NCBI GenBank assembly: GCA_047947115.1
Contig: CP170459.1
Coordinates: forward strand, 5,952,001-6,016,000
DNA: 64,000 nt
Source of the DNA: Verrucomicrobiota bacterium
GTDB taxonomy: Bacteria; Verrucomicrobiota; Verrucomicrobiia; Limisphaerales; AAA164-E04
Direction of reading: 5' to 3'
Shown: positions 1 through 64,000 of the stretch, piece after piece
Numbering within the stretch: the stretch's first letter is position 1
Layout of the letters: each line of letters begins with the position of its first letter
Program-made: the position numbers and the translations under genes
The notes under the pieces: generated by a model
The model's database searches: none
Seen by the model: the letters and a program-made list of their open reading frames with translations, nothing else
Told to the model about the DNA's origin: nothing

Positions 1-213
1 AATGACAATCTGGGAAAGGTAAGGAACCTTTTTGAGTTCATCCAGGATGGTTTGCAAAGCGGGACGTTGCAGTTCAGAATAGAGGCATGGCAGCATCAAG
101 GTCATGGGATGCTCTTTGGAATAGGTCACCAGATCAGCCTCCATCGATTCCAGAGATCGATGTCGCAAATGGTGAAGAGTCGTGATGATGCCGTTTTGAT
201 AAAAATCAGTCAT
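1..213 (-). CDS. gpgS: glucosyl-3-phosphoglycerate synthase-like glycosyltransferase, 5' part only (runs off the window edge)
   Basis: Not in the ORF track. Manual translation from the ATG at 213 gives MTDFYQNGIITTLHHLRHRSLESMEADLVTYSKEHPMTLMLPCLYSELQRPALQTILDELKKVPYLSQIVI, a typical N-terminus of this family. It starts 12 bp after the phosphatase stop. Confidence 0.75.
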   Translation of the reverse strand, partial: MTDFYQNGIITTLHHLRHRSLESMEADLVTYSKEHPMTLMLPCLYSELQRPALQTILDELKKVPYLSQIVI

Positions 214-225
214 TTCAGTCGTTGT

Positions 226-1140
226 TTATTTAATCGAAAGTTCGGTTGGGCCACCTTCACCGGGTGACAGTTCAAGTTGATGCAACAAAGCCAGCACTGA
301 TTCGCTCCACCCTTTTGGACCGCATGCTGTGGTGTGGTGAACTTTTTTGACAGAGGAATTAAGAGCAGGATTCACCGGGGATTTGACGGCAATTGACACG
401 TCGGCAGCTTCCAGCATCAGCAAATCATTCGGACCATCGCCAAGTGCTGCCATGCGAACCGCAGCACCGGCCTTGATTCCGAAGTATGATCTCAACCAAT
501 GCATCGCCTTCCCCTTGTCATGCATGCCGGATACCGTGTAGAACCGTCCCCCTTTCGAAACTTGCAAACCATGTCGTCGAAGTGCCGACCGAAACCTTTT
601 CAGATCCGATTCCATCCCATCAAAAATCAGGGGCTCGGAAAAATCACGCGTCTGCGCAGCCTCGGCAGCCAGCTCTGAAAGTCCGGTGACTTCCTGCAAA
701 GCTGCAATGGACAATTCAGAAAAGGATCGAAAGGGAATATGCTCGCAGTTTCGAATGTCCAGGATTGCCATCAGTATGTCACATCTGGGAATTCCCAACG
801 AGATCCACTGCCCCCTGTGAAAAAACTTTTTGGTGTCAGCCCAGAATGCATGAGGATCGGCCTGTTCAGGAATAAAAATACCCCCGCCATTTTCAACCAC
901 CATCGGACTCGTCACGCCAAGTAAAGCTGCATAGGACATGAGTTCCGCCCGTGTTTTACTGCTATTGAATACGAGCGGAATATTTAAGCGCCGCAACTCA
1001 TTCAGGGCAGGCAAGGCCTGTTCAAAGGCATAGGTATGGTGATCCAGCAAGGTGCCGTCCATATCCGTCACAACCACCCAGAAATCTTTTGAGCTGGCAG
1101 TGTCTGGAATCGTCATCTTTGGTGCTGTCAATATATCCAT
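226..1140 (-). CDS. HAD-IIB mannosyl/glucosyl-3-phosphoglycerate phosphatase
   Basis: DMDGTLLD motif I, NSSKT, KGKA and LGDGPNDLLML motifs; adjacent to gpgS. Start uncertain (1140 or 1116). Confidence 0.85.
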   Translation of the reverse strand: MDILTAPKMTIPDTASSKDFWVVVTDMDGTLLDHHTYAFEQALPALNELRRLNIPLVFNSSKTRAELMSYAALLGVTSPMVVENGGGIFIPEQADPHAFWADTKKFFHRGQWISLGIPRCDILMAILDIRNCEHIPFRSFSELSIAALQEVTGLSELAAEAAQTRDFSEPLIFDGMESDLKRFRSALRRHGLQVSKGGRFYTVSGMHDKGKAMHWLRSYFGIKAGAAVRMAALGDGPNDLLMLEAADVSIAVKSPVNPALNSSVKKVHHTTACGPKGWSESVLALLHQLELSPGEGGPTELSIK

Positions 1141-1173
1141 ACTCCTCGCGACAAACGTAGAACAACACACCTA

Positions 1174-1189
1174 AGCAAACGGGATGCCA
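1174..1189 (-). promoter_or_regulatory. sigma54 (-24/-12) promoter
   Basis: The minus strand reads TGGCAT-CCCGT-TTGCT, matching TGGCAC-N5-TTGCW with exact spacing, about 35 bp upstream of the phosphatase start. Confidence 0.7.
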
Positions 1190-1324
1190 TCAGCTTTTCG
1201 CCACCAAAAAACTCACCCCTTCATAAAGCACGTTTTCCACTGCCTTTCAGCATGTTAAAGCAATTGTCAATCAAACGAGAAACACTTTAAGGATAAGAGC
1301 GAGCATCATCTTCAGAAACATTCC

Positions 1325-1359
1325 TGCCAAAAATGAAACAGGCTGTCTAAAAAGACACA
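1325..1359. promoter_or_regulatory. tandem putative enhancer-binding-protein sites (TGY-N10-ACA)
   Basis: TGCcaaaaatgaaACA (1325-1340) and TGTctaaaaagacACA (1344-1359), about 135-170 bp upstream of the sigma54 motif. Confidence 0.45.
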
Positions 1360-1490
1360 GAGCATCTCTCATCTATTTCTAAAAAACGGCATTACCCACG
1401 TGTCAATCTGGAGTGCAGTAAGTCAATTCCGCTGACGACACCTCGGGGAATGGTGATGATTTCCCCACCAAAACTGTAGCCCCATTTTTT

Positions 1491-1546
1491 CTTAGTTACT
1501 TCGTGACTCAGTGTGAAGAAACAAAATCTCTCACAAAGACACTAAG
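1491..1546. repeat. short imperfect palindromic intergenic repeat, copy 1 (CTTAGT...GTGTGAA...TCTCTCAC.AAG.CACTAAG)
   Basis: A similar copy lies at 3926-3995. Confidence 0.55.
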
Positions 1547-1564
1547 TTTTTAGTCCTTTATTTT

Positions 1565-2767
1565 TCACTTACCGAAAAAGGGGTTCTTTCCGGTGGACAA
1601 GGCGTAGATGCTGCCATACTGCTGGGCAAAGCCGACATAAAGCGTTCCATCAGGCGCAAGCAAAGGACGACTCACCAATATAGGTTTGGCAAAACCAAAT
1701 CGTTCCCGGATGATTTTTTTCATCCCATTCCAATTTTGCGGCATTCGAAAATCCCCTTTCTTGGGAACCTCAAACACCCACTTCACGTCTCCATCCGGCC
1801 CCACGGCGGTTACCTTCGGATCGGCGGATGCCACAAATACAGTGCCGTCACGTGCAACAACGGGAGCCTGCATACTGCGGTATTCTCCAAGCTGTAGCTC
1901 CCACTTCAACGATCCTTCCGGGCTGATAGTTTCCAGCCAGCTATCCGTGCTGAGGACATGGATCGAGCCATCAGGCCCTATGACTGGCTCGGTCACTCCA
2001 TGATGGCGGGCATTGGAATAGGTCCAGGCCACCTCCCCGTCAGGTTGGATGGCGGTGAGCGTTAGATTCGTCGATCCGCCCCTCACATAAACCGTCCCAT
2101 CTGAAGCGACAGCAGGCGTGTCATACCAACCACTCCCCCGAAGATCCCACTGCAATGAACCTTCCGAGTTGAGACAATACAGATGCTCCGCAGAGACCAG
2201 ATAGATCGAACCATCTGGCCCAAGCGAGGCAGGACGATAAAGGGACGCGTCCGCAGCAAACGACCATTTCACCTGTCCTGATCGGGAAAGAGCCACAAGA
2301 TTACTACGTGCATTGAAATAAATGGTCCCATCTTTTGACACAACTGGAGGAGCCGAGCGGAAGAGCCTGAAGGCCGTTGTCTGCCACAACTCGGAACCAT
2401 CCGGCTTTTGCGCTCGAAGTGTCGCTTGTGCCCCCTGACCGTGAAACAAATAATAAAAGGTACCATCAGCTTCAACCGCTATGGGACGGGGAAATCTAAA
2501 ACCGTGAACACCCCTGGTAACGTTTGTCCGCAGCACCCCCGCCCGATCCAATTCCAGCAGGTTAGTATACGTTGAAGCCAGTAGACCACCATTCGGCCCC
2601 AACACAAAAGGTGTGCTCGTATCCAAATAAGGCCCGACATCCGCTTTCCATAAAACAGGCACCGGATAGGAAGGATTCCGCTTCAAAACAACAAAGCCAC
2701 CGATGCTGAGCAAAACAATGCCCAACAGAACGGGTAAGCATTTTTTGCTAAAAATACCTAATCGCAT
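1565..2767 (-). CDS. membrane-anchored PQQ-like/BamB-type beta-propeller repeat protein
   Basis: N-terminal hydrophobic helix; repeated P-x-x-G-x-DGT-x-Y ... G-x-x-KW units. Confidence 0.8.
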   Translation of the reverse strand: MRLGIFSKKCLPVLLGIVLLSIGGFVVLKRNPSYPVPVLWKADVGPYLDTSTPFVLGPNGGLLASTYTNLLELDRAGVLRTNVTRGVHGFRFPRPIAVEADGTFYYLFHGQGAQATLRAQKPDGSELWQTTAFRLFRSAPPVVSKDGTIYFNARSNLVALSRSGQVKWSFAADASLYRPASLGPDGSIYLVSAEHLYCLNSEGSLQWDLRGSGWYDTPAVASDGTVYVRGGSTNLTLTAIQPDGEVAWTYSNARHHGVTEPVIGPDGSIHVLSTDSWLETISPEGSLKWELQLGEYRSMQAPVVARDGTVFVASADPKVTAVGPDGDVKWVFEVPKKGDFRMPQNWNGMKKIIRERFGFAKPILVSRPLLAPDGTLYVGFAQQYGSIYALSTGKNPFFGK

Positions 2768-2883
2768 ACAGTCCTCTTTTTCTTCAACATCTGCGTCAAT
2801 CTGCGCTTATCTGAGGATAAAAAAACAAACAGTCAAAAAGCTTACCCTCCCCACCAACACCACCAAACAATCAATCCAACCAA

Positions 2884-3834
2884 CTACCCCCAAAACAAAG
2901 GTTTCCGATCATTGATCACCCCATACAAACGGCGGGTGTAAGCCGTATCCACTCCCAAACGTTCCCCCAGCTCAATGATGGCCCCGGCAAACAGTCGGCG
3001 TTCATCGGGTTTTTCCGGATTTTCAAAATCGCGTTGGAAGGATGTTTTTGTTTCGAATGGAAACTGAGTTCCCTTTTCAAGCGATCGCTGCACGATGTCC
3101 GCGTCCAGTGACACACCCAACTCTTTGGCAAGATTTGCAGTTTCATGCATGACTTGCTTTACTTCGCCTTTGAGCCCCGAGTCACCCAGCACCTCGCCCA
3201 ATGTTTTGCCAAACGCTGCCGTGACGATGCCGTATCCGGCGATGAAGATGAATTTCTGCCAGATATCTGATTGAATGTCCGACTTCCACTCGTGCTTGAT
3301 TCCAGCGCTTGTGAAAAGTTGCAACAAACCATCGGGCCGCATTTCTGGGTGTTCCGGATCAGGTCCCAGATATATTTTGCAAGCGCCACCTTTCTGTTCA
3401 ATCACCCCTGGTTGTTGAATGTGGGTTCCGATATATACGCAGCCTGGCAACACGATCCCGGATGAAATCTTTCGGCGCACGCGAGTTGCCACATCCACGC
3501 CATTGAGCAGGGGTAGAATGATGGTGGAAGGTTTGGTGCATGCCTCCAATTCCAACAGCACCCGGTCGAGGTCATATTCCTTAATACACAGCAAGACCAG
3601 GTCCAACGCACCCAATTTCGAGATCTCATCCGTGGCCAAAGCAGGGTGGGCAGTCCATTCGGGCTCATCCTGCGCCATAACATGCAGGCCGTTCGTTCGA
3701 ATCTGATCCAGATGCATTCCCCTGGCCAGAAATGAAACTTGCAATGCCTGCTCTGTTTTGAGCAACCGGCACAGCTTGGCACCGAAATATCCCCCCACTC
3801 CCCCTACACCAATGACTCCAATACTTTTAATCAT
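2884..3834 (-). CDS. panE: 2-dehydropantoate 2-reductase (PanE/ApbA family)
   Basis: GVGGVGGYFG Rossmann motif, LLNG, WQKF, TSFQRD. Confidence 0.85.
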   Translation of the reverse strand: MIKSIGVIGVGGVGGYFGAKLCRLLKTEQALQVSFLARGMHLDQIRTNGLHVMAQDEPEWTAHPALATDEISKLGALDLVLLCIKEYDLDRVLLELEACTKPSTIILPLLNGVDVATRVRRKISSGIVLPGCVYIGTHIQQPGVIEQKGGACKIYLGPDPEHPEMRPDGLLQLFTSAGIKHEWKSDIQSDIWQKFIFIAGYGIVTAAFGKTLGEVLGDSGLKGEVKQVMHETANLAKELGVSLDADIVQRSLEKGTQFPFETKTSFQRDFENPEKPDERRLFAGAIIELGERLGVDTAYTRRLYGVINDRKPLFWG

Positions 3835-3925
3835 AGATTCGAATCTTTTCGCCTACATGCTTTTCAATATAAACGACCGAAAATAACAACCTGCTCACAA
3901 CAAATACCCGGCAAACCTGAAACCT

Positions 3926-3995
3926 CTTAGTGCATTTGTGGCTTTGTGTGAACCCTTCTTCTCTTTTTCTCTCACGAAGTCACTAAGGCACGAAG
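3926..3995. repeat. short imperfect palindromic intergenic repeat, copy 2
   Basis: cttagtgcatttgtggctttgtgtgaa...tctctcacgaagtcactaag resembles 1491-1546. Confidence 0.55.
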
Positions 3996-4201
3996 ATTAA
4001 GAATATGAAGAAAACTAGAGATTGTTCCTGAAACCGTTGCTTTCGAGATGGAGATTAAATGATTCCAGCATGAATCTGCAAGAAGTGAGTCCTTGCGCCC
4101 ACATAGGATTTTCGTCAAGATGATGGCCATCCAGAGCAATGAATCAGTCGTGGCGTGTCATGTTTAAGAGATACAAGACGACTTTGTGATCAAATGAATT
4201 T

Positions 4202-5206
4202 ATGAAGAACAATGTATCAAACATCTTACTAACTGTAGCATGCATCGCCTTGTGGTCACTGGCCACTGGATGTGGGAAGCCGGCTCCCATTGAAAACGAA
4301 ACAGATGGCAGCACGGAAGCTCAAACAAACTCCACAAAGAAGACCATCGGGGTTTCCTTGCTCACTCTTAAAAATCCTTTCTTCAAGGTAATTGGAGATC
4401 ACATCACTTTGGAAGGAGCCAAATCGGGGTATGAAACCATCGTGCTCAGCGCCGATGAAGATGTGGCTAAACAGTCCAATCAGGTGAAGGATTTCATCGT
4501 GAAAAAGGTTTCGGCGATCGTTCTCAGCCCATGCGAATCCCGCTCGATTGTGCCGGTCATCCAGGAAGCAAATGAGGCGGGCATCCCGGTGATCACGGTG
4601 GATATTCCCTGCAATGAACCCGGGGTTAAAATCCTGACTCAAGTCGCTACGGACAACTATAGCGGCGGCAAGGAAGCTGGCAAAGCCATGATCGATGCAC
4701 TCGGCTCGGCGGGTGGCAAGGTCGCCATTCTGCATTTCGCCCAGGCTGAATCCTGTCGTTTACGGGTAAAAGGGTTTCGTGAAATCATCGACACGTACAA
4801 TCAAGCATCCCCTAACAAAATTGACATGGTCATGGAACTCGAGGGTGGTGGCGACAAAGCCATCGGTTACAAAGCGGCCGAGGACGCCCTGCAAGCCCAC
4901 CCCGATCTGCGCGGCATTTTTGCCATCAACGATCCTTCCGCCCTGGGCGCCAGAGCTGCTCTGGAGAAGGCTGGCAAGGCCGATCAAGTGTTGATTATCG
5001 GTTTCGATGGCCAACCGGAAGGCAAACAGGCCATCAAGGACGGAAAGATCTATGCCGATCCGATCCAGTTTCCGGATCGCATGGGTGTCGAGGTGGTCAA
5101 ATCCATCATCGCCCATTCCAAAGGCGAGGATGTGCCACCGGAACAGTTGATTCCAACCAGCCTTTACCGCCAGGAAGACGGACTTAAAGATCCGGACTTG
5201 CAGTAA
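4202..5206 (+). CDS. sugar ABC transporter substrate-binding lipoprotein (RbsB-like)
   Basis: Lipobox LATGC; NPFF, VATDNYSGG, FAIND and IIGFDG motifs. Confidence 0.9.
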   Translation: MKNNVSNILLTVACIALWSLATGCGKPAPIENETDGSTEAQTNSTKKTIGVSLLTLKNPFFKVIGDHITLEGAKSGYETIVLSADEDVAKQSNQVKDFIVKKVSAIVLSPCESRSIVPVIQEANEAGIPVITVDIPCNEPGVKILTQVATDNYSGGKEAGKAMIDALGSAGGKVAILHFAQAESCRLRVKGFREIIDTYNQASPNKIDMVMELEGGGDKAIGYKAAEDALQAHPDLRGIFAINDPSALGARAALEKAGKADQVLIIGFDGQPEGKQAIKDGKIYADPIQFPDRMGVEVVKSIIAHSKGEDVPPEQLIPTSLYRQEDGLKDPDLQ

Positions 5207-5232
5207 ACCGTCCACTTTCGACCAGATACGTC

Positions 5233-6093
5233 ATGAGCGAATCTACACCGGATTTCCTTCCATCCCTGGTAGGCTCCATGTCGGAAGGCGCAGCGGGCAA
5301 TCCAACCGTTGAAATGATCGAGGCAGCCTTTCGCCATCACGGACTGCACTACCGCTACATCAACATGGAAGTCGCGTCCGCCGATTTGGCGGATGCCGTC
5401 AAAGGTGCACGCGCCATGGGATTCAAAGGGTTCAATTGCAGTTTGCCCCACAAGGTATCGGTGATCCAACACCTGGATGGCCTGGGCAAATCCGCCGAGA
5501 TCATGGGGGCGGTCAATTGTGTTGTTCAACGTGACGGAAAGTTCATTGGCGAAAACACCGACGGCAAAGGATTCCTGGAATCATTAAAATCACTCATTGA
5601 TCCAGCCGGAAAGAAGATCGTCATCCTGGGCGCAGGAGGAGCGGCACGCGCCATTGCGGTGGAACTCGGATTGGCGGGAGCGGGGCAAATCACCATCGTC
5701 AATCGCTCGACAGAACGTGGTCTGGCTTTGAACACACTTCTCGTGGACAAACTTCAATTGGATTCAAATTTTGTTCAGTGGTCCGACACCTTTCAAATCC
5801 CAGCAGACACCGACGTGCTGGTCAATGGAACGTCTATTGGCCTTTACGATGGCAACGCCACCATGCCGATTGACCTCACGACTCTCAAGCCTTCCATCGT
5901 GGTGGCGGACGTTATATTCAGCCCACCTGAAACCTGGCTGTTACGCGAAGCCAAACAGGCCGGTTGCGCCACGCTGGATGGACTGGGCATGATCGTGAAT
6001 CAAGGCATCACCAGCGTGGATTACTGGACGGGGGTACGTCCCGAAGCATCCGTCATGCGCACAGCCGTCGAAAAGGCACTATCACTCTCTTAA
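5233..6093 (+). CDS. aroE: shikimate dehydrogenase-family protein (atypical AroE paralogue)
   Basis: GFNCSLPHK, GAVNC, GENTDG, GAGGAARA and DGLGM motifs; the N-terminal HSxSP motif is replaced by AGNPT. Confidence 0.8.
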   Translation: MSESTPDFLPSLVGSMSEGAAGNPTVEMIEAAFRHHGLHYRYINMEVASADLADAVKGARAMGFKGFNCSLPHKVSVIQHLDGLGKSAEIMGAVNCVVQRDGKFIGENTDGKGFLESLKSLIDPAGKKIVILGAGGAARAIAVELGLAGAGQITIVNRSTERGLALNTLLVDKLQLDSNFVQWSDTFQIPADTDVLVNGTSIGLYDGNATMPIDLTTLKPSIVVADVIFSPPETWLLREAKQAGCATLDGLGMIVNQGITSVDYWTGVRPEASVMRTAVEKALSLS

Positions 6094-6112
6094 CCATCCA
6101 AACCTTCAACTA

Positions 6113-7351
6113 ATGAAACGCATCATCCTTCCACTTCTTATGGCGACCACTCTTTTGGAGGCCAACAGCAAAGAACCCTTGAAGATCACCCTTACCAGCG
6201 TCCAGCAAAACATCCATGTCGACGCATGGCAAATGAGCGGAGCTGATATCACGCCGGAGGCACCTGGTTGGACGATCACCAAACAAACCCTACACGGAGG
6301 CAAACAAGAAGGCGTCGACCTCATCACAGTCAACAACGGCAAACTATCATTCTCCGTCATCCCAACACGCGGCATGGGTATCCTGAACGCGCGCATGGAA
6401 GACATCTATCTGGGATGGAACTCACCCGTCAAAGAAGTGGTGCATCCACAACACATTCGTTTGGAAGATCGAGGCGGACTGGGATGGCTGGAGGGTTTCA
6501 ACGAATGGATGGTGCGTTGCGGCCTCGAAAGCAACGGTCATCCAGGCACCGATTCCTTCATCAACAACGTGGGTGACGAAGCGGTCATGGACCTGACACT
6601 CCACGGCAAAATCGCCAACATCCCCGCCAGCGAAGTGGAAGTGGTCATTGATCGCGAGGCGCCCTACCGCATCCACATCCGTGGTCGTGTAGATGAACGC
6701 ATGTTTTACGGGCCCAAGCTGGAACTATGGACCGAAATTTCCACCACGCCTGATTCACCAGCCTTGCGCATCTCCGACACCATCACCAATCGTGGAGACG
6801 ATCCCCAGGAATTCGAGATCCTATACCACGCCAACTACGGTCCCCCCTTGCTGGAACAAGGTTCCAAATTCCTGGCTCCGGTTGCCAAAGTGATACCCTT
6901 CAATGATCACGCCGCTGAGTCGGTGAGCGAATATGCTCAATACCAGGGACCCACTTCAGGATTTGTCGAACAAGTTTACTGCATCACCGCCCTGGCCGGA
7001 CGCGACGGCAAGACCACCATCGGATTGGTCAATCGTGCCAAAAACAAAGGCATCTCCATGACCTACTCCGTCAAGGAACTGCCATATGTCACTCTGTGGA
7101 AAAACACCAATTCCGAAGGTGAAGGCTATGTCACCGGACTGGAACCAGGCACCAACTTTCCCAACAACCGACGCATAGAGCGTAAATTTGGACGGGTGCC
7201 AAAACTGAAATCAGGTGAAAGCCACAAGGCCACCATCGACTTCACCATCCTCAAAGGACGCCAACAAATCAGCCGACTGGAAGATCACATCCAAGCCTTG
7301 CAACAAAACCAGAAACCAACCATCGAAACCAAGCCCGAAGACAAGGAGTAA
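6113..7351 (+). CDS. DUF4432 / aldose-1-epimerase-like protein with signal peptide
   Basis: PTRGMGI, LHGKIAN, LYHANYG and GLEPGT motifs of the galactose-mutarotase-like DUF4432 family. Confidence 0.75.
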   Translation: MKRIILPLLMATTLLEANSKEPLKITLTSVQQNIHVDAWQMSGADITPEAPGWTITKQTLHGGKQEGVDLITVNNGKLSFSVIPTRGMGILNARMEDIYLGWNSPVKEVVHPQHIRLEDRGGLGWLEGFNEWMVRCGLESNGHPGTDSFINNVGDEAVMDLTLHGKIANIPASEVEVVIDREAPYRIHIRGRVDERMFYGPKLELWTEISTTPDSPALRISDTITNRGDDPQEFEILYHANYGPPLLEQGSKFLAPVAKVIPFNDHAAESVSEYAQYQGPTSGFVEQVYCITALAGRDGKTTIGLVNRAKNKGISMTYSVKELPYVTLWKNTNSEGEGYVTGLEPGTNFPNNRRIERKFGRVPKLKSGESHKATIDFTILKGRQQISRLEDHIQALQQNQKPTIETKPEDKE

Positions 7352-7404
7352 ACACTACGACTCAATGCCATCGGCATAGTGAACTTTGTTAACCGATCCG
7401 TTGC

Positions 7405-8889
7405 ATGACCGCCCCCTTACTTAAAATGACCGGAATCGAGAAACGGTTCCCGGGTGTGCATGCACTGAAAGGCGTGGAGTTGTCGCTTCAGCGTGGTGAA
7501 GTCCTCGCCTTGATGGGGGAAAACGGAGCCGGTAAAAGCACCTTGATGAAAGTGCTCGGGGGCGCCCACACGCCGGATGCGGGTTCCATTGAAATCGAAG
7601 GTCATCCGGTTCTAATTGATTCTCCGGTCAAATCACGTGAAATGGGAATTGCGATGATTTACCAGGAATTCAACCTGATCCCTGCCTTGTCCGCCGTTGA
7701 AAACGTGTTTCTCGGACAAGAGATCACGAGATCAGGATGGATCCAACAAGGTTCTGAAAAGCAAAAAACCCTGGAACTCCTTGCTCAACTGGGCATGGAA
7801 TTCAATGTAGACCTGCCTTGTCGCCGCCTGACCGTGGCCCAACAACAGGCCATTGAAATCGCACGCGCCCTCTCGCTCAATGCGCGCATTCTTGTGCTCG
7901 ACGAACCATCGGCAGTCCTGACCTTGCGCGAAGTGGACAAGCTGTTCGAAATCATCCGGCACTTGAAAAACCAAGGCATCGGCCTCATTTACATTGGTCA
8001 TCGCCTGGACGAAATCTTTGAGATCGCCGATCGAGTCCTGGTTCTGCGTGATGGAGCTAATGTGGGAGATAAAACGATTGCCGAGTGCTCCCGCAAACAA
8101 CTGATCGAAATGATGGTCGGGCGCGAATTGAAAAATGAATTCCCCCCAAAGACCTCGAAGTCCTCCACCCCCAAACTTCAGGTCAAAAACCTCAATCGAG
8201 GCCAAGCCGTGAAGGACGTGTCCTTCGAAGCATGCAAAGGAGAGATCCTGGCTTTGGCCGGACTCGTTGGAGCAGGACGCACCGAGTTGGCCCGACTCAT
8301 CTTTGGAGCGGACCGTCGGGATGCGGGCGACATACTTTTGGACGGCAAACCACTCACCATCCGAAATCCGCGCGAAGCCATTGCCGCAGGCATCGGTCTA
8401 CTCACCGAGGACCGCAAACTTCAGGGCCTGATCCTCCCCCACTCCCTGCGCGAAAACTTCGGTCTCCCGAACCTGAACCGGTTTGCGCCAAAAGGCTGGA
8501 TTCATGCCGCTCGGGAACGTGAGGAATTCAATCAATACGCATCAGCCATGCAGGTCAAATGCTCAAGCGAGCATCAAAAAGCGGGGCATCTATCGGGAGG
8601 CAACCAACAGAAGCTGGTCATCGCCAAATGGCTGGCGCGTCACTGCGATGTATTGATCTTTGATGAGCCGACACGCGGGATTGATGTCGGCGCCAAATAT
8701 GAAATCTATCAACTGATGAACAACCTGGCAGCCGCAGGCAAAACCATCATCATGATCAGCTCCGAACTCCCCGAAGTGCTCGGCATGGCTGATCGCGTGC
8801 TGGTCATGCACGAGGGGCGCATTACTGGCGAAATCACGGATGTTTCCAAATCATCACAAGAAGAAATCATGCACTACGCAGTGGCGTAA
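7405..8889 (+). CDS. sugar ABC transporter ATP-binding protein (RbsA-like, two ATPase domains)
   Basis: GENGAGKST, LDEP, LSGGNQQK, DEPTRGID. Confidence 0.95.
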   Translation: MTAPLLKMTGIEKRFPGVHALKGVELSLQRGEVLALMGENGAGKSTLMKVLGGAHTPDAGSIEIEGHPVLIDSPVKSREMGIAMIYQEFNLIPALSAVENVFLGQEITRSGWIQQGSEKQKTLELLAQLGMEFNVDLPCRRLTVAQQQAIEIARALSLNARILVLDEPSAVLTLREVDKLFEIIRHLKNQGIGLIYIGHRLDEIFEIADRVLVLRDGANVGDKTIAECSRKQLIEMMVGRELKNEFPPKTSKSSTPKLQVKNLNRGQAVKDVSFEACKGEILALAGLVGAGRTELARLIFGADRRDAGDILLDGKPLTIRNPREAIAAGIGLLTEDRKLQGLILPHSLRENFGLPNLNRFAPKGWIHAAREREEFNQYASAMQVKCSSEHQKAGHLSGGNQQKLVIAKWLARHCDVLIFDEPTRGIDVGAKYEIYQLMNNLAAAGKTIIMISSELPEVLGMADRVLVMHEGRITGEITDVSKSSQEEIMHYAVA

Positions 8890-8911
8890 AACCAAACGCA
8901 TACAGGTTCTC

Positions 8912-10258
8912 ATGCTGAAACTCGACAAACAACAAATAACCCACTGGATCACCGAATACGGGATGATTCTGGTCCTGTTTCTTTTGGGCGTATTCTTCAG
9001 CGTCATGACCTTGAAGGAACAACAACCAACCGGAGAAACCGCCGGAAACCAATTGGCCTCCGCCATCCAGTCTCAATCATCACCTGACGCAAATATTCTT
9101 ATTGTTTCCCGGGATCTTCCTTTGGACAACGCTTTCGCATCCACATTGACCGGCATTCTCAAAAACAAGGAATACCAGAACATTCATACCGTCGTGGGAG
9201 AACCCAGGGATGCAAGAGCCAAACTCCTCGAACTACAACAATCCAACACACAACTCAGCATCATTGCAGGCAACCAAACAACATCGGGATGGTTGGTCTT
9301 TGAGGATATCCCAAACGATTTTCCAGGTTTGGGAACACCGGCAGTGCTGGGGCCGGAACGCTACCAGTGGCCGAATTTCCTGAAGAAAGACAACTTGGTG
9401 AACATCACCAATCAAATCGCCGTCATCGCCATCATCGCCATCGGCATGACCGTGGTCATCATTTCCGGAGGAATCGATCTTTCCGTTGGCAGTTTGATTG
9501 CATTTTCTGCCGTGCTGGGTTGCCTGATCATTCAAGAAGTGGCCGGGGCATTGGAAGCCTCCACTGCAGCCATGGTAGGGGCCTGCTGCATCGCCATCAT
9601 TGCGTCCGGACTGGTGGGGACATTTACGGGAGCCATGATCACAGGCTTCGCCATCCCGCCTTTCATCGTGACCTTGAGCATGATGATGATGGCAAGCGGA
9701 ACGGCTTATTTGATGTCAGGCGGTGAATCCGTTTACCAGATCCCCGCCAGCTTCGTCTGGTTGGGGCGTGAAGCCTCGTTCCTCGGCATTCCCAATGCGG
9801 TGCTCCTCATGTTGATACTCTATGTTTCCGCTCACATCATGATGTCGCGAACGAAGTGGGGACGGTATGTCTACGCCGTCGGCGGCAACGCTGAAGCCGC
9901 TCGACTGTCAGGCGTCCCCGTCAAACGTGTGCAACTGTTTGTTTACGCGCTCTCCGGACTGCTGGCTGGACTGGGCGGGATCGTCATGGCGTCCCAACTC
10001 AAAAGCGGAGCGCCCACCTACGGTCAAATGTATGAACTTTACGTCATCGCCGCAGTGGTCGTAGGAGGCACCAGCCTTTCCGGAGGCGAAGGTAAAATCT
10101 TCGGCACCCTCATCGGAGCCTTCATCATCGCCGTCATCCAAAACGGAATGAACCTCATGAACATCGAAAGCTACACCCAAAAAGTGATCCTTGGCCTCGT
10201 CATCCTCATCGCCGTCTTGCTGAACAAGATCAAGCAGCGGGGATTTCGCTTGGGATGA
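8912..10258 (+). CDS. sugar ABC transporter permease (RbsC-like) with an N-terminal soluble insertion
   Basis: GGIDLSVGS, GRYVYAVGGNAEAARLSG, IAAVVVGGTSLSGG; ATG at 8912 is in frame with ORF 8840. Confidence 0.9.
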   Translation: MLKLDKQQITHWITEYGMILVLFLLGVFFSVMTLKEQQPTGETAGNQLASAIQSQSSPDANILIVSRDLPLDNAFASTLTGILKNKEYQNIHTVVGEPRDARAKLLELQQSNTQLSIIAGNQTTSGWLVFEDIPNDFPGLGTPAVLGPERYQWPNFLKKDNLVNITNQIAVIAIIAIGMTVVIISGGIDLSVGSLIAFSAVLGCLIIQEVAGALEASTAAMVGACCIAIIASGLVGTFTGAMITGFAIPPFIVTLSMMMMASGTAYLMSGGESVYQIPASFVWLGREASFLGIPNAVLLMLILYVSAHIMMSRTKWGRYVYAVGGNAEAARLSGVPVKRVQLFVYALSGLLAGLGGIVMASQLKSGAPTYGQMYELYVIAAVVVGGTSLSGGEGKIFGTLIGAFIIAVIQNGMNLMNIESYTQKVILGLVILIAVLLNKIKQRGFRLG

Positions 10259-10510
10259 TTTTTTAGACAGGATGAACAGGATTTACATGATGGGTTCAGG
10301 AGATCGAAAAATCTGGTTCATGTTCAAACCCATTTGTCATAAAAAAGCTTCAGAATCCCCATAAAGTGTCTTCGTTAAGATATTGTCCAATGTGCCAAAA
10401 AGGATCTCAGGCCCAACAGCGGATCAGACTTGGGGACAAAACGAAAATCCCGAAAGTCCTGAAAGGACATTAAAAACATTCTGTCAATCCTGTTCATCCT
10501 GTCTAAAAAA
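10259..10510. repeat. 252-bp element bounded by 33-bp inverted repeats with 9-bp internal periodicity
   Basis: ttttttagacaggatgaacaggatttacatgat (10259-10291) matches the reverse complement of 10478-10510 (ttttttagacaggatgaacaggattgacagaat) with 3 mismatches. Confidence 0.75.
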
Positions 10511-10572
10511 CAAAACCATAGGTAATCTTGAACAGATCTTCATCTGCCCTGATAATCATACCCAAGCAAATC

Positions 10573-10911
10573 ATGACCACCGAAGCATACGAACCCGCCA
10601 CCAAATGGAGACGCGTCCTCAACGCGTCCCTGGCGGCATTGTCGGGACTCATCGCTTCGGATATGATCCTTGCCTGGGGGCTTCATTTCCTGATCGTGGA
10701 AGGAAACAACTTACTGACCGGCTCTCCGGCAACGCATTTACAGGTACGCATCATGACATTCATTGTCTCTTTGGTGGGTTTCCTGCTTTCGGTCTACTTT
10801 GGGCGTTGGCAATGGAAACGCTCCTGTCAAACCACCCACATGCAGGAAAAAATGATGACCGGAACCTGGATGCTGCTATGCATCGTGCTGTTGGTGAGAC
10901 CCAGGTTCTGA
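10573..10911 (+). CDS. small hypothetical membrane protein
   Basis: Three hydrophobic segments; no family recognised. Confidence 0.5.
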   Translation: MTTEAYEPATKWRRVLNASLAALSGLIASDMILAWGLHFLIVEGNNLLTGSPATHLQVRIMTFIVSLVGFLLSVYFGRWQWKRSCQTTHMQEKMMTGTWMLLCIVLLVRPRF

Positions 10912-10922
10912 CCCCTCCTTCG

Positions 10923-10948
10923 GGTAGGGCCACGCTGCCGCGTGGCCG
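10923..10948 (+). repeat. solitary GTAG-type REP
   Basis: GGTAGGGCCACGC-TGCC-GCGTGGCCG, nearly identical to the inverted REP arm in the 15155-17026 array. Confidence 0.7.
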
Positions 10949-11221
10949 CGAGCGCGAGGAAAACATCCAAAAACCTACCTCAGAATGCGCAAACTCCCAC
11001 AAATGAACTGCACCCTGCCAGCCCATCACAACTCACTATTTTCAAACCACTTCCCAACACTACACTATCAACCACTTCAAAAATCGAACGTAGAACTGTG
11101 CTTTCGGGAACCTTGTAAATCTGGAATTCAATTCCAGATTTACAAGGTTCGGCAGAACCAAAGAACCTGCTTGCAAACAGCACATCCCAACCTATCTTTG
11201 ATCCCAAAGCATTTGAAAAAC

Positions 11222-13273
11222 ATGATAAATTTAACGAAAACCGCCTTGTTACATATAAAATGGACTTTAATTGGCCCTTGGATGCTTACCTGCCTGCTGA
11301 CATCTCTCATCCATGCCGCCGAAAGGCCAGTATTGGATACTTCCGGTCAAAACAAAGAGGCGCGCCCTCAGGACGATTTCTTTGAGTTTGCCAATGGAGA
11401 CTGGATCAAGAACACCGAAATTCCGGCCGACAAAACGCGCTGGGGATCGTTCGTCATGCTTTACGAAGAAAGCCGCGACGCAGTCCAGTCGATTATCGAT
11501 GAATTAAGCTCCAAAATGGGGCTTGAGCAAGGATCGGATGCCCAGAAAATCCGCGACCTCTTCCAGAGCTTCATGAATGAAGATCGCATCGACACATTGG
11601 ACATCGATCCGATCCTGCCCCTTCTGGACGCCGTCAATGGCATCGACGACAAACAGGTTCTCGGCCAGGCATTCGCTCATGCCGGGCGGATGGGGATATC
11701 AAATCCACTGGGAGGCTACATTAATCAGGACGCCAAGGATTCCACCCGCTACAAACTTTATCTCACGCAAAGTGGTCTGGGACTTCCTGACCGTGATTAT
11801 TATTTTCAGGAAGACGAACGATCGGTTCGACTACAGAGAGCCTACCGCGAGATGCTCACCAAACTGTTTAAACTCGCTACCCTGAGCGAACCTGAAAACC
11901 GTGCCAACCACGCCTATGCATTGGAAAAACGCATCGCCGAACATCACTGGACCCGCGTTGAAAACCGCGACCGAATCAAGACCTACAACAAGAAATCAAT
12001 CGACGAAATCAAAGCCCTGCTCCCCTCCTTTGACACCGATGGCTACCTGGAACTGACCGGTGTGGCGTCAGAATCTTCGATCATCATCCGGCAACCTTCC
12101 TTTCTGGAAGGACTCAATCAAGTCATCGACACCGCATCGTTGGATCACTGGAAAGATTATCTACGAGCACGCGTGCTGGTCGATTTCGCTCCTTACCTGA
12201 GCGAACCCTTTTTCCTGGCACACTTTGAATTCTTCAACAAAACACTCGGCGGACAAGAAGAGCCCGAGCCGCGCGACCGCCGCGCCATCAATCTGGTCAA
12301 CGGCACACTCGGAGAACTGGTCGGCAAGGAATACGTGCAACGCCATTTCCCGCCAGAGGCCAAGGCACGCATGCTGGATCTGGTCGCCAACCTCAAGCTC
12401 GCCATGAAGGACAGCATCTACGAACTGCCATGGATGACCGGTCCCACCAAAGTAGCGGCGTTGAAGAAGCTCGAAAAATTCACCACCAAGATAGGGTATC
12501 CCGACAAGTGGAAGGATTATTCAGGACTCGACATTGATCCCAACGACCTGATCGGAAACATCATGCGATCATCCGCATTCGAACATGAACGCGAAATCAA
12601 CAAACTGGACAAACCCGTCGATCGCACCGAGTGGTTCATGACTCCGCAAACCGTCAACGCCTACTACAACCCGTCCATGAACGAAATCGTTTTCCCCGCC
12701 GCCATTCTGCAGCCGCCTTTCTTCAACATGAAAGCGGATGATGCGGTCAACTACGGCGCCATCGGAATGGTGATCGGACACGAAATCGGTCACGGCTTTG
12801 ACGACCAGGGACGCAAATCCGACGGCGACGGCAACCTTGTGGACTGGTGGACGGAAGAAGACGCGAAGGCCTACGAAGAGCGCACCGCCAAACTGGTCGC
12901 CCAATACGAAACCTTCGAACCCGAACCCGGTTTCTTCGTCAACGGCCAACTGACTCTGGGAGAAAACATCGGCGACCTGGGCGGCCTCACCCTGGCCTAC
13001 CGTGCCTACCAGAAATCACTTGATGGCAAACCCGCCCCAGCCATTGACGGACTCAGCGGCGAGCAGCGCTTTTTCCTGTCACTCGCCCAAATCTGGCGCA
13101 TCAAATCACGTCCCGAAACAACCATCCGCCGCCTCAAAACCGACACCCACTCACCACCCAAATTCCGAGTCAACGGCCCCATCAGCAATTTCACCCCATT
13201 CTACGAAGCCTTTGGTGTTAAAGATTCGGACAAACTCTGGCTACCCTCTGAGGACCGGGTGGAGATTTGGTGA
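11222..13273 (+). CDS. M13 family zinc metallopeptidase (PepO/neprilysin-like), secreted
   Basis: PQDDFFEFANG, VNAYY, HEIGH, GENIGD, HSPPKFRVNG; signal peptide. Start uncertain. Confidence 0.92.
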   Translation: MINLTKTALLHIKWTLIGPWMLTCLLTSLIHAAERPVLDTSGQNKEARPQDDFFEFANGDWIKNTEIPADKTRWGSFVMLYEESRDAVQSIIDELSSKMGLEQGSDAQKIRDLFQSFMNEDRIDTLDIDPILPLLDAVNGIDDKQVLGQAFAHAGRMGISNPLGGYINQDAKDSTRYKLYLTQSGLGLPDRDYYFQEDERSVRLQRAYREMLTKLFKLATLSEPENRANHAYALEKRIAEHHWTRVENRDRIKTYNKKSIDEIKALLPSFDTDGYLELTGVASESSIIIRQPSFLEGLNQVIDTASLDHWKDYLRARVLVDFAPYLSEPFFLAHFEFFNKTLGGQEEPEPRDRRAINLVNGTLGELVGKEYVQRHFPPEAKARMLDLVANLKLAMKDSIYELPWMTGPTKVAALKKLEKFTTKIGYPDKWKDYSGLDIDPNDLIGNIMRSSAFEHEREINKLDKPVDRTEWFMTPQTVNAYYNPSMNEIVFPAAILQPPFFNMKADDAVNYGAIGMVIGHEIGHGFDDQGRKSDGDGNLVDWWTEEDAKAYEERTAKLVAQYETFEPEPGFFVNGQLTLGENIGDLGGLTLAYRAYQKSLDGKPAPAIDGLSGEQRFFLSLAQIWRIKSRPETTIRRLKTDTHSPPKFRVNGPISNFTPFYEAFGVKDSDKLWLPSEDRVEIW

Positions 13274-13320
13274 AATTGAATGAAGAATGGTGAATTTAGA
13301 ATAGTGAATTGATGCCGCAA

Positions 13321-13569
13321 GGTAGCGCAGCGCTGCTGCTCGGCTAGGTAGATCGTGTCGACGCTCCCCTTGTGGCTTCCTTCCCCTGCATTTCAACTCC
13401 CAAAGGCAAGCCAGACAGCATACAACAACCCACATCCGCACAACTACGCTAGCGGACGGCCCGAGACAGTCCGATCTACCAAACACCCCCATCAGGTAGA
13501 TCGTGCCGTCCCTGGCGCACATCCTCATCGTATTCGAATTCACCAATGCCTCCGTTTTGGGAAGCCTCC
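13321..13569. repeat. cluster of GTAG-type REP-like palindromes (second family)
   Basis: GGTAGATCGTG... at about 13347 and 13495, an inverted GGTAGATCGGAC... ending at 13480; 13494-13569 resembles 24549-24625. Confidence 0.6.
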
Positions 13570-13744
13570 GGTTTTAGATTGTTTGTGGCGTTTCCATTGC
13601 AGTTGGACGACCATCCGAATGCCACGAGGTTTGAAGTGGGCGCAAGACAGAGCTTGCCCCTCCATGCATGAAGGGCTGGTCCGATCAACCTTTCCGTGCT
13701 TTTTCGATTGCCAATCCGCAAGCTTCCGGTTGTATGCTCTGCGT

Positions 13745-15133
13745 ATGATCAAACGCACACTGGTCAAGCATGCCCTCAAGGCAAAGGAACCCTCGGATGC
13801 CATCCGCATCGAGGGCTGGGTTCGTACGCGGCGTGATGCCAAAGCGTTCTCTTTCGTTGAAATCAACGACGGAACCAGTCTGACCAATCTACAAGTCATT
13901 ATCGACAACACGGTCCCCGGCTACGAAGAGCATATTCCTCAGGCTACAACGGGAGCGGCAATTAGAGTGTTGGGCAAATTGACTCGCTCACAGGGCAAGA
14001 GTGAGGGATGGGAGGTTCTGGCTGAGTCTTTCGAAATTGTAGGGCATGCCGACGCCTCCTATCCGCTGCAAAAGAAAGGGCACTCGGCAGAGTTTTTGCG
14101 CGAGATCGCACATCTGCGCCCGCGATCCAACCTGTTCGGTTGCGTGTTTCGTGTGCGCAGTCGGCTGGCACAGGCGGTACACCATTTTTTTCAACAGCGT
14201 GATTTTGTTTACATCCATACCCCCATCATCACCGCAAGCGATTGTGAAGGCGCCGGAGAATTGTTTCGCGTCACGACCATTGACCCGTCCAAGCCACCGA
14301 TCAAGGAAGGTTTGATTGATTATAGTCGGGATTTCTTCGAGAAACCGAGTTATCTCACGGTGAGCGGACAGTTGGCAGCGGAAGTATTCGCGTGTTCGAT
14401 GTCGAACGTATACACCTTTGGGCCGACCTTTCGAGCGGAAAACTCCAACACTTCACGACATGCCAGCGAGTTCTGGATGATCGAACCCGAGATGGCGTTT
14501 TGTGATCTGAACGAAGACATGGACGTCGCGGAGGAATTTGTCAAAAGCCTCATCGCAGACATCCTGGAGAACTGTCCGGAAGAGATGGCGTTCTTTTCCA
14601 AGTTTGTGGACAAAGGACTGACGGATCGATTGAAATGGGTATTGGACCGACCGTTCGAACGGGTTTCCTACGAGGAAGCGATCGACATTTTGTTGAAGTC
14701 GGGCCAAACGTTTGATTATCCGGTCGAATACGGATTGAATATGCAATCCGAGCACGAACGTTACCTGACCGAGAAACATTTCAAGTGTCCGGTCACGGTC
14801 TACAACTACCCCAAAACCATCAAACCCTTTTACATGCGCGCCAATGACGATGGTAAAACCGTTGCCGCCATGGATGTGCTGGTGCCCGGCATCGGTGAAA
14901 TTGTGGGAGGCAGTCAGCGCGAGGAACGCCTGGATGTGTTGGAACAACATTTCGAGCATCACCAGCTCAGCAAAGAAGATTACTGGTGGTATCTGGATCT
15001 ACGGAGATTCGGCACGGTTCCCCACAGTGGCTTTGGAATGGGATTCGAACGCATGCTGATGTTCGTCACCGGAGTGTCGAACATCCGCGATGTGATCCCC
15101 TTCGCCCGCACGCCAGGGAACGCGGAGTTTTGA
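13745..15133 (+). CDS. asnS: asparagine--tRNA ligase
   Basis: OB-fold start GWVRTRRD; YPLQKKGH, LTVSGQL, FRAENSNTSRH, EIVGGSQRE, PHSGFGMGFER. Confidence 0.97.
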   Translation: MIKRTLVKHALKAKEPSDAIRIEGWVRTRRDAKAFSFVEINDGTSLTNLQVIIDNTVPGYEEHIPQATTGAAIRVLGKLTRSQGKSEGWEVLAESFEIVGHADASYPLQKKGHSAEFLREIAHLRPRSNLFGCVFRVRSRLAQAVHHFFQQRDFVYIHTPIITASDCEGAGELFRVTTIDPSKPPIKEGLIDYSRDFFEKPSYLTVSGQLAAEVFACSMSNVYTFGPTFRAENSNTSRHASEFWMIEPEMAFCDLNEDMDVAEEFVKSLIADILENCPEEMAFFSKFVDKGLTDRLKWVLDRPFERVSYEEAIDILLKSGQTFDYPVEYGLNMQSEHERYLTEKHFKCPVTVYNYPKTIKPFYMRANDDGKTVAAMDVLVPGIGEIVGGSQREERLDVLEQHFEHHQLSKEDYWWYLDLRRFGTVPHSGFGMGFERMLMFVTGVSNIRDVIPFARTPGNAEF

Positions 15134-15246
15134 TGAGGCGAAGCCTATGGGGTTGGTAGGGATGAGCTGCTGCTCGTCCGCCTACGCGTGCGAACACGCT
15201 TCAGGCAACCCTACACTTCCAGTGCGTTCGCGGCCCCGAGGCAGCG

Positions 15247-16760
15247 CATGCGCGTCAGGATAAAAATGATTATTTTTAACGATAAAGCTGTACTTTTATG
15301 TACAGTTTGCTTTCTACTTTTCCGAATGACTCTCCAACAAATCCTTGTCAGACAATATCATCTTCAGATCTTCAACACACAACAAGACCTCAACCCAAAT
15401 GTTTGACTTTACTCCCAGATTCACAAGGGGTTTCCCTGCCTCATGAATGGCACCGATGTGCCCAAACATTAACCGGTTGGTTCGCTGATTTCGATTTCCA
15501 GACACTTGCTCGCGCCACCGGCTTTGTCCTGCGAACTCCGCGAAAAATAATGCCCGAATTTTTTCTACAAGCGACTATTCTATTGGTTTGCCAAGGCACC
15601 GCAAGTTTGAGTCGATGGGCGACTTTGTTGGGAATTTTGAGCAATAATACTATTGCCAAACAGTCATTGTGGGAACGAATGAACCAGGGCGCTGTGAATT
15701 ATATTCAATGCATCCTGGCGCTAGTATTAAGCGCCAAATCCAAAGACAATGGCCGCAACGTCCCAAACAAGTTCAATCGATTTCCACGAATCCTTGTTCA
15801 TGATAGCACGACCATCAAAGTAAATTCGAAACTGGCGGCTGCTTTTCCCGGTTCGGCTAACCAAAGTGGTTCCAAAATTGCATCGCTGAAAATACAAGCC
15901 ATTCAGGATATACAAAATCAACAATTCCTCTACTTCGGGATAAGTGGATTTAGACGTAACGACCAAACCGCAACTTATGATATTTTGAAAGTCATACGTA
16001 AGGGGGACTTAATACTCCGTGACTTGGGCTATTTCGTGATAGAATCATTCCAACAGATAGCAAACGCTGGAGCCTATTATTTGAGTCGAATCCGATTGGA
16101 TATCGAAGTGAGGGACCCAGCCACAGGAGAAAAAATCGATTTACTCAAAAAACTGAAACGATTAGGAAATTTGGACTTTGATGTTTTGCTCTCAGATAAG
16201 CAGTTACCCGTGCGATTGGTGGCCATCAAACTTCCCGATGAGATCGCGGCAGAACGGCGACGCAAAGCCAAGAGCAATCGTGATAAAAGGCGAAAGCCCA
16301 ATGCCCAAAGGTTGGAGTTGCTTGGTTGGGCGATATTCACAACCAATGTTCCCCAGAACGAATGCACAGCAAAAGAAGTGGCAAAGATCTACGGTTTGCG
16401 CTGGCGGATAGAAACCATTTTTAAGGCATGGAAAAGCCATTTTCGTATCACCGAGGTTCCTGACGGTTCTGCAGAGCAACTCCGGATAGTGGTTTGTGCA
16501 CGACTCATTTTTATTACCGTTCTTACAAACTTGATAGAGCGTGACTGGCTTGCCCCGGGGCAGACTTGCAACGCGGCGCATTTGAGCATGTTGAAAGTGG
16601 CTGCTCTACTGGGAGATTACTTTTTGGCTCTGTGTTTTGAAGCGTGGAATGTACAAGTCAGCGATGCTATCCCTATACAAATGAGATACCAATGCAAATA
16701 TGACAAACGATCTCGTCAAAACTATGAACAAAACCTCCTGGCTTTATCCTGACGCGCATG
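15247..16760 (+). mobile_element. IS4-family insertion sequence (IS231-like ends), 1514 bp
   Basis: Perfect 18-bp terminal IRs CATGCGCGTCAGGATAAA / TTTATCCTGACGCGCATG; 10-bp target duplication CGAGGCAGCG (15237-15246) / CGCGGCAGCG (16761-16770); visibly more AT-rich than the host genes. Confidence 0.92.
15298..16752 (+). CDS. IS4 family DDE transposase
   Basis: HDSTT, LRDLGY and YGLRWRIETIFKAWKS (YREK signature); stop codon inside the right IR. Start uncertain. Confidence 0.92.
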   Translation: MYSLLSTFPNDSPTNPCQTISSSDLQHTTRPQPKCLTLLPDSQGVSLPHEWHRCAQTLTGWFADFDFQTLARATGFVLRTPRKIMPEFFLQATILLVCQGTASLSRWATLLGILSNNTIAKQSLWERMNQGAVNYIQCILALVLSAKSKDNGRNVPNKFNRFPRILVHDSTTIKVNSKLAAAFPGSANQSGSKIASLKIQAIQDIQNQQFLYFGISGFRRNDQTATYDILKVIRKGDLILRDLGYFVIESFQQIANAGAYYLSRIRLDIEVRDPATGEKIDLLKKLKRLGNLDFDVLLSDKQLPVRLVAIKLPDEIAAERRRKAKSNRDKRRKPNAQRLELLGWAIFTTNVPQNECTAKEVAKIYGLRWRIETIFKAWKSHFRITEVPDGSAEQLRIVVCARLIFITVLTNLIERDWLAPGQTCNAAHLSMLKVAALLGDYFLALCFEAWNVQVSDAIPIQMRYQCKYDKRSRQNYEQNLLALS

Positions 16761-17068
16761 CGCGGCAGCGGGGCCCTACCGGAGGCGAGGCCTCTGGGGT
16801 CGGTAGGGATGAGCTGCTGCTCGTTCGCCTACGCGTGCGAACACGCTTCAGGCAACCCTACACTTCCAGTGCGTTCGCGGCCCCGCGGCAGCGGGGCCCT
16901 ACCGGAGTCGAAGCCTCTTGGGTCGGTAGGGATGAGCTGCTGCTCGTCCGCCTACGCGTGCGAACATGCTTCAGGCAACCCTACACTTCCAGTGCGATCG
17001 CGGCCCCGCGGCAGCGGGGCCCTACCGGAGGAGGAGCGTCTTGAATCAAACTCCCTATGTAGATTTCT

Positions 17069-18472
17069 CTACCGCCTTTTCCGCGTCCAGGAATTACGAG
17101 GTCTTGGGCGGTTGCGTCCGAGTTGAGAACTTTTGGCAGCTTTGTGATTTCGATTCCCATCTACGGATTTGGAGTGTCGGATGGGTTCCGCAGCGAGAGC
17201 GCAGTGATAGGCATGTTCATGGTCCGCAGGGATGGGCTTTTTGAGAAATCGTTCGATTCCCATCAGTTGCCCACGTTCCTCGGCTGAACAAAACGAAACC
17301 GCGTGCCCGGATTCCCCTGCCCTTGCAGTACGCCCGATACGGTGCACATAAGTTTCAGGTTCTTTGGGCAGTTGGTAATTGACCACGTGTGTGATTCCGT
17401 CCACATCAATACCGCGGGCAGCAACGTCGGTTGCCACCAGAACACGCACTTTGCCATTTCGAAAATGATCCAAAGCCTTCACCCGCGCGGCTTGGCTTTT
17501 GTTGCCATGGATGGCCGAGGAAATGATGCCCGATTTGTTCAATTTTTCAGCAAGCTTATTGGCCACGTGTTTCATCTGGGTAAACACGATCACCTTCTTG
17601 GTGCTGTGGTCGTCAAAGAGGGAAAGCAACAAGGAATGCTTTTTCTTGTCGTTCACGAACATGACTTTTTGCGCGATGCGATCCACGGTCGGTTCTTCGG
17701 GTGCAATAGCTACCTGAGCGGGATTCCTGAGCAGTTCCGCAGCCAGCGCGCGAATATCTTTGGGAAGTGTGGCGGAAAAAAACAGGGACTGCTTGTCTGC
17801 GGGTAATTGCTGCAAGATACGACGAATATCGTGAATGAACCCCATGTCCAACATGCGATCCGCTTCGTCCAGAACAAAGGTTTCAACCGCTTCCAGACTG
17901 ATCATCCGTTGCTGAATGAGATCGATCAATCGCCCCGGGGTTGCCACCAGGAAATCAACGCCGTTGCGCATGGCCTTTTCCTGCGGATGCTGACTTACGC
18001 CGCCATAAACGAGGGCTTCCCGCACCTTGAGGAATGATCCCAGTGATTGAATGTTTTGCTGTATTTGCAAGGCCAGTTCACGTGTGGGAGCTAGGATCAA
18101 TACGCGAGCCGACTTTTGGGTGTAAGGTTTTGGGTGATTGGCAATGTGTTGCAACAGAGGCAAAATAAAAGCCGCTGTTTTTCCGGTGCCGGTTTGTGCG
18201 CTGCCCAAGAGATCCTTGCGCTGCAGCAAATGCGGCAGGCATTCCCGCTGAATGGGGGTCGGGGCCTGGTAATTGATGGCAGCCAGGGCATGTTGCAGTT
18301 CCGGGATCAGTCCACCAAAGGGACAATCGGGTTGCCAGGTCGGCATGGTTTCCGGAAGTTGTTTGGGTGCAGTGAAAACTGCAGTGTTACCGTTTTGCCG
18401 ATCCGATGCGGACGCGGCACGATGCTTGGGTCGACGATCAAAGGATCGACGACGACGAGTCTCATTTCTCAT
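17069..18472 (-). CDS. DEAD-box RNA helicase (RhlE-like)
   Basis: Q motif PTPIQ, AQTGTGKT, PTRELA, TPGRL, DEAD, SAT, ARGID, HRIGRTAR. Confidence 0.95.
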   Translation of the reverse strand: MRNETRRRRSFDRRPKHRAASASDRQNGNTAVFTAPKQLPETMPTWQPDCPFGGLIPELQHALAAINYQAPTPIQRECLPHLLQRKDLLGSAQTGTGKTAAFILPLLQHIANHPKPYTQKSARVLILAPTRELALQIQQNIQSLGSFLKVREALVYGGVSQHPQEKAMRNGVDFLVATPGRLIDLIQQRMISLEAVETFVLDEADRMLDMGFIHDIRRILQQLPADKQSLFFSATLPKDIRALAAELLRNPAQVAIAPEEPTVDRIAQKVMFVNDKKKHSLLLSLFDDHSTKKVIVFTQMKHVANKLAEKLNKSGIISSAIHGNKSQAARVKALDHFRNGKVRVLVATDVAARGIDVDGITHVVNYQLPKEPETYVHRIGRTARAGESGHAVSFCSAEERGQLMGIERFLKKPIPADHEHAYHCALAAEPIRHSKSVDGNRNHKAAKSSQLGRNRPRPRNSWTRKRR

Positions 18473-18740
18473 GTATTTCTTTTGGGTCCGGTGCTAAAAC
18501 ATCTTCTCCACCACCGGACTTGAGGAAAAAAAGCCTGCGAACTTCGCAGATAAATAACCGAGCTCGCTGGTGCGAATCTTCGGAAAAGCAGGAATCGATG
18601 AAGACTCATGGAACGAGCCTTTCGCTGCGTGAATGGCGCAACATACGGCGTGAACAAGAAAGGTCAAGCGAAATAAAAAAGTTTCGTGATTATCATTATT
18701 GAGAATCGGCGCATTTTCTGCTCCTATAAAACCTATACGC

Positions 18741-21700
18741 ATGATGAGAAATTTGATGCAGCAGCGATTGAAATTGAAAAGCAACGTCCACCCAACGACC
18801 TGGATCGGCCGGGTATTCGGCTTGTTCTTGCTGGGACTTTCGTTCGTTTGGACACAAGTCCATGCCGCGGAACAAAATGAGGTTGCGGAAGCCCTGATCC
18901 GGGTTCTGTCGGTGCAGGGGCAGGTGGATGTTTCGAAGACCAAGGGGCAGGATTGGATCCCAGCCAAAGTCGATATGCCCCTTTCGCCAGGGGACATGGT
19001 GCGCACGGGGCGACGAAGCAAAGCGGCTCTACAAATGACCGATAAGACGGTCCTGAAAATCCGTCAATTGACCAGCATGGTGGTGCAGGCGGCGGAGACC
19101 GATGGCGATCAACCCCTGTTGAATCTGGAATCAGGATCGCTCTTTTTCTTCAGCCGGGAAAGCCCCAAAGAGGTCCCCTTCCGCACCTCGCTCACTTCCG
19201 GGGCCATACGAGGCACCGAATTCGAATTGAGCGCGGTCGCAAACGGCGCCACAACATTGACCATGGTGGATGGTATGGTCGACTTGACCACTGCACAGGG
19301 TAACCTTTCGGCGGAAGGAGGCGAACAAGTGGTCATCGAACCGGGACAAGCCCCTCGCAAGTCCGCCATGCTCGATGCGACATCGATCATCCAATGGACT
19401 CTCTATTACCCTGGCATGTTGGATGCATCCGAACTCCAGTGGCTGAATGGCATTCCAGGAGACTGGCAATCCTCATTCAATGCCCATCAGGCAGGCAATC
19501 TCCCCAAGGCCATCGAACAACTGCCCGATGCCGCCGGCAACATTGAAGAAGAGGCGGCCCGATTGCTGCGTGCGGCGATCTGGTTGACACACGGTGAGGC
19601 GAACACCGCAGAGTCCCTGCTGGCACACAACTGGAACATCGACAAACATCGGCATCTGGCGGAAGCGCTTCAATTACTGATCGAAGGTTTGCAGAATCGG
19701 TTGTCGAACACAGCCAACCTGACCGTCATGACACTGACCAACACAGGCTCACTCGTCGCATCCTATCTGGCTCAGTCTGATTTCGATCTCGATCGCGCGT
19801 TACGGATGGCCCGGCGCGCCGCAGAAGATTCACCCAATTTCGGATATGCCTGGGTTCGAGTGGCTGAACTTCAATTTGCTCACGGACATTTGAATGAAAC
19901 CGAAAACGCTTTAACAAAAGCCTTACAGACCTCACCAGAAAACGCCCAGGCACGAACGCTGCAAGGATTCATCCACCTCGCCAATCATCGTCCCGGCGCG
20001 GCACTGGCAGCGATGCAACAAGCCATCGACCTGGACGCCGGATTGTCCAATGCATGGTTGGGACGTGGTCTGGCGAAGTTTCGTCTGGGTGAACGAAGCG
20101 AAGCTCGGCAGGACCTGCAAGCGGCCACCATTCTCGAACCACAACGATCCCTCTTGCGCAGTTATCTCGGCAAAGCATACCAGGTGGATGGCGAATACGT
20201 TCCTGCCCAGCGCGAACTGGATCGCGCCATGGAGCTGGATCCCAACGATCCGACGCCATTCCTCTACCGAGCCTTGATTCGTTATCAACAGAATGAATTG
20301 ATCCCAGCCATCACTGATCTGGAGGAATCCATTCGACTGAACGACAACCGGGGCATCTACCGTTCACGATCCCTGCTGGACAAAGATCAATCCGTTCGCC
20401 AGGCCAACCTTGCTTCCATGTATCGGGACGCGCACATGCACACCTGGAGTCAACGCGAAGCCGCCGCATCCATTGAAAGCGATTACACCAACGCGTCCGC
20501 ACACATGTTCCTGGCCAACAGCTACGATGCTCTGCGCGATCCACGACAGCTCAATCTCCGATACGAAACACCCTGGGCGAGTGAATTGTTCCTGGCTCAG
20601 ATGCTGATGCCCGCCGGTTCAGCCAACCTGTCACGTCAGATTTCCCAGAACGAATACACTGCCTTGTTTGATCAACAACGGTTTCACCTGATCAACACAA
20701 CGGAATATCAAAGCAGCGGTTTGTGGGATCAATCCACATCACACTATGGAAATCTCTCCAACTTGAGTTACGCCGTCGATGTGGACTACTACAATGACCC
20801 CGGCCAGCGCCCGAACAACGACACGGAAAACCTGAGCATCTGGACATCCGCCAAGTTCAGCCTTACACCTCAGGATGAATTGATGCTTCAAGCCGTTTAT
20901 TCGGATTATGAATCGGGAGACGTTGCCCAATATCACACCCAGGCGAACGGAAGCACCACGCAACGCATCGACGAGGATCAGAAACCCCTGCTCTTCCTGG
21001 GTTACAACCGCACATGGCATCCGGACAGCCACACACTTTTCCTGGCCAGTTATTTTGACGACACATTTGTTCGCAACGACCCCACCACGATTGTCCCTGT
21101 GATCGATCGCGATGCGGCCGGCAACGTAACCGGGGTCAATCCGTTCACATTTGACCTGAACTATCAACGAAAACTGCGCGGTTTCGGCGCCGAACTTCAA
21201 CAAATTCTGAAAGGCGAACGTTCCACCACCATCGCGGGGGCCCGTTACCAATGGGCCGAAGTCGATACCGAAGCCACGCTCAACCGCAGAGGCACCGCCT
21301 TCCCCCCCATCTTCTCAACCCCTCCTGCGGATCAAAGAGTGCGCCCCAACCTTGACCGGTTTTCGGCATACGCCTACTACTATTACGAACTCACCGAAAA
21401 ACTGACCGCCTACATGGGAGCATCGGTTGACGCACTGCACTATCCACAAAACACCGAGATTCCTCCGGTTACACCCCTGGAAGAAAGCGACGTTCAAGTT
21501 TCCCCCAAAGTGGGATTGCGCTACGAACCCTTTGAACATACCACCTTGCGCGCAGCTTACTCCCAAAGCCTGGGCGGAGTCTTTTTTGATCAGAGCATCC
21601 GACTCGAACCGACGCAGATGGCGGGATTCGTCACCACCTATCGCAGTGTTCTCCCCGAATCCGGTGCAGGCATTCTTCCCGGAGCCGAACAAGAAGTGGG

Positions 21701-22295
21701 CGGCGTGGCCTGGGATCAACGATTTGGCAAGAAGACATTCCTGACCGTATCCGGCCAATGGCTTCAATCGGATGGCGCCCGACTGTTGGGAACCTTTGAT
21801 TCCACAAACTTTCCGGCCAATGTCGACAACACATCCCAAAGAATCGATTACGATGAGCAATCACTCCTCATCTCACTGAATCAATTGATCGATCCATGGT
21901 TTTTCGCTGGAGCGGATTATCGTTTATCTTACGCCTCAATGCATACTTCATTGACAGGTATCCCCACTGCAGTTTTGCCAACAGGCCGATCCTCCATGGA
22001 CGCCACATTGCACCAATTGAAACTATTTGCCGGCATGCAGCATCCTTCCGGACTCTTCGCGCGCGTGGAAAGTGTCTGGACCAAACAATCCCACGATGGC
22101 ACACCTCAACCAACGGACGATGACGTACTGCAATGGAACCTCTGGGCTGGCTATCGTTTCTGGGATCGACGCGCCGAATTGAGCGCCGGATTGTTGAATA
22201 TCGGAGACCAAAACTACCAACTGCACCCGATCCACTACTACAACGAACTCCCCCGGGAACGCACCTTCGCGGCGAGATTTAGGCTTAGCTTTTAA
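18741..22295 (+). CDS. FecR-domain / TPR / C-terminal beta-barrel outer-membrane receptor-like protein
   Basis: Signal peptide; FecR-like GDMVRTG...GAIRGTEF; TPR repeats (YLGKAY, LDPNDPTP); aromatic-rich beta strands; terminal Phe (FRLSF). Start approximate. Confidence 0.8.
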   Translation: MMRNLMQQRLKLKSNVHPTTWIGRVFGLFLLGLSFVWTQVHAAEQNEVAEALIRVLSVQGQVDVSKTKGQDWIPAKVDMPLSPGDMVRTGRRSKAALQMTDKTVLKIRQLTSMVVQAAETDGDQPLLNLESGSLFFFSRESPKEVPFRTSLTSGAIRGTEFELSAVANGATTLTMVDGMVDLTTAQGNLSAEGGEQVVIEPGQAPRKSAMLDATSIIQWTLYYPGMLDASELQWLNGIPGDWQSSFNAHQAGNLPKAIEQLPDAAGNIEEEAARLLRAAIWLTHGEANTAESLLAHNWNIDKHRHLAEALQLLIEGLQNRLSNTANLTVMTLTNTGSLVASYLAQSDFDLDRALRMARRAAEDSPNFGYAWVRVAELQFAHGHLNETENALTKALQTSPENAQARTLQGFIHLANHRPGAALAAMQQAIDLDAGLSNAWLGRGLAKFRLGERSEARQDLQAATILEPQRSLLRSYLGKAYQVDGEYVPAQRELDRAMELDPNDPTPFLYRALIRYQQNELIPAITDLEESIRLNDNRGIYRSRSLLDKDQSVRQANLASMYRDAHMHTWSQREAAASIESDYTNASAHMFLANSYDALRDPRQLNLRYETPWASELFLAQMLMPAGSANLSRQISQNEYTALFDQQRFHLINTTEYQSSGLWDQSTSHYGNLSNLSYAVDVDYYNDPGQRPNNDTENLSIWTSAKFSLTPQDELMLQAVYSDYESGDVAQYHTQANGSTTQRIDEDQKPLLFLGYNRTWHPDSHTLFLASYFDDTFVRNDPTTIVPVIDRDAAGNVTGVNPFTFDLNYQRKLRGFGAELQQILKGERSTTIAGARYQWAEVDTEATLNRRGTAFPPIFSTPPADQRVRPNLDRFSAYAYYYYELTEKLTAYMGASVDALHYPQNTEIPPVTPLEESDVQVSPKVGLRYEPFEHTTLRAAYSQSLGGVFFDQSIRLEPTQMAGFVTTYRSVLPESGAGILPGAEQEVGGVAWDQRFGKKTFLTVSGQWLQSDGARLLGTFDSTNFPANVDNTSQRIDYDEQSLLISLNQLIDPWFFAGADYRLSYASMHTSLTGIPTAVLPTGRSSMDATLHQLKLFAGMQHPSGLFARVESVWTKQSHDGTPQPTDDDVLQWNLWAGYRFWDRRAELSAGLLNIGDQNYQLHPIHYYNELPRERTFAARFRLSF

Positions 22296-22347
22296 TCTCG
22301 GGACTGCTACGATCGGCGCGACGGTGATGGCGCCGTTGTGATTGATC

Positions 22348-24405
22348 ATGTCCGTTTCAGACTCCTTTCAGAGATCCACATGGCTCGGTCCCATCATTGG
22401 GGCCACGCTGACGGTCGTACTGGGATTATTCTGCTTCGACTCACAGATCCCCATCACACAAACACTACACCGAAAAAGCTACGACCTTTCCTTTCACCTG
22501 CGCCAGCGCACCGTTCCGAAAGAAGTGGTTTTGGTCTATATGGATGACGCATCCTATGAGGAATTCAATCCGAGCTACGATCGATGGGATCGACGCCTGC
22601 ACGCCAGACTGCTTGACCGGCTCACAGAGGAAGGAGCCAAAGCGGTGGTATTCGACGTTATCTTCTCGGGGGCCACCACGGATGATCCGGATGCGGACAA
22701 TGTCTTCGAACAAGCCATCGAACGCAATGGCAACGTCATCCTGGGAGCCGATCTCCAAGTAGGCGGTTACTCGGCAGCCATGAAGCACTCCGAATCGTTG
22801 ATGCTTCCCTATGAACCCTTCGAATTTGCCGCCGCTTCCACCGGTTTTGTGCAATTCGACGAAGACGCTGATTTTCTTGTTCGCAAACACCGTCATCAGG
22901 GACAGATCAACCCCCAGATCACCAGCATGACATGGGAAACGGCGCTCTGGACAGGCGCTTCCCATCTCGAGGACGAATCATCGCCCATATTCAAGGAAGT
23001 GCAGGAAGCCTGGGTCAACTACTATGGCCCGCCTCTGACACTGCCCAAGATCAGCTACCACCAGGTCATTCAAGCTGATGGTGTGGCAAAAGGTTTTTTC
23101 AAAGACAAAATCGTCTTTATCGGAGCCAACATCCGCACGTTGAATGTGAACGAACGCAAAGACGAATTTCGCAGTCCCTACGCAGATTTCCTTTACGTCA
23201 AGCAAGTCGACCAATTCATGCCGGGGGTTGAAGTTCACGCGACGATCCTGCTCAATTTGATCCGGGGGGATTGGCTGAGACGAGTTCCGCTGGGCACCCA
23301 AGGCATTGTGTTGGCCCTGACCGGATTGTTCCTTGGGATCGGCATCGGCAGGATGCGCCCATTGACCGCCGTCCCGGTTTCCTTGCTTCTGGCGGCATTG
23401 GTCATGGGAATCTCCCAATGGCTTTTCCAACAACACCGTTATTGGTTTCCCTGGTTGATCATTGTCGCCGTTCAGATACCGGCAGCCATGCTTTGGTCTG
23501 TGACCTTCAACGCGGCCAGACTCTATGTGCAACGTCAATTACTGAGACAATCACTCAACCTTTACCTCTCTCCCCGTCTCGTCAAAGCGTTCCTGGGGAG
23601 AAAAGACCGCGACTTTCTGAAACCGGGGGCTGAAAAACAGGAAGTCACCATCCTGTTTTCCGACATCGCCGGATTCACAGCAGCGACCGAAGGCATGGAC
23701 TCCGATGAACTCGCCCGATCCATGAACGAATATTTCCAACGCATGGTGGAAAACGGCGTTCATCCGCAGGACGGCACCGTGATCAAGTTCATCGGCGACT
23801 CCATCTTCGCGCTCTGGAACGCCCCCGAGTCTCAGCACGACCACGCCTTGAGAGCCTGCAAAGCAGCCATTGCACTCGATCAGCAATCCTTTGCCTTCCG
23901 TGAAGGAGACCCCGTATGCACACGCATCGGCATCCACACAGGCATCGCCAACGTCGGCAATTTCGGCAGTGACAATCGCGTTGATTACACCGCCATCGGC
24001 GAAAACATCAACCTCGCCTCACGCATCGAAGGACTCAACAAATACCTGCGAACCAATATCCTGATCAGTGCCGAAACGCGGAAACTCATTGGGGATGAAC
24101 TGAAAAACGTCCGCTATCTGGGCAAGTTCCGCTTGTCCGGCTTCGAGAAATCAGTCGGCATCTCCGAACTCATGCCCTCCGAGCATCCACTGCTCAAAAC
24201 TCCTGAACTGCTGGATCAATTTGAAGCCGCGCGCCTGTGCCATGACCAGGGCAACATGGAAGAAGCCGTCAAAAAATTCCAGACCATCCAAGCTGCAGCC
24301 CCCGAGGACGGGCCAACCCTCTTCTACACCAAACGCTGCCAAAGCATCCTCCACGGAGCCCTGGAAACCACCACCCCTGACCGCATCATCATCGGAGAGA
24401 AATAG
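22348..24405 (+). CDS. CHASE2-domain class III adenylate cyclase
   Basis: CHASE2 motifs (WDRRLHARLL, FDVIF, PGVEVHA), three TM helices, catalytic FSDIAGFT, KFIGD, YTAIG, NLASRIE. Confidence 0.9.
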   Translation: MSVSDSFQRSTWLGPIIGATLTVVLGLFCFDSQIPITQTLHRKSYDLSFHLRQRTVPKEVVLVYMDDASYEEFNPSYDRWDRRLHARLLDRLTEEGAKAVVFDVIFSGATTDDPDADNVFEQAIERNGNVILGADLQVGGYSAAMKHSESLMLPYEPFEFAAASTGFVQFDEDADFLVRKHRHQGQINPQITSMTWETALWTGASHLEDESSPIFKEVQEAWVNYYGPPLTLPKISYHQVIQADGVAKGFFKDKIVFIGANIRTLNVNERKDEFRSPYADFLYVKQVDQFMPGVEVHATILLNLIRGDWLRRVPLGTQGIVLALTGLFLGIGIGRMRPLTAVPVSLLLAALVMGISQWLFQQHRYWFPWLIIVAVQIPAAMLWSVTFNAARLYVQRQLLRQSLNLYLSPRLVKAFLGRKDRDFLKPGAEKQEVTILFSDIAGFTAATEGMDSDELARSMNEYFQRMVENGVHPQDGTVIKFIGDSIFALWNAPESQHDHALRACKAAIALDQQSFAFREGDPVCTRIGIHTGIANVGNFGSDNRVDYTAIGENINLASRIEGLNKYLRTNILISAETRKLIGDELKNVRYLGKFRLSGFEKSVGISELMPSEHPLLKTPELLDQFEAARLCHDQGNMEEAVKKFQTIQAAAPEDGPTLFYTKRCQSILHGALETTTPDRIIIGEK

Positions 24406-24548
24406 TGGGGGGGGTATGGCTTTTTTTTCACGCCCGCTGCGCTCGAGACGCAGAGGCGCAGAGTTCTTTTTGAGGTATGGAATCGCTGTTGCGAGTCCGC
24501 CTGCCGACAAGCTCGGAAACAAATTAAGGATTCCTGAGCCTACCAGCC

Positions 24549-24625
24549 AGGTAGAGCGTGTCGTCCCCGACGCGCATCCTTGTGGCTTCCAAACCCTCAG
24601 ATTGCTTGCGTTTCGGGAAGCCTCC
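24549..24625 (+). repeat. GTAG REP-like dispersed repeat
   Basis: GGTAGAGCGTGTCG-TCCC-CGACGCGC hairpin plus a tail shared with 13494-13569. Confidence 0.6.
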
Positions 24626-24657
24626 AATTCACTATTCACTATTTTAAATTTTCCATT

Positions 24658-26115
24658 TCACCCCCGAAGCACCTCTTTCACCACACCTCCCTGGACGTCG
24701 GTGAGTCGACGGTCAAGACCGTTGTAGTAGTAGGTGAGGCGTTCGTGATCGAAGCCCAGCAGGTGCAGCACCGTGCCGTAGAAGTCCCAGACGGTGGTCG
24801 GGTTCACCACGGCGCGGCGGCCGAATTCGTCGGTGGCCCCGTAACTCACACCTCCTTTGACGCCAGCGCCAGCCATCCAGCAGGTGAAGCCGTCCGGATT
24901 ATGATCGCGTCCCGAGGTACCTTCCTGATGGGTGGGCATGCGACCGAATTCGGTGGTCCAGAGGATCAGAGTGTCGTCCAGCATACCGCGTTGTTTGAGG
25001 TCGGTGATGAGGGCGGCAGTGGGTTGATCAAAGATCGGACAATGCCGTTCGTAATCGGATTTCAAGGTCTTGTGCGCATCCCAGTTCAACAACCCATCCA
25101 CCCCACTGGCACGCGAGGCACAATAGAGATTAACGTAACGCACTCCGCGTTCCAGCAGGCGACGCGCCATGACGCAGTTCTTTGCGTATCCGGCTTTCAG
25201 CGGATTGGGATCATCCATGCCGTAGAGCCGCCTGATGTGATCGGGTTCGTTGGCCCAATCGGAAACTTCCGGTGCTGACAACTGCATGCGGGCAGCCAGT
25301 TCATAAGCTGCCATGCGGGCCTGCAGCGCTGAATCACCCTGACGTGTGGCGGCATGCTGTTCGTTGAGGAAAGCAATCAGTTCACGTGTGTCTTCCTCTT
25401 GAGAGGCATTAACCACACTGGGTCGCTGCAGGTTGCGTATGGGCTGCTGAGCACTCATCACGATGGCCTGATGTCGAGCCGGAAGAAATCCATTGCTCCA
25501 GTTCGCTTTTCCGTTGGGCGGCTCTCCCCGGACGTCCGGAATGGCCACATAAGCCGGAAGGTTTTCATTGGCGGAACCAAGAGCATAACTCATCCAGGCT
25601 CCCGCGCTGGGAAAACCCTCACTCGGATGCCCCGTGTTCATGAAGACGCAACCGGGCCCGTGAGTGTTGGTCTTGGAATGCATACCGTGGAAGAAAGCGA
25701 TTTCATCCACGTGTTTGGCCAGGTTCGGTAGCATGGATGAAATCTTCTTGCCACTTTGTCCTGAAGCCACAAAGGGCCAGGGGCTTTTCATCAGGTTTCC
25801 GTTTTTACCCTGGAACGAAAGAAATCCTTCCGCCCCTGGCAAAGGTGTGCCATGCCATTTTTCCAAACCCGGTTTATGCTCCCACAGATCCATGTGGGAC
25901 GCCGCACCGGGAGAAAAAATTTGCAGAACACGCGAGGCTTTTGGAGTGTGATGCGTTTTTCCGACGCCGGGCTGCCAAGGAGTTTCGGCAGCGGTCCATC
26001 CTTCTTGCCGCATCAGGCTGGTCAGACCGACCCCCATCAATCCCCTGTAAACGTCATGAAGAAATCCTCTTCGATGTTTGAGGGCGTCCCAGGCTGGTTG
26101 GTTGGTATGATTCAT
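24658..26115 (-). CDS. DUF1501 domain protein (Tat-exported)
   Basis: HRRGFL; GAASHMDLWEHKP, ARRLLERGVRYV, WDAH, TEFGRMP, GRDHNP. Confidence 0.9.
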   Translation of the reverse strand: MNHTNQPAWDALKHRRGFLHDVYRGLMGVGLTSLMRQEGWTAAETPWQPGVGKTHHTPKASRVLQIFSPGAASHMDLWEHKPGLEKWHGTPLPGAEGFLSFQGKNGNLMKSPWPFVASGQSGKKISSMLPNLAKHVDEIAFFHGMHSKTNTHGPGCVFMNTGHPSEGFPSAGAWMSYALGSANENLPAYVAIPDVRGEPPNGKANWSNGFLPARHQAIVMSAQQPIRNLQRPSVVNASQEEDTRELIAFLNEQHAATRQGDSALQARMAAYELAARMQLSAPEVSDWANEPDHIRRLYGMDDPNPLKAGYAKNCVMARRLLERGVRYVNLYCASRASGVDGLLNWDAHKTLKSDYERHCPIFDQPTAALITDLKQRGMLDDTLILWTTEFGRMPTHQEGTSGRDHNPDGFTCWMAGAGVKGGVSYGATDEFGRRAVVNPTTVWDFYGTVLHLLGFDHERLTYYYNGLDRRLTDVQGGVVKEVLRG

Positions 26116-26132
26116 GGTGTTTGAACAAAGGA

Positions 26133-29024
26133 TTAATCGATGTGAATGAATGCGTTGGCATTGAACAAGGCCCGGCAGAACAAGGGGCCACCCAGCTTGG
26201 CTTTAAAGGCCAATGCCTGCTCCAGTTCTTCATCGGATGGGTTGCGCCCGTAGCATCGCATAAAGGCTTCCTTGATCCAGGAATGATCCAGATCGCCGGC
26301 GGTACGATCAAGGTCATCAGCGAGTGCCTGCGCCATATCCAAAGTGAACGTATGGTTCAACAAAGTCAGCGCTTGCAGGGGCGTCGTGGTGGAAGCACGT
26401 TTGGGCGCGGGAAAGGCAGGGTCCGGACAATCAAACTCGGTCATCAAATCCACTACGGCGGCGCGGGCGTTATGATGATATACCGCCCGACGATAGGTTT
26501 CGGGACCGTGTTCATCGAGCGGCACGTAGGTCGCCACATTGTCCTGCAAATAGCGATAGAGTCTAAAACCAGGACCCCCCATGTCCTTTTGTAAAAGTCC
26601 CGATACCTGCAACATGGTGTCGCGGATTTCCTCGGCAGATAGACGGCGTGGTGGAAAACGCCACAACCACTTGGAGTCCGCATCCAAACGTGAGGCTTCT
26701 TCCCGCATGACGGAAGACTGCCGATAGGCTTGTGACATCACCAACAATTTGTGCATGGATTTGACCCGCCAACCGTTTTCCACCAGCTGTCCCGCAAGCC
26801 AGTCGAGCAGCTCCGGATGGCTGGGTTGATTACCCATGAATCCAAAATCACTGGGAGTATCCACCAGGCCGCGACCAAAATGTTTTTGCCAGATCCGATT
26901 CGCCCAGACACGCGGCGTCAGCGGATTGCTTTCATCCACCAACCAATCGGCCAAAGCCAATCGACGTTCTGCTTCCGGTGTTTCCTTTGCCAACGCATAC
27001 CCACCCGAGACACGATTCAATGCGGTCAATGAAGCGGGTACGACTTCCTTGCCCCGACGTTGAGGGTTGCCTCCGATGAAAACATGCGAGGGATCGTCAA
27101 TCGAAGAAAAATTCCCCGCCCACCACTGAGGCAGATCGGGCACTTGCCGCTTTGAACGATCGATGGACGCAATTTCAAGACGAAGCTCCTTCAACCGGGC
27201 ACTTTCTTCAGCTGTCATTTCAGCGGACATCCACCGATGATTGCGATGGGCTTCGTTGACGGGTTTGCGATCGTGCGAATCCGCCACCCTGGTCCAGGTC
27301 TCACCGTCCAGCGACACTTCGATACGGTATTCCGAAATGAAGGCAGCCACGGAATGATCCCCGGCATCCCCCACCCGATCACTAGAAAAGAACACGCGAT
27401 TCACCTCTGTCGGTTCGGCAAGGGTGATGGTCAGCTCAGGTCCTTGAGCAATCCAGCGGGCACCGTATTTGCCATCAATGGTCAACCGCGCGCTGTAGGC
27501 ATCAGCGAAATCCTCCGCAATTCGGCTCGCGCCTTGAGCGCTCCCCCCCGCCTCAAGTGCTGCAACATTGCGACCGGTCGTCCCAGGCGTCCATACCTCG
27601 AACTCATCAATCCCGTAACCCGAGGTGCCGGCCGGGTTTCGTTCGGTTCCTTCCACTGTCAGGCGAACATAACGCACCTTGGTTTGGTCAAGGTTTTCTT
27701 CCACTCCGGTGCGTTCGATCGGGTCGCGCACCCAGGCTGCGTCATAGGTGGCGGATTTGGATTCCGCGCGTTTGAGGATTTCGGATTCGAGAATTTGTCT
27801 GGCTTTATCCAATTCATGACGTTTTTCATCCAATGGTTGAAGTTCCAGACGTCGTGCCTCGCGTTGTGCGTCGGTCGCAATTTCACGGGAACCATGTTTC
27901 ACGCCGGCAAAGGTGGCATACCAACTGTAATAGTCTTCCTGCGAAATGGGATCGAACTTGTGGTGATGACAACGGCCACAACCGACGGTCAGCCCAAGAA
28001 AAGCCTCGGAGGTTGCGCGAATGATCTCGTCAATGGTGTTGGCTCGAATCTGGGCCGCTTGTGCAGGATCCTGATTCCCCACATCATCATAGGGACCGCA
28101 AACAAGATAGGTTGTGCCGATCTCGACATCAGGATCATTCGGCCCCAGTTGATCGCCAGCCAGATGTTCACGGATCAGACGTGAAAGAGGTTTGTCTTCG
28201 TTAAAGGAACGGATCACGTAATCGCGAAACGGCCAGGCATTGCGGATGATTTCATTTCGCTCGAACCCACGACTTTCACCAAAGCGGACCACATCCAACC
28301 AATGTCGTCCCCAACGTTCGCCGTAGTGCGGTGAAGCAAGCAATCGATCCACCAATCGTTCGTAGGCATCCAGGTCGGTAGAACGAACAAACGCATCCAC
28401 ATCTTCTGGCGTCGGGGGTAATCCAGTCAAATCATAGGCCAAGCGCCGGATCAATGTCCCACGATCAGCCTTGGGTGAGTGACTCAATCCTTGTGCACGC
28501 AAGCCTTGGTGAATGAATGCATCCACCGGATTCTGTCGCCAGCTTTCGGGTGCGTCGGACACATCAGGGACCACGGGGTGAGCCAGCGGTTGGAAGGACC
28601 ACCAGGTTTCGTCGGCTTTGGCGGCTTCCTTGAGCACCACACCTTCTGGCCAGATTGCTCCCTGCATGACCCATTCCCGAATGGCCATGACCTGTGCTTC
28701 GTTAAGAGGCTTAGCCTCCTTGGGCATTTCGGGAGCTTCGCCATTTAATGAAGGTTGGATCAAATCGAGCAGATAACTTTGATCCCCGTTACGCAAGGTC
28801 AAATAGCCACCCTCTCTCAAATGTTCGGGCGTTGTTAGAGAAACATCCCCTTTTTCATTACCCGGGTAATGGCAACGCACACAATGCTGCTCCAGAATCG
28901 GAGCCACTTTTGATTGAAACAGCTCCGTGGAAGGATTTGTTTTTTCTGCGGCAAAGGCCTTACCAACAAATAAAGCCGCCAACACGACCAGCCAGTTCCA
29001 TGGAATTTCAGTTAGGCGATTCAT
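26133..29024 (-). CDS. PSD1/DUF1549-DUF1553 protein with planctomycete cytochrome c domain
   Basis: CVRCH and CGRCH heme motifs; WWSFQPL, YGERWGRHWLD, NPLTPRVWANRIW, PSHPELLDWLA, PLQAL. Confidence 0.9.
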   Translation of the reverse strand: MNRLTEIPWNWLVVLAALFVGKAFAAEKTNPSTELFQSKVAPILEQHCVRCHYPGNEKGDVSLTTPEHLREGGYLTLRNGDQSYLLDLIQPSLNGEAPEMPKEAKPLNEAQVMAIREWVMQGAIWPEGVVLKEAAKADETWWSFQPLAHPVVPDVSDAPESWRQNPVDAFIHQGLRAQGLSHSPKADRGTLIRRLAYDLTGLPPTPEDVDAFVRSTDLDAYERLVDRLLASPHYGERWGRHWLDVVRFGESRGFERNEIIRNAWPFRDYVIRSFNEDKPLSRLIREHLAGDQLGPNDPDVEIGTTYLVCGPYDDVGNQDPAQAAQIRANTIDEIIRATSEAFLGLTVGCGRCHHHKFDPISQEDYYSWYATFAGVKHGSREIATDAQREARRLELQPLDEKRHELDKARQILESEILKRAESKSATYDAAWVRDPIERTGVEENLDQTKVRYVRLTVEGTERNPAGTSGYGIDEFEVWTPGTTGRNVAALEAGGSAQGASRIAEDFADAYSARLTIDGKYGARWIAQGPELTITLAEPTEVNRVFFSSDRVGDAGDHSVAAFISEYRIEVSLDGETWTRVADSHDRKPVNEAHRNHRWMSAEMTAEESARLKELRLEIASIDRSKRQVPDLPQWWAGNFSSIDDPSHVFIGGNPQRRGKEVVPASLTALNRVSGGYALAKETPEAERRLALADWLVDESNPLTPRVWANRIWQKHFGRGLVDTPSDFGFMGNQPSHPELLDWLAGQLVENGWRVKSMHKLLVMSQAYRQSSVMREEASRLDADSKWLWRFPPRRLSAEEIRDTMLQVSGLLQKDMGGPGFRLYRYLQDNVATYVPLDEHGPETYRRAVYHHNARAAVVDLMTEFDCPDPAFPAPKRASTTTPLQALTLLNHTFTLDMAQALADDLDRTAGDLDHSWIKEAFMRCYGRNPSDEELEQALAFKAKLGGPLFCRALFNANAFIHID

Positions 29025-29069
29025 GATTGCAAAGGATCATATCTTGTGATCGGTAAAAATGCCGCGGAG

Positions 29070-44085: not shown

Positions 44086-44308
44086 TTATATAAATATTGA
44101 GCATTTTGATATTGCTATCAAAAGCGCATTCTTAAAACTCTTGGTCTTCCGAAGAAAACCTCAAGGGCTCATGCTTAATCGCACAATTCAATTTTCAAAG
44201 AACGTGTTCCTGTTGCCAGGAACTTCAAAGTCACTAGAGGCCAAAAAACCGAGAGCCGAGTTCTGCTTACTCGCATCGGCTTCTCAGTCGCCTCTTCGTT
44301 ACCGGCTG

Positions 44309-44337
44309 TTTGTAAGGTTGCCAGCAACATCCGTCAA
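44309..44337 (-). promoter_or_regulatory. putative rRNA promoter P2 (sigma70)
   Basis: TTGACG-17 nt-TACAAA preceded by an A-rich tract. Confidence 0.55.
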
Positions 44338-44409
44338 CGGTTTATTTCTTTTTTTTTCGCAACCCTCAGTAATCACTTACTTACGGTCGGTGTCCCGTCG
44401 ACGGAAGTG

Positions 44410-44460
44410 AATATGTGTGCATCCTCGAATTGCTGCAAGCGTTTTTTAATTTTTTTTATT
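44410..44460 (-). promoter_or_regulatory. putative rRNA promoter P1 with UP element
   Basis: TTGCAG-17 nt-CATATT with upstream A-tracts. Confidence 0.55.
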
Positions 44461-44599
44461 CCGCCTCAACTTCAACCAAGAATTAAATTCTCTTAACCAA
44501 TCCATAGTAAATAGTTTACACATTTGAACTCCCCCGAGCCGAAGTTGTTTATTTTTCTAGAAATCATTCACAGCACCAATTTTTGAGGTTCAGATCCAC

Positions 44600-44631
44600 A
44601 AAAAAAAGGTCCCATCAAAGGGACCTTTTTT
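44600..44631 (-). terminator. intrinsic (bidirectional-type) terminator closing the redox operon
   Basis: AAAAAAAGGTCCC-atcaaa-GGGACCTTTTTT. Confidence 0.85.
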
Positions 44632-44742
44632 GTCTTACGCGTTGGTCAATGCCTGGCATGCCAGTCAAATCGGGTTTTGCTAATATATTGTTATAAAAAT
44701 AATGTATCTCAATTAAAGTAAATGACTTAAAAATAATAATAC

Positions 44743-46305
44743 TCAATCCGGCGATGCTAATGCACCGGTTGGGCATGAATCGACGGCATCTTTTGCCAAA
44801 TTTCCTAAACCAGCTTCCAGGTTTTTTTCCAAAGAAACGCCTGCGGTCACCTCAAACCCACGTCCCACAAAGGTGAATCCATATTTCTCACCACCATCCT
44901 GCGTTACTCGAACGCAAATCCCACATTTGACACACTTACCGGGCTCATAAACAGCCACGGTACTTTGGTCCATTTTGTTGAATGAGGGCCGATCGTTGAC
45001 TTTGAATTGCATTTGCTTGGCACCGTATTCGTGGCTGTATTCACGCAAACTGCAATCTTTGTTAGCGCGACAGTCACAATGCAAGCAACGACCACTCTCC
45101 TCGTCGGCTTGTTCGGGTGTGATGTCTTTTTCTTTGGCCGCCCGAATCTCCGGGTGAGCATGAGGCGCCGCATGCTTGACGAACAGATCCAGCTCACCTT
45201 CCTGGAGCCTCCCCATCATGTGGTTGTAAATGTCCTCTTCTCCTTGCATGGGTTGCTCCCTCAAACATTGATCCACACAGGCAGCCATTGATTTGGCATT
45301 TTGAATGACTTTCAGAAGGTTCATTTCCGCATTAGCAACCCCACCGCCTGCAAACACGGCTTGTATATTGGTCATATGAGTCTTTCGGTCCGCCTTGACC
45401 CCTTTCTTGGCCAATTCCAGATTCCAGGCTTCAAGTGACTGAGCTGCAGACTCTCCACAAGCGATTACGACCGCATCGAAATGCTCCTTTATTTCCTGGA
45501 ACGCGTCCGCGGTATCAACCCCATGTTTTGTCCGAAATTCCACCCCCATGTTGTTGAGTAAAGAGATTTCCCCATCCAAAGCCCAATCCGGTATTGTCCC
45601 GTTTGTCACTTCTTCCTGAATGGATCCCCCTAATTTATCAGCCTTATCCAGGACCACGCATTGATGCCCCCGCAAGGTCAGGTAATAAGCCGATGCCAGA
45701 CCCGTGGGGCCTCCACCAATGATGCAGACTTTTTTGCCCGTTGGCTCAGCACAAGGTATGGCGTATGCCTTTCCTTCGCGCAAGTGCCAATCAGCAACGT
45801 GACGCGACATGTGTTGAATGGCAATTGGATCATCATGCAATCCGCGGCGACATCCTTTTTCGCAGGGCGCATGGCACATTCGCTCAAGAATACTTGCAAG
45901 CGCCACGTCAGATCGAACGGTCAGGACGGCATCTTCCATCCGGTTGTCACCCACTTCTCTCAACATCTTTGGAATTTCCGAATGCACGGCGCAAAGACGT
46001 TGGCACGGGGCTTCACAATCTCCCACATGCTCACTGAGCAAAAGTTCCAGAGTTGATTTACGGAATTCCCGGATGCTTTCGGCCTGTGTTTCGATATCCA
46101 TTCCATCAGCTACTTTGGCAGAACACGCAGGCATGGTCCTTCCAGACGCATTGTCTTTCACCACACAAATCATACAAGAGGTGAAATATTCGTGGCCTTC
46201 CTTATAGCAGAGTACGGGGATCTCGATCCCAACTTTGGCTGCAGCCTGAATGATGGTTAAATCCTCGTCCGTTTCGATTTCCTGGTTATCGATTTTAAAT
46301 TTCAT
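44743..46305 (-). CDS. NuoG/HydA-like Fe-S subunit with an inserted, shortened GltD-like flavoprotein domain
   Basis: [2Fe-2S] C-x10-C-x2-C-x13-C; EHVGDCEAPC..C; CHAPCEKGC; IIGGGPTG; RCLHCDC-x5-C; CVKCGIC...CPTGAL. Confidence 0.85.
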   Translation of the reverse strand: MKFKIDNQEIETDEDLTIIQAAAKVGIEIPVLCYKEGHEYFTSCMICVVKDNASGRTMPACSAKVADGMDIETQAESIREFRKSTLELLLSEHVGDCEAPCQRLCAVHSEIPKMLREVGDNRMEDAVLTVRSDVALASILERMCHAPCEKGCRRGLHDDPIAIQHMSRHVADWHLREGKAYAIPCAEPTGKKVCIIGGGPTGLASAYYLTLRGHQCVVLDKADKLGGSIQEEVTNGTIPDWALDGEISLLNNMGVEFRTKHGVDTADAFQEIKEHFDAVVIACGESAAQSLEAWNLELAKKGVKADRKTHMTNIQAVFAGGGVANAEMNLLKVIQNAKSMAACVDQCLREQPMQGEEDIYNHMMGRLQEGELDLFVKHAAPHAHPEIRAAKEKDITPEQADEESGRCLHCDCRANKDCSLREYSHEYGAKQMQFKVNDRPSFNKMDQSTVAVYEPGKCVKCGICVRVTQDGGEKYGFTFVGRGFEVTAGVSLEKNLEAGLGNLAKDAVDSCPTGALASPD

Positions 46306-48707
46306 AGGTCGATGACATGAATGGCGTCAACAGGACACACCTGAAGACAGATATCGCATCGGGTACACGCCGGCTCTTCAATAAGGTGCCGATGATACGG
46401 GTTCATGGGGATGGCATCCACGGGACAGTGCTGAGCACAGCGCGTGCATCCGATACACGATTCATTGATGTAATACTGGGTGAGTTTCGTGCATTTTTTT
46501 GCCGGGCATCGGCCTTGCAAGTGGGCTTCGTATTCATCCCGGTAATATTTCAAACTGGAAAGAACAGGATTTGGGGCCGTTTTGCCCAGACCACACAAGC
46601 TGCCATCCACAGTGATCCCTGCGAGTGCCTCGAGTGTTTCAAGATCCCCTTTCCGACCGCCCCCTTCGCAGAGTCGGTCGAGGATCTCCTTCATGCGTTT
46701 AGTGCCTACGCGGCAATGGGTGCATTTACCACAGGATTCATCCTGGGTGAACTCCATGAAATATCTCGCAATATCCACCATGCAGTCGGTTTCATCCAGC
46801 ACCACCATCCCCCCTGACCCCATGATGGCCCCTACGGACCGCAAAGCTTCGTAGTCGACAGGTGTGTGGCATAGATTGGCGGGAACACAACCTCCCGAAG
46901 GCCCGCCCATCAGCACAGCCTTGAGCTTGCGTCCATTTGGAACACCTCCCCCGATATCGTTGACGATTTCGCTGATAGACATGCCCATCGGCACTTCCAC
47001 CAAACCGCCCCGGTTGATCTTACCTGCCAATGCAAAGGTTTTAGTTCCTTTACATTTTTCGGTGCCCCGCACAGAGAATGCTTTGGCACCGTTGCGCATT
47101 AGCCAAGGAATGGTGGCGAGTGTTTCCACATTATTGATGAGTGTGGGCTTGCCCCACAAACCGGACTGAGCGGGGAACGGGGGTCTGAATCTCGGCATTC
47201 CCCTTCCTCCCTCAATGGCAGAAATCATGGCGGTTTCTTCACCGCAAACAAAGGCTCCCGCACCTTCGATTACACGCATTTTAAGGCTTAAAGAACTTCC
47301 GAAAATATTCTCTCCCAGGTAGCCCTTTTCCTCACAAATCTTGATGGCATGACGAATGCGTTCTGTAGCCAGGGGATACTCCGCCCGGATGTAGAATATT
47401 CCCTCATTAGCTCCGATGGCATGAGCGGCTATCGCCATTCCTTCAATAACTCGGTAAGGGAAGGATTCCAGGATCATACGGTCCATGAATGCGCCGGGGT
47501 CCCCTTCGTCGCCATTACAAATGACGTATTTCTTATCACCTGTCGCCGCCCGGGTGAATTTCCACTTTAATCCGGTGGAAAAACCAGCCCCCCCCCTGCC
47601 TCGTAGCCCGCTGGTTTCAATTTCCTTGATGACTTCCTCTGAATCTTCTTTTTCCAGAACGGACTTTAGGGCTTTGAACCCGTCATGAGCCTCGTATTCG
47701 TCGAAACTGGTCGGATTCAATTCCCCCAAATGCTCGGTGACCAAGTGGAATTGAGCTTTGGATCGATCCGCCTCGGCTCCGTGCCGTACATCGTCCGCAT
47801 AACGTGTCGGGGGAGCCCATGCTTCATCCGTAAAAAACTTTTCAAGCCACCCCATCACTCTGGCTCCGGCCTGTTTCAAAAGCCCTGCAGACCGAAAATG
47901 ACTGAGCAGAATTTCGCCCGCCTGATCCGCTTTAACCTTACCGTAACGGTATTTTCGATCCCGGTAAACAACCACCTCCACCAAAGGGGTTTCGTATGAC
48001 AAACCGGTACACCCCACTTGTTTGATACTCACTGGCAGGGCGTTCGAACGGATGGACTGCTTCAACGAGTCATACACCTTGTCGGTCCCACCTGCCACGC
48101 AACTGGAGCACAAACAAATACGCACTTCGCCTGTTGCCTGCTCTATTTTGACACCGTCGTCGTCATTAATATCGGACTGCTTCTTGGTAAGAGCTTTGAA
48201 ATCCTTGATAAGATCGGGCACTTTCCAGGGCTCCACATCGCCATAAATGACATCATCAATCTGCACCACCGGGGCCAACATGCAGCACCCCAAACAGGCC
48301 ACTTTTTCGGCTGTAAACTCGTTCTTAGGGTCAGTATGGCCTTTGGCCGGAATTTTCAATTCTGTTCGAAAGGTTTCATCCAAGATATTGGCACCACTGA
48401 CATGGCAAGCTGTCCCGACGCATGTCTTGACGATATGTTTGCCCACCGGGTAATGCCTGAACTGGGAATAGAAAGTGGACACACCAGTGACGGCGTCCGG
48501 AGTAATTTCCGAGACTTCACAAAGTCTTTCCAGAGCCGGTTTAGGAAGGTAGTTCCATTTCTTTTGAATGGCCTGCAGCAAAGGGATCAGGTGCTCGGGT
48601 TGATCTCCGATTTCCTTGACCCATTGATCCACCAAGGTGAGATCAATCTGTGGCGTGGTCGAGATGTCGACCGGCTTGGTCTGAGGATCTTGAACTAAAG
48701 TTTCCAT
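46302..48707 (-). CDS. fused NuoE-NuoF (HydC-HydB/BfuC-BfuB-like) NAD(H)-binding FMN/Fe-S protein
   Basis: CVGTAC...CLGCC; CLCSSC...GCTG; GLRGRGGAGF; NGDEGDPGAFMDR; GAGAFVCGEETA; GGPSGG; ESCGKCTHCR...SLCGLG; H-x4-C-x4-C; two C-terminal CxxCxxCxxxCP. Confidence 0.92.
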   Translation of the reverse strand: METLVQDPQTKPVDISTTPQIDLTLVDQWVKEIGDQPEHLIPLLQAIQKKWNYLPKPALERLCEVSEITPDAVTGVSTFYSQFRHYPVGKHIVKTCVGTACHVSGANILDETFRTELKIPAKGHTDPKNEFTAEKVACLGCCMLAPVVQIDDVIYGDVEPWKVPDLIKDFKALTKKQSDINDDDGVKIEQATGEVRICLCSSCVAGGTDKVYDSLKQSIRSNALPVSIKQVGCTGLSYETPLVEVVVYRDRKYRYGKVKADQAGEILLSHFRSAGLLKQAGARVMGWLEKFFTDEAWAPPTRYADDVRHGAEADRSKAQFHLVTEHLGELNPTSFDEYEAHDGFKALKSVLEKEDSEEVIKEIETSGLRGRGGAGFSTGLKWKFTRAATGDKKYVICNGDEGDPGAFMDRMILESFPYRVIEGMAIAAHAIGANEGIFYIRAEYPLATERIRHAIKICEEKGYLGENIFGSSLSLKMRVIEGAGAFVCGEETAMISAIEGGRGMPRFRPPFPAQSGLWGKPTLINNVETLATIPWLMRNGAKAFSVRGTEKCKGTKTFALAGKINRGGLVEVPMGMSISEIVNDIGGGVPNGRKLKAVLMGGPSGGCVPANLCHTPVDYEALRSVGAIMGSGGMVVLDETDCMVDIARYFMEFTQDESCGKCTHCRVGTKRMKEILDRLCEGGGRKGDLETLEALAGITVDGSLCGLGKTAPNPVLSSLKYYRDEYEAHLQGRCPAKKCTKLTQYYINESCIGCTRCAQHCPVDAIPMNPYHRHLIEEPACTRCDICLQVCPVDAIHVIDL

Positions 48708-48709
48708 AG

Positions 48710-50470
48710 TTAACCCTGAATACAGAATAAGTGGGATTCGCCTCGGACGATCATCCCGTTTTTAAATAAGGCCGGGGTACTCAAAACAGGCTCTCCCATG
48801 AAAGAATCCATGTTGCCTTTGAATGCTTCTCCCGTCGTTTCGAACACATGTGCGTAGCCGCCTCGATCGAACAGATACACCTTCTGCCCAATCCTCACCG
48901 GAGAAGAATAAAAACCGTGATCGGTCACCTCATACCACATCTCTTCCCCGTTATCGGCGTTCAGGCAGACGATTCCACCGTCACCCATCCCACCGAAATA
49001 CAAATTGTTGTGAACGATAGGAGAGGATATTCCGGGAGTGGTATCGCGATTCGACCAAAGCACCTCCTGAGTGGAAATATCAACAGCAGCAACATGCACG
49101 TAGTCAGCGGCAATATACAGGCGGCCATTGGCATAGTAGGGCGAAGGAGCAATTTCGCCTCCTTCCAGACACTCAATTTCCCAGATAAGCGCCCCATCAT
49201 CAACATTGTACAACGACAAGGTAGGTTCGGATGCCAGGGCCATAACGGACTTTCCTTCCCATTCGAATAATAGAGGAGAAGCCCAGGAAGCACCGTTGGT
49301 GCGATCCTTTTTCCAGCGCTCCTTGCCGGTGGCAGCATCATACGCAGCAACAAAACTGTGCTCTTCACGGTCCAACTGGATCAACACCAGATCACCATAG
49401 ACCTGAGGAGACGATGAATAACCGTAAGGATTGACCGGATTCCCCATGTGCACCGTCCACTTGAGTTCACCGTCCAACGTCACACCAGCAAGATCTCCAT
49501 TGGCGTATACGGCATAAACCATTGCACCATTACATGCCAATGTTGGGGCAGCGTAACCAGTATCCTCGGTAACTTCAGGAGGTTCCCCGGATTCTTTAGT
49601 GGTTGGGACTCCAGTTCGCCAAAGCTGTTTACCATCCTCCAAAGTGAAGCAAGCCACTTCACGTTTTTCTTCGTCAGCGCCGGTAAGGAATATTTTATCC
49701 TCCCAGATGATAGGAGAATTGAAGCCGACAAGGTCCAATTCGACTTTCCAGTGAATGCCATCCCCGGTTTCCCCATTCCAGGATTCAGGAAGTTGGACTT
49801 CATCCATCCAAGCATCATATCTTCCCAGGAATACCGCCCAATTCTGTCGGATCTGTTCGGAAGTGGCGAATTGGATGGAAGGAGCGGCGGGGGTTTGATC
49901 CGCAAATTCGGTTTCGCTGCTGGCGAGTGACGGGGGGCCATCCAGTTCTGCGTTTTCGGAAGGCACGGGCTCATCCAATGGACTTTTCCAAGGCAAGGCC
50001 AAGGACAAGGCGAACCCTGCCAGACAAAGCCCGGTGACGGTCACGGATTTTCTTGCCCACCTTGCCTGCTCGCGTGGATCATCCTTGGGATCACTTGAAT
50101 CGGGAAAGGGATGGTTAGCCTCATATGCTTCGATCAATTTGAAGCAAGCGAGCATCACCGCAAGACTGCCAACCAGCAGGTAGATCCCACGGTGATTGAA
50201 TTCCTGACTGGCAAAGAAAGCCTTGCGACCCAGTTGGTCCATTTGCTGGATCTGTAAGCGTAACTCCTCATTGCGTGGATCCTGATTCAACTGCTCAATC
50301 AAAGCTTCCAGTGAAGCGGAATGGACGGGGTCGGAACGATTCAGCATCGCCCGGTTTGCGATCATCAGCACACAGGTCACCACAGCCAATACGGCGGAAA
50401 CCCATCCTAATATTTTGATTATCTTATATGCTGCTGAATTTCGGTCCTTCTCAAGAACAACCACTCTCAT
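48710..50470 (-). CDS. multi-TM-anchored PQQ-like beta-propeller protein
   Basis: Three N-terminal hydrophobic helices, then repeats such as SPIIWEDKIF, SSPQVYGD, ASPLL, G-x-x-x-W. Confidence 0.8.
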   Translation of the reverse strand: MRVVVLEKDRNSAAYKIIKILGWVSAVLAVVTCVLMIANRAMLNRSDPVHSASLEALIEQLNQDPRNEELRLQIQQMDQLGRKAFFASQEFNHRGIYLLVGSLAVMLACFKLIEAYEANHPFPDSSDPKDDPREQARWARKSVTVTGLCLAGFALSLALPWKSPLDEPVPSENAELDGPPSLASSETEFADQTPAAPSIQFATSEQIRQNWAVFLGRYDAWMDEVQLPESWNGETGDGIHWKVELDLVGFNSPIIWEDKIFLTGADEEKREVACFTLEDGKQLWRTGVPTTKESGEPPEVTEDTGYAAPTLACNGAMVYAVYANGDLAGVTLDGELKWTVHMGNPVNPYGYSSSPQVYGDLVLIQLDREEHSFVAAYDAATGKERWKKDRTNGASWASPLLFEWEGKSVMALASEPTLSLYNVDDGALIWEIECLEGGEIAPSPYYANGRLYIAADYVHVAAVDISTQEVLWSNRDTTPGISSPIVHNNLYFGGMGDGGIVCLNADNGEEMWYEVTDHGFYSSPVRIGQKVYLFDRGGYAHVFETTGEAFKGNMDSFMGEPVLSTPALFKNGMIVRGESHLFCIQG

Positions 50471-51870
50471 GACATCGTAACCTTTTCTTTCTTCCCAGAT
50501 TTTTCAGCCGGTGCCTGCGGTTGCATCAAAATTGCCTGAGAAGCTTCAAAGGCCGGAGTCCCCGGCACAAAATTTGGCCTGTGCATATCATCACTCGGGC
50601 AATAAGAACAACAGCGACCGCAGCTGTAGCAATCTGATTTGCGCACCTCATAGCCTACCTGGGTTCGTGATAAGGAGACATTGATCAGTTTCACCCCAAA
50701 AACCAAGCCAATAAAACCGCCAAGCAACCAACCGCCCGTGCTCATCTGTGAACGAATCTGTGCTGCTTTGCTGAACAAGTCCTCTTCAGTCTGACCTTTA
50801 GCTCGAAAAGTGTCCGACTCTATCGTTGTTGGCATATTAGAATCCTGCTTTTCCAGAACAATCTGTTCGGCCAAAGCAACCGTGCGGTGCTGCCTGCTCA
50901 AGGGTTCGGCCATACGGTAACCGATCCAACCACAAAGCAGAATCAACACAGGCACCATTACAAACAGGTAACCGAGACGATGGGCACCCGAATGGCGATC
51001 TTCCTTGGTCAAGCCGGCGTTGGGCTTGTCAATGGCGTCGAACGGACAGGATTCTTCGCACAAACGGCAGTCAATGCACACAGTTGGCGTGATGGATAAA
51101 TGCCACCTTGCGAAGCGAGACATCCAGCCCAGCAACACCCCGTAAGGACAGAAAAAGCGACAATATGGACGTGCTACGAACATTCCTACCAGAAGAAACC
51201 CGGCCCCCAGATAAAGGTAAGGAGCATGACCATTGAGACGGAAGAAACCAATGAAAGGGTCGTATTTACAAATCGCCATGCCGGCGTTGGTAGCCGAAAG
51301 TAGCACAGCGGTCCCCAAATAGATATAGGGAATCATGCTCAATCCGGTCGTCACTTTCTTGGGCAACTGAATGGGTTTGAGCACGACAAGATCCTGAATT
51401 GCCCCGAGGGCGCAGACCGATGCACAAAAAACACGTCCGAAGAAGAGTGAATAGGCAAGCGGCAGCAGGAAGAAAATCATCACTGTCACCGGAATGGCAT
51501 AGTGCACATTAAAAATGGACATGGTCACATTCTGAATCGATCCGATCGGGCAGACACAACCTTGCTTGTAGAACCCAAAATACCCCAAACTAAACAGCAT
51601 CAACCAGAAAAGGCCTTTCCGCGTTCTTAATTTGATAGCGAACAGGGCTCCGAGACTCAAAGTTGTAGCGAGCACCAGAACATCCACCCATTGCTGCCAC
51701 TCCTGAGTCGGTTCTGGGATCGTGGTTTCAGGGAATGTATATTCACTGACAAACTCCGGAGCTGGAAAGCGCATTTCGCCAGCTTGAGAAGACTCAGGCC
51801 ATCCCAAGTATACTCCGAGCAGGAGGACAGCAGCAAAAATCGCGTTCTTTTTGAGTAAGGAAAAAATCAT
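50467..51870 (-). CDS. integral-membrane 4Fe-4S protein (NapH/RdxA/NosR-C-terminal-like)
   Basis: CVCPIG, GRVFCASVCALG, RPYCRFFCPYG, CIDCRLCEESCP, CYSCGRCCSYCP; multiple TM helices. Confidence 0.85.
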   Translation of the reverse strand: MIFSLLKKNAIFAAVLLLGVYLGWPESSQAGEMRFPAPEFVSEYTFPETTIPEPTQEWQQWVDVLVLATTLSLGALFAIKLRTRKGLFWLMLFSLGYFGFYKQGCVCPIGSIQNVTMSIFNVHYAIPVTVMIFFLLPLAYSLFFGRVFCASVCALGAIQDLVVLKPIQLPKKVTTGLSMIPYIYLGTAVLLSATNAGMAICKYDPFIGFFRLNGHAPYLYLGAGFLLVGMFVARPYCRFFCPYGVLLGWMSRFARWHLSITPTVCIDCRLCEESCPFDAIDKPNAGLTKEDRHSGAHRLGYLFVMVPVLILLCGWIGYRMAEPLSRQHRTVALAEQIVLEKQDSNMPTTIESDTFRAKGQTEEDLFSKAAQIRSQMSTGGWLLGGFIGLVFGVKLINVSLSRTQVGYEVRKSDCYSCGRCCSYCPSDDMHRPNFVPGTPAFEASQAILMQPQAPAEKSGKKEKVTMS

Positions 51871-51891
51871 GTTGGCACCTGTTGGTAAATG

Positions 51892-52506
51892 TTACTCAGG
51901 GAGGTTGAACACATCTTCCATGGTTTCCTCGCGTTCTTTGTGCCTCAGCAGATAGGGTTTATCGGCCGGCAACCGCTCCCAGGCATCGGCCGGACACTGC
52001 ATGGCAATGGAACATTCATTGCAGTTCACACAGACGTTATGTCTGACCTGCAGGTAGAAGGAGGCATTCCCGAACATCTCGCAGGCTTTGACACATTTGG
52101 CGCAGCCGATGCAGTAATCTTCCAGAATGTTGTATTCCCAATAGGGATCTTCTACAAAAAGTCGTTCAATGGCGCCGGTGGGACACAGTTGATTTTCGGC
52201 GGCCGAGGTCAATTCAGGGGCGTTAGGGAGGAAATATCCAAAACACAAACGGCAGTAACCACAGATGGGATAAGACTGAACACACTTAACGGCGGATGGA
52301 GAAACGACACAATCGGTCGCGCAATGCTCACACTGAACGCACTTGTCAGGGTCAATCTGCCAAACCGTATTTTGTTCGCGCGCCCCAAATACGGACATGC
52401 CCCCCATCCAGCCAAGCGTTAATGCGGCACCTCTGCCGACAGCTTGTTTGATAAAATCAAAGCGATTTAATTGGTCCGACGATTCATTCGATTTTGCATC
52501 AGCCAT
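51892..52506 (-). CDS. multi-cluster 4Fe-4S ferredoxin with a Tat-like leader
   Basis: NRFDFIK plus hydrophobic stretch; CVQCEHCATDC, CGYCRLC, CPTGAI, CIGCAKCVKAC, CVNCNEC..CP. Confidence 0.85.
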   Translation of the reverse strand: MADAKSNESSDQLNRFDFIKQAVGRGAALTLGWMGGMSVFGAREQNTVWQIDPDKCVQCEHCATDCVVSPSAVKCVQSYPICGYCRLCFGYFLPNAPELTSAAENQLCPTGAIERLFVEDPYWEYNILEDYCIGCAKCVKACEMFGNASFYLQVRHNVCVNCNECSIAMQCPADAWERLPADKPYLLRHKEREETMEDVFNLPE

Positions 52507-52521
52507 AGTTTTTACTCCGTA

Positions 52522-54015
52522 TTATTGATTCAGTGTCAGATTGTTCGATCCCCCGGAAGCACCCGTACTCATATCCAGGCAAATCAGCATTTTGGAATCC
52601 CGCAAGATGAGTTTCCCCTCGACAATAGCCATGGGAGCCCAAGCGTCATGGCCGGGAGCCACTTCCGCGAACCCAAGTTTTTGAAAACCATCCAGACTGG
52701 CCTTGGCCATGGTCAATTCACCGTTGTCGTTGAGAATGTAAACTTTGTCATCAGCGATCATGTAAGGACCCAAACCGAATCGCTCGGTTTTGCCGCTGCT
52801 CCATACAACATTTCCCTCAAGATCCATGCAGACGAACTGGCCACGCATGGCTCCAGCGTCTTTGGGAAGAATGGAGAACAGATGGTTTTGGTAGAAAATG
52901 GGAGTCTGCTGTTCGCATGCAAATATCGTTTTATCCAGCTTGAATAGCGGCTTGGGAATGATCTTCCCCCCATCTTCCTTGAAGCCCATCATCATACTCC
53001 CCCCGCCATAACCGGCGGTAAAGAATACCTTGTCAGGCGCAACCCCGATAGGAGATGGCGACAACACATTTTGCGCCCAGTCCGAAGATTTCCAAAGGAG
53101 TTCACCCTTGGTGTCCGGCTCGGCAGATACGCCGACAACACCATTTTGTGAGCAGTAAACGTAGGTTTGCTTACCAAGAATCTCCATCTTCATGATGGAA
53201 GAGTGGGACATTTTCCATTGATCCTCATTGGTGGTGGTCCAATTGACCGCACCCGTCGCCAGATCCACGCCCATCATCATCGTGGTGCCGGAAGGTGCCA
53301 CAATGGCCTCATCTCCATCAATCAGAGGACACTGCCCCGTATACCATAGTGGAACGCTGGTTCCGTAATCCTTCACGAGGTCCAATCCCCAGACAAAATC
53401 ACCCGTCTTCGCCCGCACACACATGACAAAACAACGCGGCCCCATGGTGACCACGTAATCCTTGGTCAAAGCAGGAACCGTTCTTGAAACACCGTGATTA
53501 TTCTTGGTAGGGGCTTTGTAACGGCGTCGCCAGATCTCGATGCCGGTGTCCAGTGAGAAACACCTAAGAGTATCCCCTTGATATTCCTTATCGTAGTCCA
53601 GAATATAAACACAGCCCTGATCAACCGCCACACCTGCGTGCCCTTCGCCCATGGGAACGCTCCACAACTGAGTAGGACCTCCGGGAGGCCAGGTTTCAGA
53701 TAAGGGAACGGAGTCCTTGGCGATGTTATCAGCATCAGCTCCTCGAAATCCTTTCCATGTGCCTGCGGATGTGCCAAATTCACCTTCAAGCTTTTCAAAC
53801 TCACCCTCCAGATCCACGACAACTTCCGCCTTGGGCGCCGCTGCGACACCACCTACCGGCTTGTAAGTTCCGGCTGCGGTTTCCGCGGGAATATCGGTCA
53901 CGCGTGTTGTGATAGGAAGAGAGTTGCCCCCTTGAAACAGGAGGTACAAGAAACCCGCCGCAACCCCCGTTAAAAGGGTCATGGCATAAAAAGTCAGTTG
54001 TCGATCAGTAACCAT
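52522..54015 (-). CDS. membrane-anchored PQQ-like beta-propeller protein
   Basis: N-terminal TM helix; WKGFRG family motif; repeated G-x-x-x-W blades. Confidence 0.85.
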   Translation of the reverse strand: MVTDRQLTFYAMTLLTGVAAGFLYLLFQGGNSLPITTRVTDIPAETAAGTYKPVGGVAAAPKAEVVVDLEGEFEKLEGEFGTSAGTWKGFRGADADNIAKDSVPLSETWPPGGPTQLWSVPMGEGHAGVAVDQGCVYILDYDKEYQGDTLRCFSLDTGIEIWRRRYKAPTKNNHGVSRTVPALTKDYVVTMGPRCFVMCVRAKTGDFVWGLDLVKDYGTSVPLWYTGQCPLIDGDEAIVAPSGTTMMMGVDLATGAVNWTTTNEDQWKMSHSSIMKMEILGKQTYVYCSQNGVVGVSAEPDTKGELLWKSSDWAQNVLSPSPIGVAPDKVFFTAGYGGGSMMMGFKEDGGKIIPKPLFKLDKTIFACEQQTPIFYQNHLFSILPKDAGAMRGQFVCMDLEGNVVWSSGKTERFGLGPYMIADDKVYILNDNGELTMAKASLDGFQKLGFAEVAPGHDAWAPMAIVEGKLILRDSKMLICLDMSTGASGGSNNLTLNQ

Positions 54016-54170
54016 TTGAGATGCCTCACAATAATTCCCTTGATCTTTCTGTCAATGGGTTGAATGATGATAAGTAGTCATCGATTAAATGCCAACGTGA
54101 TTTACCTTGCCGTAACGGACGTGTGGTTGTAAAACAAAAAAGGGTCAATTAAAACCAAAAATGATTAGCC

Positions 54171-55220
54171 ATGGCCGATATTAAATCACTAGCTCGACGG
54201 GGTTTTCTTTCGGGAGCACTTGTAACCGCAGGAGCAGCAGTAGGATGGATGTTCCGTAAATCTCAGAACCCACGACGTCCGGCACGGCAGAATCAAAGCC
54301 TCGACAAGAGTATTTTTGAGTATGACGTGAGCGAATACATGCAAACCGATCCGGATTTGCACATGTATGAAGCCGGGAAGGAATTCAAAGTGGACTTTGA
54401 GCGGGTCAAATCGGTGCTCATGACCGACGATGGCGCACTGATCGTGGCAGGCGACCGTAGCATTAAAGGAGTTGGCCGAGATGGAACGACCCAGTTCGAA
54501 CTCCCCCTCAGTCGTCCTCCCCACTGCATGGCCATCACGGAGCAGGGTCTCCTATGGGTTGGGTTGGGGCGATACTGTGAAGCTTACGATTTAAAAACGC
54601 TCGATAAGAGATTTAAAACCGACCAGTTGGGTGAAAAGTCTTACATCACCTCCATGCAGGCTTACGAGGACAGGGTTTATGTAGCGGACGCCGGACTTCG
54701 AGAAATGGTGGTATTGAAAGCTGAGTCGGGAGAGGAACTGTTTCGATTTGGTAAAAAGACGGAAACCAATCCCGGTTTCAATGTTCCAAGCCCTTACTTT
54801 GATTTTGTTATTGGCAGGGACTTGAAACTGCATATTTCCAATCCCGGACTCCTTCGTGTGGAGACCTACACACTGAATGGTACATTCGAAAGCAGCTGGG
54901 GCAAACCCGGCATGAAGGCGGATGCGTTTTGTGGATGCTGTAATCCGGTTTACCTAACACAACTCACCAACGGGGATTTTGTCACCAGTGAAAAAGGCCT
55001 GGCCAGACTGCATGTCTATTCCGAACAAGGGGAATTCAAAGGCGTGGTGGCTGATCCGAACCACATGATACCTGATGAAGCTCTAGCAAAGAAAGCTTGC
55101 GGGGATTGCACCAAAGGCCACGGTTTTGACCTTGCTTCGGATGAATCCGGCAATGTGTTCGTGCTCGACCCCATCCAACAGAGCATTCGGGTTTTTGAAC
55201 CCTCACCCAAATTGACTTAA
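54171..55220 (+). CDS. Tat-signal NHL-like beta-propeller protein with an FCGCCNP motif
   Basis: ARRGFL plus hydrophobic helix; VYVADAG, FVTSEKG and VFVLD blades; FCGCCNP and CGDC. Confidence 0.7.
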   Translation: MADIKSLARRGFLSGALVTAGAAVGWMFRKSQNPRRPARQNQSLDKSIFEYDVSEYMQTDPDLHMYEAGKEFKVDFERVKSVLMTDDGALIVAGDRSIKGVGRDGTTQFELPLSRPPHCMAITEQGLLWVGLGRYCEAYDLKTLDKRFKTDQLGEKSYITSMQAYEDRVYVADAGLREMVVLKAESGEELFRFGKKTETNPGFNVPSPYFDFVIGRDLKLHISNPGLLRVETYTLNGTFESSWGKPGMKADAFCGCCNPVYLTQLTNGDFVTSEKGLARLHVYSEQGEFKGVVADPNHMIPDEALAKKACGDCTKGHGFDLASDESGNVFVLDPIQQSIRVFEPSPKLT

Positions 55221-55250
55221 CCAAAACTAACCGCTTAAAAACCGAATAGT

Positions 55251-55508
55251 ATGAGCGAAAACCAATCAAAAGCAGAAAACAGTCTCCCAAGACGCCAGTG
55301 GATAGCCAAGGCGGCTCGATCGGTCATCGTGACCGCCATGGCTGCATTCGGCCTTGGACAGGTTTACAAAGCGAGAAAACTGGCAAACGACCCTAATTGC
55401 GTGCGGCTCTACACCTGCAATGACTGTATCGAGTATGGCGGCTGCGAACTGGATAAGGCGGTCGCATTCCGAAAGACGCAGGATAAGCCGGCATCAAACA
55501 ACAGCTGA
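55251..55508 (+). CDS. small Tat-like-leader protein with a four-Cys motif
   Basis: PRRQWI plus hydrophobic helix; C-x5-C-x2-C-x5-C (CVRLYTCNDCIEYGGC). Confidence 0.7.
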   Translation: MSENQSKAENSLPRRQWIAKAARSVIVTAMAAFGLGQVYKARKLANDPNCVRLYTCNDCIEYGGCELDKAVAFRKTQDKPASNNS

Positions 55509-55525
55509 ACACGAGCAAAGCGGGC

Positions 55526-56608
55526 TCAAGCCCAAGCGCTTCTCAGCACATTGAGAAAATTGCCGTGAAACACCGAACGGATTTGATCCACCGTGTATCC
55601 TCTTTCTGCAAGGATGCTTTCCAGATTTTGGAGATCAGCGATGGATTGCACGTCTCCAGGACATTGTTCCGTACCATATCCCCCGTCCAGATCTGATCCG
55701 ATGCCGACGTGGTTCGCATTACCTGCCAGCTGACAAATATGATCGACGTGATCAATGATGCGTTCGAGTTTTAAATCTACTGATTGAGGGGTGGTGACCC
55801 CTCTCTCCCACCCGACGTGCATCATCCAGGCGTCAAATACCATTCCGATCACTCCGTTTCGTTGAATGATAGCCTTGAGCTGCTCATCATTGAGTTGTCG
55901 CTGGTGAGGTATGATGGATCGACAGTTGCAATGACTTGCCCAAACCGCTCCGCTGAAGATGTCCATAGCTTCCCAAAACGCCTCATCGGACAAGTGGGTG
56001 AGGTCCAGAATCATCCCCAAGCGATCCATTTCGCGCAGCAGATCTTTGCCCGCCTGGCTCAGCCCCCCTTCTGCTCCAGTCCCGGGAGCATACGTTCCCG
56101 GGCCATAATGCCCCAACCCCAGGGCCCGTAGCCCAGACTCGTAGCTGCGCTCCAGATAGGACAAATTCACCATCGAATCAGCCCCTTCCAGGCTGAGAAT
56201 GTAACCGATCGGAAGTTGGTTATGACTACCGGAATCGACACTTGATGAAAACCATTTACCAAGATGTTTCTCCAATTGGTCTAGATCGGTAATCTGCACC
56301 AATTCTCCCTGTTCCTCCATGACTCGATACCAAGCCAGTTGGGCCTGGGTCTGAGCCCAAGCCTGCTCGGGAGAATGCCAACCCGAGAGTTTGCTGCCCG
56401 GCTTGACATAGCGCGCGATCTGTGTTGCTACGCACAAACCAATCTGGCCTCTGCGCATTTCCGGAAAGGTCAACACACCATTGCCTCGATCCGGCTTATC
56501 GGTCCAGGCCGATTCCCGCTCTCTAACAGCCTCAACAGGCTGGCGGAGGTCACGATTCCACTCCATGGCATTCATAGCCAAATCCAGATGAGCATCAAGA
56601 AGGAACAT
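55526..56608 (-). CDS. membrane dipeptidase family (peptidase M19) amidohydrolase
   Basis: DAHLD, LSLEGAD, LDLTHL, ASHCN, GIGSDLDG. Confidence 0.9.
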   Translation of the reverse strand: MFLLDAHLDLAMNAMEWNRDLRQPVEAVRERESAWTDKPDRGNGVLTFPEMRRGQIGLCVATQIARYVKPGSKLSGWHSPEQAWAQTQAQLAWYRVMEEQGELVQITDLDQLEKHLGKWFSSSVDSGSHNQLPIGYILSLEGADSMVNLSYLERSYESGLRALGLGHYGPGTYAPGTGAEGGLSQAGKDLLREMDRLGMILDLTHLSDEAFWEAMDIFSGAVWASHCNCRSIIPHQRQLNDEQLKAIIQRNGVIGMVFDAWMMHVGWERGVTTPQSVDLKLERIIDHVDHICQLAGNANHVGIGSDLDGGYGTEQCPGDVQSIADLQNLESILAERGYTVDQIRSVFHGNFLNVLRSAWA

Positions 56609-57231
56609 GCGCGTAAGTTCACTCAAGCAACTTGGAAAGGTCAATGCGAATGTGATTCGACCAAAAAAGTTTCAAATGAAAATTCATTTCTTGCCACCAT
56701 CATCCATGGAAAGGACATGAACAAAAACCTGACCCCAATCATCCATATCTGCATGGACTCAAAGCGGATCAACTTCAATTAGGTAAAGGTAAAATCGGAC
56801 TTGTCGACCGCTTCATTGTTTTCAACCGCTCCGGGCACCTGAACAGGAGACCAGCCGGCATCCCTGCCCCCCCTTCACTCACAGAGGCTTTGCCGTCCAG
56901 CAATGCGTTCACCTCGCCAGTATCGACCAGGCCGCTCCGATCGAACCATTGATCGATTTTTTCGCCGAAATGATCAGCAGCAGAATGCAAAAACATCAGA
57001 TCATCCTAAGAGGAAGCACCTGGGAGCTTGATGTTTGCAAGCAGGCATGCAAAAAACAAAAGGATTCTTGGCTCTCACAGTACGGTGACAGCTCGCAAAA
57101 ACCGGATTTTTAGATATGATCCTCCCTTTGTCATAGGTATGATTAACCGGAGGGGTGATAATCCGAAAAACAGTAGCCAACTATGAAAAAATTGAAAGAG
57201 AACTATCCTTGGGAGCTCAAAGGCACCATCA

Positions 57232-58419
57232 CTAGGGAAGCCTGCCAAATTTCTTGAGAAGTCCCATCACTTGATCAACAGGAAGTCGATACACGGTGTT
57301 GTGATTGATCCCGGTCATTGTTTCAGCAGCCACCAAGGCATTAATGACCGATTCCTCCACGGAATGAACAGTGGACTGAAAAAACGGATCCAATTGGTCA
57401 TTATCCAGCATACCAACCTGGCGCACACCATTTTGAGCTGCTCCTCCCAAAGGTGCAGTGGAAAATGCAAGGAACAAATCTCCACTGGAATTGGCTCCAA
57501 ACCCCCCGGTACGACCTATTCCCAATCCCGCACGGCGTGCCACTCGTTTCAGTTGATGTGGAAGTAAAGGCGCGTCGGTTGCAATGATGACGATGATGGA
57601 ATGACCGGACCCGATTGGTTCCAAACCGTTCATTACCATTTCACAGCCATCAATCAGATGCCCCAACCTCACTCCGCCAATTGTAAGATCTTCACGTTTC
57701 CCATAATTTGCCTGCACCAGTGTGCCAAGAGTATAGCCATTCTCCAGCACACGGGAAGATGTTCCGATGCCCGCCTTGAATCGGTGGCAGACCATCCCGG
57801 TCCCTCCCCCTACGTTCCCTTCGGTAACCGCCCCCCCCTTGGCGTCATTCAATGCCTGAAAAACGTGTTCCTGCCGAACATGATGCCCCTGAATATCATT
57901 CAACCGCCCATCCCAGGTTTCTGCAACCACCGGCAGAGACGCCCAACCAACCGCATCGTCGGCGTCGTGATATTTGGTCTTGCGCCGCCAAAATATACTG
58001 GCCTCATACACCGCCCCCACGCTGTGTGTGTTGGTCAGCAGAACAGGCTCCTCGAGAAGGCCAGACTCTTCGACCCAGGTCGTTCCGGTCATTTCACCGT
58101 TTCCATTCAAGGTTTCAAAAGCGGCGAACACAGGCTCGAAATGTTTGCCTCTTGGTAGAATGGCAGTCACCCCCGTCCGAACAGGTCCCTCTCCAATGAC
58201 CAATTCGCCATTCCCCATGATCAAGGTACAATGACCGACTTGCACACCTGCCACATCGGTGATGGCATTGAGTTGCCCGGGAGTTCCCTCAAAAGGGATG
58301 CCAAGGTCGCGGGCCCTATCCGCGGCAGTGGAAACCAGGCAAACCCCAGCAACCGCAACAGCAGAAAACCATCGCACATACCTACGCCAACCACGGATGT
58401 TTACCTTCATGAACTGCAT
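57232..58419 (-). CDS. DmpA-like aminopeptidase (P1/S58 family) with signal peptide
   Basis: NAITDVAGV, RTGVTAILP, NGNGEMTG, EGNVGGGTGM, SIIVIIATDAP, SSGDLFLAFST. Start approximate. Confidence 0.9.
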   Translation of the reverse strand: MQFMKVNIRGWRRYVRWFSAVAVAGVCLVSTAADRARDLGIPFEGTPGQLNAITDVAGVQVGHCTLIMGNGELVIGEGPVRTGVTAILPRGKHFEPVFAAFETLNGNGEMTGTTWVEESGLLEEPVLLTNTHSVGAVYEASIFWRRKTKYHDADDAVGWASLPVVAETWDGRLNDIQGHHVRQEHVFQALNDAKGGAVTEGNVGGGTGMVCHRFKAGIGTSSRVLENGYTLGTLVQANYGKREDLTIGGVRLGHLIDGCEMVMNGLEPIGSGHSIIVIIATDAPLLPHQLKRVARRAGLGIGRTGGFGANSSGDLFLAFSTAPLGGAAQNGVRQVGMLDNDQLDPFFQSTVHSVEESVINALVAAETMTGINHNTVYRLPVDQVMGLLKKFGRLP

Positions 58420-58525
58420 CCCTCCACTCTGCGAAGCCAGAAACGATTTGGCAAGAACGACAGACCGAGCCCTCAGAACTCGACCGACCTGTCTGATCCA
58501 TCGGACCCGAAAGCCCCCCGACCTG

Positions 58526-60013
58526 TCAAACACCACTCAAAGAATCACGCAGGTCCTTCTTGAGAATCTTGCCGGTTGCATTGCGTGGAAGCGCATCCAT
58601 GAAGTGGATGTGACGCGGCACTTTGAACGAAGCCAACTCTGATTTCAGGAAGTTGATCAGAGCGCTTTTATCCGGTTCATGCTCTTCATCCAGAGCAACA
58701 AACGCCACGGGTTGCTCACCTTTCCTTTCATCCTTCAATCCAACCACCGCCGCTTCCTTAACCCCTTCAAACCGGTAAATCAACTCTTCGATTTCTCTCG
58801 GGTAAACATTGATACCATTGACCAGAAGCATGTCCTTCTTGCGATCCGTGATAAACAAGTAGCCATCCTCGTCTGCATATCCCATATCACCTGTTTTCAA
58901 CCAGTTATCCTGCAAAGTTTCCCCAGTGGCATCCGGGCGATTCCAATACCCCATCATCACATTGCCACCTTTCACCCAAAGCTCGCCCGATTCACCAGCA
59001 GGCAAGGGATTGCCATCGTTATCCATGATCGCGACGGAAACGTCGTGCACGGGCAACCCGATTGATCCGGCTTTCCAGGGACCGTCCACCGGGTTCAACG
59101 TCACCACCGGACTGGCTTCACTTAATCCGTATCCTTCGATGAGAGGCACGTTGGACTTGGCATTAAAGCGGTTCAGGACTTCCACCGGCAGGGGCGCCGC
59201 CCCGCTGATACAAAGCCGCAAAGGCAGTTTCGGAAGATCCGCAGACGCAAAGGCCCGATACAACTGCGGAATGGCAGGCATCAAGGTAGCCTCGTGAGTG
59301 ATGATTTCCTTGAGAATATTTTTGGGAGGATTGAGGGACTTGATCAACACGATGGATCCCCCCACCGTCATCGGCAGCAGAATACCGACCGTCATCATGA
59401 AACTGTGAAACATAGGCAAAAGCAACGCCACTCGATCAAGCTCGGTCACCTTCATGGTCACCTCGCAGCTACCGACATTGTGCAGCAGGTTCCCATGGCT
59501 CAACATGGCCCCCTTGGGGCGACCGGTGGTCCCGCTGGTATAAATAATCACGGCCAGATCCTGCTCCTCACTTACATGATCCTCCTCGACGGCCCGCTCC
59601 ACGGAAACCTCACACGTGCCAAGTGAATCCGCCTGAAGGAGCTTGAGGGGGCTGAGATTGGATTGAATCTTTTCCGCAGATGCTCTCAAGGTTTCATCCA
59701 CAAACAGTGCCTTCACTCCGGCGTCTTCCAAAATGTATTGAGTCTCGGAAGATGTCAGAAAATTATTGATAGGCACCACCACCCCGCCGGCTCGCAGGAT
59801 ACCAAACAGAATGGCCACGAACTCGGGGGCGTTTTTCATCCAAATCGCCACCCGATCCCCCGGTTGAACCCCCAGGTCGTGCAACAATTGATGGCGCACA
59901 AACTCGGACTGCCGGAACAGATTTTCGTAAGGTATTTGAGATTCTCCCCAGTAGATCGCAGGCTTCTGCGGGTGTTTGTCGACAGAAGCAACAAAAGCAT
60001 TTGCCAAATTCAT
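58526..60013 (-). CDS. long-chain fatty-acid--CoA ligase
   Basis: YTSGTTGRPKG, EGYGLSE, TGD, DRKKD, PRNATGKI. Confidence 0.92.
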   Translation of the reverse strand: MNLANAFVASVDKHPQKPAIYWGESQIPYENLFRQSEFVRHQLLHDLGVQPGDRVAIWMKNAPEFVAILFGILRAGGVVVPINNFLTSSETQYILEDAGVKALFVDETLRASAEKIQSNLSPLKLLQADSLGTCEVSVERAVEEDHVSEEQDLAVIIYTSGTTGRPKGAMLSHGNLLHNVGSCEVTMKVTELDRVALLLPMFHSFMMTVGILLPMTVGGSIVLIKSLNPPKNILKEIITHEATLMPAIPQLYRAFASADLPKLPLRLCISGAAPLPVEVLNRFNAKSNVPLIEGYGLSEASPVVTLNPVDGPWKAGSIGLPVHDVSVAIMDNDGNPLPAGESGELWVKGGNVMMGYWNRPDATGETLQDNWLKTGDMGYADEDGYLFITDRKKDMLLVNGINVYPREIEELIYRFEGVKEAAVVGLKDERKGEQPVAFVALDEEHEPDKSALINFLKSELASFKVPRHIHFMDALPRNATGKILKKDLRDSLSGV

Positions 60014-60131
60014 GGGCCTGATTGTGCGATCAAGCTGGAAGGCCGCCAAGTCATTTTGCTTTGCAAAACATAGCGACAAGCACTTAAAAAAGAGTCAGCC
60101 GGGGACAACACAACCTTTTGCCCGACATAAA

Positions 60132-61220
60132 ATGATGAAAAGCGCGACGGACGAAAACATATTGATCGATCAAAATCAATCTCTTAAAGAGGTCGTGCGC
60201 GCGGTCACACGAGTCGACGAAGTGGCCATCGACACCGAAGCGGACAGCATGCACGCCTATCCGGAAAAAGTCTGCCTGCTTCAAATACGGTGCGGAGACT
60301 CCAGTTGGCTGGTCGATCCGCTTGCAGATATCGACTGTTCCCCCCTGCTGGAAGCTCTCAAGAACAAACCCCTTATTTTTCACGCCGCAGACTACGATCT
60401 TCGACTTCTTTACAAACGTTATGGATTTCGCCCCACACGGGTATTCGACACGATGTGGGCGGCTCGACTGGTCGGACATGAACGATTCGGGTTGGAGTTT
60501 CTGGTCAAGCACTACTTCGACATCCAACTCGAAAAAGGCCCCCAAACCGCCAACTGGGGCATGCGCCCCCTGACGCCCGCCATGGCTCATTATGCGCTGA
60601 ACGACGTGCTTCATCTCAAACCTCTGGCTGAATTGCTGCGCAAGGAATTGACTGAACTCAAGCGTCTGTCGTGGGTGGAGGAAATCTCTGAACGCGTGAT
60701 CGAGCAGGCCTGTCTCCCCGAAGAAGATGTCACCGACACTGAATGGCGGATCAAAGGGGCTTCCAAGCTGAGCAGGCGAGGTTTGGCTTTTCTAAAAGCC
60801 ATCTGGAAATGGCGGGAAACGGAAGCGATCCGCGCAAACCGCCCCCCGTTCTTCATCCTGTCACATGATCTGGCCGCCACGATAGCCGCCCGGGCGGCTG
60901 CCGATGAAAACTGGATAAACCTGATCCCCCGGCGCATGGCCGCCAGAAGACGCCGCCAACTGGAAAAGGCCATGAAAGAAGCTTCCCAAATCAAGCCGAA
61001 CGATTTTCCTCAACGGCTTCAAAAGCCACGGTTTAAAGCCTCCGACAGGGAAAAAAACCGGACCGAAGCGATCAAAAAAGTCAGAGATACGGCAGCCGAA
61101 GCGCTGAAACTCGATCCATCCATCATCGCCAGCAAAGCCACTATGATCCGACTGGGATTGGATGATTCCGATGCAGGTTCCGAGTTGATGCAGTGGCAGC
61201 GGGACGTGCTGAAGCTTTGA
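60132..61220 (+). CDS. rnd: ribonuclease D (DEDDy exonuclease with HRDC)
   Basis: AIDTEAD, FHAADYD, FDT, YALND; HRDC-like WRE..A...NRPPF. Confidence 0.88.
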   Translation: MMKSATDENILIDQNQSLKEVVRAVTRVDEVAIDTEADSMHAYPEKVCLLQIRCGDSSWLVDPLADIDCSPLLEALKNKPLIFHAADYDLRLLYKRYGFRPTRVFDTMWAARLVGHERFGLEFLVKHYFDIQLEKGPQTANWGMRPLTPAMAHYALNDVLHLKPLAELLRKELTELKRLSWVEEISERVIEQACLPEEDVTDTEWRIKGASKLSRRGLAFLKAIWKWRETEAIRANRPPFFILSHDLAATIAARAAADENWINLIPRRMAARRRRQLEKAMKEASQIKPNDFPQRLQKPRFKASDREKNRTEAIKKVRDTAAEALKLDPSIIASKATMIRLGLDDSDAGSELMQWQRDVLKL

Positions 61221-61224
61221 TCCC

Positions 61225-62469
61225 TCAGAGCTCCATCCGCTGATACGCAAACCCCTTGAGATATTCGGACTCAGGAATCGTCGGGACAATCGGATGATCC
61301 ACCGGTTGACCGTAGGTCTCCACTCGACGCAGGACACATCGATTGTCGGAAGCCGCACTGAGAACCGTCCCCTCAAACGTCAGGGCGTCGATGTGATGGG
61401 AGCAGCAAAATGTCACCAATACTCCATCCGGCTTCAACAACCGCATGGCTCTTAAATGGATTTCCTTGTATCCCCTCAAAGCATCCGGAATAGAGGAGCG
61501 GTTGCGGGTAAAGGAAGGAGGATCCAGAATGATCAAATCGAACAAGGCCGCTTGTTCACCTTCATCGGAGCGCGACGTCTGCTGCTTGAGCCAATCAAAC
61601 ACGTTCCCGTGCACCCATTCGCATTTGTCGGCCAGACCATTCCTTTCTGCGCTGGCTGCAGCGGTTTGAAGGGCCTCTTCACTTTGATCTATGGCGATCA
61701 CCGACGATGCCCCCTCTTTAGCACAATGTAATGCAAAGCCGCCCATGAACGTAAAGCAATCCAGCACTCTGGGTGCATCCATCCGCGCCGCCAGATCGGC
61801 CACGCGCTGGTAATTCTCGTATTGATCCAGATAGACCGCCGTCTTGTGCCCCTGCTCCACATCTATTTCCCAGGACAAGGTGTTCATTTCCACACCTACC
61901 TTGGACCCCACGTCGGAGCCCTCCTTGGAATACAAGACAGAATGACGTTCGGGGAGCCCTTCCATCTTTCTTCCCGTCGAGTTGTTTCGCTCAAGAATGG
62001 CGAGAGGATCCACCACTTCTCTCAATGCTTCCACGATCATGTCCAGGCGTTGATCCATCCCGAAGGATGAAGTCTGCACCACCAGAACGTCCCCATACCG
62101 GTCCACAACCAATCCGCTCAAACCGTCGCTCTCTGAATTGACCAGGCGGTAGCAAGCTCTGCTTCCGAGATGTCGTTGCCGCCAATCCAGAGCTGTCTGA
62201 ATACGCTGCCGAAAAAATTCGGTATCCACACTGACTTTGGATCTGGAAATAAGCCGCACCTGCAGTTTGGATCCCGAGTGGTAAAATCCCAGGCCAAGAA
62301 ACCGCCTTCGATGATCCCTGACCTGAACCACGGCGCCATCGGAGGGATCATGGGTGATTTTGGAAATGTTCCGTGAGTAAATCCAGGGGTGGCCGGCCTG
62401 AATGCGATCTGCTTCACCATGACGCAAATGCACGGTGGGCCACGTCCTTTCGGAGGAATTTTGATTCAT
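61225..62469 (-). CDS. class I SAM-dependent rRNA methyltransferase (RlmI-like, PUA domain)
   Basis: GHPWIY, SESDGLSGLVVDRY, GHKT, LDCF, LDPPSF, YLKG. Confidence 0.9.
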   Translation of the reverse strand: MNQNSSERTWPTVHLRHGEADRIQAGHPWIYSRNISKITHDPSDGAVVQVRDHRRRFLGLGFYHSGSKLQVRLISRSKVSVDTEFFRQRIQTALDWRQRHLGSRACYRLVNSESDGLSGLVVDRYGDVLVVQTSSFGMDQRLDMIVEALREVVDPLAILERNNSTGRKMEGLPERHSVLYSKEGSDVGSKVGVEMNTLSWEIDVEQGHKTAVYLDQYENYQRVADLAARMDAPRVLDCFTFMGGFALHCAKEGASSVIAIDQSEEALQTAAASAERNGLADKCEWVHGNVFDWLKQQTSRSDEGEQAALFDLIILDPPSFTRNRSSIPDALRGYKEIHLRAMRLLKPDGVLVTFCCSHHIDALTFEGTVLSAASDNRCVLRRVETYGQPVDHPIVPTIPESEYLKGFAYQRMEL

Positions 62470-62501
62470 TGAATGATGTGTCTAAGGAGTCCGGGACCGG
62501 A

Positions 62502-63935
62502 TTATCCTTGGAGAATCTTTTTACAGGCGCTCTTAAGTGTTTTAAGTCCTTTTTCGGATTTTGCCTCAATGTAGCAACGGATCAGCGGCTCCGTGCCGCT
62601 GGCACGAAACGCCACCCATTCCTGACCGGGCAAAAGGAATTTGTATCCGTCGGTCTTGATGAATTGAGTCACTTTTTGACGGCCAATCTTGTCCAAACCC
62701 TGGGACAGACGTTCCAGCAAAGCTTCCTTCTTATCGGCGGGCACGCGCACGTTGATACGGTCGGTAAAGTACGGTCCGGTGACCTTTTCAATGTCTTTCA
62801 GCACCTCACCCAAGGGCTTGTTTTCACAAGCGTAAAGTTCGGCCATCAGAAGACAGGCGACCACACCGTCCTTTTCAGGAACGTGTCCTTTGACACTCAG
62901 ACCACCGGATTCTTCCCCGCCAACAATAACGGCTTCGGACTCCATCAAAGCGCCGATATGTTTAAAGCCAGTGGGTGTTTCATGCACTTTAACCGCAAAC
63001 ATGGCGGCCACATCATCCACCTGATGACTGGTGGGAACGGTGCGGACAACGGATCCGGTCCATTTACGGTTCTTGGCCAAATGGTAAAGAGCCAGAGCCA
63101 GAATCTGGTTGGGGGTCAGCCAGGTTCCGTCCTGGTCGACGATGCCAAAACGATCCGCGTCGCCATCCAAACCAAGTCCGAGCTGCGCATTGCCCGACAA
63201 AACACATGCCCGAGCGTCCTCCATGCCCTCTTCATTCGGTTCGGGATGACGCCCTTCAAAACCGGGGTTCAAATAATCGTGGAACAAGGTGACCTCGGCG
63301 TTGGCTTCCTTCAGCAATGCGTCGAGGTAACCGCGCCCTGTCCCATACATACATTCCACCGCGATCTTCAATTTGGCGCGTTTGAGTTTTTTAAAATCAA
63401 TGATCTTGCGCACCTGGTCGAAATAATCGGCGCGCGGATCGATGGTTTTGCACTTGAAGGTGTCAGCGTCTTTGAAATCCCAGGTCCACCCCTTTTTCTG
63501 CAGCTTGACGATGTTTTTTTCGATCTTGGACGTCACATCCTGAGGGGCGGGCGCTCCACGGTGGGTTGAAAATTTGAGTCCCTGATATTCGGCCGGATTA
63601 TGGCTGGCGGTCATATTGATGCCACCAATAGCCTTTTTGTGGCGAATGGTATGGGCGATGACAGGTGTTGGAGTATCGCGGTCACACAGAAGCGACGTGA
63701 TGCCGTTCCTGGCAAGCACCTGTCCCACCGTGGTCGCAAAATCAGGCCCCATGAATCGGGCGTCATGCCCCAGAATGACCACAGGCTTACGCCCCTTGAT
63801 CTCGGATTTTTTGCGCTTAAGCTCGCTTTTCAGGTAATCGGCGATGGCCTGAGCCACGAGGACAACGTTTGCGTAGGTAAAATCGCGGGCAATAATGCCG
63901 CGCCATCCGGATGTGCCGAATTTAATGGTGTCCAT
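62502..63935 (-). CDS. phosphoglucomutase/phosphomannomutase
   Basis: FGTSGWRG, TASHNP, DGDADR, GEESGG, RASGTEP. Confidence 0.95.
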   Translation of the reverse strand: MDTIKFGTSGWRGIIARDFTYANVVLVAQAIADYLKSELKRKKSEIKGRKPVVILGHDARFMGPDFATTVGQVLARNGITSLLCDRDTPTPVIAHTIRHKKAIGGINMTASHNPAEYQGLKFSTHRGAPAPQDVTSKIEKNIVKLQKKGWTWDFKDADTFKCKTIDPRADYFDQVRKIIDFKKLKRAKLKIAVECMYGTGRGYLDALLKEANAEVTLFHDYLNPGFEGRHPEPNEEGMEDARACVLSGNAQLGLGLDGDADRFGIVDQDGTWLTPNQILALALYHLAKNRKWTGSVVRTVPTSHQVDDVAAMFAVKVHETPTGFKHIGALMESEAVIVGGEESGGLSVKGHVPEKDGVVACLLMAELYACENKPLGEVLKDIEKVTGPYFTDRINVRVPADKKEALLERLSQGLDKIGRQKVTQFIKTDGYKFLLPGQEWVAFRASGTEPLIRCYIEAKSEKGLKTLKSACKKILQG

Positions 63936-64000
63936 GGATGAACAGTTGGAATAAGTTGAGATCAACTCTTCCAGTCAAAGGCCTTCTTCTTGATTTCGTA

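Follow-up and report, generated by a model that had tools for sequence, protein, structure and literature searches.

The window analysed here (the whole stretch of DNA, 64,000 nucleotides) contains eight neighbouring genes that, judged from their sequences, may encode an outward NADH/ferredoxin electron conduit serving a lipid-handling machine of the cell envelope. We give this reading, whose direction, bifurcation and substrate are predictions, about an even chance. A literature search found no published description of this gene system, in agreement with the preliminary description, which knew of no characterised complex of this composition. The features of the locus are as follows:

52522-54015, minus strand: propeller 1, a membrane-anchored PQQ_2-type beta-propeller of 497 aa (Pfam)
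51892-52506, minus strand: ferredoxin, a NapG-like polyferredoxin of 204 aa (alignment)
50467-51870, minus strand: membrane Fe-S protein, NapH/NosR-like, 467 aa (NCBIfam NapH/NosR matches below cut-off)
48710-50470, minus strand: 3-TM propeller, 586 aa, with a C-terminal PQQ_2-type beta-propeller (Pfam and hydropathy)
46302-48707, minus strand: BfuCB, a BfuC-BfuB (NuoE-NuoF) fusion of 801 aa (Pfam, best PDB matches)
44743-46305, minus strand: BfuA, NuoG/GltD-like and NfnA-derived, 520 aa (best PDB matches)
54171-55220, plus strand: NHL six-bladed propeller, 349 aa, with a twin-arginine signal (model and fold matches)
55251-55508, plus strand: small twin-arginine four-Cys protein, 85 aa (homologues aligned)
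54016-54170: divergent intergenic region of 155 bp, with probable promoters
44600-44631, minus strand: intrinsic terminator-like hairpin and T-run, separating the rRNA operon from the six-gene operon (read from the sequence)
42521-44084: 16S rRNA gene

The open reading frames, the domain calls and the intergenic gaps, recomputed as 15, 21, -4, 2 and -4 bp, bear out the six coupled minus-strand genes first described, in the order propeller 1 to BfuA. The terminator proposed near 44600 was read directly as a 6-bp stem (44625-44608) followed by eight T (44607-44600); a consensus terminator scan did not list the hairpin at 44600-44631. Both members of the divergent pair upstream, described as Tat-type Cys-motif genes, indeed carry RR motifs, together with vicinal Cys in the NHL protein and four Cys in the small one. 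A promoter scan gave 7 sigma-70-like matches, fewer than the 15 expected from shuffles, and we therefore assign no promoter. The stretch is contained in 20 RNA-library runs, four of which were examined. They yielded contigs spanning several gene junctions (X1, 49566-54004 and 44749-47605; X3, 47893-52140), which, as contigs without a DNA control, are no measure of a single transcript, its strand or its level. Contig breaks near 54.0-54.2 kb showed adapter-like loose ends and were left out of the analysis.

Co-occurrence of these genes across phyla had been named beforehand as the main test of the preliminary description. Among the best 80 of 567 relatives, counting loci with enough flank, all seven larger genes were found in 36 of 43 loci, and the set is spread over about ten bacterial phyla, including PVC, Bacteroidota, KSB1 and Calditrichota. 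Taken gene by gene in the same best 80, the membrane Fe-S protein and the TM propeller were present in 55/55 loci, BfuCB in 54/55, BfuA in 49/55, propeller 1 in 56/61 and the NHL propeller in 60/61. Since synteny is kept across phyla, chance is excluded as the origin of the grouping. Homologues of the small four-Cys protein were called in 44 of these 80 loci, usually between the NHL and ferredoxin genes. Each module is also found without the others. The Bfu core is replaceable, because two genomes (G026 and G176) have the membrane/periplasmic module without a cluster-type BfuCB and BfuCB does not adjoin in locus L058. In another genome (G197) no propeller adjoins the genes for the ferredoxin and the membrane protein, and the Bfu pair lies elsewhere.

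BfuCB contains C1, the FMN/NAD site, B1, the B2-site ligands and B3/B4 (Pfam, alignment), and these ligands are invariant in 53-54 of the 54 alignment rows. A406, M408 and F486 occur in 54/54 (Ala and Met near FMN and Phe instead of Tyr are typical of bifurcating members); F486 is presumably the Phe/Tyr position that separates such members, and Tyr is found in the complex I NuoF of this genome. The B2-site residues C642, C680, H729, C734 and C739 are spaced as are C438, C476, H525, C531 and C536 in PMC9304861. The B5 site, which holds Zn in a bifurcating NfnABC, is represented in the window by C198/C200/C203/C233 and Ser237, with C202/C237 in 43-44 of the 54 rows. The best PDB matches were 9bov_B, 8oh5_B and 9n5u_B for BfuCB and, with an internal gap, 9bov_A, 9n5u_A and 8oh5_C for BfuA.

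BfuA keeps the ligands of A1, A2, A3 (His), A6 and, but for one Lys, A7, as well as the FAD motif, and so has at least the clusters A1 and A2 expected of a member of its family; it carries no NADPH, H-cluster or pterin domain. At the Lys ligand of A7 the window has Ser167, and 35/42 copies have Lys; in the FAD site GxGxxG, the acidic residue and G284 are kept, while the GD-motif Asp occurs in 3/49. The NADPH domain is deleted in 48/48 cluster copies and kept in 8/8 unlinked controls, in which BfuC and BfuB are separate genes, and the cluster BfuB sequences (66 rows) form one clade versus 7 controls (support 0.858). The FAD domain is missing in L087, L147, L149 and four fusions, along a reduction series of 520, 444, 327-343 and about 220 aa (fused), and A1-A2-A3 are the only BfuA clusters to survive in every variant. 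The loss of the NADPH domain throughout, and of the FAD domain in some lineages, suggests that BfuA is a relay and not an NfnABC. Binding of a new third substrate at the FAD face was dropped as a general mechanism because several lineages lack this domain.

Compared with NfnABC/StnABC (PDB 9bov, 9n5u, 8oh5; PMC11829005, PMC9304861), the cluster shares the BfuBC core with its FMN, B1, C1, B3, B4 and B2-site ligands, and a BfuA with the NfnL-like insertion and the A7-A6-A3-A2-A1 ligands. It differs in that BfuC is fused to BfuB, that BfuA is without the NADPH domain, A4 and the Fdh-like domain, and that the core is encoded with membrane and periplasmic proteins. As in the predicted Nuo-Bfu and Mbh-Bfu (PMC9304861), a Bfu core lies within a membrane redox gene cluster, but antiporter-like and hydrogenase subunits are absent here and the partner is a NapH-like protein. 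The main text of PMC9304861 describes no propeller- or PQQ-linked Bfu type and leaves 17 BfuB clades unassigned, one of which the cluster sequences may represent. Of the earlier reading as a membrane-anchored bifurcating system, the intact BfuBC core motifs, the missing catalytic domain and the co-occurrence stand; bifurcation, a physical membrane complex and a reaction on the propellers are its predictions. The Bfu core has proved replaceable, and the tightest partner, a type VII ABC transporter encoded elsewhere, lay out of that reading's view.

No H-cluster, NiFe or molybdopterin catalytic subunit had been visible, and the genome as a whole (95.8% complete) agrees: a family search turned up neither NiFe nor FeFe hydrogenase catalytic families, and four molybdopterin-family matches all lie elsewhere, outside the cluster. 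A catalytic subunit encoded elsewhere was considered and is unsupported, given the lack of a hydrogenase family and a formate-dehydrogenase-like locus with its own NuoEF-type gene (a match at genome position 773126 was left out). A motif scan of this genome showed no small soluble 2[4Fe-4S] ferredoxin, a point against the conduit proposed below; it did show what we take, from their sequences, to be Rnf subunits and two PFOR-like ORFs.

The membrane Fe-S protein has a signal peptide and about seven helices. Hydropathy and the positive-inside rule place C105, C107 and C201 outside; by the same criteria the two CX3C motifs would lie inside, as would the split 2[4Fe-4S] domain, so that the 15 Cys of the protein, invariant in 60/60 copies, provide predicted sites on both faces. 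CX3CP, the form of the first motif in 55/60, is replaced by CX3CA in the window. With a presumably exported polyferredoxin beside a membrane protein bearing two CX3C(P) and two ferredoxin motifs, a NapGH/MauMN trait, the pair resembles NapG/NapH, MauM/MauN, NosG/NosH, NosR and RdhC. It departs from them in scoring far below family cut-offs (40.2 bits versus 213 for the curated NapH family TIGR02163), in the absence of a NapA, NosZ, MADH or dehalogenase gene from the clusters, and in having an additional signal peptide, three invariant Cys at the outer face and a helical hairpin that interrupts the ferredoxin domain. The ferredoxin has 16 invariant Cys, corresponding to four predicted clusters (alignment), and its homologue clusters number 4541. 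Fold and profile searches returned generic ferredoxin or NHL/propeller matches only, and no solved relative of either protein.

The ferredoxin had been read as exported. Its homologues agree, with twin arginine in 67 of 77 parsed sequences, but the window copy begins with a Tat-like R-F-D-F, and because its twin arginine is broken we only infer its export. In all 7 cases of a ferredoxin without RR (one clade), the NHL protein carries the motif, as against 6/68 otherwise; this switch fits joint export. The NHL propeller has an invariant vicinal pair, Cys256-Cys257, in F-x-G-C-C-N-P (alignment), and was modelled with a pLDDT of 91 from the alignment and 34 from the single sequence, its fold matches being NHL domains. 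A protein atlas held hypothetical NHL and PQQ_2 clusters only.

Across genomes the redox module is accompanied by an ABC ATPase with an 1100-aa FtsX/MacB-type permease, further propellers, a GT4 glycosyltransferase and a terpene module, all encoded elsewhere in this genome, outside the window; in two genomes (G304 and G284) all modules form one co-directional string. The tightest partner is the type VII ABC transporter, whose permease occurs in 36/37 wire-bearing genomes of two phylum samples: in 20/20 ferredoxin-positive genomes among 201 (16 by search, 4 from loci) and in 16/17 wire-bearing genomes among 151, where 4.7 were expected. It was also present in 10/10 terpene-less genomes tested. 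To our knowledge, no described type VII ABC system is coupled to an Fe-S wire. The ATPase, duplicated FtsX/MacB permease and periplasmic partners recall LolCDE, MacAB and YbbAP-TesA (PMC12646458, in the part available), although here the partners are propellers. Among 42 Planctomycetota genomes, 26 encode the ABC system and lack the wire, the cyclase being present in 20 of these 26; G001 and G123 likewise have the ABC genes alone of the two. The ABC task is therefore not always dependent on the conduit.

An orphan 'SHC-like' terpene cyclase accompanies the wire in 30/37 genomes (17/20 and 13/17). Of the 17 genomes sharing both in the first sample, eight had contributed sequences to the alignment used as query, and related genomes are not independent. 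A DUF116-polyprenyl synthase is found in 18/20, and GT4 is missing from 6/20. Shared traits, as opposed to a tree, suggest that the cyclase belongs to the 'SHC-like' class II clade: DxDD, a neighbouring polyprenyl synthase, a PVC and FCB range and an undemonstrated function (available parts of PMC7306690 and PMC12324236, which connect these cyclases with neither a redox wire nor an ABC transporter nor propellers). The terpene module is missing from 19/44 genomes with the wire, which vary in completeness, and this rules out an isoprenoid as the target in every lineage.

We propose a haem-free Fe-S conduit through the inner membrane. Its donor would be NADH in the cytoplasm, probably together with reduced ferredoxin, and its acceptors the periplasmic propellers. 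Electrons would enter at BfuCB, in whose sequence the FMN/NAD site, C1, B1, B3 and B4 are found, and might leave BfuCBA at the His-ligated A3 branch, in the way that N5 of NuoG hands electrons on to NuoI, or at B3/B4. The NapH-like protein would then pass them from its cytoplasmic 2[4Fe-4S] domain via the CX3C pair to the outer-face three-Cys site, and the four-cluster ferredoxin might hand them to the NHL propeller at its vicinal Cys pair. The reductant would likely supply the type VII ABC envelope machine, for use on its cargo or enzymes, the lipid being in many lineages a predicted cyclised isoprenoid. A more specific version is tentative and less likely than not: an approximately 18-gene envelope system of PVC/FCB, in which NADH and ferredoxin are confurcated by a new type of Bfu, feeding a haem-free, quinone-independent wire that delivers low-potential electrons to the periplasm. 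There, propeller enzymes would complete a new isoprenoid, polycyclic and glycosylated, which the SHC-like cyclase makes and the ABC system presents.

The part that NapH and NosR play in electron transfer to periplasmic enzymes favours the conduit; that NapH is thought to draw on quinol and not on a cytoplasmic donor counts against it (available part of PMC5928378). A quinone-linked respiratory module, in which electrons pass between the quinone pool and the NapG/NapH-like pair, Bfu links the oxidation of NADH with both ferredoxin and quinone (Fix/EtfABCX-like) and the propellers are the terminal reductase for an external acceptor, seems to us rather unlikely. It accommodates NapH-family membrane segments, proposed as quinol dehydrogenases in the source parts available, the predicted membrane-bound Nuo-Bfu and Mbh-Bfu (PMC9304861), modules without their own Bfu and a NapG/NapH-like pair adjoining a multihaem cytochrome (L084), but leaves the near-obligate ABC permease and the terpene and GT4 genes unexplained, and the cluster has no Mo, Cu or haem catalytic subunit. 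Electrons could instead flow inward, with the propellers oxidising a low-potential periplasmic substrate (e.g., an aldose) and the wire feeding a Bfu core that shares the electrons between NAD+ and ferredoxin by bifurcation. NfnABC normally runs this way. Inward flow would also suit both the PQQ_2-type folds, with polar positions conserved over 61 copies of propeller 1 (H174, R178, W224, C229, H271 and Q369), and the hosts, which we take, going by record titles, to be largely polysaccharide-degrading lineages. We consider it improbable, since the propellers score far below the curated cut-offs for PQQ quinoprotein dehydrogenases and BamB (TIGR03075, 46.7 versus 480; TIGR03300, 70 versus 285), PqqC had no match in the genome (though the control also matched nowhere), known NapH/NosR relatives send electrons outward, and the ABC, GT4 and terpene partners are again unexplained.

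The nos cluster combines a propeller, an ABC system (NosDFY) and a NapH/NosR-like protein. The same logic of parts would cast our ABC as a mechanical assembly factor of the NosDFY kind and the wire as an activator resembling NosR/NosGH, with a propeller bearing a metal cluster on its vicinal Cys. Invariant Cys in the NHL protein, the third propeller and the GT4 N-terminus, and a CobW-type GTPase accompanying some clusters, point the same way; yet the permease is FtsX/MacB-type and not NosY, the NHL protein matched no PDB metalloenzyme in the fold search and the terpene module has no place, so that we consider such metal-centre maturation improbable as well. Finally, the best structural matches, NfnA, NfnB and Stn chains, would be expected of an ordinary soluble NfnABC/Stn transhydrogenase beside unrelated envelope genes, a reading largely refuted, and very improbable, in view of the missing NADPH domain, the separate BfuB clade and the synteny across phyla.

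With the outward conduit, the Bfu bifurcating family would gain a type wired to membrane and periplasm, and the natural deletion series of BfuA would show which clusters are enough. The ABC, GT4, propellers and electron supply offer a handle on the product and role of orphan SHC-like cyclases; if the 18-gene isoprenoid reading were true, it would imply a new membrane lipid, a possible molecular fossil and a new electron-export route. Comparative lipidomics and membrane biochemistry are made feasible by two cultured hosts, Gaoshiqia sediminis (L018), with the terpene module, and Perlabentimonas gracilis (L062), without it.

The six minus-strand genes of the redox operon (44743-54015) lie in the order propeller 1, ferredoxin, membrane protein, three-TM propeller, BfuCB (a NuoE-NuoF-type fusion) and BfuA (NuoG/GltD-like), and recomputation from the ORFs returned the gaps of 15, 21, -4, 2 and -4 bp given in the preliminary description. 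The terminator it had placed after the operon was recovered as a hairpin and T-run at 44625-44600, before the rRNA operon. Upstream, the divergent pair that it had called Tat-type Cys-motif genes is present, with identities refined to a six-bladed NHL propeller (54171-55220, plus strand) and an 85-aa four-Cys protein (55251-55508, plus strand). Model and fold search support the NHL assignment, and the alignment shows an invariant Cys-Cys pair. A complete rRNA operon (16S, two tRNAs, 23S, 5S; 38800-44100) follows directly downstream on the same strand. Within 55526-58536, an M19 membrane dipeptidase gene converges on the small Cys gene with a 17-bp gap, and an S58 peptidase is also encoded there; the M19 gene was absent from all 80 related loci inspected, the best 80 of at least 567 relatives.

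Ferredoxin homologues fall into 4541 clusters. A genome scan with this protein gave at least 567 relatives, and the best 80 loci, which were analysed, come by record titles from Verrucomicrobiota, Lentisphaeria, Planctomycetota, Bacteroidota, KSB1, Calditrichota, Sumerlaeota, Aminicenantes, Firestonebacteria, Neomarinimicrobiota and one Eubacteriales MAG. Of the 80, 55 extend 8 kb or more downstream, and all of these encode the membrane protein and the TM propeller, 54 BfuCB and 49 BfuA; of the 61 that extend 3.5 kb or more upstream, 60 encode NHL and 56 propeller 1. Co-occurrence across phyla, proposed earlier as the check on the cluster, was borne out by the presence of all seven genes in 36 of the 43 loci with both flanks, again from the best 80 of at least 567. 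The common order is propeller 1, NHL, small protein, ferredoxin, membrane protein, TM propeller, BfuCB, BfuA, and the divergent NHL pair in the window is a local rearrangement. Two genomes (G026, G176) are without cluster-type BfuCB.

Several loci vary this plan. In Bacteroidota (e.g., L012, L017, L021, L059, L065, L070), genes for 23S-rRNA-IVP (four-helix bundle) proteins, SGNH esterases and further cargo recur as insertions at the BfuCB-BfuA junction and elsewhere between the genes. Bfu is missing from paralogous NHL-ferredoxin-membrane trios at L095 (7797-11072) and L096 (2840-6353), a ferredoxin-membrane pair stands beside a 909-aa multihaem cytochrome at L084 (332-11472), and at L091 (12878-13507) the small Cys protein is apparently fused onto the ferredoxin N-terminus.

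The closest solved structures to BfuCB and BfuA are NfnABC/Stn chains. BfuCB keeps the ligands for C1, B1, B3 and B4 and for the B2 site, including the conserved His, as well as the Ala/Met/Phe typical of bifurcating members, each in 53-54 of 54 rows (cf. PMC9304861). BfuA largely retains the ligands of FAD-A7-A6-A3-A2-A1, the path laid out for NfnA (PMC11829005). The NADPH domain, ~140 residues, is missing from all 48 cluster copies, the 49th alignment row being an unlinked GltD-like protein in which it is present. The eight unlinked controls all keep the NADPH motif and encode BfuC and BfuB on separate genes, and neither propellers nor NapH-like genes were seen next to them. Cluster BfuB (66 rows, two of them identical) formed one clade versus seven controls with a support of 0.858, one split control being omitted. 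Among shorter BfuA forms, the FAD domain is eroded at 444 aa and absent at 327-343 aa, and a form of ~220 aa with A1-A2-A3 only is fused to BfuCB. We infer that BfuA acts as a relay rather than a catalyst.

Electron transfer to periplasmic enzymes is the role of NapH and NosR (PMC5928378). The 467-aa membrane protein matched models of both far under the cut-off; hydropathy and the positive-inside rule predict a signal peptide and ~7 helices, with three invariant Cys on the outer face and two CX3C motifs and a split 2[4Fe-4S] domain on the inner side. The ferredoxin has 16 invariant Cys, and its nearest relatives among the matches listed are Verrucomicrobiota MAGs (70-80% identity). A twin arginine is found in 67 of 77 homologues, the window copy having R-F. 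The NHL protein carries RR in 7/7 loci with an RR-less ferredoxin versus 6/68 others (one further locus is a fusion, parsed without RR in either); the seven form one clade and therefore count as one event. This apparent swap fits joint export.

Relatives also carry additional propellers and a GT4 glycosyltransferase, together with an ABC system of an ATPase and a 1100-aa FtsX/MacB permease. In many of them there is also an Fe-S protein, a radical SAM enzyme, a DUF116-polyprenyl synthase, a prenyltransferase-fold protein and a squalene-hopene-cyclase (SHC)-like enzyme with DxDD. Among 201 Verrucomicrobiota genomes, the ferredoxin was found in 20 and NHL in 15, every one ferredoxin-positive. The 20 ferredoxin-positive genomes all have the permease (16 by search, 4 from loci), 18 the synthase (20 in total), 17 the cyclase (19 in total) and 14 GT4. 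The match persists within families (1/32, 2/17, 1/5), though eight of these genomes gave rows of the query and in many cases the genes are physically linked. A second, independent sample of 151 Planctomycetota genomes, the phylum of G238, held 17 with the ferredoxin, 33 with the cyclase and 42 with the permease; the permease accompanied 16/17 ferredoxin and 32/33 cyclase genomes, and the cyclase 13/17 ferredoxin genomes. In two genomes, G304 and G284, the wire (the Bfu, membrane protein, ferredoxin and NHL genes), GT4, terpene genes and ABC form a single co-directional string of ~26 kb. Given these presence/absence patterns and strings, the ABC and propellers are the hub, the wire and the terpene module each being optional partners. 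The cyclase is missing in 19 of 44 wire-bearing genomes, which counts against a simple story; the permease was found in all ten tested among the cyclase-less ones. ABC and GT4 also occur in two genomes that lack the wire, G001 and G123.

The best references for the whole system are G304:C11 17050-43090 (L149, L150) and G284:C3 (L147, L148), where a FAD-less BfuA, a B12-radical SAM enzyme, the SHC-like cyclase, the DUF116-polyprenyl synthase, the prenyltransferase-fold protein and propellers are encoded. In the wire-less variant L123 (G001:C7 6477-19774), the wire's place beside ABC and GT4 is taken by genes for an AMP-binding (CoA-ligase-like) ligase, a Trp-halogenase-like flavin enzyme and a HemN-like radical SAM enzyme; a propeller and an iron alcohol dehydrogenase flank them as well.

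The literature search gave no description of a complex of this composition, as the preliminary description had supposed (subscription papers lay outside its coverage). By sequence the redox core belongs to the Bfu family and falls outside the Nfn-Bfu type; the system would work in the manner of NapGH, but it does not fit that family's definition. The accessible text of PMC9304861 lists no such Bfu type and leaves 17 clades unassigned. The SHC-like clade is described as functionally unknown, only a neighbouring polyprenyl synthase being remarked in the accessible text (PMC7306690, PMC12324236); fusion of DUF116 to polyprenyl synthetase is on record (PMC5898192). Term searches of the accessible parts of PMC11406978, PMC13689815 and bioRxiv 2025.11.21.689855 found no mention of propellers. 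This is a real, widespread and apparently undescribed system.

We give about even chances to an outward electron conduit from NADH to the NHL cysteines. Its gene content and cofactor ligands are established from sequence; the contacts and the direction of flow, like bifurcation and the substrate, are inferred as follows. NADH, probably with reduced ferredoxin, would feed BfuCB, from which electrons may reach the membrane protein by way of A1-A2-A3 or B3/B4 and go on to the exported ferredoxin and the NHL cysteines, supplying the ABC-propeller machine, whose cargo is probably lipid.

A quinone-linked respiratory module is an unlikely alternative reading of the same genes. Inward oxidation, with electrons running the opposite way, seems improbable, and so to the same degree does nos-like metal-centre maturation. 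An ordinary Nfn is very improbable.

Returning to the putative outward conduit, its larger-system partners have orthologues at separate sites in the genome of the window.

Scattered partners in the own genome (G000, contig C1)
4920084-4922612, propeller and GT4
2183824-2187878, ABC ATPase and permease
3622836-3625815, radical SAM enzyme and DUF116-polyprenyl synthase
520600-522417, SHC-like cyclase
4607461-4608333, prenyltransferase-fold protein
5481443-5483795, CobW GTPase and Fe-S proteins

The lack of a visible hydrogenase catalytic subunit, noted earlier for the window, extends to the whole genome, across which neither the NiFe nor the FeFe family was detected. The genome does encode complex I, together with genes that, from inspection of their sequences, we take to be alternative complex III, Rnf and PFOR-like. 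The same contig encodes a second NapH-like polyferredoxin of 677 aa (4672198-4674231) and a molybdopterin-family frame of 1364 aa (773126-774463).

What the first reader, a model, noticed from the sequence alone, without database searches (positions are those of the whole stretch)
46302..48707. Single-chain HydC-HydB fusion with bifurcating-type signatures
Seen: an N-terminal NuoE [2Fe-2S] domain fused to a complete HydB-like chain. That chain has a thioredoxin-like domain, the FMN/NADH site, a 4Fe-4S cluster, the extra C...H-x4-C-x4-C site (DCMVD, HLQGRCPAKKC) and a 2x[4Fe-4S] tail. It carries GAFM and GGPSG, residues associated in the literature with bifurcating HydB rather than complex I NuoF. 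The thioredoxin-like site is altered: CLCSSC has an extra Cys and GCTGLS lacks the usual last Cys. Inference: this is not a respiratory complex I subunit.
Basis: partly seen in the sequence, partly recalled or inferred. Interest (0 to 1): 0.7.

Follow-up and report, generated by a model that had tools for sequence, protein, structure and literature searches.

The report
Membrane-wired bifurcase lacking its NADPH site
The gene is a real fusion of the two core subunits of a known electron-bifurcating enzyme family; its partner subunit has lost the NADPH-binding domain, and the pair sits in a conserved operon with membrane and predicted exported iron-sulfur proteins, so it likely couples NADH and ferredoxin-level electrons to an unidentified reaction across the cell membrane.

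Summary
The 801-aa ORF (minus strand) is real: BfuC (NuoE-like) fused to a complete BfuB, closest to NfnB of NfnABC/Stn, not to HydB or NuoF. All ferredoxin-dependence signatures and cluster ligands are kept; the 'altered' B5 site still has four Cys, a compensated pattern in 111 of 137 sequences. The fusion is common (134 of 136 homologues) and is the minor point. The downstream BfuA is NfnA-like but lacks the NADP(H) domain (120 of 120 homologues); relatives shrink it to three clusters fused into one C-B-A chain. It has no hydrogenase, formate or NADPH site. It is encoded with a NapH-like membrane protein, a twin-arginine-type 4x[4Fe-4S] protein and beta-propellers, in conserved order. Best reading: an uncharacterised membrane-linked Bfu. 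Bifurcation, complex formation and direction are inferred; the complex predictor was unavailable. Across 301 phylum genomes the module tracks an orphan 'SHC-like' terpenoid cluster (31 of 34), but not in the host's own order (12 of 24, base rate 79 of 141). The host is an aerobic marine Verrucomicrobiota with Rnf and PFOR. This scan has reported the module before on other genomes; I found no paper describing it.

The parts
46302..48707 (-). BfuC-BfuB fusion, 801 aa (the finding)
48198..48629 (-). BfuC/NuoE domain, residues 27-170, C1 [2Fe-2S] ligands C96, C101, C138, C142
   Evidence: Pfam PF01257; best PDB match NfnC 127 bits; invariant in all aligned homologues that cover it
47892..48125 (-). 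B5 thioredoxin-like domain, residues 195-272; Cys 198, 200, 203, 233 with Ser237; predicted structural metal site
47106..47621 (-). FMN/NAD(H) domain, residues 363-534, with AFM, F486 and E491 (NAD-selective position)
   Evidence: residue roles from PMC7311640 and PMC12018979
46491..46784 (-). B1 [4Fe-4S] ligands C659, C662, C665, C705 and B2 site C642, (C680), H729, C734, C739
   Evidence: mapping to A. mobile C438/C476/H525/C531/C536 from PMC9304861
46317..46472 (-). B3/B4 2x[4Fe-4S] ferredoxin-docking tail, residues 746-797
44743..46305 (-). Short BfuA, 520 aa, NfnA-like: A1, A2, A3, A6, A7 ligands and FAD-type GxGxxG kept; NADP(H) domain, A4 and C-terminal NuoG/Fdh-like domain missing; ATGA overlap with the finding
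48710..50470 (-). Membrane-anchored PQQ-like beta-propeller, 586 aa, three hydrophobic segments
50467..51870 (-). NapH/NosR-like polytopic membrane Fe-S protein, 467 aa; 15 near-invariant Cys (two CX3C(P)-type motifs, 2x[4Fe-4S], plus C105, C107, C201)
51892..52506 (-). 4x[4Fe-4S]-type polyferredoxin, 204 aa, 17 near-invariant Cys; twin-arginine-type leader in 39 of 49 family members (divergent in this copy)
52522..54015 (-). Single-anchor PQQ-like beta-propeller, 497 aa, with invariant His, Tyr, Gln, Cys positions
54171..55220 (+). NHL-type propeller, 349 aa, twin-arginine-type leader, invariant adjacent Cys256-Cys257 (37 of 37); divergent here, co-oriented in most relatives
55251..55508 (+). 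85-aa protein with twin-arginine-type leader and C-terminal Cys motif; seen beside the module only in close relatives

Best explanation
The protein is the fused BfuC-BfuB core of an Nfn-derived Bfu enzyme whose A subunit has lost its NADPH site, and it likely works as the cytoplasmic end of a membrane-spanning electron conduit. Shown: the fusion, the cofactor ligands, the deletion in A, the conserved gene order. Inferred from family knowledge: NAD(H) reacts at FMN and a ferredoxin-level carrier at B3/B4, coupled at the B1-FMN-C1 site. Inferred from anatomy: the merged mid-potential electrons run B1-A1-A2-A3 (the only A clusters kept in the smallest relatives) to the cytoplasmic dicluster of the NapH-like protein, then to the exported polyferredoxin and a periplasmic propeller (best candidate: the NHL protein with adjacent cysteines). 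I favour the outward direction (NADH plus reduced carrier from PFOR/OGOR/Rnf supply strong reductant to the envelope), but Bfu enzymes are reversible and the end substrate is unknown.
For: Core ranks with NfnB above HydB, FdsB and NuoF; tree nests the fused clade with NfnB-like proteins (support 0.997), apart from NuoF/FdsB. All sequence criteria of PMC7311640 met and invariant. A segment that holds the NADP domain is 16-40 aa in 120 of 120 homologues against 176-186 aa in 7 full-length NfnA-like controls; the FAD-binding Asp is replaced in 120 of 120. Reduction series: 520 aa, about 445 aa, about 307 aa, and 7 C-B-A single chains of 976-1040 aa frames with only A1, A2, A3, all in the same operon. 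Polyferredoxin orthologue in 32 of 34 fused-CB genomes of 301 (both misses are short contigs) and in none of the 7 control genomes picked for full-length NfnA; 17 of 17 CB-positive genomes tested in the host's order. Gene order Fd-Mem-propeller-CB-A in 18 of 20 order-level stretches, the other two short contigs. Host has Rnf, two PFOR-like and one OGOR-like enzyme. RNA-run contigs from four studies cover the operon, with much less cover on most flanking genes beyond about 56.9 kb.
Against: No biochemical test; signature motifs are correlative. The host is an aerobe (three haem-copper oxidase hits), and I found no small 2x[4Fe-4S] ferredoxin or free flavodoxin in it by motif and Pfam scans (two small Fer2 proteins exist). 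The membrane half occurs without a fused CB orthologue in 3 genomes of family f30, and CB-A lies apart from it in 2 genomes (L043, L044), so physical association is not proven. NapH-type proteins are described as quinol dehydrogenases (PMC5928378), so the two halves might be linked through the quinone pool. The fused clade alone has weak support (0.58) and no characterised NfnB was in the tree. RNA-run contigs do not prove transcription.
Confidence: 0.55

Rival explanations
1. Same conduit, but not bifurcating: a plain NADH dehydrogenase module that feeds the membrane wire or the quinone pool, with the Bfu signatures inherited.
For: Aerobic host without an obvious small ferredoxin; the characterised C-B fusion I read about (S. 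aciditrophicus HydB) is non-bifurcating (PMC7311640 passages).
Against: B2, B3 and B4 ligands, AFM, F486 and GGPSG stay nearly invariant over 136 homologues down to about 50% identity, while the A subunit was cut heavily; non-bifurcating homologues lack them (PMC9304861). The genome's own NuoF and FdhB carry TFK, Tyr and no B2 His.
Confidence: 0.2
2. The membrane wire docks on the low-potential B3/B4 arm in place of soluble ferredoxin, and the A chain serves another, separately encoded partner or a small molecule at the exposed flavin/A7 site.
For: No clear soluble ferredoxin. GxGxxG and the acidic ADP-binding residue are kept in 120 of 120, and the fourth A7 ligand position is apparently conserved by a swap: E141 with a residue other than K/H/E at 167 in 118 sequences, no E141 with K/H/E at 167 in 31, no exception.
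Against: FAD, A6 and A7 are absent altogether in 7 C-B-A fusions with an intact operon; no catalytic partner gene recurs in the operon.
Confidence: 0.12
3. The module is the reductant supply of the orphan 'SHC-like' terpenoid pathway (radical SAM, DUF116-polyprenyl synthase, small prenyltransferase-fold protein, DxDD cyclase, GT4, FtsX-type ABC exporter), for a reductive step on the outer face of the membrane. This specifies the end use and is compatible with the best explanation.
For: In 301 phylum genomes the DUF116-polyprenyl synthase is in 31 of 34 fused-CB genomes and 5 of the other 267; polyferredoxin and synthase overlap 34 of 36 each, also within patchy families. The cyclase lies in the same fetched stretch in 12 of 40 phylum-level loci and 1 of 20 order-level ones. 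G000 has all these genes, scattered.
Against: In 141 genomes of the host's order there is no association: 12 of 24 CB genomes have the synthase against 79 of 141 overall (Fisher p 0.65); 5 of 5 near-complete module carriers tested have no DUF116; the same-genus and same-family genomes have the terpenoid genes but no module hit. Kin are not independent.
Confidence: 0.25
4. An ordinary soluble NfnABC/Stn transhydrogenase (NADPH, NAD, ferredoxin) with B and C fused.
For: Best sequence and fold matches of both subunits are NfnABC/Stn.
Against: NADP domain and its second glycine motif deleted; A7 Lys, the NfnA Arg234 equivalent and the FAD Asp not conserved; canonical NfnABC-like operons in the same phylum are unfused and lack the membrane genes.
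Confidence: 0.04

Closest known systems
NfnABC / StnABC (Nfn-type Bfu; C. saccharolyticus 9bov, S. ovata 8oh5, T. sibiricus 9n5u)
   Same: B core, C domain and A N-terminal half are each best matched by these chains; GltD-like insert inside the A2 motif; A4 missing as in T. sibiricus; NAD-selective Glu.
   Different: B and C fused; A lacks the NADP(H) domain and the NuoG/Fdh-like domain; A7 Lys replaced; encoded with membrane and exported Fe-S proteins.
HydABC bifurcating hydrogenases (T. maritima, A. woodii, T. kivui, A. mobile)
   Same: BfuBC cofactor set and signature residues; five-ligand B2 set as in A. mobile HydB.
   Different: No H-cluster or NiFe subunit; lower core similarity (553-486 bits vs 608-587).
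Predicted membrane-bound Bfu types Nuo-Bfu and Mbh-Bfu (PMC9304861)
   Same: BfuABC module with a non-catalytic A feeding a membrane partner.
   Different: The partner is a NapGH-like pair with propellers, not antiporter-like proton-pumping subunits; this type is not among those listed in the parts of the paper I read.
NapGH / NosR / RdhC membrane electron-transfer modules
   Same: CX3CP-type motifs, C-terminal 2x[4Fe-4S], twin-arginine-type polyferredoxin partner.
   Different: Only weak similarity (40 bits vs cut-off 213); three extra near-invariant Cys; coupled to a Bfu rather than to a nitrate or N2O reductase.
Non-bifurcating C-B fusions (S. aciditrophicus HydB)
   Same: NuoE-like domain fused N-terminally to the flavin subunit.
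   Different: Those lack the bifurcation-type residues; this one keeps them and the B2-B5 sites.

Membership tests
BfuABC | BfuB with FMN/NADH, SLBB, B1 and C-terminal 2x[4Fe-4S] domains | tested here: met
BfuABC | BfuC with C1 [2Fe-2S] | tested here: met
   fused N-terminal domain
BfuABC | B2 site with conserved His | tested here: met
   C642, H729, C734, C739 in 119-120 of 120 and 16 of 16
BfuABC | B5 site ([2Fe-2S] or Zn) | tested here: inconclusive
   domain present, four Cys in a rearranged pattern; metal not determinable
BfuABC | A/E-x-M, Phe and GGPSG signatures | tested here: met
   criteria from PMC7311640
BfuABC | Adjacent BfuA with A1 and A2 clusters | tested here: met
   C33/44/47/61 and H93 with C410/412/418
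BfuABC | Coupled NAD(H) and ferredoxin turnover | not testable with these tools
   needs the purified enzyme
Nfn-Bfu (NfnABC/Stn) | NfnL-like domain with NADP(H)-binding fold in A | tested here: not met
   38 aa vs 176-186 aa segment; second glycine motif absent
Nfn-Bfu (NfnABC/Stn) | [quoted passage not shown] | tested here: not met
   Ser167 at the Lys170/Lys165 position; Glu141 gained
FeFe- or NiFe-Bfu hydrogenase | H-cluster domain in A or adjacent NiFe subunits | tested here: not met
   A matches HydA only over residues 1-104; no such gene in the operon
Complex I NuoEF | NuoF equivalog score, TFK/Tyr residues, nuo operon context | tested here: not met
NapGH quinol dehydrogenase (neighbours) | Family-level sequence match | tested here: not met
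   TIGR02163 40 bits vs 213 cut-off; no NapG model hit for the polyferredoxin
NapGH quinol dehydrogenase (neighbours) | Architecture: membrane helices, CX3CP motifs, dicluster, exported polyferredoxin | tested here: met
   export predicted from the leader motif only

The most novel reading that the evidence does not exclude
A new class of Bfu enzyme whose third partner is not a cytoplasmic substrate but a haem-free iron-sulfur wire across the membrane: it merges NADH and ferredoxin-level electrons to drive reductive chemistry in the periplasm, originally for the orphan SHC-like cyclic-terpenoid pathway, works in aerobic marine bacteria, and exists in a minimal one-chain C-B-A form of under 1000 residues that would be the simplest bifurcase for mechanistic study.
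Probability: 0.25. Interest if true: 0.85.

Novelty: new variant of a known kind. Interest (0 to 1): 0.6.

Why it matters
Bfu enzymes are known from anaerobes and from soluble third substrates or predicted proton-pumping complexes. A Bfu core wired to exported iron-sulfur proteins, in an aerobic marine bacterium, would widen both the physiology and the architecture of the family. The natural deletion series shows which A clusters are dispensable, and the single-chain C-B-A proteins are compact test objects for the still unresolved FMN-bicluster mechanism. The link to the 'SHC-like' cyclase clade, whose substrate and product are listed as unknown (PMC12324236, PMC7306690), gives a testable, though not obligatory, end use.

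Tried and rejected
Complex prediction of short A with the membrane protein could not be run (tool unavailable), so binding is untested. The profile search of protein representatives was not obtained, so distribution outside Verrucomicrobiota rests on source names only (Poribacteria, Lentisphaerae). IQ-TREE timed out; FastTree was used, with two outgroups re-translated in the right frame. Fold searches with the membrane-protein model (pLDDT 81) gave no match at E 0.001 or better in Foldseek and only helical-hairpin matches at Z 6.7 or less: no evidence either way on fold novelty. The search for related loci on genomes returned one locus. The promoter/terminator scan was not above shuffles for promoters (3 vs 10.2). 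One locus picked as a full-length control (L027) proved to be a short A and was dropped, leaving 7 controls. One order-level A has an 81-residue segment instead of about 38 (L123). G385 was left out of the order-level CB count as a probable unfused BfuB. The idea that the module is obligately part of the terpenoid pathway was rejected on the order-level counts. A search for other recurrent neighbours returned only antisense frames. Literature searches that found no description of this module or of a bifurcating-type BfuC-BfuB fusion; the library lacks most subscription papers.
Full report
Observation. Window 46302-48707 is one 801-aa minus-strand ORF. Pfam places a NuoE-type [2Fe-2S] domain at 27-170, the FMN/NADH domain at 363-534, SLBB, the B1 region and a dicluster tail; residues 195-272 match the B5 domain of NfnB. 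In an alignment of 120 database homologues and 16 genome-locus homologues, C1, AFM, F486, E491, GGPSG, B1, the B2 set and B3/B4 are nearly invariant, and 134 of 136 carry C and B ligands in one chain. Contigs from RNA runs cross the C-B junction without listed indels. The description is confirmed.

Placement. With the tail and N-terminal domains removed, the core scores 608, 597 and 587 bits to NfnB of C. saccharolyticus, S. ovata and T. sibiricus, 553-486 to HydB chains, 460 to the tungsten-enzyme B chain, 396-355 to FdsB, 379 to Nqo1 and 335 or less to NuoF. The C domain likewise ranks NfnC first. A 40-sequence FastTree of residues 330-728 puts the fused proteins with unfused NfnB-like proteins from the same phylum (0.997), away from NuoF and FdsB; the fused clade alone has 0.58, or 0.90 without one long branch, and the references were labelled by their neighbouring genes because characterised chains could not be fetched. 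The genome has a separate complex I operon and a formate dehydrogenase-like module whose flavin subunits carry the non-bifurcating residues. A cyanobacterial HoxF also has AFM and GGPSG but lacks the B2 His; a 2026 preprint reports that HoxEFUYH bifurcates (10.64898/2026.06.25.734504, abstract only), which fits the motifs being predictive.

The B5 site. Cys at 198, 200, 203 and 233 occur in 111 of 137 sequences, Cys at 202, 203, 233 and 237 in 23; one has five and two have one. The site is therefore rearranged with four Cys kept. B5 is Zn in two NfnABC structures and is not needed for bifurcation there (PMC12018979 parts 2-5 of 8; PMC11829005 sections 8, 9 and passages), so this feature does not argue against the family mechanism.

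The partner. The next gene (44743-46305, ATGA overlap) matches NfnA by sequence and by fold (AlphaFold model pLDDT 76, top four Foldseek rows all NfnA/StnC), but in two pieces. The stretch that holds the NADP domain is 38 aa here, 16-40 aa in 120 of 120 homologues, 0-39 aa in 20 of 20 phylum loci (some cut by contig ends) and 176-186 aa in 7 full-length controls, which also have the second glycine motif. The FAD Asp is replaced in 120 of 120, the A7 Lys in 117 of 120; the first GxGxxG is kept. Glu141 appears exactly where position 167 is not Lys, His or Glu (118 against 31, no exception), which suggests a moved ligand (inference). Relatives go further: about 445 aa (L048-L050, L058), about 307 aa without the FAD domain (L070), and seven C-B-A single chains whose A part has only A1, A2 and A3 ligands. 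The A subunit is thus a wire with no recognisable catalytic site.

The operon. Upstream lie a membrane-anchored propeller, a NapH/NosR-like membrane protein with 15 near-invariant Cys, a polyferredoxin with 17 near-invariant Cys and a twin-arginine-type leader in 39 of 49 members, a second propeller, and an NHL-type propeller with Cys256-Cys257 in 37 of 37. CB precedes A in 16 of 20 phylum stretches fetched around A hits, 14 of these with membrane-module genes upstream; 18 of 20 order-level stretches show Fd-Mem-propeller-CB-A. Among 301 phylum genomes, 34 have a fused CB and 32 of them the polyferredoxin; 4 have the polyferredoxin without a fused CB hit, three of them one family in which no fused orthologue was found. 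In 38 chosen genomes of the host's order the polyferredoxin was in 17 of 17 CB-positive, 3 of 14 CB-negative terpenoid-positive and 0 of 7 genomes negative for CB and the synthase. NapH and NosR motifs are described as needed for electron transfer to periplasmic reductases (PMC5928378, passages).

Host. A 95% identical locus is titled uncultured Verrucomicrobiota. The 6.08-Mb genome has three haem-copper oxidase hits, complex I, an Rnf operon with a PFOR-like gene inside it, a second PFOR-like and an OGOR-like enzyme. No small dicluster ferredoxin or free flavodoxin was found. Twenty RNA runs of 20 studies (aquatic, estuary, seawater, marsh) hold the stretch; in the 4 laid, long contigs cover about 44.7-56.4 kb, break in the divergent intergenic region near 54.0-54.2 kb and thin out beyond 56.9 kb: a weak hint of transcription.

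Terpenoid link. In 12 of 40 phylum-level stretches an SHC-like cyclase lies beside module genes, mostly with a DUF116-polyprenyl synthase and a radical SAM gene, often with a small prenyltransferase-fold protein and an FtsX-type ABC system; a GT4 gene flanks the module in other loci; G000 has all of them, scattered. Over the 301 genomes the synthase is in 31 of 34 fused-CB genomes and 5 of 267 others, the cyclase overlaps the polyferredoxin 32 of 36. Against this, in 141 genomes of the host's order 12 of 24 CB carriers have the synthase against 79 of 141 overall, and DUF116 was absent from 5 of 5 near-complete carriers tested. The link looks ancestral and facultative. A clade called SHC-like from PVC bacteria is listed as function unknown (PMC12324236 and PMC7306690, passages); I assign the cyclase to it by description, without a tree, and the supplementary figure on genomic context in PMC7306690 was not seen and may already show these redox genes.

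Mechanism and comparison. By the definition in PMC9304861 (parts 2-6 of 9 read; supplement searched as text only, its trees and sequence list not visible, so members may sit in the unassigned clades 1-17) this is a Bfu member on every sequence criterion I could test, but not an Nfn-Bfu. I infer that NAD(H) and a ferredoxin-level carrier are coupled at B1-FMN-C1 and that electrons pass through A1-A2-A3 to the membrane wire and an exported propeller, most likely outward. Residue criteria come from PMC7311640 (passages). PMC11406978 and PMC12324291 (passages) did not describe the module; PMC10482914 was seen as a listing only. Six searches found no description. This scan's earlier notes describe the same module on other genomes (consulted after I had stated the same reading) and the SHC-like operon separately; they are not independent evidence. 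Added here are the reduction series to a single chain, the ligand swaps, the two-level co-occurrence test and the aerobic marine host.

Verdict. Real, a new variant of a known kind; the fusion alone is ordinary within its lineage, the catalytically empty A subunit and membrane conduit are the interesting part. Interest 0.6.

Noticed in passing
L066:10260-13232, L067, L068, L071, L072, L074, L078: Single-chain BfuC-BfuB-BfuA fusions (frames of 976-1040 aa) with a minimal A of about 200 aa; candidates for the smallest complete Bfu enzyme.
   Followed up: partly
L064, L069, L079 (family f30): Membrane module and propellers, in two cases beside the SHC-like genes, with no fused BfuCB found in the genome; another electron source must serve or the gene was missed.
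   Followed up: partly
G000:C1:4697842-4708002 (L108): Rnf operon with a 1640-aa PFOR-like gene inserted between rnfB and rnfC, in an aerobic marine genome that shows no small dicluster ferredoxin.
   Followed up: partly
G000:C1:520546-522459, 3622620-3625851, 4607452-4608486, 4920084-4922612, 2183824-2187878: Scattered SHC-like cyclase (DxDD kept), radical SAM plus DUF116-polyprenyl synthase, small prenyltransferase-fold protein, propeller plus GT4 with an N-terminal CxxC, and FtsX-type ABC pair; a canonical squalene-hopene cyclase is at 2798704-2800692.
   Followed up: partly
L114, L115 (G387): Two fused BfuCB genes in tandem (55% and 66% identical to the window protein) and a third match on another contig.
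   Followed up: no
window 55251-55508: 85-aa protein with a twin-arginine-type leader and four C-terminal Cys, found beside the module in L001, L121 and L122 only.
   Followed up: partly
window 39017-44084: Complete rRNA operon (16S, two tRNAs, 23S, 5S) directly downstream of the module on the same strand.
   Followed up: no
G000:C1:3948668-3949300: A separate NapG/MauM-like polyferredoxin with a twin-arginine-type leader elsewhere in the genome.
   Followed up: no

What the first reader, a model, noticed from the sequence alone, without database searches (positions are those of the whole stretch)
54171..55508. Divergent Tat-exported NHL propeller with FCGCCNP plus an 85-aa four-Cys protein
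Seen: both genes have twin-arginine-type leaders (ARRGFL, PRRQWI). The propeller carries a dense FCGCCNP motif and a CGDC; the small protein has C-x5-C-x2-C-x5-C. They share a 155-bp intergenic region with the redox operon. Established: Tat exports folded, often cofactor-loaded proteins. Inference: the CGCC site may be the metal or Fe-S catalytic centre the operon otherwise lacks, with the small protein as a cluster-bearing partner.
Basis: partly seen in the sequence, partly recalled or inferred. Interest (0 to 1): 0.7.

Follow-up and report, generated by a model that had tools for sequence, protein, structure and literature searches.

The report
Bifurcating redox chain with periplasmic propellers
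These two genes belong to a widespread, unannotated eight-gene redox operon that likely carries electrons from a cytoplasmic electron-bifurcating-type enzyme across the membrane to periplasmic propeller proteins, where this propeller's invariant pair of adjacent cysteines likely acts as a relay rather than as an iron-sulfur catalytic centre.

Summary
54171-55220 is a six-bladed NHL propeller; 55251-55508 is a real small gene with an RR leader and C-x5-C-x2-C-x5-C.

Both belong to the neighbouring operon. 79 of 80 related loci hold an operon gene, usually co-directional, and fusions exist with the upstream PQQ-like propeller and with the small protein.

The Fe-S reading is weak. Only Cys256-Cys257 are invariant (150 of 150). 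The first Cys (90 of 150), the CGDC (9 of 130) and the RR leader (40 of 130) are not. Five genomes keep other operon genes with no detectable NHL gene, and the small gene is often lost independently.

The more interesting finding is the operon. It has a BfuCB fusion with the C1 and B1-B4 cluster ligands conserved, and an NfnA-like subunit that has lost its NADPH-binding domain family-wide. These sit beside a NapH-like membrane protein, a NapG-like ferredoxin and periplasmic propellers. This likely forms a transmembrane electron conduit to an unknown periplasmic acceptor. Ferredoxin docking has weak predicted support (0.40, best control 0.13). Targeted literature searches did not find the system.

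The parts
54171..55220 (+). Six-bladed NHL beta-propeller, 349 aa, N-terminal RR leader or anchor, invariant GCCNP loop
54927..54947 (+). FCGCCNP; vicinal Cys256-Cys257 invariant, Cys254 variable
55098..55109 (+). CGDC in a helical insertion of the last blade; clade-specific (110 of 121 close hits, 9 of 130 distant representatives)
55251..55508 (+). 85-aa protein: RR leader or helix homologous to the ferredoxin leader, then C-x5-C-x2-C-x5-C
54016..54170 (.). 155-bp divergent intergenic region; no conserved sequence evident by eye among ten relatives; promoter matches at chance level
52522..54015 (-). PQQ1: membrane-anchored BamB/PQQ-like propeller with invariant K171, H174, R178, Y225, Q228, H271, Q369; fused to the NHL propeller in some genomes
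51892..52506 (-). NapG-like ferredoxin with a Tat-type leader; 16 invariant Cys (four predicted [4Fe-4S]) plus Cys75
50467..51870 (-). NapH/NosR-like polytopic membrane Fe-S protein (CX3C motifs, two ferredoxin motifs, invariant C105, C107, C201)
48710..50470 (-). PQQ2: three predicted TM helices plus a BamB/PQQ-like propeller
46302..48707 (-). BfuC-BfuB (NuoE-NuoF type) fusion with C1, FMN site, B1, B2 (including His729), B3 and B4 ligands
44743..46305 (-). NfnA-derived BfuA-like subunit: Fe-S clusters and FAD motif kept, NADPH-binding domain deleted

Best explanation
The propeller and the small protein are displaced members of a conserved eight-gene redox operon that likely works as a transmembrane electron conduit, in which the propeller's invariant adjacent cysteines likely form a periplasmic dithiol/disulfide or metal-thiolate relay fed by the ferredoxin. 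Shown from sequence: operon membership, fusions, the fold, which Cys are invariant, the Bfu cluster ligands and the loss of the NADPH domain. Inferred chain: NADH plus reduced ferredoxin -> BfuCB (FMN, C1, B1-B5) -> BfuA-like clusters -> cytoplasmic Fe-S of the NapH-like protein -> its CX3C and membrane Cys -> periplasmic four-cluster NapG-like protein -> Cys256/Cys257 of the NHL propeller and the conserved pocket of PQQ1, where an unknown periplasmic acceptor would be reduced; a sulfur or disulfide compound is my guess. The small protein is likely a membrane-anchored Cys4 metal or cluster accessory of the ferredoxin arm, not an obligate partner of the propeller.
For: Neighbourhood: 79 of 80 loci carry an operon gene, the exception being a 2.7-kb contig; 73 of 80 carry the ferredoxin; 42 of 49 loci with room carry the NuoEF fusion. 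Phylum sample: 33 of 301 genomes have the propeller, 37 have the ferredoxin, 32 have both. Fusions: PQQ1-NHL (L016, P0241); small-NHL (P0229). C256, C257, N258 and P259 are present in 150 of 150 sequences. The CGCC is inserted between the F and P of the NHL repeat loop, coil before strand 261-264. A paralogous class pairs a CCNP propeller with ferredoxin and NapH homologues without PQQ1 or the small gene (L111-L113, L115, L116), so propeller + ferredoxin + NapH recur as a unit. The NfnA-like subunit has one glycine-rich motif and, where measurable, a 23-48-residue spacer, against a second GGGNTA motif in 4 of 4 canonical relatives and a 186-187-residue spacer in the 2 measurable ones. Reduced operons fuse BfuC-B-A with no flavin domain in A. 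Complex prediction for the ferredoxin against propeller + small protein: weak support, score 0.40, best control 0.13 (propeller replaced); runs 0.00/0.46/0.40, contact agreement at least 45%, partner pLDDT at least 72. The mark was reached by 116 of 157 solved and 2 of 215 mismatched pairs, but at 0.60 or under by only 18 solved pairs and both mismatches.
Against: No NHL gene was found in 5 genomes that keep the ferredoxin (0 of 5; one is a single contig, 94% complete); they keep PQQ1, and two keep NuoEF plus the short NfnA elsewhere. So the CC relay is dispensable there or those systems are decaying. Conversely L149-L151 keep the periplasmic arm with no Bfu genes in the 20 kb fetched, and no short NfnA was listed for those genomes; 7 of 49 loci with room lack NuoEF. 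The membrane arm can therefore exist without Bfu and may draw on quinol, like NapGH. No selenocysteine variant at the second Cys was found. The direction of flow and the substrate are untested. The S-S geometry could not be read from the model. The genomes are kin, not independent samples.
Confidence: 0.45

Rival explanations
1. One reading: CGCC, with CGDC and the small protein, builds the Fe-S or metal catalytic centre of the operon, loaded before Tat export.
For: The CC pair is invariant and flanked by other invariant polar residues (P206, S207, T272, E274, K275, R279). The cytoplasmic module lacks a third-substrate site. One distant homologue has CH in place of CC (L140), a swap that fits metal ligation. 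A small-NHL fusion exists (P0229). A mononuclear metal site with two thiolates plus E274 is not excluded.
Against: Only two Cys are invariant; CGDC-like motifs occur in 9 of 130; RR-like leaders in 40 of 130; no conserved His. The propeller was not found in 5 genomes with other operon genes. The small gene and the propeller are lost independently.
Confidence: 0.2
2. Reverse flow: the periplasmic propellers (PQQ1 as catalyst, with an unknown cofactor) oxidise a low-potential organic substrate, and electrons travel inward to reduce NAD+ and ferredoxin by bifurcation; the NHL CC pair is an accessory redox site.
For: PQQ1 is the most constant periplasmic member and has an invariant K/H/R/Y/Q set. 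PQQ-type dehydrogenases are among its fold matches. A CxxC-bearing GT4, a LolD-type ATPase and an 1100-aa FtsX permease lie upstream in 22-28 of 80 loci and elsewhere in this genome, which might make or export a cofactor.
Against: NapGH-type modules are described as passing electrons outward to periplasmic reductases (passages of PMC5928378 and PMC4585668). PQQ1 is only about 15% identical to any solved propeller.
Confidence: 0.2
3. The arm is a maintenance or metal-handling system, like NosR or CcoG: it supplies electrons to keep periplasmic Cys proteins or a metal ion reduced, and the CC pair binds that metal.
For: The membrane protein also hits NosR. The paralogous class has two CC pairs and a Cys-rich PhnD-like solute-binding protein, and the FtsX/ABC genes co-occur.
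Against: No metal transporter, multicopper enzyme or metal regulator was among the recurring neighbour families in 80 loci. This genome has no close homologue of the binding protein.
Confidence: 0.15

Closest known systems
Nfn-Bfu / StnABC transhydrogenases (PDB 9bov, 9n5u, 8oh5; Bfu family of PMC9304861)
   Same: Best PDB matches of both cytoplasmic proteins; C1 and B1-B4 ligands and the B2 His are conserved.
   Different: C and B are fused; A lacks the NADPH domain, and in reduced operons the FAD domain too; the genes are linked to a membrane Fe-S protein, an exported-type ferredoxin and three propellers, a set not among the functions listed in the sections I read.
NapGH quinol dehydrogenase, and the NosR and RdhC membrane modules
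   Same: Tat-type multi-cluster ferredoxin plus a polytopic protein with CX3C(P) motifs and C-terminal ferredoxin motifs.
   Different: Far below the NapH cut-off (40 against 213 bits); extra invariant C105, C107 and C201; no molybdo- or other known terminal reductase in the operon; usually joined to Bfu genes.
NHL six-bladed propellers (TRIM2/3/71, Brat; peptidyl-alpha-hydroxyglycine lyase 3fw0)
   Same: Fold, Z 26-29; repeat pattern.
   Different: About 15% identity; CGCC insertion in the repeat loop; no conserved His for a PAL-type metal site (PAL ligands recalled).
PQQ methanol and alcohol dehydrogenases with a vicinal disulfide (recalled, not tested)
   Same: An adjacent Cys pair on a periplasmic propeller used in electron transfer.
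   Different: There the pair sits on an eight-bladed PQQ enzyme; here it sits on a separate six-bladed protein next to PQQ-like propellers.

Membership tests
NHL-repeat six-bladed propeller | NHL repeat pattern and six-bladed fold | tested here: met
   profile hit to TRIM3 NHL 9e-18; Z 28.9, rmsd 2.4 A, 255 aligned; PF01436 on 38-56% of members of the three nearest Atlas clusters
NHL-repeat six-bladed propeller | Pfam PF01436 hit on this protein | tested here: not met
   no Pfam family at E<=0.1
PAL-type NHL lyase | conserved His metal ligands (recalled) | tested here: not met
   no His column conserved among 150 sequences
Tat substrate | RR-x-F-L leader and a Tat system in the genome | tested here: met
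   RRGFL; 116 of 121 close hits; TatC present
Tat substrate | RR leader required across the family, as expected for cytoplasmic cofactor loading | tested here: not met
   40 of 130 full-length representatives by a loose pattern; 35 of 80 loci
Tat substrate | actual export | not testable with these tools
   needs fractionation or a reporter fusion
Fe-S protein (propeller) | three or four conserved Cys/His ligands | tested here: not met
   two invariant Cys only
Fe-S or metal protein (small protein) | four conserved Cys at fixed spacing | tested here: inconclusive
   spacing 5-2-5 in 51 of 61 and 5-2-6 in 8, but members were picked with a loose Cys pattern; the metal identity is unknown
Bfu family | BfuB/BfuC core: FMN, C1, B1, B2 with His, B3, B4 | tested here: met
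   ligands in 39-40 of 40 sequences; definitions from PMC9304861 sections 4-6
Bfu family | B5 [2Fe-2S] ligands | tested here: inconclusive
   C203 and C233 in 40 of 40; the other positions vary, S237 here
Bfu family | coupled NAD+/ferredoxin bifurcation | not testable with these tools
   needs an enzyme assay
Nfn-Bfu (Type 1) | NADP(H)-binding domain in BfuA | tested here: not met
   deleted
NapGH | NapH family model cut-off and an adjacent Nap reductase | tested here: not met
   TIGR02163 40.2 bits against 213; no nap genes among recurring neighbours
NapGH | CX3CP motifs plus ferredoxin motifs; four-cluster exported partner | tested here: met
   C149-x3-C153 and C237-x3-C241-P in 64 of 64; 16 Cys in 73 of 73
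PQQ-dependent dehydrogenase (PQQ1) | PQQ supply and PQQ-binding residues | tested here: inconclusive
   pqqC search empty but no control genome rang; binding residues not mapped

The most novel reading that the evidence does not exclude
This is an undescribed branch of the Bfu electron-bifurcating family, derived from NfnABC by loss of the NADPH site, whose third reaction has moved across the membrane: a NapGH-like wire links NADH/ferredoxin confurcation to a periplasmic module built of an NHL propeller with a vicinal dithiol and PQQ-like propellers. It would also give a redox role to some of the many orphan BamB-like propellers of PVC bacteria.
Probability: 0.4. Interest if true: 0.8.

Novelty: new variant of a known kind. 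Interest (0 to 1): 0.6.

Why it matters
The Bfu family is predicted to have unassigned third reactions (PMC9304861 says 17 clades have no obvious function), and the membrane-bound types it lists are proton-pumping Nuo and Mbh complexes. A Bfu module wired to the periplasm would be a new way for facultative and anaerobic PVC bacteria to spend or gain low-potential electrons. The propeller was found in 33 of 301 genomes of this phylum and 25 of 201 of a planctomycete sample, and RNA libraries of 20 aquatic studies hold the stretch. The GCCNP propeller family (at least 458 clusters at 50% identity with E<=1e-30) has no Pfam or NCBIfam model above cut-off here and is a good marker for the system.

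Tried and rejected
Pfam and NCBIfam gave nothing useful for either gene.

Selenocysteine test: a metagenome scan for TGA at the second Cys gave 7 matches, all chance. TGA at the first Cys was not scanned. No in-gene stop was seen in the phylum searches; the one flagged TGA, in G476, lies outside an intact ORF. This genome has a TGA-containing molybdopterin enzyme, yet the propeller has Cys.

The Atlas search for the small protein found only unnamed clusters. The promoter scan was at chance level. The pqqC search is uninformative because no control rang. The fold search of PQQ1 ranks BamB and tetrathionate hydrolase at about 15% identity, a lead only.

RNA contigs: in 4 runs no listed piece bridges the intergenic region, and the propeller (from base 54390 on in one run) and the small gene share one contig in each. 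Contigs show neither strand nor level, 98 pieces were not shown and no DNA run was laid, so this is a weak hint only.

Literature: 0 papers for FCGCCNP; 0 for the PQQ-like/NADH-quinone oxidoreductase/4Fe-4S/NHL/Planctomycetes set; 0 for PQQ-binding-like + 4Fe-4S + NuoF. Listings showed nothing on this operon. The library lacks most subscription papers, and the sequence list behind the Bfu tree was not seen. Three look-ups in earlier scan findings were empty.

The dipeptidase gene at 55526-56644 was rejected as a member: it was not seen in any of the 80 related loci. No BfuB tree was built.

Full report
Observation. Both genes and all motifs are as described. The window's genome is one contig of 6.08 Mb; the closest named relatives are Verrucomicrobiota. 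The 349-aa protein has no Pfam hit, but a profile of 62 homologues matches NHL domains, and its model (pLDDT 90) matches NHL propellers best. It is single-copy. The 85-aa protein has no family; its N-terminal part is homologous to the leader of the operon's ferredoxin (probability 96%).

Which cysteines matter. Among the query and its 120 best hits, FCGCCNP is in 118 of 121, the CxxC in 110 and an RR-type leader in 116. These are close relatives. Among the query and 149 representatives at 50% identity (one fragment of the 150 listed was left out), C256, C257, N258 and P259 are in 150 of 150 but C254 in only 90. Of 130 full-length sequences, 9 have a C-terminal CxxC, 40 an RR-like motif by a loose pattern and 88 a strongly hydrophobic N-terminal segment (the middle of the listing was cut, the totals were shown). 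Short 208-227-aa forms keep GCCNP. The family constant is therefore a vicinal Cys pair on a protein that is likely anchored and outward-facing, not a four-Cys cluster site. The pair is inserted between the F and P of the NHL repeat loop; that this loop lies on the top face is recalled propeller geometry, not measured here.

Neighbourhood. I took the best 80 of 578 loci from the genome collection; one of the two search patterns contained the motif, so these loci say nothing independent about motif conservation. 79 of 80 hold an operon gene. The usual order is co-directional: PQQ1, NHL, small, ferredoxin, NapH-like, PQQ2, NuoEF fusion, NfnA-like. The divergent layout occurs in 11 of 80, and 42 of 49 loci with room carry NuoEF. 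A small-gene homologue follows the propeller in 61 of 76 untruncated loci (62 pattern hits, one rejected). PQQ1-NHL and small-NHL fusions exist. A GT4 with a CxxC, a LolD-type ATPase and an 1100-aa FtsX permease lie upstream in 22-28 loci and are scattered in this genome.

Whole-genome test. In 301 genomes of the phylum the propeller was found in 33 and the ferredoxin in 37, both in 32. The one propeller-only genome holds a paralogous class with its own ferredoxin. Five ferredoxin-only genomes gave no hit to the propeller profile (the same profile hit 5 of 5 other genomes). They keep PQQ1, two keep NuoEF plus the short NfnA, and one has PQQ1 next to the small gene. Three genomes keep the periplasmic arm with no Bfu genes nearby. 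The propeller was also found in 25 of 201 genomes of the phylum of a Phycisphaerales genome. So the propeller was rarely seen without ferredoxin and NapH genes (exceptions with none in the stretch fetched: L114, L140, L142, L143), but the other genes can occur without it.

The cytoplasmic module. Both proteins match NfnABC/StnABC best. The C1, B1, B2 (C642, C680, H729, C734, C739), B3 and B4 ligands are in 39-40 of 40 sequences; B5 is variable. The definitions come from PMC9304861, of which I read the abstract, section 5 whole, the first parts of sections 4 and 6, and a term search of its supplement. The A subunit aligns to NfnA in two blocks that skip over 100 residues. Each of the 39 A sequences listed has a single glycine-rich motif, and the spacer is 23-48 residues in the 27 where it could be measured (one further value was a mis-match). 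Four canonical NfnA relatives have a second GGGNTA motif, with a 186-187-residue spacer in the two measurable. PMC11829005 (three passages) states that NADPH binds NfnA next to the FAD. Of 17 other genomes with a full-length short A subunit, 16 have the ferredoxin and 14 the propeller. Three reduced operons fuse C, B and a flavin-less A in one chain. The module therefore has no evident third-substrate site of its own and likely passes electrons to the membrane protein.

Membrane and periplasmic arm. The ferredoxin has 16 invariant Cys and a Tat-type leader; the membrane protein has NapH/NosR-type CX3C motifs and ferredoxin motifs plus three further invariant Cys. NapGH passes electrons from menaquinol to periplasmic reductases (passages of PMC5928378 and PMC4585668). 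PQQ1 has an invariant polar set including two His and is at least as good a candidate for the substrate site as the NHL propeller. A three-chain prediction gave weak support for ferredoxin docking: score 0.40, best control 0.13 (propeller replaced), runs 0.00/0.46/0.40, contact agreement at least 45%, partner pLDDT at least 72. The mark was reached by 116 of 157 solved and 2 of 215 mismatched pairs, but at 0.60 or under by only 18 solved pairs and both mismatches, and no interface was given.

Context. The genome has three heme-copper oxidase-family genes, TatC and four molybdopterin-family matches, so it is not an obligate fermenter. RNA libraries of 20 aquatic studies hold at least half of the words of 50500-55600; four were laid and cover the operon and both genes as contigs, which does not prove transcription. 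Term searches in PMC13608581 and bioRxiv 10.64898/2026.07.10.737718 (passages only) showed nothing on this operon; the bioRxiv supplement was not available.

Verdict. The genes are real and belong to the operon. The CC pair is likely a redox relay in the periplasmic arm of a Bfu-linked conduit (0.45). A metal or Fe-S catalytic centre (0.2), inward flow from PQQ1 (0.2) and a maintenance or metal-handling role (0.15) remain open. The system is a new variant of known kinds (Bfu plus NapGH-like), not found in the literature searches listed. Interest 0.6.

Noticed in passing
L111-L113, L115, L116: Paralogous class: NHL propeller with two CC pairs (xCCGILD and CCNP) + Cys-rich PhnD-like binding protein + ferredoxin + NapH-like; in L113 it lies directly downstream of a HydABC-like [FeFe]-hydrogenase cluster.
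   Followed up: partly
L143:7129-10292: Two-CC propeller followed by a fusion of the Cys-rich PhnD-like protein with a PQQ-like propeller; no ferredoxin or NapH gene in the 16 kb fetched.
   Followed up: partly
L122, L124, L127: Reduced operons with BfuC-B-A in a single 978-1040-aa chain and a shortened 208-227-aa GCCNP propeller.
   Followed up: partly
L140:844-1911: Propeller with FCGCHNP (His for the second Cys) and no operon gene in the 12 kb fetched.
   Followed up: no
G000:C1:2183827-2187878 and 4920084-4922609: The FtsX permease + ABC ATPase and the PQQ-like + GT4 (YCxxC motif) pairs that flank the operon in other genomes lie apart in this genome.
   Followed up: partly
L053, L061: Tandem duplication of the NHL propeller gene in two Latescibacterota loci.
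   Followed up: no
window 39017-44084: Complete rRNA operon (16S, two tRNAs, 23S, 5S) on the minus strand, starting about 660 bp downstream of the redox operon.
   Followed up: no
G000:C1:3461083-3464843: NuoEF-like gene followed by a molybdopterin enzyme with one in-frame TGA, likely a selenocysteine formate dehydrogenase.
   Followed up: no
window 55526-56644: Convergent M19 dipeptidase gene; not a conserved neighbour.
   Followed up: yes
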